In this document: one piece after another, positions 1 through 64,000 of the stretch
Numbering within the stretch: position 1 is the stretch's first letter
Layout: each line of letters opens with the position of its first letter
Assembly: GCA_018609755.1 (NCBI GenBank)
Contig: JAHENZ010000260.1
Coordinates: 11,672-75,671, forward strand
Length of the DNA: 64,000 nucleotides
Direction: 5' to 3'
Source of the DNA: Salinivenus sp.
GTDB lineage: Bacteria; Bacteroidota; Rhodothermia; Rhodothermales; Salinibacteraceae
Notes under the pieces: generated by a model
What the model saw: the letters and a program-made list of their open reading frames with translations, nothing else
What the model was told of the DNA's origin: nothing
The model's database searches: none
Made by a program: the position numbers and the translations under genes

Positions 1-415
1 GCCCCGTCACCTGCTCCGTCGTCCCATCCTCTCGGGCAACCGCCACCGTGTGCGAATCAATGAAGTGGGCGTCCCCCTCCCACACGTCGATGCCCATGTC
101 CTCAAAGATTTCCGGACGGTCCGCATCGTGATAGACCTCCTCTCGCACCGACCGTACGTGCTCCATGACGCCCGCAAAGTCCACCTCGACGTCCTGATCG
201 GTGAGACCGTACTTGCTAGCGGTGCGCGCCTGATGAGCCACTTTCGCCGCCTTCAAGAGGGTCTTGCTCGGCACACACCCCGTCCAGGTACAATCCCCTC
301 CGAGGGCCTCGCGCTCAATCATAGCGGTCTTCGCCCCAAAGTTGGTCGCAATGCCGGCGGCGGAGAGCCCTCCGGCCCCACCCCCGATGACGATCACGTC
401 GTACTGAGGAGACAT
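1..415 (-). CDS. Pyridine nucleotide-disulfide oxidoreductase (mercuric reductase/dihydrolipoamide dehydrogenase-like), 3' end outside window
   Basis: Absent from the ORF track; translated by hand from ATG at 415: MSPQYDVIVIGGGAGGLSAA...EREALGGDCTWTGCVPSKTLLKAAK. Contains the GxGxxG FAD motif and the redox-active CxxxxC (GGDCTWTGCVPSK). Confidence 0.9.
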   Translation of the reverse strand, partial: MSPQYDVIVIGGGAGGLSAAGIATNFGAKTAMIEREALGGDCTWTGCVPSKTLLKAAKVAHQARTASKYGLTDQDVEVDFAGVMEHVRSVREEVYHDADRPEIFEDMGIDVWEGDAHFIDSHTVAVAREDGTTEQVTG

Positions 416-532
416 ACGGCTGCAACTGGTATAAAAAGAGAAGAGTGCGAAGCTACAGGCGACCCGCGGGACACGCCCAGTTTGTACAGGGACGTGGTAC
501 AGCGTTACACCCTACTCTGCAGCCCCCCAATA

Positions 533-1003
533 CTACGGACGGGTGATGGTAACGGGGCGCTCATCGAACTGAGGGGGACCGCCCGAAATTTCTGCCGAGA
601 TCTCCTGAAAGTCGTCGTCCACGGTGCCCTGAATCGTAATGGGCAGATCCTGCCCATCGAACTGCACGTCGAAGCGAAGGGTGAGGCCGAGCGAGGGCTG
701 GCGATACGTTCCATCCGGGATTTGAAAGGCCCAGGAGGTGCCTCCCGCGGCAAGTTCGCCTTCCCCAACCACTCGGCTTCCGAACGACTCTTCCGGAAAG
801 TCCAACTCAAACGTCAGATCATACGCGACACTGTCCGTTTCGATCGTGCTCTGCCACTCTCCTTCAATCGAGTCGGGACCGGACGTTGCCCCTCCAGAAT
901 CGCACGCAGCAAAAAGAAATCCTCCCCCTGCAATGAGGAGAAGGGCAAGGACGCGATGAAGCACAGCACGACAGGAACGCGGATCGAGCATTTCAGTCGC
1001 CAT
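533..1003 (-). CDS. Hypothetical lipoprotein
   Basis: Hydrophobic signal ending in lipobox FAAC, followed by an acidic beta-rich domain. Start uncertain (1003 or 991). Confidence 0.65.
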   Translation of the reverse strand: MATEMLDPRSCRAVLHRVLALLLIAGGGFLFAACDSGGATSGPDSIEGEWQSTIETDSVAYDLTFELDFPEESFGSRVVGEGELAAGGTSWAFQIPDGTYRQPSLGLTLRFDVQFDGQDLPITIQGTVDDDFQEISAEISGGPPQFDERPVTITRP

Positions 1004-1103
1004 CGGAAGAACAGGCTGAATTCTGATAAAATCATCAGTGGACCCCATACTACAGGGTCTGCCCGCGACAGTTCGAGGCTACGTCCCTCATTCGCCTCCC
1101 TTC

Positions 1104-1709
1104 CTACGGCACGACCCACCCCCCATCAAAGCCCTCCTGATCGGGGTCAAACTGAAACTGCGCCCGATAATGTCCCTCGGGATGGAGGTGGAGCCAGTCC
1201 ATCTCATCGATCACCGTGCGGACCACCGCGAAATACTGCCGCCCGTCCGAAACGTCGTCGCGGGTCACGGGATCGGTTTTGACAGTCTCCTCCAAACCGT
1301 CCTCCGGAGCCGGTAGCGGTGTGCCGGGCGCCGCCTCTCGAACGTACACGTCCAGTGAGCGGGGCGATTCGGCCGCCCACATCTCGTCGGCAATCGCGTC
1401 GTCGAGGTGGATTGAGGCTGTGCCCTGGAGTCGGATCTGCTCCTTGGTGTCGGGATCCCAGGCGAGCCAGGCCACGCGTTCACGGTCCCGAATGTCAGCC
1501 ACTTTCTGCGACCGACGGTCCGTGTGGAACGCGAGCACCCGCTCGTCGGCATCCGCGTCACGCAGGACGACCATGCGAAGGTGCGGCGCTCCCCCCTGCT
1601 CCGTGCCGAACGGGAGCACACGAAGCGGATGTCCGGGCTCCGTAGCCGCCGCCTCTAGCCGGTGCCAGATGCGCTGTCGAACCGTGTCGAGACTTGAAAA
1701 GCGGTGCAT
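1104..1709 (-). CDS. Pyridoxamine 5'-phosphate oxidase-like FMN-binding protein
   Basis: Motifs PHLRMVVLR, FHTDRRSQKV and QIRLQGTA typical of the split-barrel PNPOx family. Confidence 0.85.
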   Translation of the reverse strand: MHRFSSLDTVRQRIWHRLEAAATEPGHPLRVLPFGTEQGGAPHLRMVVLRDADADERVLAFHTDRRSQKVADIRDRERVAWLAWDPDTKEQIRLQGTASIHLDDAIADEMWAAESPRSLDVYVREAAPGTPLPAPEDGLEETVKTDPVTRDDVSDGRQYFAVVRTVIDEMDWLHLHPEGHYRAQFQFDPDQEGFDGGWVVP

Positions 1710-1737
1710 AGACGCCAGAATGGATTGTTGAGAGAAT

Positions 1738-2397
1738 TCAGGTCGATCGCTGAACGTTCACGCGCAGGGAATCGCAGCCCGTGGCGGATGCATACAGTTC
1801 ATCTCCGTGCTCGACGGGGGCCACCCCCGACGGGGTTCCGGTATAGAGCAAATCGCCCGGCATGAGGGTGAAAATCTGCGAACAGTAGTGGATCAGTTCC
1901 GCGACCGGAAACATCATGTGCTCGGTGGAGGCTTCCTGTCGCACCTCGCCATTGACTTCCAGTCGAAGTGTCAGTGCCTGTGGATTGTCGATGGCGGTCG
2001 CCGGGGAAATCGGACCGAGGGGCGCAAATGTGTCAAACCCTTTCGCGACCGACCAGGGATGCCGCTGCTCTTTTGCCTCGTTTTGCAGATCCCGTGCCGT
2101 CATGTCGAGCCCCACGGCATACCCCGCGACGTGATCTAGGGCCTCCTGTTGTGAGATCTTGCGACCCTTTTTTCCAATGACGGCCACCAGCTCAATCTCG
2201 TGGTGCACGTCTCGGGATTGCGGTGGGAGGTGCACCGTTCCGCCGTCCCGAATGACGGCGGTCGCCGGTTTGAGAAACACCATCGGCGCGTCGGGCACCT
2301 CGCGCTCCATTTCGGCGGCGTGGTCGGCATAGTTGCGTCCAATGCAGAGAAGTTTGCCGATTGAGACCGTTCGATCGTCGGGGAGGGTGATCTTCAT
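1738..2397 (-). CDS. Fumarylacetoacetate hydrolase family protein (FAHD1/YcgM-like)
   Basis: Motifs CIGRNYADH, FLKP, HHEIEL, DMTARDLQ, KGFDTF and TGTPSGV. Confidence 0.93.
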   Translation of the reverse strand: MKITLPDDRTVSIGKLLCIGRNYADHAAEMEREVPDAPMVFLKPATAVIRDGGTVHLPPQSRDVHHEIELVAVIGKKGRKISQQEALDHVAGYAVGLDMTARDLQNEAKEQRHPWSVAKGFDTFAPLGPISPATAIDNPQALTLRLEVNGEVRQEASTEHMMFPVAELIHYCSQIFTLMPGDLLYTGTPSGVAPVEHGDELYASATGCDSLRVNVQRST

Positions 2398-2529
2398 GCG
2401 AAACAGAAGCTCGTCTGAGTGTAGTGTCGGAACGAGTGTACGGGCGGCGCGTGGTTTTGAGTCGCAACGGGCAAAAATCAGTCACTCTCGCGTCGGTACC
2501 CAACCCGGCGCTCCAAAGCAGAGACTCTC

Positions 2530-3018
2530 ATGTACGCGATAGTTGACGTTAAAGACAAGCAATTCAAGGTTCGAGAGGACGACACCCTCTACGTTCCCTA
2601 CCACTCGGACGCCGACGTGGACGAGCAGTTGACGCTCGACCGCGTCCTTCTCCTCTCTAACGAGGACGGCGACGTGACGCTGGGCACGCCAACGGTGGAC
2701 GGCGCCTCAATCACGGCCCGCGTGGTGGACCACGTAAAGGGCGACAAGGTGATCGTGTTTAAAAAGAAACGGCGCAAGCGATACCGTGTAAAACGCGGAC
2801 ACCGGCAGCAATACACCCAGATCGAGATCGAATCGCTGAACGCGAACGGGGAGGCCCCGGCGGCTCCTGCCGATTCGGAGGAGACGGACGATTCGGATGC
2901 CGAGGCCGAGGAACCGGACGTCGCGGAGGCGTCCGAAACGGAGGACGAGCCGACGGCTGAATCCTCTGATTCGGACGACGGCGATTCGGAGACCGCATCC
3001 GAGGAGGAGAATCAGTAG
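2530..3018 (+). CDS. rplU: 50S ribosomal protein L21 with long acidic C-terminal tail
   Basis: MYAIV...[32 protein letters not shown]; adjacent to L27. Confidence 0.97.
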
Positions 3019-3093
3019 ACATTAGGCGATCCGGGCGCGAGATTCTGTCCCCTTTCCACTCGACACACTCCAAACCAATCCTGCGAGGTCGTT

Positions 3094-3351
3094 ATGGCAC
3101 ACAAAAAAGCAATGGGGTCGACCCAGAACGGTCGCGACTCCAATCCCAAGTATCTCGGCGTCAAGGCGTATGGTGGTGAGTTTGTGGACGCCGGCAACAT
3201 CATCGTGCGGCAGCGCGGCACGAAGTTCCACCCCGGCCACAACGTGGGGCAGGGCGGCGACGATACGCTGTTCGCGAAGGCGGAGGGCACCGTCCAGTTT
3301 AAGCGAAGCGGCGATCGGAAGTACGTGCACGTGGTGCCGGAAGAGGCCTAA
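3094..3351 (+). CDS. rpmA: 50S ribosomal protein L27
   Basis: [24 protein letters not shown]...[15 protein letters not shown]. Confidence 0.98.
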
Positions 3352-3375
3352 CGTCATTCCACGTTTCGATTTCGC

Positions 3376-3411
3376 AAAGCTCCTGTCGCCTCCGGGCGAG
3401 AGGAGCTTTTT
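3376..3411 (+). terminator. Rho-independent terminator after rplU-rpmA
   Basis: AAAGCTCCTGTCGCC-TCCG-GGCGAGAGGAGCTTTTT, a hairpin followed by a T-run. Confidence 0.8.
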
Positions 3412-3443
3412 GCGTTTGTGCCCGACTCGATCCATTCGGTTTC

Positions 3444-4685
3444 ATGGAGGACTTCTCACCGCAGGACCATTTTCGATTTCCTGACGAGCCGGAGGCCATC
3501 GAGCTCCGTGCCTTTACGCACGGCCTCCAGCCCGCCACGGTGCCCAAAATGATGGAGCACTTTACGGAGGACTGGCGGCGCTTCGGCGTGGATGCCTGGA
3601 ACAAGGTCCCCAATCACTGGCGCCCCGAACACGGAGAGTCGGTCGGATGGTGGACGCTCCCGACCTATCTCGGCGACGAGTTTATCGCCCCCCTCCTCGG
3701 TGCCCCCCAGGGCACCTGCATCCTTCAGCCACACGTTCATTGGACGGTGCAGTGCCTCCTTTCTGCGCCGGAGGTGCGAGATCGAGGCTCCAAAATCGTT
3801 CTGCCAGAGACCGCCTTCCCCTCCGTCCTGCACAGCACGCAGCAGTGGGAAGATCTCCAGTCGTTCCAGGCCTCCATCGTGCCGTCTATAGAAGACGACC
3901 GTGTCGACCAGGCGGCTCTGCTCGACGCGATCGACGAGGACACCGCCATGGTTGCGCTGAGCCACGTGGGCTTTACCACCGGCGCGCGACTGTCGGATGC
4001 GTTCCTCAAGCGCGTGGCGAACGAGGCGCATGCGCACGACGCCCTCGTCCTCATTGACGGCTACCATGCGGCAGGCTCGATGCCGGTGAACGTGACGGAC
4101 CTTGGGTGTGATTGCTACGTCGGCGGCCTGCTGAAAGAGGGCTGTGGCTCGTCCGGAAACACCTTTCTCTACGTCCGCGACGGCCTTCCCCTCACTCCCC
4201 GCCTTACGGGCTGGTTTGGCGATGCGGCCCCGTTCGAGTTTCGGCAAGCGCCCGAACCCCACCCGGACGTCCGGCGCCGCTTCCTGGGCGGCACCGTCGC
4301 CGTGGCGCCTATGTACCACGCCGTCGAGGGCGTGCGAATCCTCTTGGACCTCGGCCTTGACACGGTACGATCACACTCGCTCCACCTAACAGACCTCGCG
4401 ATCCAGCGCGCCGACGAGGCTCAGCTCTCACTTCGGTCTCCCCGCGACCGGGCGGCCCGCAGTGCGATGATTCTGCTAGAAGTCCCGGACGCCCACAAGC
4501 TGACGGCGACCCTCAAGAAGCACGACATCTACACCGACAGTCGTCGGAACGAGGTCGTCCGGATGGCCCCCTTTCTCTGGAATACAGAGGTCGACATCCA
4601 CCGCACCTTCGATCACATCGAGCGCGCTGTCGCCTCCGGCTCCTACCGCGACACGTCGGTATCAGCGTCAGGACCCGTCACCTGA
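3444..4685 (+). CDS. Class V PLP-dependent enzyme, kynureninase-like
   Basis: Motifs LSHVGFTTG, LIDGYHAAG, PLP-lysine region GGLLKEGCG, LTGWFG and RMAP; N-terminus resembles kynureninase. Confidence 0.75.
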   Translation: MEDFSPQDHFRFPDEPEAIELRAFTHGLQPATVPKMMEHFTEDWRRFGVDAWNKVPNHWRPEHGESVGWWTLPTYLGDEFIAPLLGAPQGTCILQPHVHWTVQCLLSAPEVRDRGSKIVLPETAFPSVLHSTQQWEDLQSFQASIVPSIEDDRVDQAALLDAIDEDTAMVALSHVGFTTGARLSDAFLKRVANEAHAHDALVLIDGYHAAGSMPVNVTDLGCDCYVGGLLKEGCGSSGNTFLYVRDGLPLTPRLTGWFGDAAPFEFRQAPEPHPDVRRRFLGGTVAVAPMYHAVEGVRILLDLGLDTVRSHSLHLTDLAIQRADEAQLSLRSPRDRAARSAMILLEVPDAHKLTATLKKHDIYTDSRRNEVVRMAPFLWNTEVDIHRTFDHIERAVASGSYRDTSVSASGPVT

Positions 4686-5593
4686 TCGGTCTCTACAGTG
4701 GGGGCATCCGACTGCGGCGTCGCAGTCCGGTGGCCCGTGCGGGGATCGAGGTGAAAAAATGCCACCAGGGCCGTAAACAGCTCCTCGTGCCGGCGCGCCA
4801 TGCGATGGGGCTGCTCGAAGAACGTCTCAACGGCCACAGCAAAAAATTCGGACGGGGCCTCCGCCGCATACGGCCGCAGAATGGACCGTCCGCGCCGCAC
4901 GCGCTTCATTTCTCGCCGAACGAGCGACTGCCAGTTTCCCGCCGACGCCGGGGCCACGAGGGACGGGACCCCGTCGGCGCCCTCGTTGTCGAAGTCGAAA
5001 AGGTGCGCCAGTTCGTGGAGCACCACATTGTCGGCGTCGCCCGAATCGGCCCAGCTGTCCTTCACCGACGGGGCCGTAAGAATGATTGGGCCTTGCTGGT
5101 GCGCCATGCCGTCGTAGGCAGCATCGGCACTGTCGTAATACTCGTCGTTGAAACGGTGGGGGTAGAACAGGACCGAGCGGCTGCCGGGCAACTCCCAATC
5201 GGGCCGCCCGTGGAGAAGCACCGCCGCTCCCGCCGCCACGCTCAGCCGAAGCACGTCGGTCACAACCACGCCCTGTACGCCCTCGAAGGAGTATTCGTCG
5301 AGAATGAACTGCACGTCGCGCTCAAACCGATCTCGTGCGTCAGCATCAAGCCGGGGATACAGCGGGACGTGGGTTCGGAGCCAGGCCCGGGCGTCCGCCG
5401 GAAGGGCCGTGCGAGCCAGCCGCCAGCGCCGGAACGGTTGCCATAGCCCCACCCCAAGGATGATTGTCGTAGGTACGATCCCCAAAAGCCCCCACCAGGG
5501 CCGTACCTGTAGCCCCACCATCGCCACAGCGCCGCCGACGACGAGAGCGAGCACGATCGTAGCCAGAACCGACGATCGACGAACGATTCGCAT
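4643..5593 (-). CDS. MtfA-like (M90) zinc-dependent peptidase with N-terminal membrane anchor
   Basis: NVVLHELAHLFD (HExxH), LRPYAAEAPSEFFAVAVETFFEQP and two N-terminal TM helices. Start chosen at ATG 5593. Confidence 0.88.
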   Translation of the reverse strand: MRIVRRSSVLATIVLALVVGGAVAMVGLQVRPWWGLLGIVPTTIILGVGLWQPFRRWRLARTALPADARAWLRTHVPLYPRLDADARDRFERDVQFILDEYSFEGVQGVVVTDVLRLSVAAGAAVLLHGRPDWELPGSRSVLFYPHRFNDEYYDSADAAYDGMAHQQGPIILTAPSVKDSWADSGDADNVVLHELAHLFDFDNEGADGVPSLVAPASAGNWQSLVRREMKRVRRGRSILRPYAAEAPSEFFAVAVETFFEQPHRMARRHEELFTALVAFFHLDPRTGHRTATPQSDAPTVETDQVTGPDADTDVSR

Positions 5594-6073
5594 ATGTTCG
5601 TCCAGTCTCCCGGACCTGATGGTGAGAAAAAGGAGGCGTGGATTTTGGGAAACGGCCCGACGGCGGCAGAAGTGCCGGATCACCCCTCGATGCCTTTCGA
5701 CTCCCGTCAACACGGCTCTAGTGGTGCGTCAAGTTTTCCATGTCGAATAGAGCCCCGATCAACGAACGGTATTCAGGCCGTTGAAGCATCATTCAAGCGG
5801 GCGTATTCAATTCGGCACCCGACGCCTTCGGCTTGACTGACCACTAGAGGCGTCTTTGAAGTGCCCCTCAACATTTCCTCGTTTCATCCGGGACGCTGCT
5901 GGACTCCGACCGTACCTCGTCCAGGACGAGCACGCTTTCCAGCGAGGGGATGATTCCAAAATTACTCCCTTTGACTGCCCCCTGTCCGAATCCCGAACAA
6001 TCCCCCTACCTGGAAGGTAGAGTATCAAGGTTTTCCGACCGCAAGTTTCTCCAATGAAAACGATTCTGGATCT

Positions 6074-8149
6074 ATGGGTGCGATGAACAAGCTGCGGGAA
6101 AATACCGCAGTCATTCTTTGGATTCTGGTGCTCTCGTTCGGCGTCATCTGGACGTTGCAGGACTCCAACGTCTTCGAGTCGATGAATCAGCCGAACCAAA
6201 ACGTGGCGACGGTGAACGAGACGACGATCAGTAACCAGGAGTACAACCAGGCCCTCGACCGACAACGACAGCAGATCAGCCAGCAGATGGACGGGGAAAT
6301 GCCCCCGCGCATGGAGGAGATGGTCCGCCAGCGGGCCTACGATCAGTTGGTCAATAATGCGCTGTTGGAACAGGAGATGGAGCGTCTCGGCATCACAGTG
6401 ACGGACGCCGAGATCGAAGATATGGTCTTTGGAGAGAACCCCCATCCCTTGATCCGCCGTCAGTTTGCCGACTCGACCGGACGGATCAACTACCAACTGC
6501 TTCGCAACATGGCCCAGAATCCGCAGGCCAATCCGCAATTTCTTCAGCTGGAAAGTTTTTTGAGGGAGCAGCGGCGCCAGCAGAAAATGACCTCGCTCGT
6601 GCAGTCGACCATCAACGTTTCCCAGGAGGACGTTGAGGAGTATTATTGGCGCCAAAATGCCTCGGCCTCAGCAGAGTACGTGGCGCTCCGCTACGCTTCC
6701 GTTTCGGATGACTCCATCTCGATCAGCGAGTCGGATCTCCGCTCCTACTACGAGGCGAACAAGGAGGAGTACGAGCGCAAGAAGACGCTGGACATGAACT
6801 ACGTCTCTCTGTCCAAGACGCCGACCGCCGAGGACACGGCGGCCGTTTTGAGCGACCTGGAGGACCTTCGGTCGGACTTTGCCAGTGCCGAGAACGACTC
6901 CCTCTTCCTAGAGCAAAACGCCTCGGAGCGTACCTTCTCCAACACCTTTCAGACGCCGGACCAGATGGACGAGGTCGTTGCAAACGCGGTGTATGAGGAT
7001 CCGTCGCCGGGACGTGTCGCCGGTCCCTTCACGGGCGGAAGTTTGGCGCACCTCGTGAAGATCCTCGACACGCAGCCTGCAGATGGCGAGTACGTCCACG
7101 CCTCCCACATTTTGCTTGAATCCGAGGCGGAAGACCCGGCCCTTCGGCAGCGGCTCCAGTCCATTCGCGACAGCATCGAATCGGGGGCCGCCAGCTTCGA
7201 CGCGATGGCGCGCCAGTATTCGGACGACCAGTCCGCCACCGACGGAGGCGATCTCGGTTGGTTCGGGGAAGGGCGTATGGTGGAGGCTTTTTCGGAGGCT
7301 GCGTTCAGTGCATCGCCCGGTTCGCTCGTCGGCCCGGTCAAGTCTGAGTTTGGATACCACCTGATCCGGGTACATCACAAGGCCTCCCAGGCCGTCAAGA
7401 TTGCGGATCTCGCGTTTAGCCTGAGTCCGAGCCAGGCCACTCTTTCGGACAAGCAGGCGACGCTCGACGACGTTGCATTCTACGCCGAAGACAATAGCTC
7501 CTTCACTGAAGAGGCAGAGCGCCGCGACCTGGAAGTACAGGAGGTCACGGCGGAGGCCGACCAGAGCTCGGTTCCGGGGATTGGCCAGAGCCGCACCCTC
7601 ACCAGCTTCATGGAGTCGGCCAAGGCCGGAAGCATCAGCGACGTGATCGAGCTCGACAATAAATTTGTTCTGTTGAAAGTGAATGAGGTGCAGCCGGAGG
7701 GCTACCGACCCTTTGAAGAGGTGAAGTCCCAGATCCGCCCACAAGTGGAGCTTCAAAAGAAACGAGCGATCCAGACGCGCCGGATGCAGCAGGCCCTCCA
7801 GCAGAACGGATTCCGGCAATTGCCGCAGGTTCTCGGAACGCAGATGCGCTCGCAGTCGGACATCACGTTTAACACGGAAACCGTGCCCGGCGTGGGTCGC
7901 GACCCGGCCTTTTCGGGCACCGTGTTCGGGCTCGACGAAGGGGAAACTTCTGGGGTCGTCGAGGGAGAGAATGCAGCCTTCGTCGTACGCGTGACCTCGA
8001 TGCAGGAGCCGCTGGAACTCACTGCCCAGCAGCGCCAACAGATTCGCCAGAAGCTGCTTAAGCAGCAGCAGCGTCAGGTATCGCAGCAGTGGATCTCGGC
8101 GCTGAAGGAGGACGCGACCATCGAGGACATGCGACAACAGGTCCGGTAA
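6074..8149 (+). CDS. PpiD/SurA-like peptidyl-prolyl isomerase chaperone
   Basis: N-terminal TM anchor, SurA_N-like region, and parvulin motifs HASHILL, GGDLGWF and GPVKSEFGYHLI. Confidence 0.9.
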   Translation: MGAMNKLRENTAVILWILVLSFGVIWTLQDSNVFESMNQPNQNVATVNETTISNQEYNQALDRQRQQISQQMDGEMPPRMEEMVRQRAYDQLVNNALLEQEMERLGITVTDAEIEDMVFGENPHPLIRRQFADSTGRINYQLLRNMAQNPQANPQFLQLESFLREQRRQQKMTSLVQSTINVSQEDVEEYYWRQNASASAEYVALRYASVSDDSISISESDLRSYYEANKEEYERKKTLDMNYVSLSKTPTAEDTAAVLSDLEDLRSDFASAENDSLFLEQNASERTFSNTFQTPDQMDEVVANAVYEDPSPGRVAGPFTGGSLAHLVKILDTQPADGEYVHASHILLESEAEDPALRQRLQSIRDSIESGAASFDAMARQYSDDQSATDGGDLGWFGEGRMVEAFSEAAFSASPGSLVGPVKSEFGYHLIRVHHKASQAVKIADLAFSLSPSQATLSDKQATLDDVAFYAEDNSSFTEEAERRDLEVQEVTAEADQSSVPGIGQSRTLTSFMESAKAGSISDVIELDNKFVLLKVNEVQPEGYRPFEEVKSQIRPQVELQKKRAIQTRRMQQALQQNGFRQLPQVLGTQMRSQSDITFNTETVPGVGRDPAFSGTVFGLDEGETSGVVEGENAAFVVRVTSMQEPLELTAQQRQQIRQKLLKQQQRQVSQQWISALKEDATIEDMRQQVR

Positions 8150-8989
8150 CTACGTGACCTGGAGTGAACCGCGGAAGACCGTGACGACGGGCCCTTCGAG
8201 GTAGCGCTCTTGCCCACGGCTCGTCGTTTCGGTCCCGACGGTGAACGTGCCCCCTTGCGTCTTCACCGTAAGGGGGTCTGCTTCTACCTGTTCGGTCGCC
8301 TGCGCGATGATGGCGGCCGCCAGTACGCCGGTCCCACAGGACAACGTTTCACCCTCTACGCCTTTTTCGTAGGTGCGAAGGTGCAGCGTGTCGTCCTCAA
8401 CCTCGACGAAGTTCACGTTCGCCCCCGGCGGATGCACACGAGCGTCGTGGCGAAGGGGCGGCGCCCACTCCTCGACGGGGACTGCACGTACGTCGGGTAC
8501 GAAGATCACGAGATGGCCGGTACCGGTGTTCACAGAGTGCACAGCCTGGGGACTGAACGGCAGTGTGCCCTCTAACGTCACGTTGAGCTCCAGTTCTGAA
8601 ACCGGCGGTACGTAGAGTCGGACGAGATCCGGCTGATCCGCTACAATGGCCGCATGATAGCGTCCGGCGTCCGTTTCGAATGCCAGCTCCGGCCCCTCAA
8701 AGTCGGCATTGAGGGCAAAGCGGGCCAGACACCGGGCGCCATTTCCGCACATCGTGGCCCAGGAGCCATCGGCGTTGACGTAGCGCATGCGGTAGTCCGC
8801 CCCCTCAGCATCCGTGTCCGTGAGGGCCAAGAGGCCGTCGGCCCCTACGCCGTATCGGCGGCGGCACCACGTGGCGGCGAGGTCGGATAACTCTTCGTCC
8901 GAAAAGCGATACCAGCGGTTGTCGAGAACGAGGAAATCATTCCCTGCCCCGTGCATTTTTGTAAATTCGACGACGAGCGATGGACTCAT
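8150..8989 (-). CDS. dapF: Diaminopimelate epimerase
   Basis: FTKMHGAGNDF, MCGNGARC, NVNFV, RTYEKGVEGETLSCGTG. True start ATG at 8989. Confidence 0.95.
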   Translation of the reverse strand: MSPSLVVEFTKMHGAGNDFLVLDNRWYRFSDEELSDLAATWCRRRYGVGADGLLALTDTDAEGADYRMRYVNADGSWATMCGNGARCLARFALNADFEGPELAFETDAGRYHAAIVADQPDLVRLYVPPVSELELNVTLEGTLPFSPQAVHSVNTGTGHLVIFVPDVRAVPVEEWAPPLRHDARVHPPGANVNFVEVEDDTLHLRTYEKGVEGETLSCGTGVLAAAIIAQATEQVEADPLTVKTQGGTFTVGTETTSRGQERYLEGPVVTVFRGSLQVT

Positions 8990-9257
8990 AAAAATGTATC
9001 GAGCGTTTCTGACTCCAGTGAGCGAATGCCGGCACGATCCGGAAGCGCGGTGCGTATAGGAACCATCCGAACCAATTTTCCGGGCTCTCAAAAGTTGTTT
9101 TGATTTTTCACGCCGGAAACGGATGTTGACAATCGCAGACGCGTCCGTCTTAGTCGTCCCGTACGTGTATTTCGCGTATGATCTGCCCCGGTCGACTATG
9201 TGAACGAGGACGTCTAAACCGAAAAACCATCGTCTTTCTGACAACCCTCCTAACCCG

Positions 9258-10208
9258 TTGCCCGAGAAACAACTGAGCATCGAAGGTACCGACCCGCTTC
9301 TCCTCTTCGGTTTCAACGACGTGTACCTCCGGAAGATCGAAAGTGCCTTTCCGGACACGCACATCACCGCCCGTGGCACCGAGATTCACCTCCAGGGCGA
9401 CGAGGAGGACATCGAGCAGGTCGAGCGCGTATTTAATGAAATGGTGGTCCTGTTGGACCGGAACGAGACCCTCACGGAGGACGACGTTGAGACGGTCCTC
9501 GCCCTCTTCGACTCCGAGGAGCCCGACACGCCGGACGTCGGAGACGCCGAGGCCATTCTCACAACGCCCGAAGACGAGGTGATCAAGCCGCGGTCGCCGA
9601 ATCAGAAGCGACTGGTCCGTTCGGCCCAGTCCAACGACGTCGTCTTTGCCATCGGCCCTGCGGGGACGGGAAAAACGTACGTGGCCGTGGCCATGGCCGT
9701 AGCTGCCCTGAACGAGCATCGGGTCAAACGCATCGTGCTCTCTCGCCCTGCCGTGGAGGCCGGCGAGCAACTGGGCTTTCTCCCGGGAGACTTCTACGAG
9801 AAGGTGGACCCGTACCTGCAGCCCCTCTACGACGCCATCGGGGACATGATGCCCCGCGAGCAAATGGCTGAGTACCTGGAGCAGGATCGTGTGGAGGTCG
9901 TGCCGCTCGCCTACATGCGGGGCCGCACGCTGAAGTCTTCTTTCGTCATCCTAGACGAGGCACAGAACGTGACGACGAGTCAAATGAAGATGTTCTTGAC
10001 GCGCCTCGGGCCGAAAAGCCAGGCGATCATCACTGGGGACATCACACAAACCGACCTCAAGAACCGGAGCGAAAGTGGGCTCATCCAGGTGCAGCATATT
10101 CTGAAGGACATTGAGGGAATCGACTTCATTTACCTTGAGCGCGAGGATGTGGTACGCCACCGGCTCGTGCGGGAAATCATCGCCGCGTACGAAGAACACG
10201 ACGGATGA
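9258..10208 (+). CDS. phoH: PhoH family ATPase (PhoH2/YbeZ-like)
   Basis: GPAGTGKT, SRPAVEAGEQLGFLPGD, YMRGRTL, DEAQN, LTRLG. Confidence 0.93.
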   Translation: MPEKQLSIEGTDPLLLFGFNDVYLRKIESAFPDTHITARGTEIHLQGDEEDIEQVERVFNEMVVLLDRNETLTEDDVETVLALFDSEEPDTPDVGDAEAILTTPEDEVIKPRSPNQKRLVRSAQSNDVVFAIGPAGTGKTYVAVAMAVAALNEHRVKRIVLSRPAVEAGEQLGFLPGDFYEKVDPYLQPLYDAIGDMMPREQMAEYLEQDRVEVVPLAYMRGRTLKSSFVILDEAQNVTTSQMKMFLTRLGPKSQAIITGDITQTDLKNRSESGLIQVQHILKDIEGIDFIYLEREDVVRHRLVREIIAAYEEHDG

Positions 10209-10445
10209 TTGTCCCCGTGTAACAGTTGCGAAATTCGAGAGGCACGTCGGAACGGTCCCTTTCTCAGTAGAATTGGGAAAAGATGTACCCTCTTTAAAAG
10301 TTTGGCTGGGTTCTTGTCGAGACTTCTTTCCACTCATCCGTGCACGCTACGTGCAAGTCTCCACTAAACGATTCCCCCTTGGAAACTCGGGGCCCCTCCC
10401 CCCGATCGCGTCCCGATCTGATCTTTTCTACGCGTAATACGCACC

Positions 10446-12101
10446 ATGGCTGACCGTGACGACTTGCCCCAAGACCTTGCGTGGTATCAGGATCGCTGGG
10501 AGGAAATGATGGACCTTCTCCCCGTCTCCGATCCGGACGACGTCGTCCAGCAGGTGCGGGAACTGCAGGTGAACATGCTGGACGAGGAGGCAGAAACACT
10601 TGATGACATGGGACTTGCGGACGCAGAGGAAGCAAAGACGGTCCTCCGCCGCATTTTCGAACGTCTGCAGCGCCTTCGGCGTGAGAATCAGGACCTTCGA
10701 CGCGCCCAAGAGGCCGTTGGGGCAAACGATTCAGGTGAACTTGTTGAGGCTGTGCAGTCGCTGCAAGAGCGAGTGCACAGCTTCGAGGAGCAGCAGGAGG
10801 AACTCTCCGAGGCCGGCTTCGAGCAGCCCGCTCACGCCCTTGAGGCGCTTAGTAGCATGGAAGAGCAGCTGCAGGCGATGTACGAGGAAAAAGAAGCAAC
10901 CGAGGAGACCGACGTCGATACGGAGCTGAGAATGAAGGGAGACACGTTCGACCAGCTCCAGGCCCTCTTGGCACGCCAGGAGAAGCTTCAGCGCGAGTTG
11001 GGAGTCTCCAGTCCCGACGCCGTCGTGGAGATGGTGGAAGGACTCTCCGATCAGCTCGACGAGTTATACAAGCATCGGGATGACGATCGATCTGCTGACT
11101 CCATTTTCTCTCCCGTCGATCCATCTGCCAGTTCTTCAGAGGACTCACTTCAGGAGGAGATCGGGGCATCGGACCCCGAAACCGTAACCGCGATGATCAC
11201 GAACCTGACCGATCAGCTGGAGGCGTTGTATGGGGAACGCCAACGTCTTGCGGAGCTCGACCTGAACGGCTCCGACGACGCCGTTGAGATGGTGAAGAAC
11301 ATGCAGCTCCAGCTTGAATCGTTGTACGAGCGTCGCGAAAAGCTGTCGGAGCACGGCATTCGCAGCATCAATCATGCCCTCTCCATGATTGAGAATATGG
11401 AGGAACAGCTCAGCGAGATGTACGATGAGCGCCACGAACTGACGACGGAGCAGGGCATTCCGGGTCCGCAAGAGGCTGCAGCCCGGCTTGAAGAATTGGA
11501 AGAAGAATTGTCGACGCTTCTGGAGGAACAGAGCACCCTCCGTGAGAAGCGCGATCAGTTGCAGGCTCAACTCGACGAACTTCGAGACAGGTTGGAGCTC
11601 GACGATCCCAGCGAGATTCCCGACCTCGTCGAGAGCATGGAAGCGCAACTCGAAGAAGCGTACGCGTCGAAGGATGCCTCTTCGACAGTCCCTACGGGCG
11701 ATTCCCCCCAGGGCCCGCTCCTCGACCGCGACACGCGAACTCGACTTGACGACATGACGCCCGACGCCCTGGCGGAACTCCCCATTGCTCTCTTCCACCT
11801 GGAACGCGACGGGACCATCCGGCACGCGACCCCTGACGCGCTACAGTGGCCCGACGTGTCGGTTAACACTCCGGACGCCCTCGTGGGATTGAACTTTTTT
11901 TCCGACGTTGCCCCTGGGACCGAAAACACGCTGTTTCGTGGCCGCATTACGGACGAGCCTGTTCACAGTGAGGTGGACAACCAATTTACGTACACCTACG
12001 TGAGTGGAGAGACCCCCCCAACGAACCTGGAAGTGCAACTGTATTCCTCTCCGAACTCTTCCACCTACTGGCTTGCCTTCTCGGTATTGGAACAGTATTA
12101 G
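10446..12101 (+). CDS. Helical-repeat/coiled-coil protein with C-terminal PYP-like PAS domain lacking the chromophore Cys
   Basis: About 10 copies of a ~32-aa repeat. C-terminal ~125 aa match the neighbouring PYP (VGLNFFSDVAPGT..LFRGR..FTYTY..YW), with Gly at the Cys69 position. Confidence 0.8.
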   Translation: MADRDDLPQDLAWYQDRWEEMMDLLPVSDPDDVVQQVRELQVNMLDEEAETLDDMGLADAEEAKTVLRRIFERLQRLRRENQDLRRAQEAVGANDSGELVEAVQSLQERVHSFEEQQEELSEAGFEQPAHALEALSSMEEQLQAMYEEKEATEETDVDTELRMKGDTFDQLQALLARQEKLQRELGVSSPDAVVEMVEGLSDQLDELYKHRDDDRSADSIFSPVDPSASSSEDSLQEEIGASDPETVTAMITNLTDQLEALYGERQRLAELDLNGSDDAVEMVKNMQLQLESLYERREKLSEHGIRSINHALSMIENMEEQLSEMYDERHELTTEQGIPGPQEAAARLEELEEELSTLLEEQSTLREKRDQLQAQLDELRDRLELDDPSEIPDLVESMEAQLEEAYASKDASSTVPTGDSPQGPLLDRDTRTRLDDMTPDALAELPIALFHLERDGTIRHATPDALQWPDVSVNTPDALVGLNFFSDVAPGTENTLFRGRITDEPVHSEVDNQFTYTYVSGETPPTNLEVQLYSSPNSSTYWLAFSVLEQY

Positions 12102-12187
12102 CTTTCCTGATCTCCCCCATGCACATTACTCACGCTTCCCGCCCTCTGTACTAACCGTACTCCACTCATAGCCTCCCTTTCGTGACT

Positions 12188-12736
12188 ATGCCTGAACAAG
12201 AAGACACTGATCCCGACACACAGGAGTCTTCCCTCCTCGATACTGAGACCCCTGAGCCTGATTCCTCATCTGATTCCTCTTCCTCATCCGACGACGTGAC
12301 GACTCCTACGGGCGCCTCCTCGGACGAGAACGACCAATCGGAGATTGCTGAGACATCCGACATCGACGATCTTCATTTCGAGGACGAGAACCTCGCAGAG
12401 AAGCTTCGTCACGCCGACGACGATCAGCTCGACAACGCTCCCTTTGGGATCATCAAAGTAGACGATGAGGGGAAGGTCGAGTTCTTCAATCAGTACGAGG
12501 CGGAGCTAAGCGGCATGGACCCAGACGAGGTCGTGGGCCGCAACTTCTTTACGCAGGTCGCCCCTTGCACGAACAACCGGCTCTTCCGGGGTCGCTTCAA
12601 GAAGGGGGTGCGCCGTGGCGAGCTCGATGAGACCTTTACGTACACGTACACCTACAAGATGCGGCCAACCCTCGTGGACGTGCACATGTACCGCGACGAG
12701 ATGGGGCAAAACTGGATTACCGTGCAGAAATACTGA
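12188..12736 (+). CDS. pyp: Photoactive yellow protein with acidic N-terminal extension
   Basis: Manual ungapped alignment to H. halophila PYP: QLD.APFGII.VD..G, N43, E46, GRNFFTQVAPCT (Cys69 = TGC 12566-12568), FRGRFKKGV, TYKMRPT.V.VHM, W119. Confidence 0.95.
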   Translation: MPEQEDTDPDTQESSLLDTETPEPDSSSDSSSSSDDVTTPTGASSDENDQSEIAETSDIDDLHFEDENLAEKLRHADDDQLDNAPFGIIKVDDEGKVEFFNQYEAELSGMDPDEVVGRNFFTQVAPCTNNRLFRGRFKKGVRRGELDETFTYTYTYKMRPTLVDVHMYRDEMGQNWITVQKY

Positions 12737-12863
12737 GTCCCTGCGCGCCCTCTCGATGGTACCCAAACAAATCCCCCCGCCCGCGGCATGATCTGAAGAA
12801 ATGATTTCATACAGCCGCTAGCGTCCGCCCCCGTGCCTGTTTTTCGGACGTTCTCTCGATACC

Positions 12864-13934
12864 ATGATTAGATCACATTCTTCTTCCCTTAGAGCCCAGA
12901 CGTTTCTGGAAACGGTCCTGGAGGAGTTCGACGCGTCGGATCCGGAGGAGGCCCTTCAATTACTCCGACGCATGAAAAAATTGCTCTCACAGTACTACCA
13001 GGAGCGGAAGACCCTCCAATCCCTCGGATTGGAGACCCTTGACGACGCCCTCGACGTGATGATGGCGATGCGGCGACGCGTCGAGACCCTGGAGGAACGG
13101 CTCGATGCGTACCAACAAGCGCAGGAAAAACTACACGCCATCCAGAATGCTCTCGACGTCGAGGCGAACGCCGAAGAGACGGTCAAAACAATTACAAACA
13201 TCAGTCAACAGCTCGAAACGCTGTACGAAGAAAAAGAAGTTCTTTCCCGGGCCGGCCTGACGGACGCCAATGAGGCCGTCCACATGATTCAGTCCATGCA
13301 GGAGCAGCTCGATCACTTGTATGAAGATTCAGAAGCAGCAGCCGACGCCTCGAACGACGCTTTTGCGCTGCTAGAAGAGAAGTTGGGCGTCTCGGATCCG
13401 GAATCGGTGATTCAGATGGTGGAGAGCATGGAAGAGCAGCTTACCTCCCAAACGGAAGCCCCTTCCGACGCTCGGGCCTCGTCTCCTCCAACGGTGAATA
13501 CCCTCGAACGTCAGCTCCTTGCGTTGCAGGAAGGGGACGTAAACATTCCAACAGATGAGTTTGCAACTCTCATTCCCTTCGAGGACCTCCAGCACCTCAG
13601 CGAGCGGGCGCCCGACGATTTGAATTCCTTCGACGTCGGAATCCTCGCGGTGGATGATGCCGATCAGATTCAGGCCGCAAACGACTATCAGCCGTCCGTC
13701 CCTGGACTGGGAGACAACCCGGTCGGCACCTCTCTTTTCGACCAGGTGCCCGCCTCTCGCAACCCCCTCCTTCAACTTCCCCTCCAGACAGCTCGCCAGA
13801 ACGAAGTGCTGGATGCTCGCCTCTTCTACACGTTTCCCCATCCCGCGGACGACGGATCCCCACTTCCGGTAAAGCTCCAGTTCTACCGATCAGAGATCAA
13901 TACAGTAACTTGGCTTCTGTACTCGCCCCTGTAA
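12864..13934 (+). CDS. Helical-repeat/coiled-coil protein with degenerate C-terminal PYP-like domain
   Basis: Five copies of the same repeat as 10446-12101. C-terminus has DVGILAVDD..QIQAANDYQ, PVGTSLFDQVPASRN, FYTF and terminal W; Ser at the Cys69 position. Confidence 0.72.
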   Translation: MIRSHSSSLRAQTFLETVLEEFDASDPEEALQLLRRMKKLLSQYYQERKTLQSLGLETLDDALDVMMAMRRRVETLEERLDAYQQAQEKLHAIQNALDVEANAEETVKTITNISQQLETLYEEKEVLSRAGLTDANEAVHMIQSMQEQLDHLYEDSEAAADASNDAFALLEEKLGVSDPESVIQMVESMEEQLTSQTEAPSDARASSPPTVNTLERQLLALQEGDVNIPTDEFATLIPFEDLQHLSERAPDDLNSFDVGILAVDDADQIQAANDYQPSVPGLGDNPVGTSLFDQVPASRNPLLQLPLQTARQNEVLDARLFYTFPHPADDGSPLPVKLQFYRSEINTVTWLLYSPL

Positions 13935-13999
13935 TTGTAGACCCGTCCTGATCACGACCCTCCAACTGTTCTCCTCGACCGGCTAGAGTTCTTCCCCCG

Positions 14000-15550
14000 A
14001 TGTGGACCAGCGCCTCCCCAAAATCATCGCCCTCCCCTCACGCATCGGGGACTGCTACGTCTGGGGCCGTCGTGAAGGCAGTCCAATCTGCTCTCAATCA
14101 GTGCCCCACTCCCGGAGAGTCCTCCGACGTCAATCCCTGGCATGACCTCTTGTACGACCGGCTCCGGGACGAAGCCCTCCCTGCTCTCATTTGCGAAGAC
14201 ACGATCACCCCCGCGGCGTCGCTCTGGACCGGTTCGCGTCTCTGGACGCAGGCCTTCCGCTCCACAAATCTCCGCGCTGGGGACCGGATTGTTCTTGCGC
14301 TGCCTCCCTCTACGGCGTTCGTACAAGTTCTCGTTGCCGCCCTCTGGGAGGGCTTCACGATCGCCCTGGCCCCTCCCTCCAGCGACGTCGAGGCGCTTGC
14401 GGAATTGCTTGATGCCCGCGCTACGGTGACGACTGAAGCCCACGCTTCTCCCGATCCCGACGTTCCCGCCTTCCTCTCCGAGGAGTACGCCGGCCCCCGC
14501 TCGACGCCCGACACCCTTCGCACGGCGAACACCCCTCCCACTCCGAACGTGCGGTTTCTACTCCGCACGTCGGGGACGACCGCTCACGCTCGCTGGGTCG
14601 CCCTCTCCGATCGAAACGTCCTTTCAGTTCTGGCGAGTCACCTTCCGCACTTCACCCTTCGCGATTCCCGGGTGCTGTCTGTTCTGCCCTGGACCCACGC
14701 CTTTGGCCTCGTGCTCGATTTCTTTCCCGCACTTCTTTCCGGGGCCGAGATCATCCGAGACCCACAGGGTGGACGGGATCCCGAGCAGCTGATTCAGCTT
14801 CGCAACGCCTGGGGAGCAACGCACCTGTCGGCCGTCCCCCTCACCATCCAGCGCCTCACGGACACGTCCGGGGGCACGGCCCTGCTTCGCGACCTGCAAG
14901 GTGGCATCGTTGGGGGCGCGCCCGTGTCGGGGCCGCTCGCCGAGCAATTGTCCGAGACGGCCCTCCGAGCCGGCTACGGCCAAACCGAGGCCGCGCCCGG
15001 AATTGCGCTCGGCCCACAAGGAAAATGGGCCGCGCACTACATGGGTCAACCGGTCGGATGCTCGGTGGAGATTTCAGGGGACGGAGAACTGCTGTTCGAA
15101 GGCCCAAACGCCTGTGTCGGCTTTTGGCGCGACGGTGCCCTGGACCGAGCCGACCCCGACCGAACCGTCCACACGGGCGACCTGGTCGAGCGCTCCGGAG
15201 ACGATCTGTATTTTCGAGGGCGCAAGGACGATGCATTTAAACTGTCGAACGGTCGCTGGGTGCAGGCCGGCGCCACGGAAGCCGCCCTCAAGACCTCCTT
15301 CCCGGATCTGCGCGACGCACTCGTCTTTACCCCGAATGGAACCGACGTCGCCGTGGCCCTCTGCCCAGACGCCTCCGACGCCTCTCTTCCGTCTCGAGAA
15401 GAGATCCAATCGGCCCTCGGATCTCTGGCAGAGCGGCTCGTGTGGACCCCCACGATTGCCCCCGACGCCTGGACTACACTCGCAAAGGGGTCGGTAGACC
15501 GAAGCACCATGACGGAGACGCTCTCGGAGGCGTACTCGTCCTCCTCGTGA
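14000..15550 (+). CDS. pcl: AMP-binding acyl-CoA ligase, probable p-coumarate:CoA ligase for PYP chromophore activation
   Basis: Adenylation motifs LLRTSGTT, LPWTHAFG, GYGQTEA, TGDL and FRGRKDD. Position between pyp and tal supports the substrate call (inference). Confidence 0.78.
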   Translation: MWTSASPKSSPSPHASGTATSGAVVKAVQSALNQCPTPGESSDVNPWHDLLYDRLRDEALPALICEDTITPAASLWTGSRLWTQAFRSTNLRAGDRIVLALPPSTAFVQVLVAALWEGFTIALAPPSSDVEALAELLDARATVTTEAHASPDPDVPAFLSEEYAGPRSTPDTLRTANTPPTPNVRFLLRTSGTTAHARWVALSDRNVLSVLASHLPHFTLRDSRVLSVLPWTHAFGLVLDFFPALLSGAEIIRDPQGGRDPEQLIQLRNAWGATHLSAVPLTIQRLTDTSGGTALLRDLQGGIVGGAPVSGPLAEQLSETALRAGYGQTEAAPGIALGPQGKWAAHYMGQPVGCSVEISGDGELLFEGPNACVGFWRDGALDRADPDRTVHTGDLVERSGDDLYFRGRKDDAFKLSNGRWVQAGATEAALKTSFPDLRDALVFTPNGTDVAVALCPDASDASLPSREEIQSALGSLAERLVWTPTIAPDAWTTLAKGSVDRSTMTETLSEAYSSSS

Positions 15551-15605
15551 TGCGTCTGAGACCACCATCCGCCGCCGTTCTCTCCACCGCTGGCTTCGTC
15601 CTCGC

Positions 15606-17123
15606 ATGTCGTCTCCCACCGCCCTCTCCGTTGGCCCCGACGTCACGCTCACGTGTGAGGATCTCGAACGAGCCGCACGCACGAGCGGCGTCCGGGTAGA
15701 GCCAACCTCGGAAGCCCGAGATGCGCTTGAATCGGCGCGGACGGCGCTTGATGACCTGCGGGAGGACGGCGCTCCTATCTACGGGGTAACGACTGGATTT
15801 GGCCCTCTGCACGAGCACGACGCGGAGACGACCGATGCGATCGCCCAGGGCAAAGGGCTGATCGCCCATCTCGCCACCGGCAGCGGCGATCGTCTGTCCG
15901 CCCCCGTCGTGCGGGCCATGATGTTGTCGCGCCTTCAAACGCTGGCGCAGGGCCATTCCGCGATTCGGCCAGAGGCATTTACGGCCGTCACGAACCTTCT
16001 TCGCCACAACCTGATCCCCGCCGTCCCTGAAATCGGCTCCCTGGGCGCGAGTGGTGATCTGACGCCGCTGGCGCACGTGGCACGGGTCTGCACGGGAACG
16101 GGTACCGTCGTGTCGGAGGACGACACGCTCCGCGATGCCGACGATGCCCTCACCGACGCCGGGCTCTCCCCCGTTTCGCTCGACGCCCGCGACGCATTGG
16201 CCCTCGTGAACGGAACCGCCCTCATGACGGGAACCGCGTCTCTCGCGGTAGCACAGGGGGACCGCCTCCTCACTCGTGCGGAGGCCCTCACGGGATGGGC
16301 GTACCGCCTCCTCGGCTGCTCGCTAGAGCCGCTCGACTCGCGACTGCACGAGGCCCGCGGGCACGACGGCCAGTCGAAAAGTGCGGGTGCCATTCGCGAG
16401 GAGGCAACCCGCCATGGCCCCGCCGAACGGGAGGCCCGCCCCCTTCAAGAGGTATACTCACTCCGCTGCGCCCCCCAAATTCTCGGGGCCGCTCGGGATC
16501 AGCTGCAGTACGTGCGCCGGCAGGTCGAAACGGAATTGAATGGGGTGACCGATAATCCCGTCTTCGACCCGGACGCCCCCGCGGCCCTCCACGGCGGCAA
16601 CTTTCAAGGGCAACAGATCGCCTTCGCTGCCGATGCTCTCAACGAAGCCCTCACGCAGATCGGCGTGCTGGCCGAGCGGCAACTCGACGTACTTCTCTCT
16701 CCCGACCAGAATGACGGGGCGCCTCCCCTCCTCGCCTGGGAGCCCGGTCCTACGAGCGGCCTCGCCGGTGCGCAACTCACCGCCACGGCCCTCGTCGCCG
16801 AACTTCGTCAAAACGCTCAGATGGCGGGCACGTCCTCCATCCCGACAAATGGTGACAACCAGGACGTCGTCTCGATGGGGGCCCTGGCGGCCCGCACCGC
16901 TCACGAGCAGACCGATCACCTCTCTTCCATCCTCGCCATCCTGGGAATTGCCCTGGCCCAGTTGACACACCTGCGGAACGAAGGGCAAGCCGACGGGCCG
17001 GCCCCTCCCCTTCCCGACTGGATGCCGACCATCGATCCCGTGGTGGAGGACCGATCGCTCCATTCCGAAATCGACGCCCTCGCCACTCGCTGGCGCCGAT
17101 CCGGCGATTCGCAGGCCCCCTAA
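15606..17123 (+). CDS. tal: Tyrosine ammonia-lyase (aromatic amino acid lyase family)
   Basis: YGVTTGFG, MIO-forming GASGDL, NGT, QEVYSLRC and DNP. Specificity loop LIAHLATG carries the HL signature of TALs rather than SH (HAL) or FL (PAL). Confidence 0.87.
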   Translation: MSSPTALSVGPDVTLTCEDLERAARTSGVRVEPTSEARDALESARTALDDLREDGAPIYGVTTGFGPLHEHDAETTDAIAQGKGLIAHLATGSGDRLSAPVVRAMMLSRLQTLAQGHSAIRPEAFTAVTNLLRHNLIPAVPEIGSLGASGDLTPLAHVARVCTGTGTVVSEDDTLRDADDALTDAGLSPVSLDARDALALVNGTALMTGTASLAVAQGDRLLTRAEALTGWAYRLLGCSLEPLDSRLHEARGHDGQSKSAGAIREEATRHGPAEREARPLQEVYSLRCAPQILGAARDQLQYVRRQVETELNGVTDNPVFDPDAPAALHGGNFQGQQIAFAADALNEALTQIGVLAERQLDVLLSPDQNDGAPPLLAWEPGPTSGLAGAQLTATALVAELRQNAQMAGTSSIPTNGDNQDVVSMGALAARTAHEQTDHLSSILAILGIALAQLTHLRNEGQADGPAPPLPDWMPTIDPVVEDRSLHSEIDALATRWRRSGDSQAP

Positions 17124-17254
17124 GTGGACTCAGATTTGGAGTTAGGGATTCGGAATGTAGAATGACGTTCCCGACGACGCGATTTGCCACGTTCTGAACG
17201 CGAATCCGTCCAATGCCGAAACTGCAATTCCTCAAGGTTGGACTTGAACGCACT

Positions 17255-17426
17255 TAGTGGGTTTGCACAACTGAAACGCGGAAAATCGCAGATCTCGTGA
17301 CGCTGTTTCCGTCTGTACCTCCTACCCGGAATATGCTCGGGATCGACCGCTGCCGGCAAACGGGGACGATTGAGGCGTCAGGGGACCGGCGCTCGAAACC
17401 GCCAGAGTTGTTGTGCAAGGTCACTA
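17255..17426. mobile_element. MITE-like element, copy 1 (172 bp)
   Basis: Imperfect 17-bp terminal inverted repeats TAGTGGGTTTGCACAAC / GTTGTGCAAGGTCACTA; interior closely matches the reverse complement of 41373-41543. Confidence 0.8.
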
Positions 17427-17728
17427 GCGCTCAGTCAAGCTGAGGTTTTCGAGTCTCGAATTGTACTCAGTGTCTGAAAGTTGCTGACTGCTCGGTACTT
17501 ACGATTCGACGAGCAACGCTCACCCCGACACGGAAAACGTGACGCAGCACTAGCGCTCCGGTCTGCTGCTTTCATGACAGCCGGGGGAAGTGCTTTCTGG
17601 TGTCTCTACGCACGGTCGTGACGAACCGGGAACGATGAACCACGCAGGGAACCGATTTGAGAGCGGTTGTTGTTTCAGTTCCAGAAAAGAAGCTGTTCGT
17701 CGTTCCCGTGTTCACCTCACAACCCACG

Positions 17729-18220
17729 ATGTCTGATCGTCCTGAGCCCGGTCCCAACCAGGAATCGGTGTGGGACTACCCTCGCCCTCCAGCCCTGGAG
17801 CCCTGTCACCAGCGAATCCGCGTCCGCTTTCACGAAACTACCATTGCGGATACGACCGACGCGTACCGCGTGCTCGAAACGAGCCATCCGCCGGTGTACT
17901 ATCTGCCTCCTGCCGACGTTGCGATGGAGCATCTGGAGCGGGAGGACCGAACGACGATGTGCGAGTTCAAAGGGCGGGCCGTGTATTTCACGGTAACGGT
18001 CGGCGATCGGTCGGTCTCCCACGCCGCCTGGGGCTACCCGTCCCCCGTCGCTCGCTACCAGGCCCTGAAAGACCACATTGCCTTCTACGCAAGTAAGATG
18101 GACGCCTGCTACGTGGGCGACGAGGAGGCCCACGCCCAGGACGGGGACTTTTACGGGGGATGGATCACGGACGACATCGTCGGCCCGTTCAAGGGCGGAC
18201 CTGGAACGATGGGATGGTAA
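17729..18220 (+). CDS. DUF427 domain protein
   Basis: ESVWDYPRPP, VLETSHPPVYYLP, CEFKGRAVYF, AAWGYP, FYGGWIT, GPFKGGPG. Confidence 0.9.
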   Translation: MSDRPEPGPNQESVWDYPRPPALEPCHQRIRVRFHETTIADTTDAYRVLETSHPPVYYLPPADVAMEHLEREDRTTMCEFKGRAVYFTVTVGDRSVSHAAWGYPSPVARYQALKDHIAFYASKMDACYVGDEEAHAQDGDFYGGWITDDIVGPFKGGPGTMGW

Positions 18221-18316
18221 TCAACCCGTGGAAGTATCCGTCTCCACGTACCGTCCCACAACTGGGGGACACAATTCTATTTCCCCTGTATCGCTTGGCA
18301 ATCAGAATTCTTCATT

Positions 18317-19510
18317 CTACGTCGCTCGGTCCAGAGCCCGCCGGAGATCGGCTTCCAAATTGTCTACGGTCTCGACCCCGACGCTGAGACGAATGAGCGA
18401 GTCGGTCAGACCAATTTTTTCTCGCTCTTCGGCCGGGATGGAGGCGTGGGTCATGGACGCAGGGTGTTCAATCAGGCTCTCCACGCCCCCGAGACTTTCG
18501 GCGAGCGTGAAGACCTCCACCTCTTCAAGGATCGTCGTCGCCGTCGCCATGTCGTCGTCGACGAGCTCGAACGAAATCATGCCCCCGAAGTCGCTCATCT
18601 GCCGGGTGGCCAGATCGTGGTTCGGATGAGACGAGAGTCCCGGGTACCGCACCCGCCCGACCGCGGAATGGTCATCGAGCATGGTGGCCAGGCGGCGCGC
18701 ATTCTCGCAATGACGCTCCATGCGCAGGTGAAGCGTTTTGGTGCCGCGGAGGGTGAGGAAGCAATCCATCGGGCCGGGCGAGGCCCCCGTACTCTTGATC
18801 TGAAAGCGGAGCCGCTCGGCCCACTCGTCGTCATTCGTGCAAACGGCGCCGAGGATGAGGTCGGAGTGGCCCCCCAGGTACTTCGTCGCGGAATGTAAGA
18901 CGAGGTCGGCCCCCAATTCCAGCGGTTGCTGGAGGAACGGCGTGGCAAACGTGTTATCTACCGCCACGTCTACGTCGTGAGCGTGGGCCCGTTCGCAAAG
19001 CGCGGCCACGTCCACGACACGCATAAGTGGATTTGTGGGCGTCTCCACCCACAACAGCTTCGTGTCGTCCGTCAGGGCCGCTTCGACCCGGTCGGGATCT
19101 TGCATGTCCACGAACGACGTGGTGATGTTGAGCGGAGCAAAGACCTGCTCCATGAGCCGGTGCGTCCCGCCGTAGAGATCGTCCGTGGCCACGACGTGAT
19201 CCCCGGGACGAAGACTCTTCATGATGGCGTCGATGCCCGCCACGCCCGAGCTGAAGGCAATCCCGTGTTCGGCGTTTTCGAGGCTCGCGAGATTTCCCTC
19301 CAGTGCCGTTCGGGTTGGATTGGAGACGCGAGAATACTCGTATCCTTTGTGCTTGCCCGGCGCCTCCTGCGCGTAGGTAGAGGTCTGATAGATCGGGGTC
19401 ATGACTGCGCCGCTGGCCGGATCGGGAGACTGGCCCGCATGGACGGCGCGCGTACCAAATCCCGAGTGCAGATCCGCAAGAGTGATCGACGAATGGTCTG
19501 GATTGGACAT
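18317..19510 (-). CDS. Cystathionine gamma-lyase/gamma-synthase family PLP enzyme
   Basis: [60 protein letters not shown]. Confidence 0.93.
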
Positions 19511-19567
19511 TCCTATGGATCGTGTCGGTGACTGACGATGCGAAAAGCAACGGTCCCCCGCGCCCTC

Positions 19568-19608
19568 AAAAACGAGAGCCCGAGTCCCCTGAACGGAGAC
19601 CCGGGCTC
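19568..19608 (-). terminator. Terminator downstream of TPR lipoprotein gene
   Basis: On the minus strand: GAGCCCGGGTC...GACTCGGGCTC hairpin followed by TCGTTTTT. Confidence 0.6.
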
Positions 19609-19654
19609 GTCGGTAGGGTCGAAATGAATGAACCGTCGTCCAAAAAATTCTCAG

Positions 19655-21229
19655 TTAGTTCCCGTTCCCTCCCTGTTCGGCTTCTCCTTTGCGCTGCACG
19701 TTTAGTCCCGCACACTCTTCGAGCGCCTGTGCTTTCGCGGTCTGCTCGATCTGTACGTAGGCCGTTACGAGGGCCGTGCAGGCGTCTTGTCGGAAAGAGC
19801 CGTCGGAATCGGACATCTGACGGGCACGTTCGAGCGGCGGAATGGCCTGCCGGAAGAGTTCACGCTTCCGTTCCTCCAGCTCCTGAATCTGACTGTCGAG
19901 TTCATTCACCATCTGTTCCTCTTCCGCGGTGGGTTCACGGTTCTCCTCCATCGCCGCCTGGCTGATGGCCTGCAGCGAGTCATTGAGAGTCGTCAGGCTA
20001 TCCTGCACTTGGCGGGCCTTGTTCGAGTAGGCCGCTCCAAGGTTGTACTGCGCCTTCACGTTTCCGGGCTCCAGCTCCACGGCCTTCTGAAGCTGCTCAA
20101 TCGCCTGGTCGAAGCGATCCGACTGTAGCAGCAAGGAGCCGTAATTGTAGCGGTAGGTCACGTTTTCCGGATTCCGCTCAATCTGCTCCTGATAGGCCTG
20201 CATGGCCTTCTCGGTGCGCCCCGCCTGGTTGTAGGCGTTGAGCAGTCGCCCCTCCATCTGAGCAAGCGGCGTTGCGTCCTGCAGGTTCGTGGAAAGAGAC
20301 GCACTCCCGGACTGGATGAGGGTGTCTGCCACTGTCGAGCCTTGATAATAAAGACTGACGCGGAGTTGTCCCTTCTCCTGGGTCTTCTGGAACGTTCCGG
20401 ATACCTGCCCCTCCGCCTCAATCGTCACCTCGTCGGGGGTCGTCCCTTCCACGCTTCGGGAGGACCCATCGACCTGAATCTTTCCGGAGTAGTTGAGTCC
20501 CCGCGACCCACCGAACTGAAAGTAGGTGGGCCGCTGCGACAGATCGTCGATCGCCGACTCCAGCAGCTCGATTGCATCTTCCGTTCGCTGGTTCTGGAGA
20601 TACAACGCGCTGAGAATGTCGTACGCGTTTTTCTGGGGCCGTTCGGCCGTCTCGAGGTACCGCTCCAGAACGGGAATGGCCCCGCTCATTTCGCCCCCCT
20701 CTTTGTTCTGCGCCAGGTTCAGCAACGCGTAGGCCTGGTTCAGAATGACGCTGGCCGAGTCCGGATAGGTGGCAGACGCCGCCCCAAAGTGCGCGGCGGC
20801 CTGGCGGTAGTCGGTCGTGTCGGAGGAGCGGCGCGCCCGTTGGAATGCCTTGGCTCCCCTCTGGGACTGCTGTGCAAAGGTTAGCGTGCGCTGCCCTTCG
20901 ACCTCGCTGCGAGCGCCCGGATCAAACTTGATCGCCGTCTCCTCCGCCTCCCGTGCACGCCTATATAGATCGGCGTACTTCTCGGGAGCCATTGTGCTGT
21001 CGGCCATCTGGCGATACACCTGTGCCTTCATTAGGCGCGCGTCCACGTTCGCCGAGTCTGCAATGAGGGCCGAGTCGATGTTCGTCAAAGCCCTTTCATA
21101 ATCCTGCTGCTCCATGGCATTTTCAGCCTCGCTCATGTAGGGATTCCCGGCGGAGCATCCCGAGAACACAGCAAGGGCAAAGACGCCTACGAAGAGAGAA
21201 AGAAACGCTGGTCGTCGGATCGTCATCAT
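19655..21229 (-). CDS. TPR-repeat lipoprotein
   Basis: Lipobox FSGC; TPR units such as YRYNYGSLLLQSDRFDQAIEQLQKAVELEPGNVKAQYNLGAAY. Confidence 0.85.
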   Translation of the reverse strand: MMTIRRPAFLSLFVGVFALAVFSGCSAGNPYMSEAENAMEQQDYERALTNIDSALIADSANVDARLMKAQVYRQMADSTMAPEKYADLYRRAREAEETAIKFDPGARSEVEGQRTLTFAQQSQRGAKAFQRARRSSDTTDYRQAAAHFGAASATYPDSASVILNQAYALLNLAQNKEGGEMSGAIPVLERYLETAERPQKNAYDILSALYLQNQRTEDAIELLESAIDDLSQRPTYFQFGGSRGLNYSGKIQVDGSSRSVEGTTPDEVTIEAEGQVSGTFQKTQEKGQLRVSLYYQGSTVADTLIQSGSASLSTNLQDATPLAQMEGRLLNAYNQAGRTEKAMQAYQEQIERNPENVTYRYNYGSLLLQSDRFDQAIEQLQKAVELEPGNVKAQYNLGAAYSNKARQVQDSLTTLNDSLQAISQAAMEENREPTAEEEQMVNELDSQIQELEERKRELFRQAIPPLERARQMSDSDGSFRQDACTALVTAYVQIEQTAKAQALEECAGLNVQRKGEAEQGGNGN

Positions 21230-21485
21230 GGTACGGTCTATTCCGGAACGGACTTACTCAAGTGAATGTGGGGCGGCCCCGCAGGCAGAATGCTAATGTA
21301 GCTCGGTGTTGAAGCCTGCAAGGTGAGTGTTTGTTTAAAGTATGGTCCAGAGGAAATCTAATGCAACACGACTTCCGTCATACCTCCATGAACTCCGGAG
21401 ATTCCGGGTCTATTGCTCCATTCGAGCAGAGAAGCACGGGTGTCGGGGACGGCTCCGGGCGTCTTTCCCTTCCTAGCCGGCCTGC

Positions 21486-22715
21486 TTATTGACGGTTGGC
21501 ACTCGAAAGGCCCGTGCAGCCTTCCATCTGGGCTGCCCTATGGGGGCGCTGTGTCTGGACATACGCCACCAGTAGAGCCCGACACGCCTCCTGCTCTGTC
21601 CGCGTTTGGGCCGTCATCTTGCGGGCCCGCTCCAGTGGAGGAACCGCCTTTTCAAAGAACGCCTGTCGCCGCTGACGGAGACTCTCAAGGCGCTCTTCTG
21701 GTGAGGAGTCCCCATCGACGTCTTCTGTGGAGAATTCTCCCGCTTCCATCTGCTCCTGAAGCGTTGAGATGCTATCGTCCCTCGCCAATGCCGCGTTCAG
21801 GTACGCTGCCCCTAAATTATACTGGCTCTCTGCATGGGCCGGACGGAGTTCGACGGCCTTCTCAAGCTCACGAATGGCATCGGAGTACCGGGCAGCCTTC
21901 AGGAGCAGGGAACCGTAATTGTATCGATAGCTCGGCTGCTGTGGATTCTGCTCAATTTGCTCCCGATACGCCAACAGCGCCTCATCCACACGTCCAGACT
22001 GGTTGTACGCCTTCAGCCGAAGCGTCTGTAAGGCCTGATCGGTCGGATGAAACAGAGTTGCCTGATCCAACAGCTCGATCGCCTCGTCGTACTGCCCAGT
22101 CGATAGATACAACTGCCCCAGGATCTTACCCGCCTCCAATGCGGTCGTGTCGGCCCGATCGACGTACTCTTCAAAAACCGGTATGACCTCCGACTGCTGG
22201 TCTACACGCAACCGCGCGAACGCCTCGTTCAACACCGGCCGTGCCGAATCGGGCTGCAGGAAGCCGGCCGCGCCGAAAAACGAAATCGCTTGTCGGTAAA
22301 GGGCTTCCCGCTCGTACTTGTTTGCCCGATTGTACGCCTTCTCTCCCCGCTCCATCTCACGGCGGAACAGCTCTTCACGCCGAGACTGAATTTTATTTTC
22401 TCGGCGAGGCCGATACGCAATCACGCTGTCTTCAGCTGCCTGTGCCCGCCGGTACAGATCGATATACTCATCCGACGCCATGTTGCTATCGGCCATCTGC
22501 CGGAGCAAACTGGCTTTCTTCTGGTACGCCTCCACATTCGCGGAATCCTGTGCAATCGCCTCGTCCAAGCGTGCGAGCGCCGACTGGTAGTCTCCCTCTT
22601 CTTGCGCCGACTCCGCTTCCCCTATCTCCGGGCTACTGGCACACCCTGTAATCAGGGCCGCAACAATACTGGCAACGAAAATTGATGCGAGGAAGGGAAG
22701 ACGCTTCGAGATCAT
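21486..22715 (-). CDS. TPR-repeat lipoprotein, paralog of 19655-21229
   Basis: Lipobox ITGC; shares YRYNYGSLLL, QYNLGAAY, PPLERAR and AC.AL..AYVQ with its neighbour. Confidence 0.85.
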   Translation of the reverse strand: MISKRLPFLASIFVASIVAALITGCASSPEIGEAESAQEEGDYQSALARLDEAIAQDSANVEAYQKKASLLRQMADSNMASDEYIDLYRRAQAAEDSVIAYRPRRENKIQSRREELFRREMERGEKAYNRANKYEREALYRQAISFFGAAGFLQPDSARPVLNEAFARLRVDQQSEVIPVFEEYVDRADTTALEAGKILGQLYLSTGQYDEAIELLDQATLFHPTDQALQTLRLKAYNQSGRVDEALLAYREQIEQNPQQPSYRYNYGSLLLKAARYSDAIRELEKAVELRPAHAESQYNLGAAYLNAALARDDSISTLQEQMEAGEFSTEDVDGDSSPEERLESLRQRRQAFFEKAVPPLERARKMTAQTRTEQEACRALLVAYVQTQRPHRAAQMEGCTGLSSANRQ

Positions 22716-23064
22716 GAATCTGCAGTCTAGTAGAACGTGCGAGAGGAGGCCGAATGAGAGCCGAGTCGTGCTTAGAACCTGTTTTAACTGTTCGATTTCG
22801 CTATTACCGCACTCTTTTCTCCATCCATCGTGCCTGTGAAGAACGGAGGAGCATGGAAAAACTGGGTAGAGTAGACCGATCCGCCGTCGTCACGGGGCAT
22901 TCCTGCTTTCATCACGTGAAATCAAGACCGTCTCTAAGACTATTCCGTAGCCTCGATCAGTCATTCGCCCGCCGGTCTTACGAGAGTGGGTCCAACACGA
23001 TCCGCTCGGGCGTTGCCGAAAGATCAAACGTGGAGTTGCTTCCATCCAAGGAGAATCCGGGGCC

Positions 23065-23237
23065 TAGTGGGCTTGCACAACTGAATTGCCAGATATCGTC
23101 AACGGCGTAACGGGGGCTCCTCCGCCTCCTGCAGCCTGCGATGGGGGCCTAATCAGCTAGAAAGGCCCAAAAGGCTCAAGATTCGACTGACGACGAGAAA
23201 GGGTCGCACTTGTCAGAGTAGTTGTGCAAGGTCACTA
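23065..23237. mobile_element. MITE-like element, copy 2 (173 bp; same termini, different interior)
   Basis: Begins TAGTGGGCTTGCACAACTGAA and ends CAGAGTAGTTGTGCAAGGTCACTA. Confidence 0.7.
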
Positions 23238-23489
23238 ATCTTTGCAACTGCCAGAGGAAAAATCCTCTTGAGAGTAGCAAATCGAGCTCCCTTTTGGAAT
23301 CCACGCCTTCCCACGAATCGGAACTCTTGTCCCCCCGTCTGTCCTTGGAGGATGTCCAATCGGACAGTCTACACTGGACGTTTAGGCACTTTCTGACCGT
23401 GCACGCGTGTACGACCTCTGTGATTCGGTCGTCCCATTGGGTCTCTCCCCGACCCCGGCACATTTACCCACAAACCGGTTCCAGCCACC

Positions 23490-24500
23490 ATGGAAGCCCC
23501 CGAGTCTCGTCAAGACCTCGATCTCATTCCGCCCACCCTCCAAACGCTTCTGAACGGGAGCCTCGACTACGCTGGGCTTTTCCCGCCCGCAGAGCTCTCT
23601 CTGCGACGGGCGTTACAGGAGTACTCGGACTATCGGGACGAGCCAGAGGCGTGGATGCTGTCTCGATTCGTGTTGCCCGTCCGACGTCTCCCGGACCTGG
23701 TCCCCTTCCGGCAGTTCTTCTCGAAGGGGGCTCCGTACCGCTTCTCGGTGCTCGGCACAGGAGGCCAGGACCCCGACGCCTTCCTGGAAGCGCTTGATCG
23801 CGATCTGGACGTGATCGACGATTTCGACGAGGAGTATGAGAGCCGAACGCACGTCGACGTGATGGAGGTGCCCCTGCCCAACGCCCTCATTGGAAGCCGC
23901 CAGCAGGAGGTTGAGGCATTCCTCGACGCCGTCAGTCAACGACTGATTCAGACGGGCACTGCAAAACTCGACTTTTTCTTCGAGCTCCCGATGCACGAGG
24001 AATCGGTCAACGGCCTTCCCGCTGTATGCGCCGCCCTCTCTGAACATAACAGCCAACAGGCCATCCCGCCCCGCTCCATCATGGGGCTCAAGCTACGCTG
24101 CGGCGGAACTCAGCCTAGCGACGTGCCATCTCCCGCGGCCGTCGCTTCGCTCATCGTACGGGCCCGGGACGCCGGCATTCCGTTTAAGGCAACGGCCGGC
24201 CTCCACCATCCCATCCGCCACTATGACGACGGCCTCGATACCGAGATGCACGGCTTCATTAATCTCTTTGCAGCCGCCGTCTTCGCCGCCGAGCACCAGC
24301 TTAATGCGGAGGAAGTGGAAGCCATTCTGCGCGAAGAAACGTCAAACAATTTCCGGTTCGAAAAGGACGTTTTTTCCTGGCGAAATTTGAGCGTGTCTCT
24401 CGACGGGATTCGACATGCTCGCAATCATCTGGCCCTCTCTTTTGGCAGCTGTAGCTTTGAGGAGCCGGTGGACCACCTGCGCGACCTTGACCTGCTTTAA
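23490..24500 (+). CDS. Conserved hypothetical protein upstream of fumarylacetoacetase
   Basis: LDYAGLFPPA, KLRCGG, FKATAGLHHPIRH, MHGFINL and SFGSCSF.EP motifs; I recognise this as an uncharacterised family often found beside fahA. Confidence 0.8.
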   Translation: MEAPESRQDLDLIPPTLQTLLNGSLDYAGLFPPAELSLRRALQEYSDYRDEPEAWMLSRFVLPVRRLPDLVPFRQFFSKGAPYRFSVLGTGGQDPDAFLEALDRDLDVIDDFDEEYESRTHVDVMEVPLPNALIGSRQQEVEAFLDAVSQRLIQTGTAKLDFFFELPMHEESVNGLPAVCAALSEHNSQQAIPPRSIMGLKLRCGGTQPSDVPSPAAVASLIVRARDAGIPFKATAGLHHPIRHYDDGLDTEMHGFINLFAAAVFAAEHQLNAEEVEAILREETSNNFRFEKDVFSWRNLSVSLDGIRHARNHLALSFGSCSFEEPVDHLRDLDLL

Positions 24501-24556
24501 TGATTTCGGAGTGTACCTCTTCTCAGGCTTTCTCACCTCCCGATCTTCGCTGCCCA

Positions 24557-25846
24557 ATGCCCGACCCGACCACAGATCCGTCGTTCAACTCCTTTCTGGA
24601 CGTGGCTCCGGAACACCCGTTTCCCATCCAGAATCTGCCCTATGGTGTGTTCACGCCTCCCGAGGATTCAACGCCGCGCGTAGGAGTGGCGATCGGCGAC
24701 CACGTACTTGACCTCGCTATACTCACAGAGAATGACTTCTTCTCCGAGCCTCAAATTCAACAGGAGCGGCCGTTTGCAGCATCGTCGCTGAATGGATTCA
24801 TGGCACTGGGGTCACCGGTCTGGACGACGGTGCGTGAGCGCGTCCACACGCTCTTGCGGGCTGATACCGCCCCCCTCCGGGACGCTCCTTCCCTGCAATC
24901 TCAGGTGCTGCACGACCGGGCAAAGGTCACGATGCACCTGCCGGTGGAGGTTGGGGACTACACGGATTTTTACTCGTCGGAGCATCACGCGAGAAACGTG
25001 GGGACGATGTTTCGCAGTGCTGAAAATGCGCTCCAGCCCAACTGGAAACACCTGCCGGTGGGCTATCACGGACGGGCCAGCAGCATTATCCCGAGTGGTA
25101 CGGACGTCCGCCGCCCCTGTGGTCAGACGCGTCCGAACGACGACGAACCGCCCGTTTACGGCCCCAGCCAACTCCTCGACTTCGAGCTCGAAATGGGATT
25201 TTTTACCGGTCCCGGCAATCCGCGCGAGACGCCCATTCCAATCGAGGAAACACCCGAGCACATCTTCGGCTTCTGCCTCGTCAACGACTGGAGCGCGCGT
25301 GACATCCAGGGCTGGGAGTACGTTCCCCTCGGGCCGTTCCTGGGCAAGAGCTTCGCCACCACGATTTCGCCCTGGGTGGTGCCGATGACGGCGCTGCAGC
25401 CCTTCCGCGTGCCGAGCCCCAAGCAGGAGCCAGCCCCCCTTCCGTACCTCCAACAGGAGGGCAATTGGGCGTTCGACGTGGACCTAGAGGTGGACCTGCA
25501 AACGGAAGGCATGACGGCCCCGACGACGATCTGCCGGAGTAATTTCCGACACATGTACTGGACGGTCTGCCAGCAGCTCGCCCATCACACCGTCAACGGA
25601 TGCAACACCCGCCCGGGCGACCTTCTCGCGTCCGGCACGCTCAGCGGCCCCACGGAAGACAGCTACGGCAGTATGCTAGAGCTCTCTTGGCGCGGTCAGG
25701 ACCCGATCGATTTGCCGGGCGATGACACCCGCTCGTTTCTTGAGAACGGTGATCGTGTCGTGCTGCGCGGCGCTGCAAAGGGAGACGGCTACCGCGTCGG
25801 CTTCGGCACCGCAGAGGGCACGATCCGCCCGGCCTCCTGTGCATAA
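24557..25846 (+). CDS. fahA: Fumarylacetoacetase
   Basis: FPIQNLPYGVF, GDYTDFYSSEHHARNVG, HLPVGYHGRASS, LDFELE, NDWSARDIQGWEYVPLGPFLGKSF, GDLLASGT. Confidence 0.96.
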   Translation: MPDPTTDPSFNSFLDVAPEHPFPIQNLPYGVFTPPEDSTPRVGVAIGDHVLDLAILTENDFFSEPQIQQERPFAASSLNGFMALGSPVWTTVRERVHTLLRADTAPLRDAPSLQSQVLHDRAKVTMHLPVEVGDYTDFYSSEHHARNVGTMFRSAENALQPNWKHLPVGYHGRASSIIPSGTDVRRPCGQTRPNDDEPPVYGPSQLLDFELEMGFFTGPGNPRETPIPIEETPEHIFGFCLVNDWSARDIQGWEYVPLGPFLGKSFATTISPWVVPMTALQPFRVPSPKQEPAPLPYLQQEGNWAFDVDLEVDLQTEGMTAPTTICRSNFRHMYWTVCQQLAHHTVNGCNTRPGDLLASGTLSGPTEDSYGSMLELSWRGQDPIDLPGDDTRSFLENGDRVVLRGAAKGDGYRVGFGTAEGTIRPASCA

Positions 25847-26123
25847 ACGCAAAAGGTGTCATGCCCAGCCTGCCGCTTTTACATGCAGCTTCGGCCCCTT
25901 CACGTGTGGAATTGACGCTCTGTCAGCCCCCCTGCCGCTCCGTCGTTCCGAGTCGTCATCCCGTCGGATTTTCCCGTCGTTATGGCAGTATATTTATGAA
26001 AGTGTTTGGTGTGGTATAGGGGTTGCATGGAGGAATGGATGAATTGCCAACGATGGAGAGGATGGCTAAGGGCCACGTGCCTCTCCGACTCACTACCTGT
26101 TGAATCAACATCCATTCGCACCC

Positions 26124-26579
26124 ATGACGAGCTTGAGCCGCACCCGCAACCGAAACCGAAATCTGAACGACCTCCAGCGCGAAATTGACCGCGTGTTCGG
26201 TCGCTTCTTCCCCTCCTCCACCGAGCGCGACGGCGATTCTTCCTCCCAGCAGGCCGTCTGGGCCCCCCGCACGGACCTCGTCGAGACGGAGGATACCTAC
26301 CGCATCCACCTTGACGTGCCGGGCGTAAGCAAGGAGGACCTGACGATCAACTATCAGGACAACCAGCTCAGCGTGAGTGGGGAGCGCACGAGCGACCGCA
26401 CGGACGAGAACGAGGAATACGTTCGCGTCGAGCGCGCCTTCGGCCACTTCTACCGCTCGTTCACGCTGCCTCAAACGGTGAACGCGGAGAACATTGAGGC
26501 TGCCTACGAGAACGGCGTCCTTACGATCACGGTGCCGAAGACGGAAGACGTAAAGCCGCGTCAGATTGAGATCCAGTAG
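26124..26579 (+). CDS. Hsp20/alpha-crystallin small heat shock protein
   Basis: WAPRTDLVET, DVPGVSKEDL, RVERAFGHFYRSFTLP, AAYENGVLTITVPK. Confidence 0.95.
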   Translation: MTSLSRTRNRNRNLNDLQREIDRVFGRFFPSSTERDGDSSSQQAVWAPRTDLVETEDTYRIHLDVPGVSKEDLTINYQDNQLSVSGERTSDRTDENEEYVRVERAFGHFYRSFTLPQTVNAENIEAAYENGVLTITVPKTEDVKPRQIEIQ

Positions 26580-26637
26580 CATCACTCTCGTGACGCTGGT
26601 GTCCCCCGTGACGTGCGTGCGCGGGGGTGTCGATGCG

Positions 26638-26675
26638 AGCCCCTGGTCGGCCTTTTGCCGATCAGGGGCTTTTTC
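26638..26675 (+). terminator. Terminator after hsp20
   Basis: AGCCCCTGGTCGGC-CTTTT-GCCGATCAGGGGCT followed by TTTT. Confidence 0.8.
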
Positions 26676-26801
26676 GTTGCCCCCAGAGACACTCCAAGAA
26701 AATGATCAACATCCCGTAAATATCGCATACCGTGGCTTGAATCAACCCTTTCCTCCACATAAACTGCCGCGCGATTGTATTTAAAAATACTGCCACTCTT
26801 C

Positions 26802-28730
26802 ATGTCGTCTATTCGATTCTCACTTTACAGCCCCTTTCGGCCTCTTCAGGGTGCACTTGCGTTTGGCATCATTCTCAGCCTGGCTCTTTCAACTCCTTTG
26901 AAAGCGCAAGTCGGCAATCAACAGAAACTCAGTGATGCGTCTGGCAGTGTTCTGCCTCTCGAGAATGAGGATATTTTCGGCAGGTCGACAGTCTCTCTTG
27001 GGGACCTCGACGGAGACGGCCAAACCAACGTCGCCATCGGTGCTGCCCTTGACGACGACGGCGGTACCGATCGAGGCGCGGTGTACGTTCTCGACCTTCG
27101 TTCCGACGGCACCATTGCCGACAGGCAAACCATCAGCGACACGAAGGGGGACTTCTCCGGCTCGCTCGATAATGGGGACCGCTTCGGACAATCGCTCGCG
27201 ATGCTTGGCGACGTTGACGGCGATGGGCATCCGAGCCTCGCCGTCGGCGCTCTCGCCAGTTCCGACATAAATGATCCCGGCTCGGTTTGGATTCTGGAGC
27301 TCAACGACGACGGAACCGTACGTAACCAGCAGCAGATTGCCGAAAACACCGGTGGGTTTGGAGGCTCTCTCTCCGGGACCGATAAATTCGGAAGCGGAGT
27401 GGCCTCCCTCGGCGACCTGGATGCGGACGGAAATTCCGATCTTGCAATTGGTGCCCGTGCTACCAGCGACGGCGGACTAAAGCGAGGAGCCGTTTGGATC
27501 GTCGACCTCAAGAGCGACGGCACCGTCGCCGACGAGCAGAAGATCAGTGATACGGATGGGAACTTCGGCGGTCAACTCGACAATGAAGACAAATTCGGTT
27601 TTTCACTGGGATCGCTTGGAAACCTGGACAGTGACGACACACACGAACTCGTGGTTGGGACTGTGCTTGACGACGACGGTGGAGGAACGAATAGCAATCG
27701 CGGAGCCGTGTGGATTCTTTCCCTCAAAAGCGACGGTACCGTTGCCGACGAGCAGAAGATCAGCAGTACGGCCGGCAGCTTCGGCGGCTCGCTTTCTGAT
27801 GGAGACCGACTGGGAAACTCGCTAGCGCAGGCAGGAGACCTCAATTCGGACGGAGTATCCGACCTGATCGTCGGCGCAATAGGCACCGACGACGGCGGTA
27901 CTGATTTTGGGGCCGTCTGGGTATTGTATTTGAGCGCCGATGGAACGGTGGCCAACCAGCAGAAAATCAGCAGTACCAATGGAGGGTTCGACGGGTCCTT
28001 GGGAACCGATGCCCGATTTGGAGGAGCATCCACGCTGTTGGGCGATCTGGATGGAAACGGCGTGGATGACTTCATCGTGGGTGCCCAACGTGCCGACGGC
28101 GGCGGCACGGATCGAGGCGTCGCTTGGGTCTTGTTTGGCGAACAGTCACTTCTCCCGGTCGAATTTGCTGGTTTCAACGCTCACAGTAAAGGCAAATCCG
28201 TCCAGCTGACCTGGAACACTACCTCAGAAGTCAACAACACTGGGTTTGAGGTCGAGCGTCGTGTTGATCAGACTTGGACGTCCATTGGCTTCGTTCCGAG
28301 CAACACGTCTGGGGACGCCACTGCAACCCCTCAGTCCTATCAATTCCAGGACACGAATGTCCCGTTTTCTGCCTCTCGTGTGTCGTATCGTTTGAAACAG
28401 GTCGATACCGACGGGACAACGTCCTACTCGGAGGTACGAGTCGTGGAGCGCTCCTCTCCAGAGCAGGCGGATCTGGGCGCCCCAACTCCCAATCCAGTCC
28501 GGTCTTCTGCTACTATACCAGTGACCGTACCGGAAGATGCCCGGAACGCTCATCTTACAGTCTTCGACGTGCTCGGGCGTCAGGTCCACCGAGTGTCTCT
28601 GTCAGACGTGGAACGAAAGACAGTGACACTTGACACATCCACTCTGTCGAACGGCAGCTACTTCTTGAGACTCACCGTGGACGGAACGACTCAGAATGTC
28701 GAGTCCGAGCAACTGAACGTCTTGCATTAG
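26802..28730 (+). CDS. Secreted FG-GAP (integrin-like) repeat protein with T9SS C-terminal sorting domain
   Basis: Signal peptide and six ~60-aa FG..GDLDGDG..D.AIGA..GAVW repeats. These are followed by LPVEF..F.A...V.LTW.T.SE.NN.GFEVER, a YRLKQVD module, and a CTD (PNPVRS..FDVLGR..LSNGSYFLRL). Confidence 0.88.
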   Translation: MSSIRFSLYSPFRPLQGALAFGIILSLALSTPLKAQVGNQQKLSDASGSVLPLENEDIFGRSTVSLGDLDGDGQTNVAIGAALDDDGGTDRGAVYVLDLRSDGTIADRQTISDTKGDFSGSLDNGDRFGQSLAMLGDVDGDGHPSLAVGALASSDINDPGSVWILELNDDGTVRNQQQIAENTGGFGGSLSGTDKFGSGVASLGDLDADGNSDLAIGARATSDGGLKRGAVWIVDLKSDGTVADEQKISDTDGNFGGQLDNEDKFGFSLGSLGNLDSDDTHELVVGTVLDDDGGGTNSNRGAVWILSLKSDGTVADEQKISSTAGSFGGSLSDGDRLGNSLAQAGDLNSDGVSDLIVGAIGTDDGGTDFGAVWVLYLSADGTVANQQKISSTNGGFDGSLGTDARFGGASTLLGDLDGNGVDDFIVGAQRADGGGTDRGVAWVLFGEQSLLPVEFAGFNAHSKGKSVQLTWNTTSEVNNTGFEVERRVDQTWTSIGFVPSNTSGDATATPQSYQFQDTNVPFSASRVSYRLKQVDTDGTTSYSEVRVVERSSPEQADLGAPTPNPVRSSATIPVTVPEDARNAHLTVFDVLGRQVHRVSLSDVERKTVTLDTSTLSNGSYFLRLTVDGTTQNVESEQLNVLH

Positions 28731-28754
28731 GAAGCCCGGAAATACGCTCTATCC

Positions 28755-28790
28755 GCCCCCGATCGGCCTCCGGCCGGTCGGGGGCATTTT
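28755..28790 (+). terminator. Terminator after FG-GAP gene
   Basis: GCCCCCGATCGGCC-TCC-GGCCGGTCGGGGGC followed by ATTTT. Confidence 0.75.
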
Positions 28791-28843
28791 CGTTGACGCA
28801 GGCCGGGAACTTCCCCTGAAGACGGGCCTTTGCGCAAAACACT

Positions 28844-29488
28844 ATGCCTGCCGACCCGGACCGCCTTCGACGCGCCCTCGTCACCCGTCTCGCCAAGCCT
28901 CTCCCCGGCCACGACGCGCACCGGACGATGGCGCCGGACCTCTCTCCCCGCCGGAATGCTCTGTCAATTGACGGGCGAGACTGTCGCGAAGCCGGGGTGC
29001 TCGTCCTACTGCACCCGAAAGAGAACGGGTGGCACCTCGTGCTTACTGTCCGGCGCGAGGAGTTGCCCGATCATGGAGGTCAAATCTCGTTTCCCGGTGG
29101 GCAACGGGAAGGCTCAGAAACACTCGACGAGACAGCCCTGCGCGAGGCTTACGAGGAGGTCGGACTGGATCCCTCGACTGTCACGCTGCTCGGACCGCTG
29201 ACCCCTCTCTATATTCCTCCGTCGAACTTTTGCGTGCACCCCTTTCTGGGGATGGTCGATCACGTCCCTGCTCTCACGCCTACCGACCGCGAAGTCGACA
29301 TGGTGTTGCGGGTGCCGCTGCGCGTGCTTCTGGATCCCGCAACACGTACAGTCGAACCGTGGACCTTGCACGGACAGAGGGTGGACGTCCCGTACTACGA
29401 CGTAGATGGGCACACCGTGTGGGGGGCAACCGCCATGATGCTGGCCGAGGTGCTGGCCGTCCTACGGGACGTGTGTGCCTCAGAATAA
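28844..29488 (+). CDS. CoA pyrophosphatase-type Nudix hydrolase (NudL-like)
   Basis: LTVRREELPDHGGQISFPGG, ALREAYEEVGL, VWGATAMML. Confidence 0.9.
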   Translation: MPADPDRLRRALVTRLAKPLPGHDAHRTMAPDLSPRRNALSIDGRDCREAGVLVLLHPKENGWHLVLTVRREELPDHGGQISFPGGQREGSETLDETALREAYEEVGLDPSTVTLLGPLTPLYIPPSNFCVHPFLGMVDHVPALTPTDREVDMVLRVPLRVLLDPATRTVEPWTLHGQRVDVPYYDVDGHTVWGATAMMLAEVLAVLRDVCASE

Positions 29489-29631
29489 TCGCCCGCAGAT
29501 CTACAATACCGAACCGGCCGCCGGATTCGGAAAATGGAAGTACGAAAGTGTGAACGCAAGTACGTGAGGACCACATCCATACCTCCACACCTCCAAACTT
29601 ACGTACACCAACGAAGCTTGCTGAGGGGGCA

Positions 29632-30330
29632 TCACACGTACTGGCGCAGGTACTCGACGACCTCGTCGGGCCCGGCCAGCCGATACTCGGCCCGCGTCTC
29701 CTCTTCTCCAATCCGCACCGTCACGGTCTCGCGCTCCATCGCCTGAAGCGCCTCAAACGCATCCTCGTCCGTCGTGTCGTCGCCGAGGTAGACCGGCGTA
29801 TGGTCGGGGTGCTCGTCGGAAATGCGGCGAACCGCCGTGCCCTTCGTGAGATTCTCGGGGCGTACCTCCACCACCTTCTTGCCCCAAATGGCATCGAGCA
29901 TCGAGGGCATCGCGTCGAGCCACGCCGAGAGCCGATCCAGCGCGTCGTCTTCGTCCTCGACGGCCCGGTAATGGACCGCAAATGCCTGATCCTTCTCCTC
30001 AATGTCCAGCCCATCGACGGACGGGACGGAGCGCCGGAGCTCGTGGAGAGCCTCTGCAGCTTCATCGGACATGAGCTGCCGCACCTCGCCGCCCACCGTG
30101 CCCTCCTGCGCCCCGTGAAGCCCAATCGCATTCAGGGGCTGATCCAGAAAGGACGAGAGCGCGCGGAGGTCTCGTCCCGTGACGATCCACACCGGAAACG
30201 TTGCGTCGAGCCGGCGGAGAAGCGCCGGCACGTCCGGGTGGGGCACCGCCGCCTCCGGATCGTCGACGATGGGTGCAAGCGTACCATCGTAGTCTAGGAA
30301 AAACAGCGGGGTGTCAACGACGGGGGGCAT
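29632..30330 (-). CDS. otsB: Trehalose-6-phosphate phosphatase
   Basis: FLDYDGTLAPIVDDP, VTGR, HYR, GKKVVEVRP, KGTAV, YLGDDTTDEDAF. Start is 30330 or 30363. Confidence 0.93.
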   Translation of the reverse strand: MPPVVDTPLFFLDYDGTLAPIVDDPEAAVPHPDVPALLRRLDATFPVWIVTGRDLRALSSFLDQPLNAIGLHGAQEGTVGGEVRQLMSDEAAEALHELRRSVPSVDGLDIEEKDQAFAVHYRAVEDEDDALDRLSAWLDAMPSMLDAIWGKKVVEVRPENLTKGTAVRRISDEHPDHTPVYLGDDTTDEDAFEALQAMERETVTVRIGEEETRAEYRLAGPDEVVEYLRQYV

Positions 30331-30369
30331 GGGCGGAGAGACCGATTCCACGAAAAGGACCAAGGGGCG

Positions 30370-31734
30370 CTACTTGGCGAGAGCGGACAGGAACTTGTCG
30401 GCCCAGTTGTGAACGTCGAGCGTTTCGACCGTTTGTTTCAGCCCTTTGAGGCGCTCCTTTTTTTCGTCGGTCGGCATTTCGAGGGCCACTTTGATGGCGT
30501 TGGCAAGTCCCCCCTGGTCGTACGGATTTACCTGCAGGGCTTCGGGGAGCAGATAGGCCGCGCCCGTAAGCTCCGACAGGATGAGCACCCCGTCCTGCGT
30601 GGCCGTCACGAACTCCTGGGTGACGACGTTCATGCCGTCGCGCAGGGGCGTGATGAGTGCCGCGTCGGCCGCCCGGTAGAAGGTACAGAGCTCGTACTGC
30701 GTGTAGGTGCGGTAGCGGTAGTTCACCGGCACCCAGCTCTCCCGTGCAAACCGTCCGTTGATGCGCCCCACCACCTCGTCCACCTCCCGCCGGATCTGCT
30801 GGTACGATTCGAGCTCCGTCCGGCTCGGCGTCGCAATCTGGAAAAAGCTCACGTTGCCGTGGTACTCCGGATTCTCTTCCAGAAACTCCTCAAATGCCAG
30901 CATTCGGGAGCGAATGCCCTTTGTGTAGTCCAGTCGGTCGATGCCGATGACGACATGATCAGTCCCGAGACGCTCGCGGAATTTTTTCGCCTCCTGCTCG
31001 ACGGAGGGATCGTGCGCCATCTCTTTGAACCGACCCACCTCGATGCCGATGGGGTGCGCCTCCACACGCGTTTCGTGGCCCTCATAGCGGATGACGTTGC
31101 CGTCAATTTCGGCCCCCAGTAACACTTCGGCACTTTCGATGAAGTTGTCGACGTACTCCTCCACGTGGAAGCCGATGAGGTCGCATCCCAGCATGCCGCG
31201 CAGCAGCTCGCGGGCCCAGGGCAGGATGCGGAAGACTTCCATTGCGGGCCAGGGAATGTGCCAGAAGTGACCGATGGTCGCGTCGGGCCGCTCCTCGCGG
31301 ATGTGACCGGGCGAGAGCATCTGGTGGTAATCCTGAATCCAGATCACCTCATCTTCTCCCCCCTCGGTTTCCTCCAGCACCGCGTCGGCAAACCGCTCGT
31401 TGACGTGCCGGTACGTCTCGATAAATTCGTCCTTTAACTCCAGGTGCTGGATCAGATAGTGTGACAGCGGCCAGAGAATCTGGTTGGCCATCCCGTAGTA
31501 GTAGCCGTCCAGCTCCTCAGTACTGAGGGGGACCCGTCGCACGAGAAAATCCGGGTCGTCGGCGGGAAATTCTTGACGCTCCGGCAGATCGGGCTCTTCG
31601 CCCATGCCCACCCAGGTGCCGCCCTGAGCTTCAAGTACAGGAAGAAGAGCCGTCGTCAGTCCGCCGACGGAGGTTTCCCAACCATCATCGGTCTGGCGAA
31701 TGGGGACGCGATTCGCAACAACAGTTAAGCTCAA
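30370..31734 (-). CDS. otsA: Trehalose-6-phosphate synthase
   Basis: VANRVP, GGLTTAL, WPLSHY, WIQDYHQ, FWHIPWP, DRLDYTKG, PLRDGMN, LSELTGAA. Probable TTG start at 31734. Confidence 0.95.
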   Translation of the reverse strand: MSLTVVANRVPIRQTDDGWETSVGGLTTALLPVLEAQGGTWVGMGEEPDLPERQEFPADDPDFLVRRVPLSTEELDGYYYGMANQILWPLSHYLIQHLELKDEFIETYRHVNERFADAVLEETEGGEDEVIWIQDYHQMLSPGHIREERPDATIGHFWHIPWPAMEVFRILPWARELLRGMLGCDLIGFHVEEYVDNFIESAEVLLGAEIDGNVIRYEGHETRVEAHPIGIEVGRFKEMAHDPSVEQEAKKFRERLGTDHVVIGIDRLDYTKGIRSRMLAFEEFLEENPEYHGNVSFFQIATPSRTELESYQQIRREVDEVVGRINGRFARESWVPVNYRYRTYTQYELCTFYRAADAALITPLRDGMNVVTQEFVTATQDGVLILSELTGAAYLLPEALQVNPYDQGGLANAIKVALEMPTDEKKERLKGLKQTVETLDVHNWADKFLSALAK

Positions 31735-32009
31735 CGGTCTGTAGGCGCGTGGTGAAAAGCAGTCAGACGAGGCGGTGAATGCGAGCATCGAAGATACGAG
31801 ACAGCCCCGAAAAGATCAGGATACGACCGCACCTTCACACAAGCATATAATTGCCAAGGAAGGATGGCAAGGGGCTGGGCCCAGAAGAGCTCCTTTGCCC
31901 CTGTAACGGTCCGGGAATTCGAGCCGAAATTCAGACGTGCGCCTCGCTTCGACGACAGTGGCCTCCGTCGGACCGTGTGCTCCCGCCAATTGGGTTCACG
32001 AGTCCTCGT

Positions 32010-32933
32010 TCAGGGGCGCAGCACCGACTGACCGCGATCCGGATAATCCGTGATCAGACCATCGACCCCAAGCTGGATGAGTCGCTTCATGTCGGCGGCG
32101 TCGTTCACAGTCCAGGGGATGACTTCAACCCCCCGGTCGTGCGCGGCGGCCACGAGGTCCTCGTCCACGAGTCGTGCATTCGGGCTATAGATGTCCGGAA
32201 CGAAAGAGAGCACCCCCAGATCCTCCTCTAGGCCGTCGCTTCCCTCCCATCCCACAAGAAGCGCCGTCCGAACCGGAGCAGGGTGCCGGTGAGTGACTTC
32301 TAATGTGCGCGGGTCGAAGGACTGGATGGTCGTGCGCGGACCAACGCCCTCGTCCTCCACAACCGCCAGGACGCGTTCGACGAAGGCCTCCGGATCCGGA
32401 TGCAAGGTGCCGTCCCACTCGGGCCGACTTTTCGTCTCGATGTTGTAGAAGATGGGCGCCCGATCGTGCTCGTTCACGTACGCCTCAGCCATCTGAAGAA
32501 CGTCCCGCAGGCGCGGCTTTGGAGCCGCCGTGGACTCCTGCTCTGGAAAGTTTTCCAGGGTAAGACTCCCGCAGTCGTACGCCGAAATCTGCTCGTACGT
32601 CATCTCGTACATTCGGTGGCGGGCCTGTCCTGCAGTAATCCGCCCTCCCTCTGGGGTCCGGCATTTTTCAGCCGACATCCAGGGCTCGTGCGACACGACG
32701 ACCACACTGTCCCCACTGATGACCACGTCCATTTCGATCGTAGAGACGCCGAGTTCCAGTGCCGTTCGGAAGGCAGGGATCGTGTTCTCCGGCGCGAGAC
32801 CCCGGGCGCCGCGGTGGCCCTGTAGATCAAACTCCGCCGGAGAACGAGACGCCTGTGCGCGTGCCTCTGAAGGGGACATGCCAAACGAACAAAGGAAACA
32901 GAAAACAGCGGCGAAAAGCAGGGCCAAACGCAT
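32010..32933 (-). CDS. Secreted glycerophosphodiester phosphodiesterase
   Basis: Signal peptide; QGHRGARGLAPENT, EMDV, VSHE, NIETK, QSFD, WTVN, GLITDYP. Confidence 0.92.
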   Translation of the reverse strand: MRLALLFAAVFCFLCSFGMSPSEARAQASRSPAEFDLQGHRGARGLAPENTIPAFRTALELGVSTIEMDVVISGDSVVVVSHEPWMSAEKCRTPEGGRITAGQARHRMYEMTYEQISAYDCGSLTLENFPEQESTAAPKPRLRDVLQMAEAYVNEHDRAPIFYNIETKSRPEWDGTLHPDPEAFVERVLAVVEDEGVGPRTTIQSFDPRTLEVTHRHPAPVRTALLVGWEGSDGLEEDLGVLSFVPDIYSPNARLVDEDLVAAAHDRGVEVIPWTVNDAADMKRLIQLGVDGLITDYPDRGQSVLRP

Positions 32934-33042
32934 GAGGGCCGGACGAGAAGTGATTGGGGTGTTTTGCCAAAACAAAAGAACGCCGCCGACGGTCCGCAAA
33001 CGCATCCACGATCGGAACGCCGCCTGCCGTTTGCCCCCTCCG

Positions 33043-33456
33043 CTATGGCGCACCGAAGTCGAACAACGACTGAGGACTGTCCTGCTCTAGAACAGCCACG
33101 AAGCGCTGGGCGTCTACTCGCGATGCCGCCCGTTCCCCATCCGGCTGGGCGAGGGACAACTGCACGAGGCGCCATCCATGCCCGACCGCCTCGTTCAACT
33201 CGTCAAGTCCCTCCTGCGAATCGTCCCGCTGGACCACGACAATTTCCTTCCGTTCCGGCCCCATCCCGCTACTGTCGGACGGATCGGCGTCTGTTTCTGA
33301 ATCATCGTCAGACATCCAGGACGGCACGCCGTTCTCACGCGGGTCCGCCTCCGTGCCCCCGTCCCCTTCCGACTCATCCGATTCGTCTCCGCTCAACAAG
33401 GGATCGTCGTCTGGGTCGTCGAAGACACTACCGAAAAAGTCACTGTCGTCTTCCAT
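33043..33456 (-). CDS. Hypothetical acidic protein
   Basis: Very D/E-rich N-half; C-terminal 'LDELNEAVGHGWRLVQLS' resembles DUF4177-type small domains. Confidence 0.6.
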   Translation of the reverse strand: MEDDSDFFGSVFDDPDDDPLLSGDESDESEGDGGTEADPRENGVPSWMSDDDSETDADPSDSSGMGPERKEIVVVQRDDSQEGLDELNEAVGHGWRLVQLSLAQPDGERAASRVDAQRFVAVLEQDSPQSLFDFGAP

Positions 33457-33531
33457 GGTGTAAGCTGATGTATAGAGTTGTGGTCGTACGTAAGCGATAG
33501 AACCCGACGTCTGGAAGCGTCCGACAGCCTT

Positions 33532-34347
33532 TTAGGTCCGCTGCGCTTGCTTTTCCTGAACAGTATCGTAGATGGACCCGTAGCGGTCGAGCCGGTCGAC
33601 AACCTCTTCAACGAATGCTTGATACTGCTTCGCTCCCTGGGAGCGAGGCGCGTAGTCAAATATGGACTGGCCTTGCGTCGGCGCTTCTTCAATCGCGGGA
33701 TCGTGTTGAATCTCAACGTCGAACACCTTCCCGCCGTAGTGATTGCGAACCTCTTCGATAATCGATCGGGTCTGTTCGTCGTCGCGCTGCACCATGGTGA
33801 GCAAAACCCCGAGCACCGGTGCGGCTTCTCCGAGACTCATCCGCACGTTTTTGACCACTTCTCCAAGACTCACGACCCCCTCCAGTGAGAGGTATGAGGG
33901 CGCCACCGGAATGATGAACGCATCGGCCGCCACGAGAGCGTTTACCGTGAGCAGGGAGGTGGACGGCGCACAGTCGATCAGGATCGAATCATAGTCGTCC
34001 ATGATGCCCGAAAGGGCTTTGGTGAGCCGTTTCTCGCGACCGTTCACCGAGGAGAGTTTCGTGTCGGCGTCCGCCAGGCGGAGGGACCCCGTGAGGACAT
34101 CTACGTTCCGCGTGGCGGTTGGCTGGATGACATCCGAGGCCGCATGCTCGCCGAACAGCACCGACGCAGTAGAGGGCTCAAGATCGTCTCGGTCAATGCC
34201 GAGCGTGAGCGACGCAGATCCCTGACTGTCGAGGTCAACCACGAGGACTCGGCGTCCCTCCCGGCCCAGACCCGCCGCCAGGTTGACCGTGGTCGTCGTC
34301 TTCCCGACGCCTCCCTTGTTGTTGATAATTGGAACGGTTTTGAGCAT
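33532..34347 (-). CDS. ParA/Soj family ATPase (orphan)
   Basis: NNKGGVGKTTT, DLDSQGSAS, DCAPS, NALVAAD, EAPTQGQSIFDYAP. Confidence 0.93.
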   Translation of the reverse strand: MLKTVPIINNKGGVGKTTTTVNLAAGLGREGRRVLVVDLDSQGSASLTLGIDRDDLEPSTASVLFGEHAASDVIQPTATRNVDVLTGSLRLADADTKLSSVNGREKRLTKALSGIMDDYDSILIDCAPSTSLLTVNALVAADAFIIPVAPSYLSLEGVVSLGEVVKNVRMSLGEAAPVLGVLLTMVQRDDEQTRSIIEEVRNHYGGKVFDVEIQHDPAIEEAPTQGQSIFDYAPRSQGAKQYQAFVEEVVDRLDRYGSIYDTVQEKQAQRT

Positions 34348-34881
34348 AACGATGCGCGACAGTAGAACGATGGGCAAACAATGCAACTGCAAGATGCCGA
34401 CCGGTAGTAGCCGTCATCCGTGTGTCGTCAAACTGCGCAAGAACCGGTCCGAGCCGACTAAGCGTGTTCGAAATTTTACTCAGGTTGTGCCTAATCCCGA
34501 TTTCTCAACGACCAACTCACGCGTTGCGGAAAGGAAAGCGAGAAAGACGACGTGCACCTCTGCTGCTCCCATCAATCTCACCCTAAATAGAAACAAAATG
34601 TAACTCGGCTTGGCACTTTGTACATATGATGTGACGCAGAAACTGCGAGATAACACGTAACTCAGCCATTTTCCAAATACTGAAACCTAATTCTGTGAGA
34701 GAAAACACGCCTCTATTCGATTTGGAACCGGTCCCAAAAACCAGAATTGAGTGGGTATGCTTCGCTTACGTGCTGTGCCTCGTCAATTCCCGCATCGTAT
34801 TTGCAGTGTAGTGAATGTCCGGCATTGGACGCCCGACATCCTGCGGCGGATCACTTCTTTTCCGCACATTCCTTCCAGCAT

Positions 34882-35496
34882 ATGCCTTCTACGCAGACCA
34901 CTCCGGAAAATGTGGTTTCTGAGAACTCCCCTGCAAGCGAACTCGACATTTATGCGGCCGAGTTCGCGAAACTCGTGAGCCGGTATTCTCCCACCCGCCA
35001 CGAACAACCCTCCGATTGGCTTTCCCGTCTCCCCGACGAAGCGTTCTACTATTACGACCGGGGCATTGCCACCTTCGGCGGGGAGGCGAAATCTCCAATC
35101 GACCGTCGCGGTCGTCTATATCTGGTACATACGGCACTGGTCTTCATGTGGATGAGCTGGGGCAAGGGAACGGCCCGAGAGCGGTTCCAGACCAATCCCC
35201 ACAAAGGAACGTGCCGAACGGCCTCTTTAATCACGCTCGAACACTACGAGCGCGGAGGGGTACTCAGCGCGTATCGGACGTACGACTGGTTCTACCAGCC
35301 GGTCGAAGAGTGGACCGTCTCCATTCGGTCGGTCGCCGTGGATGTCGGCGCCCTCTCCACTAACGACACGGATCCCGATCTACGAAGGGCCTTTCAGGAA
35401 AACGAGACCGTCGAAACGACTGTGGGCGTCCTCTCGAAGCTCCGATCGATTCCGGCCGTTCCAAGCCGAGGGGACCTCGTGCTCACAGCAGAGTAA
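34882..35496 (+). CDS. Hypothetical protein
   Basis: Protein-like aromatic-rich ORF, ATG at 34882; no family recognised. Confidence 0.6.
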   Translation: MPSTQTTPENVVSENSPASELDIYAAEFAKLVSRYSPTRHEQPSDWLSRLPDEAFYYYDRGIATFGGEAKSPIDRRGRLYLVHTALVFMWMSWGKGTARERFQTNPHKGTCRTASLITLEHYERGGVLSAYRTYDWFYQPVEEWTVSIRSVAVDVGALSTNDTDPDLRRAFQENETVETTVGVLSKLRSIPAVPSRGDLVLTAE

Positions 35497-35511
35497 GTAT
35501 GACCATCGACC

Positions 35512-35982
35512 GTGACGGTCTTGCAGTTGCCTCCTGCCCCCAAAGCTACTCACTGCTCACCGCCCTGCCTCACCACAACAACGTTTGTGCTTCAGTCGAC
35601 CACGACCGCCTCTCGCCGTCTTCTCTTCACCATAGCAATCGGAACGGGACTCGCCGGAATCGTCTCCTTTACGACTTGGTTCAGTCAGCCGGGACCGACG
35701 GCGTTCCCGGTTTACCTTCTTCATTTGCCCCTTGGCCTCGGCGTCCCATACGTCCTCTTAGGAGCCCCCCTGGCGCTGATCTCTGCCTCCACCTTCTACA
35801 GACGCATCTATAGCTGGGGGGCTGCCGTCCTCGTCCTTGCCCTTTCCGTGACGTGGTGCACGTTTGCCGTCATCGATCCGTTGGCGAGCCAGCCGTTTAC
35901 CCAGACGGTCCTCCTCTACGGATGGATGGCCGGCGGAACTGCCTACGAGGTCCTGTTGATTCTTCTGGTGGCCAGTTCCTGA
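35512..35982 (+). CDS. Hypothetical membrane protein
   Basis: About four hydrophobic segments; start uncertain. Confidence 0.5.
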   Translation: MTVLQLPPAPKATHCSPPCLTTTTFVLQSTTTASRRLLFTIAIGTGLAGIVSFTTWFSQPGPTAFPVYLLHLPLGLGVPYVLLGAPLALISASTFYRRIYSWGAAVLVLALSVTWCTFAVIDPLASQPFTQTVLLYGWMAGGTAYEVLLILLVASS

Positions 35983-36044
35983 ACACAGGTACGATAAGTC
36001 CACCAATCTACTCTTCCTCGCAGGACTTCAGCCGACGACGATTG

Positions 36045-36371
36045 CTATCGCTGAGCAGACTCCTCTTCCGACGTGGGCCAGAGGGTATTGTCCATCTGCT
36101 CTTCCTCGATGAAGGGAACCCGCTCGGCTTCAGTGGTGGGAGAAAGCTCTGTCGTCGGAGAAACCTCTGTCGGCTGCGAGCGAGAGTAGCTGGCGTGGTA
36201 TACCAGAACCAATCCCGGCATCACAATGAGGCTCGCCAGCAACGCCCACATCAAACTTGAGGTCCATATGCCGGCGTTCGATGGATTAAACATCACGCCG
36301 ATGAAGCTCGTGAGGACCCAGGCCCCAACGAAGTACGAGACGCCAAGTATAATTTTTCGTATTGTTCTCAT
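36045..36371 (-). CDS. Hypothetical membrane protein
   Basis: Two TM helices and an acidic tail. Confidence 0.55.
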   Translation of the reverse strand: MRTIRKIILGVSYFVGAWVLTSFIGVMFNPSNAGIWTSSLMWALLASLIVMPGLVLVYHASYSRSQPTEVSPTTELSPTTEAERVPFIEEEQMDNTLWPTSEEESAQR

Positions 36372-36922
36372 GGCAGTAGGGATGATTGAAATGTGAGGCC
36401 TCAAACGAGTCTTAGTGGACAGACTCGCCATTTCTGACAAATCGAAGGACGTACGTTCGTCGCGGCCCCTTCTATCTAATTCACGGAGTTGGTCCTCGCT
36501 CTACGGGAGCCGACTGTGCGGTCCACACAAGAGCAGATCATTTCCAAGGAGATGCCCCTTGAAATGAAGGAGAAGGCTGTGTGGACTCGAATATATCGGT
36601 TCCCTCCTCGTCCAGAGGGCGCCAATGTTGCCTCCTGCTGTAGGCTTTTGGCGCATTTGGGTCTGCGTCTTTTCAATTGCACCTGGTAATTTCAACGAGT
36701 TCGCTACACCTGCCACACCCCTTACGAACCATTCCAGCACGTCCCTTATCGTCACTGTTCGTCCGAGCGACAGGAGTACAACTACCGGTTCACTTTTCGA
36801 AATGGATCAACGGTGATGGGGGATCTGGACATCACTGATTCGACGCTTCCCCGTACGGAATGAGGGACATCTTCAGTGCCCCCAGTTACGCGACCGCTTT
36901 CCCAGCCTCTTCCTCGAACAGC

Positions 36923-37543
36923 ATGCGTTCCCGATTCTTCTTCGTTTGCACGTGTCTCCTTCTCTGTCTCCCGCCCGTGCTGTACGCCCAGTCCAATCCG
37001 GCAGCGTCGGCTGAGGTGTTGTCGTCCGAGCTACACGCAGCACAACGTGCGCACCTGTGGCGCGTCGCGGCGTGGGGCGGGGCCAACGCATTCGGAGGGC
37101 TCGCGCTCACGTGGGGAACGGAACGGGCCTCCACGCCCGCCCGGTGGAATTTCGGGGCGATGTCGGCCGGCTGGGGCGCCGTAAACGTCGGTATTGCCGC
37201 GATTGGTCTGTTGAGCACGCCGAGCGCTCCCCTCACGGACCCCAACGCCGTCCTGGCGGCCGAACGGCAATTTCACGACATTCTGCTCTTCAACCTGGGG
37301 CTGAACGTCGCATACTCCGCCGTGGGGGCGACGATGCTTAGCGCCGGCTATCGGGACGTATCGAACGCAGGGCGCTGGCGTGGATTTGGAACCTCGTTGA
37401 TTCTGCAGGGAATCGGCCTCCTGGTCCTCGACGGCATTGCATTCTTCGCTTCTCGAACCCGATTGGCGTCCCTCCTCGACGTGAACGTCGCGATGTCACT
37501 GCACCCGATGCCCTCCGGGTTGACCGTCGCGCTGCACCTGTAG
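36923..37543 (+). CDS. Hypothetical membrane protein with signal peptide
   Basis: Signal-like N-terminus; AGWGAVNVGIA, ILLFNLGLNVAY and GIGLLVLDG membrane segments. Confidence 0.75.
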   Translation: MRSRFFFVCTCLLLCLPPVLYAQSNPAASAEVLSSELHAAQRAHLWRVAAWGGANAFGGLALTWGTERASTPARWNFGAMSAGWGAVNVGIAAIGLLSTPSAPLTDPNAVLAAERQFHDILLFNLGLNVAYSAVGATMLSAGYRDVSNAGRWRGFGTSLILQGIGLLVLDGIAFFASRTRLASLLDVNVAMSLHPMPSGLTVALHL

Positions 37544-37669
37544 GCCTGACGCCCGCGAGCATATCCCCCTGGAGGGTCAAGGAGATTCCCGTTCGGTGAG
37601 TATCCTCGTCGGAATCGGCTCAGTTTAATTTCCAGTGCCCCGCCACCAGCTCCAGACAGTCCTCGTTTC

Positions 37670-38218
37670 ATGAACGATGAGCTCATCGCAACGAGCAAAT
37701 TTCTCAGCTACGTTCTGCGGCACAATCCTGACGCGTTAGACCTGCAGCTCGACCCAGGAGGATGGGCCGACGTGGACACGCTCATTTCCCGGGCGAATGC
37801 GCGAGGACGATCTCTCAACCGCTCGCGCATCAAGCACCTCATTGCAGAAGGGGACAAAACCCGGTTCACTCTCAGCGATGACGAATCGATGATCCGAGCC
37901 AACTACGGCCACTCGATCGAGGTGGACCTGAACCTCAAGCCGACCGATCCGCCCGATGCGCTCTACCACGGCACTGCACAATCGGCACTCCCCTCCATTC
38001 GCTCAGACGGACTGCGCCCCCAGTCGCGGCAATTCGTACACCTGTCCCCAACCCCGGACGAAGCACGCTCGGTCGGCCAGCGACACGGCACGCCGGTGGT
38101 GCTGAGCGTTGACGCTCTAAGGCTCCACGATGCCGGCGTTCCCCTCTATCAGTCCACTGACACCGTGTGGCTCACACGGCGGGTGCCGGCACGCTTTCTC
38201 CAATTTCCGGAGGAATGA
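37670..38218 (+). CDS. kptA: RNA 2'-phosphotransferase (Tpt1/KptA)
   Basis: SKFLSYVLRH, DKTRF, IRANYGHS, LYHGT, RQFVHLS, G.RHG.PVVL.V, VWL. Confidence 0.95.
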   Translation: MNDELIATSKFLSYVLRHNPDALDLQLDPGGWADVDTLISRANARGRSLNRSRIKHLIAEGDKTRFTLSDDESMIRANYGHSIEVDLNLKPTDPPDALYHGTAQSALPSIRSDGLRPQSRQFVHLSPTPDEARSVGQRHGTPVVLSVDALRLHDAGVPLYQSTDTVWLTRRVPARFLQFPEE

Positions 38219-38325
38219 CAGGCCCCGCCACACCGAAGGACTCCATCCCGAACCTACTGACCTTGCACAACTACTGCCTTCAACCGTCGACCACGGAGAG
38301 TGCGGCGAAGACCACTTATGACACG

Positions 38326-38709
38326 CTACGACGCGGACGTGTCAAGGGCGTGTGCTTCCAGGTCCTCCATTTCGAGCACCTGGAGCGCCTGTTCGTGCGT
38401 GGCCTCAATCACGACGGGTGGGGCAACGTCCGCCTCCAACGCCTCCTTCCATCGGGCTGCACAGAGACACCAACGATCACCCGGTTCTAGGCCGGGAAAA
38501 TTCCACTCGGGCCGAGGCGTCGACAAGTCGTTCCCTTTCGCTTTCGTGAAGCGAAGAAACGCCTCCGTCATTTCGGCACAGACCACGTGCTGTCCGGTAT
38601 CTTCCGGTCCCGTATCGCAGCGACCGGTTCGGTAAAACCCGGTTCTAGGCTCTTTAGAGCATGGCTGGAGGGGACCCCCGAGAACGTTTTTGGGTTCCTG
38701 AACCTGCAT
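38326..38709 (-). CDS. DUF2237 family protein
   Basis: NVLGGPLQPCS, TGFYRTGRC, H.VCA, GNDLSTPRPEWNFPGL.PGDRWCLCAARW. Confidence 0.93.
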   Translation of the reverse strand: MQVQEPKNVLGGPLQPCSKEPRTGFYRTGRCDTGPEDTGQHVVCAEMTEAFLRFTKAKGNDLSTPRPEWNFPGLEPGDRWCLCAARWKEALEADVAPPVVIEATHEQALQVLEMEDLEAHALDTSAS

Positions 38710-38974
38710 GGTAGAAACAGTAAAAAACAAAGGAGGACTGCGAAGGAAGTCTTTCGTTTCCTCTCAACGTCATGAAGGCGGTCCCGTTCTGCGTTCACAT
38801 TCCTCTGCGACAATCGTCTTCAGGAACTGAGGTACGCCAACTTTCCCTGCCCTGCCCCCTCGACGCAGCAGTGTCCCTGGTTCATTCACGGAAAGCACTC
38901 TCTTTTCTCTGAATGGATCTTCGTTCATAACGACCTCATCTTCTCTCGTTGATGTTACGTTCTCCTTCCGAGGG

Positions 38975-41311
38975 GTGGTGTGGAATGATTTTCCCGGTCC
39001 AAATTGGCAGTCGTATCATTCATGCGCTGTGTCCCCACCGATGAAGGCCTCTTCGGCATCCAGCCCTTCTTCCTCTCCTCCTCTTCTGCAGTCGAGCGAA
39101 CTGCTTGTGGAGGCGCGGACAGATGTGTTTGATCGGGCGGCACGGCTGGCGCGAGAGGCCCTGAACACCCCGATTTCCGTACTGGCCCTCCTGCACGGAA
39201 ACGAGGTCCGCTACGGAGCCACGGAGGGAATAGATCCGGCACCGTGTCCCATCAGCGCCTCCATCTGCAAACGCCTGATCGATGCCGGGGAGCCCGCCGC
39301 CCTCTTCGACCTCGACCCGGAAGATCAGCTGTCCCGTCCTCCGGTTCTGCAACAGAAGCCGGACGTGCAGGTGGCCATGGGAACGCCCCTTCTCGTCACC
39401 CCTGCCCCTTCCAGGATGGGGCCTTCTGCAGCCGTTGGTGCCCTCTACACCGCGGACACGGCGTCGCGCAATCTTTCGGCGGCCGACCGATCCGTGCTCC
39501 GGGATCTCGCTGCCATGGTTGAGGAGGAGTTGGAACGACAGTTGTCTTCCACGTCCTCTCGTCCGTCCTCTAAGGAAGACGCAACCAGCCAGGACGTCGA
39601 GAATACGCTCCGGGAGCGAGAACGCAAGGTGGAAGCCTTGTACGAGGAGACGAAGAACCTGCTGCAGTCGGACAGTCCCGGTGAGGTCGCCGCCCGGCTC
39701 GAAGCCCTCGTCATCGACACGCTGGAGTATCCTCTTAACGCCGTCCGATTCGCTGAGGGGGACGTCCTTGCGCCTGCTCGAATCTCCGACGCAATTCCAG
39801 CACACATGCCGGATCGGCCGGAATACCCGATCTCCGGAGATAGCGTGGTGGCGCAAGTGTACCGAACGGGTCAGACTCGACTGTTTAAAGACATTCAGGA
39901 CGTGGACGATGCACACGATCGGGGGCAAGCGCGTGCTACCGCCTACGTGTCCATCGGCCAGCACGGAACCATTTCTGTGGCGAGCCTCCAACCAAACGCC
40001 ATCCAGCCCTTCGACCTTCGGCTCCTGGAAATCCTCGCCGGAAACGCGGCGGTCGTGCTCGATCGAATTCAGCGGGAAACTCGTCAGCAGCGCACCATTG
40101 ACCGCATTGAAACGCTCCGGAATCTCAGCCAGGCGATCCTTTCGGCCACTTCCACGGAAGACGTAGCCGAGACAACGCTCCAACGCCTTTCCGCCCTGGT
40201 GCCGTACGACCAAGCGAGCGTGTTGGAGTGCCCCCCCGAGGAGGAAACGATCACTCTCCTCACCATCGACGACCACGAGGCATTGTCGGACCGCGTCACG
40301 GAGGCCCGCCTCCTCCGTCACTTTCAAGAGGATGGCGAGCTCCTTCGAGAGCCTCGCTACGTGGAGGAAATTCCGGAGTCCAGCCCCGATCCCGTAGAGC
40401 GGTACCTGTATGATCGAGGCCTTCGATCGTACGTGAACGTCCCCCTGAAAACGGACGAGGACGTGATCGGCTTTCTCAACCTGGGCGCCTACCCCCCGTC
40501 TGCATATCGGTCCGAACACGTGGAGATTGCCTCTGAGGTGGCGGACATGCTGACGGTGGCGCTCCGACAGGCCCGCTACCGCGAGCAGCTGATTGAAGCA
40601 AAAGAAGAGGCCGAACAGATGAACCAGCTAAAGTCGGCCTTTCTTGCCAACATGAGCCACGAAATCCGCTCGCCCCTCACTTCCATCGTCGGCTTCGCCG
40701 AAATCCTCGACGACTACGATCTCGGGGAGGCCAACCGGTTTGCCGACCTTATCGAACAGAGCGGCAGCCAACTCCTCGACACCATCGACTCGGTTCTCGA
40801 CCTGTCAAAGCTGGAGGCCGGTGCGGTCCGTCCCAACTTCGAGCTCACGGAGGCCGTACAGGAGGTTCGCTCGGTCGTGGAGCTCGTGTCTCCCCGCGCC
40901 CAAGAGGCCGGCCTCACCCTCCACACGGAGTTTCCTTCTCCTCCCGTCGAGGCCGAACTCGACCCCAGTGCATTCCGCCGCATCCTGCGCAACCTGCTGA
41001 GCAATGCAGTCAAGTTCACCAATGCCGGGGGATCGGTTCAAGTGCGCATGCAGGCGACGGCGGACCGCATCACAGTTGCGATAAAGGATACGGGCAGGGG
41101 CATTGACGAGGCCTTCCTCCCGAACCTGTTCGATCCCTTTGAGCAGGAATCGACGCCCAAAGCAGGAGAGCATGACGGTACGGGACTCGGGCTCGCCGTC
41201 ACGAAGCGACTCGTCGAGTTGCTCGAGGGCTCCATCGAGGTAGACAGCACGAAGGGCGAGGGCACGTGCTTTACCGTCCACTTCCCCCGCACTCTACACT
41301 CAGATTCGTGA
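38975..41311 (+). CDS. Multi-GAF sensor histidine kinase
   Basis: Three GAF-like segments; HisKA FLANMSHEIRSPL; HATPase NLLSNAVKFT, DTGRGI, FDPF, GTGLGLA. Confidence 0.92.
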   Translation: MVWNDFPGPNWQSYHSCAVSPPMKASSASSPSSSPPLLQSSELLVEARTDVFDRAARLAREALNTPISVLALLHGNEVRYGATEGIDPAPCPISASICKRLIDAGEPAALFDLDPEDQLSRPPVLQQKPDVQVAMGTPLLVTPAPSRMGPSAAVGALYTADTASRNLSAADRSVLRDLAAMVEEELERQLSSTSSRPSSKEDATSQDVENTLRERERKVEALYEETKNLLQSDSPGEVAARLEALVIDTLEYPLNAVRFAEGDVLAPARISDAIPAHMPDRPEYPISGDSVVAQVYRTGQTRLFKDIQDVDDAHDRGQARATAYVSIGQHGTISVASLQPNAIQPFDLRLLEILAGNAAVVLDRIQRETRQQRTIDRIETLRNLSQAILSATSTEDVAETTLQRLSALVPYDQASVLECPPEEETITLLTIDDHEALSDRVTEARLLRHFQEDGELLREPRYVEEIPESSPDPVERYLYDRGLRSYVNVPLKTDEDVIGFLNLGAYPPSAYRSEHVEIASEVADMLTVALRQARYREQLIEAKEEAEQMNQLKSAFLANMSHEIRSPLTSIVGFAEILDDYDLGEANRFADLIEQSGSQLLDTIDSVLDLSKLEAGAVRPNFELTEAVQEVRSVVELVSPRAQEAGLTLHTEFPSPPVEAELDPSAFRRILRNLLSNAVKFTNAGGSVQVRMQATADRITVAIKDTGRGIDEAFLPNLFDPFEQESTPKAGEHDGTGLGLAVTKRLVELLEGSIEVDSTKGEGTCFTVHFPRTLHSDS

Positions 41312-41372
41312 GATACGTGCGCCGAGAAACGGGGCTTCGTCCACATTCTTCCCGTTTTGGGACGTTCGAATT

Positions 41373-41543
41373 TAGTGACCTTGCACACCGACTCTGGCGG
41401 TTTCGAACGTCGGTCACCTGACGCCACAATCGTCCCCGTTTGCTATCAGCGGTCGATCCCGAGCATATTCCGGGCAGGAAATACAGACGGAAACGGCGTC
41501 ACGATCTCTGCGATTTCTCGCGTTTCAGTTTTGCAAGCCCCTA
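41373..41543. mobile_element. MITE-like element, copy 3 (171 bp; inverted relative to copy 1)
   Basis: Reverse complement aligns along its full length with 17255-17426, e.g. shared CCCGGAATATGCTCGGGATCGACCGCTG and GCAAACGGGGACGATTG. Confidence 0.82.
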
Positions 41544-41880
41544 GTTCCGCCCCGGCAAACGGCTCGCGTTTCGACGACGGCCTGCCGTTTCGATCCTTCT
41601 CTACCTCTAAGCGGCACAGCAATCGCACCTTGGCCGGGAAACCAGATGTGCCTCAAGCAAAGCCCCCCAGACGACACCCAAGACGCACGAGTGCGTCACG
41701 CCCAAACTCACACACGGTCCGGCCCAAGCGGGGGATGGACGGCAGACGAGCCTCCACTGCTCAGGCAAGGTCTGAACGTACGATTGCTCTGCTCTGAGCC
41801 CCCCTTGCACGAAGGCGCTCCAATTCCCATCTTTTCGAGGGTCCTTTTTCTGCTCTTCTCACCTTGAATCCAGAAGACAT

Positions 41881-43008
41881 ATGGCCAAAGATCCCCTTCG
41901 TGTCGGTGTGCTTACGGGCGGCGGCGACTGTCCCGGCCTTAACGCCGCCCTCCGTGCCGTCACCAAAACCCTCATTCTCCAGCACGACGCCGAGGTCGTA
42001 GGCATCCGGGACGGCTACCGCGGGCTCGTTGAACGAAACGTGCAACCTTTAAGCTATCAGGATGTCGGCGGGATCTTGACTCGCGGAGGAACGATTCTCG
42101 GCGCCAGCAACAAGGCCGATCCGTTCAACTACCAGCCGCGGGGCGGGGCCAACGTGTCGGCTCAGGCCGTCAGTACGTGCCGCAGCCTTGACCTCAACGC
42201 CCTTGTGGCCATCGGAGGCGATGGCACCATGTCGATTGCACACGGCCTTTCTGAGCTGGGAATCAACATCGTCGGCGTTCCGAAGACCATCGACAACGAC
42301 CTGGCGGGAACCGACCGTACGTTCGGCTTCGACACGGCCGTCTCGATTGCAACAGAGGCCATCGACCGCATCCACACCACGGCTCAGAGCCACCACCGGG
42401 TCATGATCATCGAGACGATGGGCCGGTACTCGGGCTGGATTGCCCTCCACGCCGGGGTCGCCAGTGGAACCGACATTATTCTGATCCCCGAGATTGAGTA
42501 CGACATCGAAGAAGTTGCGCGCGTGTGCTATGATCGACAACAGGGCGGCCAACGGTTCACGATCATAGCGATTGCGGAAGGGGCCAAGCCGCAGGAAGGC
42601 GAACGCGTGGTTCGAGAGCGGGTCGACAAAACGTCCGACTCGGTGCGGCTCGGCGGCATTGGGCGCGTGCTCGCTGACGACCTGGAAGATCGAATGGAGA
42701 GTGAGGTGCGAACAACCATCCTTGGCCACATGCAACGTGGGGGAACGCCCACCGCGTACGACCGCAACCTTGCCACGGCTTTCGGGGCCCGTGCAGCATC
42801 ACGGGTCGCAGAGGAGACGTACGGCGTGATGGTGGCGCTTCAGGACGGGGCCTTTACCGACGTGCCGCTCTCGGACGTTGCCGACCGAACGCGCACCGTC
42901 CCCCTCAACTCCCCTCTCATTGCCTCGGCCCTCGACGTAGGCACCTCGTTTGGAGTGGACGAGATCGACTTCGACACGTCGGACACCGAGCCTTCCAACC
43001 TCGCGTAG
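41881..43008 (+). CDS. pfkA: 6-phosphofructokinase (group III type)
   Basis: GGGDCPGLN, GGTILG, IGGDGT, PKTIDND, ETMGRYSGW, GHMQRGG. Confidence 0.93.
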   Translation: MAKDPLRVGVLTGGGDCPGLNAALRAVTKTLILQHDAEVVGIRDGYRGLVERNVQPLSYQDVGGILTRGGTILGASNKADPFNYQPRGGANVSAQAVSTCRSLDLNALVAIGGDGTMSIAHGLSELGINIVGVPKTIDNDLAGTDRTFGFDTAVSIATEAIDRIHTTAQSHHRVMIIETMGRYSGWIALHAGVASGTDIILIPEIEYDIEEVARVCYDRQQGGQRFTIIAIAEGAKPQEGERVVRERVDKTSDSVRLGGIGRVLADDLEDRMESEVRTTILGHMQRGGTPTAYDRNLATAFGARAASRVAEETYGVMVALQDGAFTDVPLSDVADRTRTVPLNSPLIASALDVGTSFGVDEIDFDTSDTEPSNLA

Positions 43009-43047
43009 CCGCCCCGTACTGCTTTCTCCATCCTCCCCCTCTTTCCG

Positions 43048-43965
43048 ATGGATGTCCTCGTCACCGGAGCCACGGGCTACGTGGGCTCCTACATTCTACG
43101 CGAGCTGCTACGGGAGAACCACACGCCGCACTGCCTCATCCGCGGTTCCGCAGAGAACCTTGCTGTACAGGATGAGGCGATTGAGGTGGTCTCGGGCGAC
43201 ATCACAGAGCCGTCGTCTCTTGCCACTGCCTTCGCTGACTGCACTGCCGTCATCCATCTCGTCGGCATTATCGAGGAACACCCCGCTCGCGGTGTTACCT
43301 TCGAGCGCCTCCACGTGGATGGCACCCGGAACGTAGTGGACGCCGCGCAGGCGGCTGAGATCGAGCGGTTCATTCACATGAGTGCAAACGGGGCCCGCCC
43401 GGATGCATCGACAGAATACCAGCGCTCGAAGTGGGAGGCCGAACAGATCGTGAAAGACGCCGACTTTGCCCACTGGACGATCTTTCGTCCCGCCCTCCTA
43501 TTCGGAAAACCGGATCCCGGTCGCCCCGAGTTTTCCTCTCGTCTACTGAACGACCTCATCCGCCCCTTTCCTCTCCTACCAGTATTTGGGGACGGCTCGT
43601 ACGAGCTGCAGCCCGTCCACGCCACCGAGGTCGCCGAGGCATTCGTGCAGGCCCTGAGCGTGAAGGCGGCCCACCATCAAACGTACGTGGCCGCCGGCCG
43701 GGACCGCTTCTCGTACGTAGAGGTACTGGACCGCATTGCCGAGGGCGCCGGTCTTGAACCGAAACCGAAGGTCTACGTCCCCCTCCTCCTGGCGCGGATG
43801 GGGGTGTACACCGCGGGCCGCGCCGGTTTGCTTCCGATCTCTCCCGCACAATTCGAAATGCTCATCGAAGGCAACACCGGCGACGAGTCGGCCTTCTACA
43901 GCGACTTCGAGCTTTCGGCTACGCCCTACACCGCCGAAAATTTGGCGTACCTCGAAACGATGTAA
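43048..43965 (+). CDS. NAD(P)-dependent epimerase/dehydratase, NDUFA9-like
   Basis: VTGATGYVG, HLVGII, HMSANGA, YQRSKWEAE, RPALLFG. Confidence 0.88.
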   Translation: MDVLVTGATGYVGSYILRELLRENHTPHCLIRGSAENLAVQDEAIEVVSGDITEPSSLATAFADCTAVIHLVGIIEEHPARGVTFERLHVDGTRNVVDAAQAAEIERFIHMSANGARPDASTEYQRSKWEAEQIVKDADFAHWTIFRPALLFGKPDPGRPEFSSRLLNDLIRPFPLLPVFGDGSYELQPVHATEVAEAFVQALSVKAAHHQTYVAAGRDRFSYVEVLDRIAEGAGLEPKPKVYVPLLLARMGVYTAGRAGLLPISPAQFEMLIEGNTGDESAFYSDFELSATPYTAENLAYLETM

Positions 43966-44063
43966 GCAGCGTCCTCGCTACAACCGTCTTCTCACGTTCG
44001 GGGTAGACGGTCAGCCCCTCCTCTTTCTGTTGCGTTTTCGTCTTGACTGACTTCTCCACCATC

Positions 44064-45197
44064 ATGGCCTCTTCCCCAACCATCAACGGCATCACCGACG
44101 CCCTCGAAGCGTGGGCCCCGCCCGGATCGGCCCAAGAGTACGATAACGTCGGCCTTCAAGTCGGCGATGCGAGCCGCTCCGTAGACACCGGCCTGCTGGC
44201 GCTCGACGCCACGCCACAGGTACTGGAGGAGGCCCAGCGAACGGGCGCCGACCTCATCGTGACCCACCATCCGCTGCTCTTCCAGCCGCTCGACGGCGTG
44301 ACGGCAGACGGCTACGTCTCTACGCTCGCGCTCCGGCTGGCCGAGGCAGAGGTCGCGCTCTACAGCATCCACACAAACCTCGACGCGGCCCCGGGCGGCG
44401 TCTCGTTTGCCCTGGCCGACCGCCTCGGCCTCACGAACGTCGGCTTTCTCGACGGCTTCGACGAGACGCTCTACAAGCTCGCCGTCTTCGTGCCGGAGGA
44501 CGCGTTCGACACGGTCCGCGAAGCACTAGCCGACGCCGGGGCAGGCCGGATTGGCGACTACGAAGCGTGTGCGTTTGCCGTGGAGGGCACCGGGTTTTTT
44601 AAGCCCGGTGAGGGCACAAATCCCCACATTGGCGAAGCCGGCGGCGAGGTAGAGTCGGCTCAGGAGCGCAAACTGGAGGTGGAGGTGGCCCGCTGGCAGC
44701 TGGGCGAGGTTATGGCCGCCCTCCAGGACGCCCACCCGTACGAGGAGGTGGCTTACGACCTGTATCCAGTGCTTCAGAAAAACTCGCGGGCCGGGCTCGG
44801 AGCCATTGGCACGCTCGACGCCCCGATGCCACTTCCCGACTTCCTCGACCGCGTGGCCACCCAGCTGGACGCCGGCAGCCTGCGCTACGCGGGCGACGAC
44901 GACGCCATCATCGAGCGCGTCGCCGTATGCGGCGGGGCCGGCAGTGACTTCATCGGAACGGCCCGCGGGGCCGGCGCTGACGCGTACGTGACCGCTGACG
45001 TAAAATACCACGAGTTTTTCGACGTGCTCGACGCGAGCGGGGCTGCGGACATGGCCCTCATCGACCCGGGCCACTACGAAACCGAAGCGCTCACCGAAGC
45101 GCTCCTCCGCGACTGGCTGGCCGAACGCTTTCCCTCGGTCACGTGGCAGCGGACCGACACGCGAACGAGCCCAATGAAAACGTACGTACCGTCCTAA
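44064..45197 (+). CDS. Nif3-like dinuclear metal centre protein with PII-like (YqfO) insertion
   Basis: DNVGLQVG, THHPLLF, HTNLD, YKLAVFVP...HPYEEVAYD, VAVCGGAG, TADVKYH, GHYETE. Confidence 0.93.
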   Translation: MASSPTINGITDALEAWAPPGSAQEYDNVGLQVGDASRSVDTGLLALDATPQVLEEAQRTGADLIVTHHPLLFQPLDGVTADGYVSTLALRLAEAEVALYSIHTNLDAAPGGVSFALADRLGLTNVGFLDGFDETLYKLAVFVPEDAFDTVREALADAGAGRIGDYEACAFAVEGTGFFKPGEGTNPHIGEAGGEVESAQERKLEVEVARWQLGEVMAALQDAHPYEEVAYDLYPVLQKNSRAGLGAIGTLDAPMPLPDFLDRVATQLDAGSLRYAGDDDAIIERVAVCGGAGSDFIGTARGAGADAYVTADVKYHEFFDVLDASGAADMALIDPGHYETEALTEALLRDWLAERFPSVTWQRTDTRTSPMKTYVPS

Positions 45198-45326
45198 CCT
45201 CATTTCCGATGTATCTTTGCACGAAATGGAAGAATCCCTAAACGGTGGAACGAACTTTTAGTCGGTACTAGGGTAAATACTGAATGGCGTTCATCCGCGT
45301 TCGAACGACATCAATAAACAGTCTAT

Positions 45327-46103
45327 ATGCCGACGGCCAAAAAGAAACGAACCTCAGTAGAGGACCAGCTTCGTGCCCTGGTCCGGCTTCAACACATTGA
45401 CAATCGGATCGACCAGATCCACAAGCTCCGGGGCGATCTGCCGGACGAGATTCGGGACCTTGAGGACGAGAAGGCCGGCCTCGAAACACGCCTCGAAAAC
45501 TACCAGGAGGAGATGCAGGAGCAAGAGGTGGCCAAGCGCCAGGCCGAGCTCGACATCAAGGAGGCAGAAGGCCTGATTGAGAAGTACGAAGAGCAGCAGC
45601 TCGAAGTCCGCAACAACCGGGAATTCGACGCGCTCACGAAGGAGATTGAAGGCCAGAAGGAGCGCATCTCCGAGGCCGAGGAGACGATCGAAGAAGCCGA
45701 GGAAACGATCGAATCCCACGAGTCGGCCATCGAGGAAACCGAGCAACGCCTTGAAGAGCTCGAGGACGTGCTCGACGAAAAGCGCGATCAGCTCGAAGAG
45801 GTACGCGAGGATACGGAGGAAGAAGAGTCGAAGCTCGAAGAGATCCGCGAAGAAGCGGAAGAGCAGGTCGGCTCCCGCTACCTTAAGGCCTACTCGAAGC
45901 TCCGAGATCGCCTTCGCGACGGACGAGCGGTTGTGCCTCTCAAGCGCGGAGCTGCTGCCGGCTTCGCCGTCCCCCCGCAACGACAGGTTGAAATCCGACA
46001 GCGAAAAAATATTGTTGCCTGCGAGCACACCGGCCGCATCATCGTCGACGAGGATCTCTACAATGAGACGGTCGACGAGATGAAGGAAAAGGTCGACCTC
46101 TAA
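45327..46103 (+). CDS. Coiled-coil C4-type zinc-ribbon family protein (DUF164/CT398-like)
   Basis: LVRLQHID, VRNNREFDALTKEI, C-terminal VVPLKRG..G..VPPQRQ.EIR....CEHTGRII; conserved position after nif3. Confidence 0.88.
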   Translation: MPTAKKKRTSVEDQLRALVRLQHIDNRIDQIHKLRGDLPDEIRDLEDEKAGLETRLENYQEEMQEQEVAKRQAELDIKEAEGLIEKYEEQQLEVRNNREFDALTKEIEGQKERISEAEETIEEAEETIESHESAIEETEQRLEELEDVLDEKRDQLEEVREDTEEEESKLEEIREEAEEQVGSRYLKAYSKLRDRLRDGRAVVPLKRGAAAGFAVPPQRQVEIRQRKNIVACEHTGRIIVDEDLYNETVDEMKEKVDL

Positions 46104-46208
46104 ACGTCAGCGCAGATGGCTTCCACGAGCCACTGCGCTTTTTCAATGGAGGCCCCTTTCCTGGATTTGTCCCGAACCTTCGGGAAACACCCGGCGTTTA
46201 TCAGTATG

Positions 46209-46725
46209 ACGTGCAGGCCGGGTCATCGCTCCGTCGGCGCCGCAGTCGAGACCTTGTCTCGATTCCGTCGGCATCGGCGGTGAGGAAAGTCCGAACACCA
46301 CAGGGCGCCGTGCTTCCTAACGGGAAGGCTGCATCTTTCGGTGACTGTCGAAAGGTGCGGAAGGCACGTGCAACAGAGAGCAGTCCCGCCCCAATGTCGG
46401 GAGTCCATCTCGACTGCGTTGGGGTAAGGGGTGAAAGGGTGCGGTAAGAGCGCACCGGCGGTCTCGGTGACGAGACCGGCCAGGCAAACCCCACGGGGTG
46501 AAAGGCCAAGTCGCACCGTGTGCCGCTCGTTGGTTCGCCAGCGTCGGCACGAAGGCAGCCCACCGAGGGCCTGGACATTCGCACACGTGACTGTCCAGGG
46601 AACGGTGCAGGTAGGCCGCTAGAGACGGTCGGCGACGATCGTCCCAGATAGATGATGACCTCCCCGGCCCCGTCGCAACGGGCGTCGCGCCGGGCAGACT
46701 GAATTCGGCTTACAGGCTCGTACGT
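46209..46725 (+). ncRNA. rnpB: RNase P RNA (type A), unusually long (~517 nt)
   Basis: GAGGAAAGTCCGAAC, CAACAGAGAG, GGTGAAAGGGTGCGGTAAGAGCGCACC, GGCAAACCCCAC and AGATAGATGAT present. The 3' GAATTCGGCTTAC covaries with the 5' CCGAA in P4. Ends are approximate. Confidence 0.95.
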
Positions 46726-46735
46726 TCCGTATAAA

Positions 46736-46779
46736 ACGACCGGCTGTTCCCAACTGGGGGCGGCCGGTCGTCTTTTTTT
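46736..46779 (+). terminator. Terminator after rnpB
   Basis: CGACCGGCTGTTCCC-AACT-GGGGGCGGCCGGTCG followed by TCTTTTTTT. Confidence 0.85.
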
Positions 46780-46980
46780 GTACTGCACATAGAAAAGGCG
46801 AAGCACCCAACGGCCCTTCGCCTCTACTTCCTTAAAATGTGGAGCCCGACGTTGGCTATGTCGCCGGCAGTTCACCCAACCGAAGGCATCGCGTGCAGAC
46901 CTCGGCCTCGTGTGCCGGATCGAATGCCCATCGTCGCGGATGCACCCAGCGGTGAAAACATCCCCCAACACGGATATTTT

Positions 46981-47379
46981 CTAGTTGCCGCCTCCCTGCT
47001 GCGAACCGCCGCCAGGGGACCCTCCTCCTTGCTGACCGCCGCCCTGACCGGGAAGGGGCGCGGCATCGTCACTCGGGCTCGGAGGGGCCTGCTGTTGCTG
47101 CTGCGTCTGTCCCTCCTGCGCCCGCTCCTGAATGATACTCCGTTGATCCTCCCCTCCGATAAAGAAGTTGCTGATGACGCAGAGGGCAATGAAAAGCGCC
47201 CCAAGCGTCCAGGTCGCCTTTTCGAGCACGTCCGGCGCCTGCCGTGTGCCAAGCACCTGACGGGTGGCTCCCCCCTGCGCGATGCCGGAAAGTCCACCGC
47301 CCTGTCCACTCTGGAGCAGAATCACCAGAATCAACACGGCGGCAATGAGGGCGATGAAGACGACCATCATCGAAAACAT
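46981..47379 (-). CDS. secG: Preprotein translocase subunit SecG
   Basis: LILVILLQSGQGGGLSG, LEKATW.LG.LF; Q/G-rich tail. Confidence 0.95.
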   Translation of the reverse strand: MFSMMVVFIALIAAVLILVILLQSGQGGGLSGIAQGGATRQVLGTRQAPDVLEKATWTLGALFIALCVISNFFIGGEDQRSIIQERAQEGQTQQQQQAPPSPSDDAAPLPGQGGGQQGGGSPGGGSQQGGGN

Positions 47380-47460
47380 AACGTCAGCGTCCGCTTGTGA
47401 AATTCAATACTCGGGAAGCGCGAAAATCTCTCTTCTGGCAATACACTACGAGGCTTCGGC

Positions 47461-48003
47461 TCATTCGTTCACGTGCGCGGCGGCGTAGACGAGTGCCGTG
47501 ATGGTTTTCATGTCTTTGATCTCCCCCTCTCGCGCCTTCTTCACAGCCTCCTCGAAATCCATCGACACGACCTCTACAAACTCTCCGTCCGCCAGCGCCT
47601 GTTCGCCGCGCTCTAGACCGAAGGCCGCGTACACGTGAATGAGCTCGTTGCTGTACCCAATGCACGGGTACGCAGCGCCAAGCTTCTCGAAGCGATCGGC
47701 GCGCCAGCCGGTCTCCTCCTCTAGCTCCCGCGCCGCCACGTCTACCGGATCCTCATCGGGCTCGTCGAGCTTGCCCGCAGGCACCTCCAAAAACGCGCGG
47801 CGGGGCGGAAAGCGAAACTGCCGCACCAAAAGCGTCCGCCCGTTCTCAAAAATCGGGACGATCGCGGAAGCCCCCGGATGATTGATCCATTCCCGGACCG
47901 AGGTGTTGCCATTGGGGAGACGCACTTCGTCCCGGAACGCCTTCAGCAACACCCCATCGACCAGCTCTTCAGACGACAGCGACGTTTCGGCAAGATCATT
48001 CAT
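47461..48003 (-). CDS. ADP-ribose pyrophosphatase-like Nudix hydrolase
   Basis: HPGASAIVP, LVRQFRFP, EVPAGKLDE..AARELEEETG, IKDMKT. Confidence 0.92.
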   Translation of the reverse strand: MNDLAETSLSSEELVDGVLLKAFRDEVRLPNGNTSVREWINHPGASAIVPIFENGRTLLVRQFRFPPRRAFLEVPAGKLDEPDEDPVDVAARELEEETGWRADRFEKLGAAYPCIGYSNELIHVYAAFGLERGEQALADGEFVEVVSMDFEEAVKKAREGEIKDMKTITALVYAAAHVNE

Positions 48004-48127
48004 GAACCCAAGAGACCATCAGTGTGAACCGGGGCTGCGAACGAGGGTCCATGTCGCGTGCTCCCCCTCTGCCCGTTTTTCACACAGCCCCCACCCGTCG
48101 CGCGTTCATCCTCGGCAATTCTTCCCT

Positions 48128-48889
48128 TCAACTCCCATCTGTTTGACCAATCGCCCCGGAGCGTGCGGCCTGCGCATGGAGCATGACTGCAGTCGTGGTG
48201 GCAATGCCCGCCGTTTCCGCCCGGAGCCGCCGCCGGCCGAGGGTCACGGTCGTGCATCCAGCGTCAATGGCAGTCTCCACTTCGCCCGGAGCAAAGCCCC
48301 CTTCCGGCCCCACGAGCGCCAGGACCGAACCTGGACAATCGCCGAGTGCAGACCACAGAGGAGCGCCACCCGCCTCACCGTGACAAACGAGCCGACAGTT
48401 CGCCGTGGTCTCGTCGAGGAGCGAGGGGAGAGACTGCGGATCAGCGAGCTCCGGGAGCCAACTCCGCCGACACTGCTTGAGGGCGGCAATCATCACCTTC
48501 TGCAGCCGATCGGCCCGGATGGTGTCACGCTCCGTGTGGCGGGTGCGGAGGGGGACGATACGCCGAACCCCCAGCTCCACCGCCTTCTCGACAAACGTTT
48601 CAAAACGGCTTCGCTTCGTGAGAATGCCGAGCGCCACTGTCACGTGCACGTCGGGCTCTCCCACGTCCTCCCGCCGCTCCTGAATGGAGCCGACGACCTG
48701 CTCCCGCCCGAGATGGTCGATCTGTACGCGATACCAGCCGCCCGTTCCGTCCACCACCACAATTTCGTCGCCCTGCTCGGCCCGAAGGACGGACCGCAGA
48801 TGCTGAGCCTCATCGGCCGGTAGCACCACGCGCGAGCTCCGGATGGCCGAGGGCGGCGCATAAAAATTTGTCGTCATCGCGTTCGCCAT
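48128..48889 (-). CDS. rsmE: 16S rRNA m3U1498 methyltransferase
   Basis: HLRSVLR, EKAVELGV, AALKQC.R, VGPEGGF, LG.RRLRAETA. Confidence 0.95.
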   Translation of the reverse strand: MANAMTTNFYAPPSAIRSSRVVLPADEAQHLRSVLRAEQGDEIVVVDGTGGWYRVQIDHLGREQVVGSIQERREDVGEPDVHVTVALGILTKRSRFETFVEKAVELGVRRIVPLRTRHTERDTIRADRLQKVMIAALKQCRRSWLPELADPQSLPSLLDETTANCRLVCHGEAGGAPLWSALGDCPGSVLALVGPEGGFAPGEVETAIDAGCTTVTLGRRRLRAETAGIATTTAVMLHAQAARSGAIGQTDGS

Positions 48890-49004
48890 TCTCGTTTGGG
48901 ACTTCAGCGCGTAGAAATACCATTCACAAACTCATAACGCCTCCCCTCAACACCCCCTCGCCGGGACGGACTCCCTCCTCATCGTTGACCGTCTATCAGT
49001 GGGT

Positions 49005-50807
49005 TTACAACCCCACGGACAGCCCGAAGTGGATTCGTCCATCGGCAGGCGTGGCCACCTCCGGATTGAGTGCGTACGTCGTCGTGATGAGGCCAATGCC
49101 CGTATCGAGCTGGAGGCCGAGCCCATAGCCGGGATGCCAGTCCTGCACGGTCGACGACGTCCCCAGGGCGGGCCGCTCCACGTATCCGAGATCTCCGAAC
49201 GCGTAGAGGTACGACTGGCGATCAAGCTGCAATCGGTACTCCAAGAGCCCCCGCACCGTTACGTTTCCCAAGAACCGATCCTCGTCGTATCCGCGCAGCG
49301 ACGTGGCCCCTCCAAACCGAAACAGGTCACTCCGGGCGTAGGACGGACTCCGCAGGATCGCCCCATCTCCCCCTACGACGATAACCTGCCGGTCAAAAAG
49401 CGGCACGAATGCTCGCACCAGTCCCTCCAGCCGTTCCTGCCGCAGCGACTCGCGTTCCCGAGTCGTATCGCCGCTGGCCGTGATGCGCCGGAGGGTCTGC
49501 TGCTTCTGTCCCTGTTCCGCGTGCATTTCAATCCGGAGCCCGCGACGTGGATTGACGCGTTGATTCAGAGACTCGTACCGCACGCCCAGGCCATAGAAGA
49601 AAATTCGGGACCGGGGAATCCGCTGCCGATCGGCCCGCACCTGCGTCCCGGCCCGGCCCGGATTTACGGCCTCGCGACTGAGACGGCCCGTGAGCTCAAC
49701 GTCCTGGTATAACTCATACCCGACCCGCAAACGATACGTCCGCTCGCCGTACGTCGAATCGCGTTGCTCCCCGCGGAACTGCCCCGTCACACGAAGAGGA
49801 AGCCCGAACAGGTACGGGTCCGACACCGAAAGGTCGAAAATACTCGTTTGGCCGGGCCGCCGATCGAGCGTCAAATCGAACCGACGCGCGCCGCCAAACA
49901 AATTTTCCAACAGGAGGTGACCGCTCCCCACGAGTTGTCCGCCCTCCCGATTGCCCGAAGGCGGTAAGTACCCGAGTACAGCATCGAAGGCTCCCGGAGC
50001 CGCCTCGTCGACCGGAACGTGCAGGATGGCCCCCCCGTCGGCCGTGACGGTGAGTTCGGGAGCTCCGACGGTCTCAAACAGCGGACTCTCCTGCAATCTC
50101 GATTGGAGGAGGTTAGGATCGTAATTCGTAAGCGGAGCCCCAATCCTCACGTCTGCCAGTCGAGCAAGCAGATCCGGGGAGGTCCGTGCATTCTCCGGGA
50201 CCGTGATGCGCTGAAGCCAGAGCGCCGGCCCTTCGTCAATGCGGAGGGTGAGCCGCAGCTGGGGCGTCGTAGTCGTGTCGAGGGCGGTCTCGGTGACACG
50301 AATCTGGGCCAGGGGGCGACCCATCTCTTCGTAGCGGTCCAGCAGGGCCTGGATGTCGGCCTCTAGGCGTCGCGGATGAAGGGGCTCGCCTACGGACGTG
50401 TCCATCAGTCGCCGCACCTCGGACGAATCAAGCGTCTCAGCGCCGCGAATGCGCACTCGTCCCACGTCCACCTTCGGCCCCCGATGGACGTGGACCCACA
50501 CGACCGGGGTAGACGCAGTCATGTCAATCCGTGCGGAGTCGAGTCGAGCGTAGTAGTATCCTTCCCGCCGATAATGATCGACGACCCGCTGTCCGACCAT
50601 GCGAACGCTGTCAAGGGGGGCGGAGGATGGAGGCTCCCCCGGCCACGCCGTTTGCTCCTCATCGACAAGGAGCGTCCAGTCCGACACGGGGGACTCGCCT
50701 GAGGCCGTAGACTGCCCGTAAAGTGGCCCCGTACTGATTCCCCCGATGCCTACGACGAGCAACACCGCGCGGGCCGCTAGGTATAGGACGTGACTATCTG
50801 TATCCAT
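49005..50807 (-). CDS. Omp85 (BamA/TamA) family outer membrane protein
   Basis: POTRA-like segments (..I.GA..L, I.EGP), barrel-start NLFGGA, lid motif FRFGGATSLRGY, C-terminal IHFGLSVGL. Confidence 0.88.
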   Translation of the reverse strand: MDTDSHVLYLAARAVLLVVGIGGISTGPLYGQSTASGESPVSDWTLLVDEEQTAWPGEPPSSAPLDSVRMVGQRVVDHYRREGYYYARLDSARIDMTASTPVVWVHVHRGPKVDVGRVRIRGAETLDSSEVRRLMDTSVGEPLHPRRLEADIQALLDRYEEMGRPLAQIRVTETALDTTTTPQLRLTLRIDEGPALWLQRITVPENARTSPDLLARLADVRIGAPLTNYDPNLLQSRLQESPLFETVGAPELTVTADGGAILHVPVDEAAPGAFDAVLGYLPPSGNREGGQLVGSGHLLLENLFGGARRFDLTLDRRPGQTSIFDLSVSDPYLFGLPLRVTGQFRGEQRDSTYGERTYRLRVGYELYQDVELTGRLSREAVNPGRAGTQVRADRQRIPRSRIFFYGLGVRYESLNQRVNPRRGLRIEMHAEQGQKQQTLRRITASGDTTRERESLRQERLEGLVRAFVPLFDRQVIVVGGDGAILRSPSYARSDLFRFGGATSLRGYDEDRFLGNVTVRGLLEYRLQLDRQSYLYAFGDLGYVERPALGTSSTVQDWHPGYGLGLQLDTGIGLITTTYALNPEVATPADGRIHFGLSVGL

Positions 50808-50827
50808 GTCGGAGTTCCCACACGTCA

Positions 50828-51184
50828 ATGATGCGCCGCCTTCTCTTCAGCCCATTTTTGGCCCTCAGCCTGGTCGGACTCATGGGCCTCTCCCCACTCG
50901 AACCTAGCGCAGAGGCTCGGGTTGCAACGGCGTACCCCCCAGATACCCTCCGGTCCTCCGTCAACGCGGGCACTCCGCTCGTTCTTTCCCTTCCCGCTGA
51001 ACTGGGGAATGCGCCCGTCACGCGGTACTCGGTACTCAAGGGACCGGCTCTCAGCGGGCTCGCCGGCCACTCGTTTACGTGGATTACCCGCAGCACCGAC
51101 CCAGGCACCTACGACGTCCTGCTCCGCGCCACCTACCCCGATGCCGCCCCGGACACTCTGGTCGTTCAAGTCACCATTCAGTAA
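50828..51184 (+). CDS. Small secreted hypothetical protein (Ig-like beta sandwich)
   Basis: Signal peptide ending AEA; FTW.T...DPGTYDVLL.AT pattern. Confidence 0.6.
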   Translation: MMRRLLFSPFLALSLVGLMGLSPLEPSAEARVATAYPPDTLRSSVNAGTPLVLSLPAELGNAPVTRYSVLKGPALSGLAGHSFTWITRSTDPGTYDVLLRATYPDAAPDTLVVQVTIQ

Positions 51185-51323
51185 TGTCTGGGACTTCGGT
51201 TGTCGTCGAGGCGTAAATGCCTCTATCCTCTGTCCGAAGGAGCCATGTCCCGCCGGCGAAGCGGCCCGAGGCGGACGGCTCTGTCTCCCAAGTGTACATC
51301 TTCACACTAATTGACTCTCGTCC

Positions 51324-52442
51324 GTGTCGCTTGAGAATCTTTCCCCCACCGATCGCCAGCACCGCACCTTCCGTGAGGACCTGCTTGACTGGTACCATGA
51401 ACACAAGCGATCCATGCCGTGGCGCGAGACGAACGATCCCTACCGTATCTGGGTCTCGGAGATCATGCTGCAGCAGACCCGCGTCGATACGGTCCGCGAC
51501 TACTACCCTCGCTTCCTGGAGGCCTTCCCCACCGTGGAGGCCCTCGCGGAGGCTGAGCGCGACGAGGTGTTGAAGTACTGGGAAGGCCTCGGCTTCTATG
51601 CTCGGGCCCGTCACCTGCACGAAGCCGCACAAACCGTCGTGGAGGAGCACGACGGCACCGTGCCCGACACGATGGAGACCATCCGCGACCTGAAGGGGAT
51701 TGGCCCGTACACGGCCGCCGCGGTGCTCTCTATCGCCTACGAGCGTCCCCACGCGGTGCTGGACGGCAACGTGACGCGCGTGCTGAGCCGCGTCTTCGCG
51801 GTCGACGAGGACGCCACCACGACGGCCGCCCAGAACGCGCTTCGGGATCTGGCCAACGACCTAATCGACGACGAGCAGCCCGGCGACTTCAACCAAGCGA
51901 TGATGGAGCTTGGCGCGCTCGTCTGTACGCCCAGCACTCCGCTCTGCGACCGCTGCCCGCTCCAGGACGTGTGCCGTGCCCACGAAGCCGGTACGGAGGA
52001 AGACTATCCCATCACGCCGGAATCGGACCCGGTGCCGCACCACGACATTGCCGTGGGCCTCGTCTTCGACGATGACCATCTCCTCATCCAACGCCGGCCG
52101 GACGAGGGACTGCTGGGCGGCCTGTGGGAATTTCCCGGCGGCAAGCAGGAAGACGCTGAATCCCTAGAAACAGCGTGCCGACGGGAATTGAAGGAGGAGC
52201 TCGGCATCGACGTATCCATCGACGACCACTTCTACACGCTCTCCCACGCCTATTCCCACTTCAAAATTACCCTTCACGCCTTCCGGTGCCACATAAGCAG
52301 CGGGACGCCGGAGGCCCGGGAGGAGCAACCCTTCAAGTGGGTCCACGTGAGCGAGCTCGACGACTACGCGTTCCCCCGCGCCAACCGTCGCCTGATCGAA
52401 GAGCTAGAACGCCGCCAGACCGAGCCCTCCCTCTTCGACTGA
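51324..52442 (+). CDS. mutY: A/G-specific adenine glycosylase with C-terminal Nudix domain
   Basis: WVSEIMLQQT, GLGFYARAR, HhH GIGPYTA, DGNV.RV, Fe-S CX6CX2CX5C, GGLWEFPGGK. Confidence 0.97.
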   Translation: MSLENLSPTDRQHRTFREDLLDWYHEHKRSMPWRETNDPYRIWVSEIMLQQTRVDTVRDYYPRFLEAFPTVEALAEAERDEVLKYWEGLGFYARARHLHEAAQTVVEEHDGTVPDTMETIRDLKGIGPYTAAAVLSIAYERPHAVLDGNVTRVLSRVFAVDEDATTTAAQNALRDLANDLIDDEQPGDFNQAMMELGALVCTPSTPLCDRCPLQDVCRAHEAGTEEDYPITPESDPVPHHDIAVGLVFDDDHLLIQRRPDEGLLGGLWEFPGGKQEDAESLETACRRELKEELGIDVSIDDHFYTLSHAYSHFKITLHAFRCHISSGTPEAREEQPFKWVHVSELDDYAFPRANRRLIEELERRQTEPSLFD

Positions 52443-52451
52443 AGTCTCCTC

Positions 52452-52970
52452 CTACTCCAGCACTTCAGCTTCGGCGGTCTGTACGCCCTGTCCCCCTCTC
52501 CCCTCGTCACTACCGAAGATGGCCGCCCCAATGGCGCCCCCGATAGCGCCGAAGATGGCGTAAATGACGATGCCGAACACGAGACCGATGAGGAACGACA
52601 TCGTGCCTCCGGCCCCTCCTCCCTGAAACTGCTCCATCATTTCCGGCGACATGCCTTGCCCCTGCATGTTTTGCATCCATTCCTCCATCATCCCCTGCGT
52701 GATTGTTGTCGAGTCGAGCCCAATCGGCCGCAGCGCCTGATCGAAGATCGATCCGAGAATGGAACCCGCCACTCCGGAGAGTGCCCCCAAAACCGCCCCG
52801 TCTGCTGCCTCAATGCTGGTTCCGCTTCGCATCGTATACTGCTGAACGGTCACCATACTACCGATGATCACGCCGAGACAGCACAGCGTATTGATGAAGC
52901 TGAAATACGAGGCGCTCAACACACCCGTAACGACGGCGCCGATGAGAATAGACTGTTGTCGCGTAGTCAT
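52452..52970 (-). CDS. Hypothetical membrane protein
   Basis: Several TM helices, a CC pair, a Met/Gln-rich loop, and GAIGGAIGA. Confidence 0.7.
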   Translation of the reverse strand: MTTRQQSILIGAVVTGVLSASYFSFINTLCCLGVIIGSMVTVQQYTMRSGTSIEAADGAVLGALSGVAGSILGSIFDQALRPIGLDSTTITQGMMEEWMQNMQGQGMSPEMMEQFQGGGAGGTMSFLIGLVFGIVIYAIFGAIGGAIGAAIFGSDEGRGGQGVQTAEAEVLE

Positions 52971-53117
52971 AGATGTGCTCGGTTCCTTGACGATGAAGAT
53001 GATTGATGGGGCCGCACGGTACAGCCCCGAACCAAAACTAGAGAAGAGTCGCCCCAACTGAAAGGCACCTGGAACGCCCTTCACGGCCCATGCTCATCGG
53101 TCGTGCCCCCGTTATCG

Positions 53118-53585
53118 TCAAGAAGCATTTTCAGTCTGAACGATACGTCGGAGCATCCGGTCGGTGACAAAGCTGGCTGCTATGACCCCAAAGATCATCC
53201 CGGTCGTGGCCCGGCTCACCACACCGTTTCCCCAGAGCCCCAAAATCGGCCCGATCCAGTCGACGCCCATGGGCACTAGACTTCCAAGCAACACGTAGCG
53301 GCCGTACGTCCCCAGGGACCGCCAGAGGGGCTGCCCCCAGCCCACCGTCGCAACACCGATGACCAGCCCCAGATAAATGCCGACACACCGGTCACAGAGG
53401 GCAAGCTGAACGCCTCCGAGATGGGGAGAACGAACCGTCATCTGGTGACACACCGGAGAGAACACGTGCATCACCACCGCTCGCCAGAACGGAGAAAGAA
53501 GCGGAGGAGAAAGAGCTAGGGCAACGACAACAATCGTTGCGCCCAAAAACAGCAACCAGGTCCGACGGCGAGACGAGATGCTCAT
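53118..53585 (-). CDS. DUF2085-like membrane protein
   Basis: CHQM..RS, LCDRCVGIYLG, P.GVDW, RATTG. Confidence 0.85.
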   Translation of the reverse strand: MSISSRRRTWLLFLGATIVVVALALSPPLLSPFWRAVVMHVFSPVCHQMTVRSPHLGGVQLALCDRCVGIYLGLVIGVATVGWGQPLWRSLGTYGRYVLLGSLVPMGVDWIGPILGLWGNGVVSRATTGMIFGVIAASFVTDRMLRRIVQTENAS

Positions 53586-53609
53586 CGGGCGACGACCGTC
53601 TGTCTTGTA

Positions 53610-54410
53610 TCAGGAGTGTTTCCCCACCAGCACGGCGAGACCGAACGCAGCGGCCTGCACGAGGATAATGGCGGCCCCGCTCGGCAAATCGAACGTGTAG
53701 CTGCCCAGAAGGCCCCCGATCGCCGTTACCACCCCGAGCAGCACGGCGAGGACCGTCATTTGCAGAAACGTGCCGGACAGCATCCGGGCCGCTGCGGCGG
53801 GAATCACGAAGAACGCCGCCGCGAGTACGATCCCCACAACCTTCACCGCGGCGACGATGGTCACGGCCAGAAGCACGGACAGCACGTAATCATCCCAGTC
53901 GACGGGCACGCCGTCGGCCCGAGCCAGGTTTCGATCGAACGTCGCGTACGCCCAGCGCCCCCAGAACGGAACGGTGCTTCCAGCGAGCATGGTGATGCCC
54001 CCGAGCACCCAGAGGTCGGCGGTCTGCACGGCGAGGATCGAGCCGAAGAGGTACGCGAACGCGTCGGCCGTGTACGACTGCTTGAACGTAAGGAGGATGA
54101 CGCCCACGGCGATGGAGGCGGCGAAAAAGACGCCGATCGCTGTGTCGCCGCTTACGGAGCTGTGGTGGGTAATCGCCGTAATGCCGAGCGCCACCGCGAC
54201 CGTGAACGGCAAGGCGGTCCAGAGCGGATTGACGCCCCACAACAACCCAAGGGCCACCCCGCCGAACGCCGCGTGCGAGAGCCCCACCCCGAGGAAGCTG
54301 AGCCGCCGCTGGACGACGAAGACGCCGTAGTATCCCGCAAGCGCACTCACGACAATCCCTGCGAGGAACGCTCGCTGCATGAAAGGAAGCGATAGAGCCT
54401 CTGTAAGCAT
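53610..54410 (-). CDS. Metal (Zn/Mn) ABC transporter permease
   Basis: LSHAAFGGVALG, YLFGSILAV, KVVGIVL..A..VIPAAAAR. Confidence 0.93.
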   Translation of the reverse strand: MLTEALSLPFMQRAFLAGIVVSALAGYYGVFVVQRRLSFLGVGLSHAAFGGVALGLLWGVNPLWTALPFTVAVALGITAITHHSSVSGDTAIGVFFAASIAVGVILLTFKQSYTADAFAYLFGSILAVQTADLWVLGGITMLAGSTVPFWGRWAYATFDRNLARADGVPVDWDDYVLSVLLAVTIVAAVKVVGIVLAAAFFVIPAAAARMLSGTFLQMTVLAVLLGVVTAIGGLLGSYTFDLPSGAAIILVQAAAFGLAVLVGKHS

Positions 54411-54419
54411 GAATGACCG

Positions 54420-55208
54420 TTACCCCATGAGCATGGCGTGCGCGTGGCCCGTGTGTCCAAATGCCTCCCGCAATCCCGCGTCGGTTAGGACCTCGTCCGG
54501 AGGTCCAAACCCAACCTGTCGGCCATCAAGTAGGAGAACCAGATCAGCGTGGTGGTACGCCGCGTTCCAGTCGTGCGTGACCATGATAATGGTGGTGTCG
54601 CGCTCGCCCTGATCGGCCTCCAGCACATCGTAGAGGTCCGCAGCGCCGGCCACGTCAATCCCCGTGGCGGGCTCGTCCAGTAGAATGAGACGGGGCTCAC
54701 GAGCGAGACTGCGGGCCAGATAGATTCGCTGCAGCTCCCCCCCAGACAACCCGTCGAGGGAGCGGTCGGCCAGTTCCTCCGCTCCCACCCGGCGGAGGGC
54801 ATCGAGGGCCTGTGTTCGCTCCTCTGTAGAAATTCGGAAGGGCCACCGTTGGTGGACCCCCGTCATCACCAGATCGATGGCGCGGGCGGGAAAGGTCCGA
54901 TCGAGTCGCTTTACCTGCGGCACGTACCCGATGAGGTCCGGGTCGATCTCCGAGGGCGAATGTCCCAGTACCGTCGCACGTCCCGCGTCCGGCCCAACCA
55001 GTCCGAGCAGAACACGGAGCAGCGTCGTCTTTCCTCCCCCATTCGGTCCCACTACCGCCACAAAGCTTCCGTCTTCCACCGTGAAGGTGATACCCTCAAG
55101 CACGGAATGGTCTCCAAACTGTACACTGAGATCAGAGACGGCAACGGACGGCGGAACGGAAGTCACGAGGCGGAAAATGAACGCGTGAACGGTACGGAAA
55201 CAAGTCAT
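54420..55208 (-). CDS. Metal ABC transporter ATP-binding protein
   Basis: GPNGGGKT, GYVPQ, LSGGELQR, LLDEP, VTHD; His-rich tail. True start is probably somewhat downstream of the ORF start. Confidence 0.93.
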   Translation of the reverse strand: MTCFRTVHAFIFRLVTSVPPSVAVSDLSVQFGDHSVLEGITFTVEDGSFVAVVGPNGGGKTTLLRVLLGLVGPDAGRATVLGHSPSEIDPDLIGYVPQVKRLDRTFPARAIDLVMTGVHQRWPFRISTEERTQALDALRRVGAEELADRSLDGLSGGELQRIYLARSLAREPRLILLDEPATGIDVAGAADLYDVLEADQGERDTTIIMVTHDWNAAYHHADLVLLLDGRQVGFGPPDEVLTDAGLREAFGHTGHAHAMLMG

Positions 55209-55334
55209 CTAGTCGTCGAAGCAACGGTGCCCGCCACCGGCTGATCCCTGCGCTCCCTCTAGCCTTCAAGCGTCCCCCAGACTACACAGAGATGCCCAAT
55301 GCCTTCTGCGTGGCGGATTTGACGCGCCCCCCTT

Positions 55335-56237
55335 TCATCGTGAGGGAGCACTCGATTGTTGCGTCAGGGAATCTCGGAGAATGCGGGCATTATCGAGAAG
55401 CAGTGCCCGATACGTGTCTCGTCCCGACGTTCCCCCCAGCGGATCAAGTGGAACCAGAGGCAGCTCGGCCGACTCCGCCACGGCCTGCGCCGCTCGGGGG
55501 GAGAGGTGTTGTTGGGTTAGGATGGCTTTCGCGCCCGAGGCTTCAGCGGTCTGTACGAGAGCCTGCAACTGCCGAGGGGTGGGCTCAGCTCCCGGCCGCG
55601 GCTCCACGACGCCGACGAGCCGAGGCCCGTATCGATCCAGGAAGTAGCGGAAGAATGGCTGTGCAAGGAGCACGGGCACGTCGTGGACGGGCGCCATCAT
55701 CGACTGCAGGCGTGTATCGAGGGCGGCGAGAGCCGTTGCAAACGAGTCAGCATTGGCCCGATAGGTCGAGCAACCCTGGGCATCGAGGGTACAGAGCGTA
55801 TCGGCAAGTACCGGCAAAAGCGCCGTGACCGCCTGCGGATCGGTCCAGAAATGCGGATCGACGGTCTCCCCGTCGAACGTGCGTTGGGTGGCCGGCGGGA
55901 GAAGATTCACGAGCGAGAGACGACGCTCGGCGGACAGATCGGCGGCCCAGCCGTCCAGGTGGTCGGCGCCGTACACGAGCGCCGTCGCATTCGTCGCGGC
56001 CCGGAGGTCGGAGGGGGTCGGGTCGTAGCTGTGCGGAGTGGCCCCTGGCTCCAGCAGCGTTTCGACCGTGCCCCGGCCCTCCACCACCGGGGCCAGCACC
56101 ATGCCGAACGGGGGAATGGTCGTGACGAACCGCGGGCCTTGACTCGACGACGGCGATTCCCCGCCGCACGCCACGAGGACCAGCAAAAGTCCCCCAAGCA
56201 GAGCCCCATTCCGTAGTACACCCATCCTACCAACCAA
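55335..56237 (-). CDS. Metal ABC transporter substrate-binding lipoprotein (ZnuA/TroA family)
   Basis: Lipobox LVAC; GATPHSY, DPHFWTDP, LDPLG. Confidence 0.9.
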   Translation of the reverse strand: MVGRMGVLRNGALLGGLLLVLVACGGESPSSSQGPRFVTTIPPFGMVLAPVVEGRGTVETLLEPGATPHSYDPTPSDLRAATNATALVYGADHLDGWAADLSAERRLSLVNLLPPATQRTFDGETVDPHFWTDPQAVTALLPVLADTLCTLDAQGCSTYRANADSFATALAALDTRLQSMMAPVHDVPVLLAQPFFRYFLDRYGPRLVGVVEPRPGAEPTPRQLQALVQTAEASGAKAILTQQHLSPRAAQAVAESAELPLVPLDPLGGTSGRDTYRALLLDNARILRDSLTQQSSAPSR

Positions 56238-56261
56238 AGCCTCTCAAGGAAAGAATCGTCG

Positions 56262-56927
56262 CTATTTTTTCGGTGACACAACCAGGACCTCTGACGGCAC
56301 GCCCCATCCCCGCACGACCGTACGTTGTACCTCCTCCCAGTGCGCCTCATCGAGAAACGAATCTGTCCGGAGCGGCCGACAGCCGCCCACCCATTCCGGG
56401 CGGATTGCGTGAATGGTCCGCCACAGAGAAGAGATCATTCGACCAAGGACACTCTCCCCTGGGGTCAGCCCTGCAAGACAGAGACGACCCGTTGGAGACA
56501 AAAGTCGATGCGCCTCCGCCAAAAAGTCCCGAATGTCGGCCGCCGAGAGCAAGTCGAGCACGTACGTTGCGACGACCCGATCCTGCGACCCATCCGCTCG
56601 CTCGAAATCGAATCCGCCGTCGGTCAGACACGCCTCCGCCCGCTCGGCAAACGGTTCGAGTCGCGACCGGGCAATCTCCACCATCCTCGGGCTCAGGTCG
56701 ACGCCCACGTAGCGTGCATCCGACGAGCAGTGGTCTCGAAGAAGCCGCTCGGCCAAACGTCCGGTGCCACACCCAACCTCGAAGATCGTGCTCGCCCCCT
56801 GGAAATTCCCTTGCTCAATCAACGCATCCAGGGCGGAATCCTCGTAGAATGCCTGAGTATCCTGCCATTCCCCGATGCGGTTGTATACCCTGCGTGCGTC
56901 GTCTCGGGACAGAAGTCGCCGACCCAT
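56262..56927 (-). CDS. Class I SAM-dependent methyltransferase
   Basis: IFEVGCGTG, GVDLSPRMV, DRVVATYVLD, LLSPTGRL. Confidence 0.9.
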   Translation of the reverse strand: MGRRLLSRDDARRVYNRIGEWQDTQAFYEDSALDALIEQGNFQGASTIFEVGCGTGRLAERLLRDHCSSDARYVGVDLSPRMVEIARSRLEPFAERAEACLTDGGFDFERADGSQDRVVATYVLDLLSAADIRDFLAEAHRLLSPTGRLCLAGLTPGESVLGRMISSLWRTIHAIRPEWVGGCRPLRTDSFLDEAHWEEVQRTVVRGWGVPSEVLVVSPKK

Positions 56928-57010
56928 CACGGGGAGACGTGTAATTCCGGGATCAACGGGATGCGTGAACGGCACCAAGCGACCCACGTCACGATTCACG
57001 CGTCACGTCC

Positions 57011-57598
57011 TCACCGTGCCGGCACCGGCTCATCGCCCTGCGCCACGAGCGGATACTCCGCCTCGATGTCCCCCTCCGTCATCTTGCGGAGGCTTTTGCG
57101 CAGCAGGCGCTTACGGAAGCTGCTGAGATAGTCGGTAAAGAGCACGCCCTCCAGGTGGTCGTATTCGTGCTGCACGACGCGGGCGAGGACACTACCGGTT
57201 TCGAGTTCCTGCTCCTCAAATTCACGATCGAGGTAGCGCACCCGAATCCGCTTCGGACGCGACACCGCTTCACGCACCTCCGGGATGGAGAGACACCCTT
57301 CTTCCATCTCGACCTCGTCGGCCCCTTCTTCCACAATCTCCGGATTGATGAAGACCATCGGCTGTGGGGGCACCGGCTCGTCATCCTCCTCCATCTCCGC
57401 CGCCATCGGCGTCACGTCGACCACGAAGAGACGCTCGTCGCGCCCCACCTGCGGCGCCGCCAGACCGATCCCCGCAGCGTTGTGCATCGTCTCGATCATG
57501 TTGTCGATGAGCTCCTGCAGCGCCTCGGTGTTCTCCTCTACCGGATCGGTCTCTTGACGAAGCGCATCGTGCCCGTAAAGGTGTATCGGCAGTACCAT
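57011..57598 (-). CDS. def: Peptide deformylase
   Basis: GIGLAAPQVG, EGCLS, QHEYDH. Confidence 0.97.
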   Translation of the reverse strand: MVLPIHLYGHDALRQETDPVEENTEALQELIDNMIETMHNAAGIGLAAPQVGRDERLFVVDVTPMAAEMEEDDEPVPPQPMVFINPEIVEEGADEVEMEEGCLSIPEVREAVSRPKRIRVRYLDREFEEQELETGSVLARVVQHEYDHLEGVLFTDYLSSFRKRLLRKSLRKMTEGDIEAEYPLVAQGDEPVPAR

Positions 57599-57760
57599 AG
57601 CGTCAGAGTGCAATCCAAACGGTCGAAGCAACGCACGCACGATCCCCGCAACAACCTTTTTCATGTCGAGAATCGTGTGTCTGATACGCTAACGTGCGAA
57701 GCAAAGGGAGGTGCCCCTACAGATGGAGAGAATTGCCGAATCTTCCTTCACTCTATCCCT

Positions 57761-57799
57761 CCCCCACACTCTTCACGCCCGTGCCCCCACACTCTTCAC
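57761..57799. repeat. Short intergenic direct repeat
   Basis: CCCCCACACTCTTCAC occurs exactly at 57761-57776 and 57784-57799. Confidence 0.7.
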
Positions 57800-57823
57800 C
57801 CCCACGCGCCCACGCTCAAAGCC

Positions 57824-58168
57824 CTACTCCCGCCCGTAGTCGTCCTCCAGCCGAATGATGTCATCCTCCAGGCAGAGTCCCATCTGCGTCTCAATGAAGA
57901 CGAGCGGCTCGTCGCCGTCGTTTTTGATGCGGTGGACGTCTTCAAAGTCGATGAAGCAGGTGTCCCCTTTCGAGACCTCAATCTCCTCGTCGTTGCGCGT
58001 GAAAACGCCCGCGCCCTGTACGATGACCCAGTGCTCTTTTCTGTGCTCGTGTTTCTGTAGGGAGAGGCGCTGGCCCGGATGGACGATAATGCGTTTTACA
58101 CGATAGCCGGGCTCGTTCAAATACTCTTCCCAGCGGCCCCACGGACGATTGTCAGCGTCAAGAAGCAT
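57824..58168 (-). CDS. Stand-alone mannose-6-phosphate isomerase type II C-terminal cupin
   Basis: RPWG, VKRIIVHPGQRLSLQKH.HR.EHW, HRI.N, IETQ.G..L.EDDIIRLEDDYGR. Confidence 0.9.
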   Translation of the reverse strand: MLLDADNRPWGRWEEYLNEPGYRVKRIIVHPGQRLSLQKHEHRKEHWVIVQGAGVFTRNDEEIEVSKGDTCFIDFEDVHRIKNDGDEPLVFIETQMGLCLEDDIIRLEDDYGRE

Positions 58169-58270
58169 GGTGGTTGCGTTGGATGTGCTTTCGCTGATGA
58201 ATGTAGTGCCCCGGAGAATAACGTCTTACGGCGCAAGGCTCAACCGCGGCCCGACCCGTTCTTGGTGAAA

Positions 58271-60235
58271 TCATCCCACAGCCGAAGCCTCTACCGAATC
58301 GGATTCGTCGAAGGGAGGCGAAGCCGTTTCGATTGGCGTTCCAAACACCCGATGGATCCCGACGAGCAGACCGCCGCCCACGAGCAGCGACACCCACCAC
58401 GGCAGTCCAAACCCGGTCGGTAGCGTTCCAATCAACAGGGCCACGAGCCCCACGCTCATAGCGTATGGAAGTTGCGTCCGCACGTGATCGATGTGATCGC
58501 ACCCGCTGGCCATGGACGACAGGATGGTGGTGTCGGAGATGGGCGAGCAGTGGTCGCCCCACACCGCCCCTGCCAGCACACAGGACACAGACGAGTACAG
58601 AATGTGGTAGTGGTCCGGCGAGGTCATGCCGTTCTTTGCCAACACCGCCCACGCCAGTGGGACCACGAGCGGCATCAGAATGCCCATCGTGCCCCAGCTC
58701 GATCCCGTGGCGAAGGCCGTGGCCGCGGCCAACACGAAAATAATGGCCGGCACCACGCCCGCCGGGAGCCACTCGCCCAAGATGGACACGAGATAGTCCG
58801 CCGTCATCAGCACCTCCGTGATGTTGGAGAGCGCCCACGCCAGCACGAGAATGATCATGGCGAAGAGCATGGACTTGAGGCCTTCGTACCAGGCCTCTAC
58901 CGTCTGCTCCAGATCCAGAATGCCCTGCCCCAACGACAGAAGCGCCGCCACAATCACTCCGATCAGTGACCCCCACATGAGCGCCGCGTACGAGTCGGCC
59001 CCACCGATAATCTCGCGCAGCGACGCGTCGGCCCCGGCCGACTGCACCCCAGTCGCGTAGAGCCCCGCTAGCACCGACCCAATGAGAACGAGCACCGGGA
59101 TGACAGCATTGACGGCCCGATTTGGCGTCCCCTCGGGCGGTTTCAGTGCCTCGCCTTCCGACGCTGCTTCGTCCACCTTCGCCTCCTTCCCCAGCACCTC
59201 GCCGGTCTCTCGCGCACGCCTCTCGGCGTCGTACATCGGCCCGAAGTCGCGCCGAGAGTACGCCACCACAAAGACGAAGAAGAGGGCGAAGATCGGGTAG
59301 AAGCTGTACGCGAGCGAATTGAGGAAGACGGAGTACGCCCCTTGACTGAAGCCCTCAATGCTCGCTATGGCCGTCCCGACAAGCCCCACCTCGTATCCGA
59401 TCCAGGTGGTGACAAAGGCGAGACACGAGATGGGGGCGGCCGTCGAGTCGACGATGTAGGCCAACTTCTCGCGCGAGATGCGCAAGCGATCGGTCACGGG
59501 CCGCATCGTGTTGCCCACGATGAGCGTGTTGGCGTAGTCGTCGAAGAAGATGCCCAGCCCGAGTGCCCACGTGGCCAACTGTCCGCGCCGCGAATCGCTC
59601 GCCCAGCCGGTGAGCCGCTCGACGATACCGAGCGTCCCGCCGTTCTTCGAAATGATGCCCACCATCCCCCCGATCATCAATGAAAACAAAATGATGGCGG
59701 CGTGGCTCTCGTCGGCCAGCGCGCCGAGGACGTAGACCTGCATCGTGTCGAGCAGGCCCTTGAATGCGGCCCAGGGGGTGTACCCGATCGCTAGAACAGC
59801 CCCAACCCATACCCCAAAGAACAGCGCCGGGACCACCCGCCGGTAGAGCAACGCCATCCCAATCGCCAGCAGCGGCGGCAGAATCGACAACCAGCCCGGA
59901 ATCGCCCGTGTCTCCGCCGATCGAAGCGTCTCTCCCCCGGCCCGGACCTCCACCGTTGCACTTCCGCTCGACGACACCGTCAGCTCCTCAGCGGTCCACT
60001 GCTCCTGCGCCGCATCGTACGAGAGCGCCTGCGTCTCGTCCCCAACCCGAATCATTGGGGATCCCGCTTCGGCCAAGGACGAGTCTCCCGACACCGTGAC
60101 CGAAAACTCGATGCCCGTAAGCACCGGATCCGGCACCGTGACCGTCCCATCATCCTGTCCCACCGCAGGCGACGTGAGCAAAAACAAAGCGCCAATGACA
60201 ACGACAACCGTTCGGGGCAAGAAGTCACAAGTCAT
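58271..60235 (-). CDS. Na+/H+ antiporter NhaC family protein with N-terminal exported domain
   Basis: FFDDYAN, LAYIVDSTAAP, ATGSSWGTMGI, GDHCSPISDTTILSS, HVRTQLPYA. Confidence 0.92.
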   Translation of the reverse strand: MTCDFLPRTVVVVIGALFLLTSPAVGQDDGTVTVPDPVLTGIEFSVTVSGDSSLAEAGSPMIRVGDETQALSYDAAQEQWTAEELTVSSSGSATVEVRAGGETLRSAETRAIPGWLSILPPLLAIGMALLYRRVVPALFFGVWVGAVLAIGYTPWAAFKGLLDTMQVYVLGALADESHAAIILFSLMIGGMVGIISKNGGTLGIVERLTGWASDSRRGQLATWALGLGIFFDDYANTLIVGNTMRPVTDRLRISREKLAYIVDSTAAPISCLAFVTTWIGYEVGLVGTAIASIEGFSQGAYSVFLNSLAYSFYPIFALFFVFVVAYSRRDFGPMYDAERRARETGEVLGKEAKVDEAASEGEALKPPEGTPNRAVNAVIPVLVLIGSVLAGLYATGVQSAGADASLREIIGGADSYAALMWGSLIGVIVAALLSLGQGILDLEQTVEAWYEGLKSMLFAMIILVLAWALSNITEVLMTADYLVSILGEWLPAGVVPAIIFVLAAATAFATGSSWGTMGILMPLVVPLAWAVLAKNGMTSPDHYHILYSSVSCVLAGAVWGDHCSPISDTTILSSMASGCDHIDHVRTQLPYAMSVGLVALLIGTLPTGFGLPWWVSLLVGGGLLVGIHRVFGTPIETASPPFDESDSVEASAVG

Positions 60236-60600
60236 GAACACAGGGAATCACGAACTGGACGGGTACGAGAGGTCAATGCGACTGGCAGAAGAGATCTGGA
60301 CGTTGGGGGAAGACTGGCCCTCCTTTGCGAAATGCTCGATCGGAATCTGAATTATTCAATCCGCGGACTCGATCAGTGCAAGCATCAGCGAAGGACACGG
60401 CCGCTATCACTATGGTGAAAATCGTCTCGTCTGCTACTCCGCCCGCGGCTCCCTTAGACTCGAACGGGGCTTCAGAAGCCCCGAAGCAGAACCCTCGAAG
60501 CCACCGCTTCATTTCAAAAGAGCGCTTCGACGACCTCTCCTCAGAGCTCGTCGAAATCCGCAAAATGCTAAACAGCTACATCAACTCCATTGGCCTTAGA
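60234..60600 (+). pseudogene. Four-helix-bundle (23S rRNA IVP-like) protein pseudogene
   Basis: YERSMRLAEEIW...FAK.SIG, then TGA at 60348-60350. The same frame continues IIQSADSISASISEGHGRYHYGENRLVCYSARGSL, followed by frameshifts, with ...ISKERFDDLSSELVEIRKMLNSYINSI in another frame. Confidence 0.82.
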
Positions 60601-60625
60601 AGCACTCAGAACTCGGACGCCCAAC

Positions 60626-61258
60626 TCACGTCCCCCGGGTCCCAAAAATTCGATCTCCGGCGTCTCCAAGCCCCGGCCGAATGAACGCATTCTCGTCGAG
60701 CTCCCGGTCCAGCCCCGCCGTCACGATTGGCACGTCCGGATGCTCCTCGTCGAGTCGCCGCACACCCTCCGGCGCCGCCACCAAACAGGCAAAGGTAAAG
60801 TCCTCTCCCCCCTCTGCTTTGAGGTGATCGATGGCGAACGAGGCACTGCCGCCCGTGGCCAGCATCGGATCGACGACGAACACGTGCGCCTCCGCAATGC
60901 CCTCCGGAATGTTGCTGTAGTAATCGACCGGCGTGTACGTCTCCTCGTCCCGCTGCATCCCGAGATGGCCCACCCGGGCCTCCGGCAAATACCGCACGAA
61001 GCCATCCACCATGCCCAACCCCGCCCGCATGATGGGCACGACCATAACGTCCTCCGCAATCTCGTACCCCGTCGTAGACTCCAGAGGGGTCTCAATCGCC
61101 CGCTCCGACAGCGAAAAGTCGCGCATGGCCTCGTAGGCAAGGATTGCCGCGGCGTCGGACACCTTCTTCCGAAACTCCCCATGCGGCGTCTCGTCGCGAC
61201 GCAACACCGTGAGATCCCGCTTCAGCAGCGGATGATCGATGACCGTCAAATTCTCCAT
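60626..61258 (-). CDS. upp: Uracil phosphoribosyltransferase
   Basis: VIDHPLL, VPIMRAGLGM, DPMLATGGS, ENAFIRPGLGDAGDRIFGT. True start ATG at 61258. Confidence 0.97.
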   Translation of the reverse strand: MENLTVIDHPLLKRDLTVLRRDETPHGEFRKKVSDAAAILAYEAMRDFSLSERAIETPLESTTGYEIAEDVMVVPIMRAGLGMVDGFVRYLPEARVGHLGMQRDEETYTPVDYYSNIPEGIAEAHVFVVDPMLATGGSASFAIDHLKAEGGEDFTFACLVAAPEGVRRLDEEHPDVPIVTAGLDRELDENAFIRPGLGDAGDRIFGTRGT

Positions 61259-61331
61259 ACAGCACGCAGAGGTTGTGGACGAGAAATCAGCAGGCGCAAG
61301 TTTATTCTTCCTCCACTTCGGATCCCCCGAA

Positions 61332-63170
61332 TCATGACCCATTCCCCTCCTGCTTCCGCCGCTCCTTCTCGGCTTTCCGCTTCTCTTTCGCTTGCCGGGC
61401 CGGCTCCACATTGTCGAGCCACGCCTTCCGGTCAAAGTAGCTGTCCGTAATCTCTTTCAACTTGTTCGACAGCAGAATGACGGCCACGAGATTTGGAATA
61501 ATGACGAGGCCCAGTGCAATGTCGCCAATCGCCCAGACGGTAGCGAGCGGCGCGATTCCACCGAGGAAATTGACCGTCACGAATGCCACCTTGTACGGCA
61601 GCACGGCGTCTTCGCCGAAGAGGTAGATGGCACAGCGATCCCCGTAGTAGCTCCAGGAGATAGACGTGGAGATGGCGAAGAGCAGCACGCTGAAGACGAC
61701 GATAAGCCCGCCCCAATCGCCCAGCGGCGAAAGTCCCCGAGAAAAGGCCAACTGCGTAAGGGGCGCTCCATTCTCGACGGCCGGCCCGTATAACGATCCG
61801 TATTCGGTGCCGTCCTCCGAGATGGCAATGTTTTGCTGAGTGTTGAGCGTACCCGTAAACGGCTGCTGGAGATCGCCGTAGCCTTCGCAGTCGTCCGTAC
61901 AGTCGACGAAGAAGCTATCGACGACCGCTTGATTCCAGGCAAACTCGGGCGTGCCCTGCTGCACCTGTGGTTCGCCGTCCACGATCCGAATCTCGGTGGG
62001 GGGCGTTTCGTCGGCGATGATGCCGCCTTCGTTCTCGACGCGGTAGCTGTGCGCCCCACCATCCAGGTCCAGCCGCGTGGGCACCGTGTCGTCCCAAACT
62101 CCCGTCACGACGATCACGAGCCCCGTAATGGTGCAGACGATGATCGTGTCGATGAGCGGCTCCAGGAGCGCCACCACCCCCTCCGACACCGGCTCGTCCG
62201 TCTGGGCGGCGGAGTGGGCAATCGGCGCAGAGCCCATGCCCGCCTCGTTCGAAAAGAGTCCCCGCTGCACCCCGTAGATCATGGTCAGCAGAAAAATCCC
62301 GGCGCCGGTCCCGGCCACGCCGGACTGCGGGTTGAAGGCCTCCGTAAAGATCCGGGCGAAGGCCCCGGGCACCTCGCTCGCGTTCAATCCGAGGATGGTA
62401 AGTCCGCCCAGCACGTAAATCGCTGCCATGACGGGCGCGATGATGCTGGTCACACGCCCGATTCGCGTCACGCCCCCAATGATGACGACAGCAATAATGG
62501 CGGCGACAATGGCAGCCACAATCACGCTCATGACGAACGGATCGAGGCCCACGAGACCGCTGTACGTTTCGAGCGTGTCCGTGACCGTGTTGGCCTGGTT
62601 CGCATTTCCCGTCAGAAATGACGTAATACCGAGAAGGGCCGCCGACAGTACGGCCATCCACGTCCAGTTCGATCCGAGTCCCTTTTCGATGTAGTACATC
62701 GGACCACCGGACACTGTCCCCAGCCATCCTGGCTCGTCCCCCTCTCCTGCAATTGCCACGTCTCGATAATACTGGGCAAGGGTAACTTCGCTGAACTTTG
62801 TCGCCATGCCGAGAACGGCTGTCACCCACATCCAGAGAAGTGCTCCCGGTCCACCGTAGTGAATCGCCAGCGCCACTCCGGCGATGTTGCCGATGCCTAC
62901 CGTGGCGGAGAGTGCCGTCGTAAGCGCCTGAAAGTGTGGAATGTCGCCGGGCTCGTCCGGATCGTCATAAATGCCGGTCGTGACGGCAAACCCGTGCGCC
63001 AGCCGACGAAATTGAACGAAGCCCAACCGAAACGTGAGATACAATCCCGCTCCGAGCAGCAAGATGACGACGATCGGAATGTCGTTCCCCGTCCCAGTCG
63101 GGATGCCAAAGCCCCAGACGAAATCGACGAGGAAGTCAACGCCATCGGCAAGGATCTCCAAAACGGACAT
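61332..63170 (-). CDS. Sodium:alanine/glycine symporter family (AGCS/AlsT) protein
   Basis: FQALTTALSATVGIGNIAGVA, GGPGALLWMW, GGPMYY, RGLFSNEAGMGSAPIAH, IDTIIVCTIT, SWSYYG. Confidence 0.95.
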   Translation of the reverse strand: MSVLEILADGVDFLVDFVWGFGIPTGTGNDIPIVVILLLGAGLYLTFRLGFVQFRRLAHGFAVTTGIYDDPDEPGDIPHFQALTTALSATVGIGNIAGVALAIHYGGPGALLWMWVTAVLGMATKFSEVTLAQYYRDVAIAGEGDEPGWLGTVSGGPMYYIEKGLGSNWTWMAVLSAALLGITSFLTGNANQANTVTDTLETYSGLVGLDPFVMSVIVAAIVAAIIAVVIIGGVTRIGRVTSIIAPVMAAIYVLGGLTILGLNASEVPGAFARIFTEAFNPQSGVAGTGAGIFLLTMIYGVQRGLFSNEAGMGSAPIAHSAAQTDEPVSEGVVALLEPLIDTIIVCTITGLVIVVTGVWDDTVPTRLDLDGGAHSYRVENEGGIIADETPPTEIRIVDGEPQVQQGTPEFAWNQAVVDSFFVDCTDDCEGYGDLQQPFTGTLNTQQNIAISEDGTEYGSLYGPAVENGAPLTQLAFSRGLSPLGDWGGLIVVFSVLLFAISTSISWSYYGDRCAIYLFGEDAVLPYKVAFVTVNFLGGIAPLATVWAIGDIALGLVIIPNLVAVILLSNKLKEITDSYFDRKAWLDNVEPARQAKEKRKAEKERRKQEGNGS

Positions 63171-63460
63171 AAAAGCAAAGGCCTGTCAGAAAGAGCACGT
63201 GCACGGGACCGCATCCACACATGACGGTCACGGCCCCGAGCAAAAGGAGGTCACTCGGTGATTCAACCGAAACACCCGAACGACTCGCGTCCGGAGGGCA
63301 GAAGACCTGAATATAGAAGGCGAAACCGTTCTGCGCAACCATCACCTCCAGTACATCCTGCTCCGACCCGCCATGCCCTTCCCATAGACGCTCCGCTCAG
63401 GGAGGATTACAGTTTTTTCATTCCGCCCCTCAGATTTTTCTGTGTCTCATGCTGCCTCCA

Positions 63461-64000
63461 CTACAATGGCGGCCCCGATTCTTGCGCTGCCTGTTCGCCT
63501 TCCGTCCCTTCCCGGTGCGCCTTCCGCTCTTTACTCCGCTGCGCCGACGCCTCTGCCGCCGGGGCCACGTAGCTGTAGGCCGCCGCAACACCGACATTGA
63601 AGAGCGACGCGATCACGCCAAGTACAGTCCCCCAATACTCCGGCCCGGCCAATGCAAGACGAATCATGACCGTAGCCGCCGCATAGCCCGAATTGCGGAA
63701 GACCATGTGGTAGGTCGTGCTGTATCGCAGCGAGATGAGTACGATCAGAATGTCACTGAAGATGAGGACCGTGTAGAAGGTATTGAAGAAGGGCACCTCC
63801 TCGCCCGTCACCAGCGCAGAAAAGACGGTATAGAGGCCCAGGCCCGCGAGCACGAGAAGCAGCACGTTTGAGACCAGTTTCTTCTGTGCTACGAAGCGCA
63901 GCCGCTGCTCCTGATTTTGTGTAATGGGCTGATGCCGCTGGAGGGTATAGAAGAACCCGATCGTCAGAAAAATGAATAATGCCCCGGTCGCATCCACTAC
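63461..64000 (-). CDS. Hypothetical membrane protein, 5' end outside window
   Basis: Frame open to the window edge; multiple TM segments (FFNTFYTVLIFSDILIVLISLRY). Confidence 0.7.
   Translation of the reverse strand, partial: VVDATGALFIFLTIGFFYTLQRHQPITQNQEQRLRFVAQKKLVSNVLLLVLAGLGLYTVFSALVTGEEVPFFNTFYTVLIFSDILIVLISLRYSTTYHMVFRNSGYAAATVMIRLALAGPEYWGTVLGVIASLFNVGVAAAYSYVAPAAEASAQRSKERKAHREGTEGEQAAQESGPPL

Follow-up and report, generated by a model that had tools for sequence, protein, structure and literature searches.

A pyp gene flanked by two repeat-containing ORFs

The window (the whole 64,000-nucleotide stretch of Salinivenus sp. DNA analyzed here) contains a same-strand gene array, A-pyp-C-pCL-TAL, with gaps of 55-127 nt. 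All of its features given below with coordinates lie on the + strand. ORF A (10446..12101, 551 aa) consists of a helical-repeat region (aa 1 to ~420) and a C-terminal domain that resembles photoactive yellow protein (PYP) but lacks the chromophore cysteine. ORF B (12182..12736, 184 aa) is a true PYP (TIGR02373, E = 3e-35; PF00989). It has the chromophore cysteine (FFTQVAPCTNN) and is extended at the N-terminus by an acidic stretch; the seed HMM of the repeat detected no unit in it. ORF C (12864..13934, 356 aa) has a shorter helical-repeat region and a more diverged PYP-like domain. It is followed after 65 nt by an AMP-binding ligase, likely p-coumarate-CoA ligase (pCL; 14000..15550; PF00501, E = 8e-29), and by an aromatic amino-acid ammonia-lyase, likely tyrosine ammonia-lyase (TAL; 15606..17123; PF00221, E = 7e-138). 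This gene order recurs in relatives, and an orthologue of C was found in only 1 of 40 related genomes. A second pair is encoded elsewhere in the genome (contig C232), where a true PYP adjoins a rod protein whose PYP-like domain is Cys-less.

The 32-residue repeat unit

Both ORFs that flank pyp contain, in frame, the same 32-residue helical repeat: six canonical and about five degenerate units in A, three canonical and two degenerate units in C. The motif [MLIV]xx[QR][LV]xx[LMAV][YF] is present in six copies in A and two in C, and a G-x-[SD]-[PDA] turn precedes every copy. With the seed HMM, the canonical units score 43-53 bits in A (starting at aa 122, 184, 238, 270, 302 and 382) and 25-54 bits in C (aa ~97-98, 129 and ~173-174), while weaker units are detected at aa 24, 54, 90 and 335 of A and at aa 21 of C.

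In A, an N-terminal motif kept in homologues, DLxWYxxRWxELMDLL, precedes three degenerate units (aa 24-55, 54-85 and 90-121; 10515..10808). These are weak in the HMM and coincide with AlphaFold2 helices H30-54, H60-91 and H96-122, each following a turn such as V-S-D-P, G-L-A-D or G-A-N-D. Next come two separate canonical units, EAGFEQPAHALEALSSMEEQLQAMYEEKEATE (aa 122-153; 10809..10904; 46.5 bits; helix 128-162) and ELGVSSPDAVVEMVEGLSDQLDELYKHRDDDR (aa 184-215; 10995..11090; 49.4 bits; helix 190-215), and then three contiguous ones with an exact period of 32 (aa 238-269, 270-301 and 302-333; 11157..11444; 48.8, 49.6 and 53.1 bits). For the latter, AlphaFold2 gives helices 244-270, 276-302 and 308-336, and the same three when they are folded alone. 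A degenerate unit, seen both by the HMM and in the AlphaFold2 model (aa 335-366; 11448..11543), runs into a longer helix (341-383), and the last canonical unit is RLELDDPSEIPDLVESMEAQLEEAYASKDASS (aa 382-413; 11589..11684; 43.5 bits; helix 388-412). Among 113 homologues of A, the six units are conserved in position in about 70 of the 95 closer ones (E <= 1e-62).

ORF C starts with two degenerate units (aa 21-52 and 52-83; 12924..13112), the first scoring 5.9 bits and the second, QSLGLETLDDALDVMMAMRRRVETLEERLDAY, recognized by eye only. Two contiguous canonical units follow (aa 97-128 and 129-160; 13152..13343; 45.3 and 53.5 bits), both also matched by an HMM built from the units of A. The third (aa 173-204; 13380..13475; 24.6 bits) keeps the consensus only in its first 21 residues (LGVSDPESVIQMVESMEEQL); its L-Y half is gone.

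Taken over 838 distinct homologue units, the consensus reads E-L-G-V-S-D-P-D-x-A-[LVI]-x-M-[IV]-E-S-[ML]-E-x-Q-L-x-x-L-Y-E-E-R-E, and the modal period is 32 aa. Within it, Q-L-x-x-L-Y is near-invariant, and the five-residue G-x-S-D-P turn closes one unit and N-caps the next helix. An HMM built from the six units of A only, when run against the 46,335 six-frame ORFs of the genome, retrieved C (E = 2.9e-20) and, from a different contig, an open frame of 961 aa (E = 1.5e-37); the next best match had E = 3. Conversely, an HMM built from the units of C retrieved A (E = 1e-25). None of 500 shuffles of A exceeded 6 bits, compared to 90 observed. The repeat is thus real and specific. The original prediction had placed it in both PYP-flanking ORFs, at about 10 units in A and five in C. 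The cross-validated HMMs bear this out: the counts fit if canonical and weaker units are taken together, and the consensus proposed then agrees with that of the homologue units.

Predicted structure of the unit

According to AlphaFold2, each 32-aa unit forms one amphipathic helix of ~27 residues followed by a five-residue loop. In the 838-unit logo, the hydrophobic core occupies positions 10, 14, 17, 21, 24, (28) and 31, a 4-3-4-3-4-3 spacing. This corresponds to a canonical heptad coiled coil (a/d hydrophobics, 3-4 spacing), with only about three heptads per helix before a Gly/Pro turn. The helices are predicted confidently and their packing is not (pTM 0.35 and 0.36; pLDDT 61 for three units alone).

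For the repeat itself, searches of Pfam, NCBIfam and the PDB recovered no known family. Scans of A, C, the short family members (minis) and the 771-aa best match against Pfam and NCBIfam produced only sub-threshold coiled-coil noise; at E <= 1, neither A nor C matched HAMP or MCPsignal profiles in these databases, and Pfam yielded no TPR or PPR. A PDB sequence search with the rod region had no match (best E = 0.44). Foldseek with the full model of A found only PYP structures, through the C-terminal domain, and with the low-confidence three-unit model found nothing at E <= 0.001 (best E = 0.9). We also considered an alpha-solenoid of the TPR/PPR/TALE type, which has 33-35 aa and two helices per unit, and rejected it in view of the single 27-residue AlphaFold2 helix. 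A TALE/TPR-like kink at the conserved G/N/S (position 16, before M-E-x-Q-L) was discarded as well, the helix being unbroken in the model.

Some resemblance to helical bundles is nevertheless apparent. Spectrin, EzrA and SNARE Habc domains likewise have amphipathic helices of ~27 residues, a/d heptads and short turns, and the three-unit model (low confidence) is most like three-helix Habc bundles (TM 0.5-0.6). Only the repeat family, however, has the invariant Q-L-x-x-L-Y together with a G-x-S-D-P cap. Moreover, spectrin has 106 aa per three helices rather than one helix per 32 aa, and in Foldseek the spectrin repeat matched the low-confidence three-unit model only at E = 7.3 and TM 0.20. Two further claims made from the sequence, that every helix is capped by a turn and that the repeat is not TPR, HAMP or any recognized repeat, agree with the predicted 27-residue helices, the G-x-S-D-P loops and the Pfam and NCBIfam scans. 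Profile searching, proposed at the same time as a check, gave a coherent family and no known Pfam family.

Extent of the repeat family

Among 1.84 billion proteins, a profile of the window's units identified 349 cluster representatives at E <= 1e-3. The repeat family is rare, coherent, previously undescribed and without database annotation. PF27977 was precomputed on 2 of the 113 homologues of A only. The number of units varies from 1 to about 16, the upper value being reached in proteins of 1,200-1,290 aa. Nearly all long members have, at their C-terminal end, a PYP-like domain lacking the chromophore cysteine. Short members span 47-280 aa; the smallest are two-helix hairpins of 57-59 aa, and a 97-aa one-unit form also occurs. 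One protein (P0108) combines the rod, a Cys-less PYP-like domain and a true PYP in a single chain. The repeat is therefore not specific to the window's locus but marks a PYP-linked family in several phyla, which the original prediction overlooked.

An apparent FtsZ-repeat fusion (P0096) was rejected as an assembly chimera: GC content changes from ~0.50 to ~0.62-0.69 near the point of fusion, which coincides with a shared G-F-D/E-Q-P string, and the reading frame is interrupted close to the end. P0200 (950 aa) matches the motif in its EQLxxLY half alone and has neither pyp nor pCL within 5 kb; therefore, partial-motif matches near E = 1e-10 were not considered members. P0216 is a plant PPR false positive.

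PYP-like domains without the chromophore cysteine

The C-terminal domain of A (11721..12098) is a PYP-like PAS domain in which Cys69 is replaced by Gly (FFSDVAPGTEN). Alignment to PDB sequences further indicates Tyr42 to Ala and Glu46 to Gln substitutions. Its assignment is supported by phmmer matches to PDB PYP chains (E = 6e-10) and by a PYP/PAS fold predicted with pLDDT ~97 and a TM of 0.83 to PYP structures (Foldseek). The domain, lacking Cys69, stays below the TIGR02373 cut-off (41 bits vs 143). In C, the Cys69 position is Ser (LFDQVPASRN), and the domain is recognized only through A and the profile of the locus PYP; it matches neither TIGR02373 nor, directly, any PDB sequence. Across 99 rod-fused PYP-like domains this position is Ala in 36, Gly in 33, Ser in 25 and Cys in 1, so that Ala, Gly or Ser accounts for 94 of the 99.

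Genomic linkage to pyp and pCL

A DNA pattern based on the motif alone found 10 loci in named genomes, and in all 10 pyp is adjacent. The lineages are Bacteroidota, Longibacter, Leptospiraceae, a Deltaproteobacteria MAG, a 'Rickettsiales' MAG and Chthonomonadales. We looked up eight short members that have no PYP domain: six are next to or near a Cys-bearing pyp, one has a pCL-like gene with no pyp in view and one lies on a contig too short to tell. In a Leptospiraceae locus, a mini and PYP occur twice in tandem as a co-duplicated pair. Across the members examined, the gene for the repeat protein always adjoins pyp and/or pCL, or the protein carries a fused Cys-less PYP-like domain, and the family adjoins or is fused to PYP in at least five bacterial lineages.

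The proteins also differ in charge. In five pairs from non-halophiles, the repeat protein has a pI of 4.0-4.8 in four and 6.2 in the fifth, and the PYPs have a pI of 8.6-9.5. An acidic protein next to a basic PYP, as in four of these five pairs, is reminiscent of the PYP-binding protein PBP of Rhodobacter capsulatus (RCAP_rcc01067), a small acidic protein whose gene lies next to pyp and which was reported to bind a light-generated state of basic PYP (pI 3.9 for PBP vs 9.4 for PYP; bioRxiv 10.1101/2021.06.01.446672). Unlike the repeat proteins, PBP is described as a protein of 142 aa with beta-sheets after its N-terminal helices (bioRxiv 10.1101/2021.06.01.446672). No Rhodobacter protein is present among the named matches to the repeat family, and a co-occurring 'X' family, checked against the published PBP, has no Rhodobacter name among its best 120 matches.

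Putative role of the repeat proteins

Because the repeat is specific, has one heptad helix per unit and defines a rare and coherent family, and because of pyp adjacency, PYP fusions, co-duplicated pairs and the acidic/basic split in pI, we infer that A and C are helical-repeat proteins working with PYP, putatively as PYP-binding adaptors or scaffolds. We give this reading an even chance. The helices would be the part that contacts PYP. Neighboring helices would pack as antiparallel hairpins or bundles, and their conserved Q/L/L/Y face would be presented to PYP or, within the same chain, to the PYP-like domain. In that case a rod of many units such as A might serve as a multivalent adaptor or scaffold, collecting PYP molecules or connecting them with different outputs, and the C-terminal Cys-less PYP-like domain may pair with, or substitute for, the true PYP.

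A more specific version can be put forward only tentatively. The 32-aa helix, minimally in the form of a two-helix hairpin of 57-59 aa, would be a docking element that binds PYP in a light-dependent manner and serves as the signal output of PYPs in Salinibacter, Leptospiraceae, other Bacteroidota and more. The rods A and C would be light-switchable multivalent scaffolds on which several PYPs, along with the Cys-less PYP-like domain of the rod itself, come together as a higher-order signaling body. PAS domains often signal by helix docking on, or release from, the beta-sheet. Sensory rhodopsin-Htr and LOV2 J-alpha likewise join a photosensor to a helical partner; here the putative partner is encoded beside PYP and co-duplicated with it. 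These parallels are functional only; no MCP, HAMP or kinase module was found in A or C.

Gene neighborhood cannot separate a signaling partner from a maturation or localization factor. The repeat proteins might instead help pCL produce holo-PYP, e.g. through presentation of apo-PYP or by holding the transfer of p-coumaroyl-CoA, which we regard as rather unlikely. Most repeat loci do have pCL, and one has the pCL-like gene without a visible pyp. The 97-aa mini of two complete Salinibacter genomes sits immediately upstream of pCL, with pyp elsewhere (186 kb off in one of them); there, the tightest link of the mini is to the ligase and not to pyp, which counts against the PYP-partner reading. However, holo-PYP, S. 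ruber PYP included, can be produced in E. coli with no more than TAL and pCL. In addition, two loci (L030 and L036) have pyp adjacent and no pCL in the stretch examined, and neither the variation from 1 to 16 units nor the PYP-like domain would be expected of such a helper.

The original prediction favored a polymerising or homo/hetero-oligomeric rod. In a self-assembling rod or filament of this kind, coiled coils would form between chains and the PYP-like domain would merely decorate or regulate a cytoskeleton-like polymer. Long arrays of heptad helices fit this idea, and the lack of confident monomer packing in AlphaFold2 would be expected if the partners were other chains. Yet the helices are interrupted by Gly/Pro turns every 32 residues, the sole apparent FtsZ fusion is chimeric, and a general cytoskeletal role leaves the strict linkage to pyp unexplained. 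The one-unit form and the two-helix proteins are too small for a rod; members of hairpin size, together with the linkage to PYP, suggest a binding function related to PYP more strongly than a filament, which we consider unlikely.

A GvpC-like protein binding gas vesicles, with buoyancy under PYP control, is highly improbable. GvpC is built of 33-residue helical repeats, a similar tandem arrangement and period, but it has no sequence match to the repeat family. Genes for gvpA or gvpL/F lie near two repeat-PYP loci, although most repeat loci are without gvp genes. For the window's genome we rejected this explanation because neither A, C nor the minis match a Gvp family in Pfam and the genome has no GvpA homologue (PF00741; phmmer with a GvpA sequence). 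Finally, the probability is negligible that no family exists and that the likeness is due to chance or to the biased composition of acidic coiled coils in halophiles: the proteins are 20-24% Asp+Glu and weak spurious coiled-coil Pfam matches do occur, but cross-validation (E-values from 1e-20 to 1e-37 with no other ORF of the genome) and shuffling already refute it, and members are found in non-halophiles, Leptospiraceae and others.

PYP, first isolated in 1985, is among the most intensively studied photoreceptors. Its signaling partner is still described as unidentified in papers up to 2026. Two recent genomic surveys list only neighbors with annotated domains (kinases, GGDEF/EAL proteins, MCPs, pCL and TAL); relying on such annotation, they make no mention of repeat proteins of this kind. 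The repeat family is a testable candidate for the partner and gives a concrete hypothesis of its identity. If the docking reading is true, the repeat proteins would be the partner sought since 1985; if binding is light-dependent, a 59-aa protein and a 123-aa PYP would make a very small optogenetic dimerizer. Otherwise, they would still form a helical-repeat family that is new and has a clear genomic marker. The family would also account for the length of 450-1,290 aa and the lack of the chromophore cysteine in many Salinibacter proteins labeled 'photoactive yellow protein'.

A repeat family flanking a photoactive yellow protein

The window carries an array of five same-strand ORFs, with 55-127 nt between neighbours. 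The central genes are the helical-repeat proteins A (10446-12101, +, 551 aa) and C (12864-13934, +, 356 aa) and, between them, B (12182-12736, +, 184 aa), which by its sequence is a true photoactive yellow protein (PYP): it matches TIGR02373 (E 3e-35), and the chromophore cysteine, Cys69, is retained in FFTQVAPCTNN. Downstream of C, the AMP-binding ligase (14000-15550, +) and aromatic ammonia-lyase (15606-17123, +) correspond to pCL and TAL, the genes expected for the chromophore. A itself ends in a PYP-like domain with Cys69 replaced by Gly. This domain is predicted by AlphaFold2 at pLDDT ~97, superimposes on PYP crystal structures with TM 0.83 and matches PDB PYP chains at a phmmer E of 6e-10. 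C closes with a more diverged copy having Ser at the Cys69 position. C is lineage-restricted: of 40 related genomes, just one has a clear orthologue (54% identity). Clear full-length relatives of the A type (E <= 1e-80), by contrast, are present in seven.

The original prediction was that an unrecognised repeat occurs about 10 times in A and five times in C, and cross-validation established it as real in both. An HMM built from A alone recovered C (E 2.9e-20) and a third protein, on another contig (C232) of the same genome (E 1.5e-37), with nothing further among all 46,335 six-frame ORFs of that genome (next best E 3). In the reverse test, an HMM from the C units recovered A at E 1e-25. Shuffled A reached at most 6 bits versus 90 bits for real A, and an HMM search found no unit in B. 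The core motif is present in six copies in A and two in C, each ~16 residues downstream of a G-x-[SD]-[PDA] turn. The seed HMM detected six units in A (43-53 bits) and three in C (25-54 bits), and with the weaker copies added the totals come close to the predicted counts. The repeat also proved, as anticipated, not to be a known family: A, C, the short repeat proteins lacking a PYP domain (minis) and the best multi-unit match gave nothing exceeding noise against Pfam, NCBIfam and PDB sequences. The Pfam accession PF27977 is precomputed on two homologues.

Unit anatomy and predicted structure

From 838 distinct homologue units, with a modal spacing of 32 aa, we derived the consensus E-L-G-V-S-D-P-D-x-A-[LVI]-x-M-[IV]-E-S-[ML]-E-x-Q-L-x-x-L-Y-E-E-R-E. 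Q20, L21 and Y25 are present in ~98-99% of these units, a figure inflated by choosing units on HMM score. Positions 10, 14, 17, 21, 24, 28 and 31 are hydrophobic, a 4-3-4-3 heptad pattern. The proposed closing of each helix by a G-x-x-D/S-P-type turn agrees with the AlphaFold2 model of A (50-sequence alignment), which predicts one unbroken ~27-residue helix per unit (e.g. H244-270, H276-302, H308-336) and five-residue loops at the G-x-S-D-P turns. Within the turn, the S/D-P-[DE] stretch is typical of a helix N-cap. About 13 such helices make up all N-terminal 420 residues of A in the model. Because each unit is predicted to contain a single helix, a TPR, PPR or TALE architecture is ruled out. 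The arrangement of the helices is not confidently predicted (pTM 0.35 for the full protein; pLDDT 61 and pTM 0.36 for three canonical units folded alone). The three-unit model, itself of low confidence, had no significant neighbour in PDB, the best being three-helix Habc bundles (E 0.9).

Distribution and genomic linkage

A search for the distribution of the repeat and its linkage to pyp, as proposed with the original prediction, revealed a rare and coherent family. In several bacterial lineages it is strictly linked in genomes to pyp and pCL, and it is recurrently fused to a PYP-like domain incapable of binding chromophore. A profile of ten window units alone, run against 1.84 billion cluster representatives, matched 349 at E <= 1e-3, of which 34 reached E <= 1e-30. 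For full-length A there are 113 relatives, every one from a hypersaline metagenome or a Salinibacter-like genome; among the 95 closer relatives (E <= 1e-62) most, about 70, keep the six units in position, and shorter or more distant relatives have 3-5. Within the genus, 21 of 24 other genomes have a match, the three without being 59-71% complete.

Linkage was also apparent in a scan with a degenerate DNA pattern encoding only M-E-x-Q-L-x-x-L-Y and, 32-33 residues on, Q-L-x-x-L-Y-x-E. Covering one genome per GTDB species (~0.02 matches expected by chance), it found ten loci: four Bacteroidota MAGs, Longibacter, two Leptospiraceae, and Deltaproteobacteria, 'Rickettsiales' and Chthonomonadales MAGs. 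A PYP gene adjoins the repeat protein in all ten, and pCL and TAL are present in most as well. One of two recent PYP genome-context studies (PMC9664959, PMC12826048) assigns the PYPs of Salinibacter and those of Leptospira to the same clade, B, which fits these taxa. Both studies list kinases, GGDEF/EAL proteins, MCPs, phytochrome, V4R, pCL and TAL; searching their text for 'coiled' and 'repeat' returned no coiled-coil or repeat protein. Papers published between 2021 and 2026 continue to describe the partner of PYP as unidentified.

Long matches have up to about 16 units and 1,290 aa, and nearly all are closed by a PYP-like domain. Of 99 rod-fused domains, 36 have Ala at the Cys69 position, 33 Gly, 25 Ser and one Cys. 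This single Cys is in the true PYP domain of P0108 (locus L041, 1034-3103), a 689-aa natural triple fusion of a helical region, a Cys-less PYP-like domain (DVAPGTNN) and a true PYP (QVAPCTNN); its contig is short (3.3 kb), with a further PAS gene upstream. The only other repeat protein in the window's genome, on C232 (L009, G000:C232:22000-38000; 7901-10708, -, 935 aa from its ATG), has about six recognisable units and a PYP-like domain with Cys changed to Ser (DLAPSTNN). A true PYP (7147-7734, -, 195 aa, ELAPCSNN) directly follows. This locus has no pCL and no TAL; an OmpR-type response regulator lies on the far side of pyp. Separately, the rod protein of one relative, at L019 (G009:C6; 5414-7312, -), retains a cysteine in its C-terminal PYP-like domain (DLAPCTCTPLFRGRF). 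The PAS-PAS histidine kinase after it (3202-5178, -) may represent a classical output for that lineage. An apparent fusion of FtsZ with five units (P0096; L040, 748-2454) is almost certainly an assembly chimera: GC rises from ~0.50 to ~0.62-0.69 around the join, the two parts meet at a G-F-D/E-Q-P string that they share, and the reading frame is broken ahead of the PYP-like domain.

Many family matches are short: they span 47-280 aa, contain between one and seven units and lack a PYP domain. We looked up the genomic context of eight, one of which (P0170) lies on a contig too short for judging. A Leptospiraceae MAG (L020) has two tandem pairs of a mini (90 and 71 aa) and a Cys-bearing PYP, then pCL. 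A 59-aa two-helix protein followed by a 123-aa PYP and pCL is listed in 33 collection blocks (24 contigs read). P0157, P0172 and P0141 are each directly followed by a Cys-bearing PYP of 121-124 aa. For P0150, a second repeat protein intervenes before PYP, pCL and TAL, which are about 1.5 kb downstream. The 8.6-kb contig of P0148 has an HDOD protein and a pCL-like gene alongside it but contains no pyp.

Proposed function

We infer, at about an even chance, that the repeat protein is a direct PYP-binding adaptor or scaffold. This is suggested by pairs of mini and PYP that were duplicated together, by the fusions, by the varying number of units and by the helix itself, an ordinary heptad helix but for its conserved polar/aromatic face (Q, Y). 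Charge points in the same direction: in five non-halophile pairs the repeat protein has a pI of 4.0-4.8 (four pairs) or 6.2 (the fifth) and PYP a pI of 8.6-9.5, similar to the split reported for Rhodobacter capsulatus PYP and its binding protein PBP (bioRxiv 10.1101/2021.06.01.446672). Output genes near the repeat-PYP core vary, being HDOD-HD proteins in two loci and a GAF-PAS-MCP protein in one (L025 4647-5729, L028 4609-5784, L026 7110-9068); an adaptor role would be in keeping with a core that is conserved while its outputs change.

Of three main rivals, one is a pCL-associated maturation helper. It is favoured by the complete Salinibacter genomes G013 and G017, whose only family member is a 97-aa mini (an N-terminal DLDWYxxQW motif plus one unit; L014 4478-4954, -; L015 3635-4327, +). 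In both, pCL is the gene immediately downstream of this mini, and pyp is located at another site, at a distance of 186 kb in G013. The self-assembling rod originally proposed is disfavoured by members of only 57-97 aa and by the recurrence of a turn at 32-residue intervals. The third, a gas-vesicle binder resembling GvpC, is excluded for the window's genome because a search found no gvpA there. Genes for gas vesicles (gvpA, gvpL/F) lie beside two repeat-PYP loci of non-Salinibacter organisms (L027 3616-3819, -; L029 883-1626, -).

Other features of the repeat-PYP loci

At L027, the two large repeat proteins, of 523 and 421 aa, have variant units that contain Trp (NWExxL). An unannotated family, X (~140-167 aa, core YIELKxHWxxLNTQxNYQ), recurs in repeat-PYP loci (L009 11007-11510, +; L020 9038-9538; L025 3725-4638; L026 6587-7027; L027 4443-4859; L029 5965-6459; also L031, L033, L034 and L038). 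It has no match in Pfam or NCBIfam, and its 239 relatives carry names from Salinibacter, Myxococcota and Leptospiraceae. X is absent from the window, occurring in this genome only at the C232 locus. In L020, both minis (6001-6273, 6939-7154) and the X protein share a similar basic tail (KEIVIQGPKKIIVRK, QIIIQGAKKIIIRK and KEIKIFEPKKVVIKK), which may be a common docking strand. In the Chthonomonadales locus L038, X is fused to repeat units.
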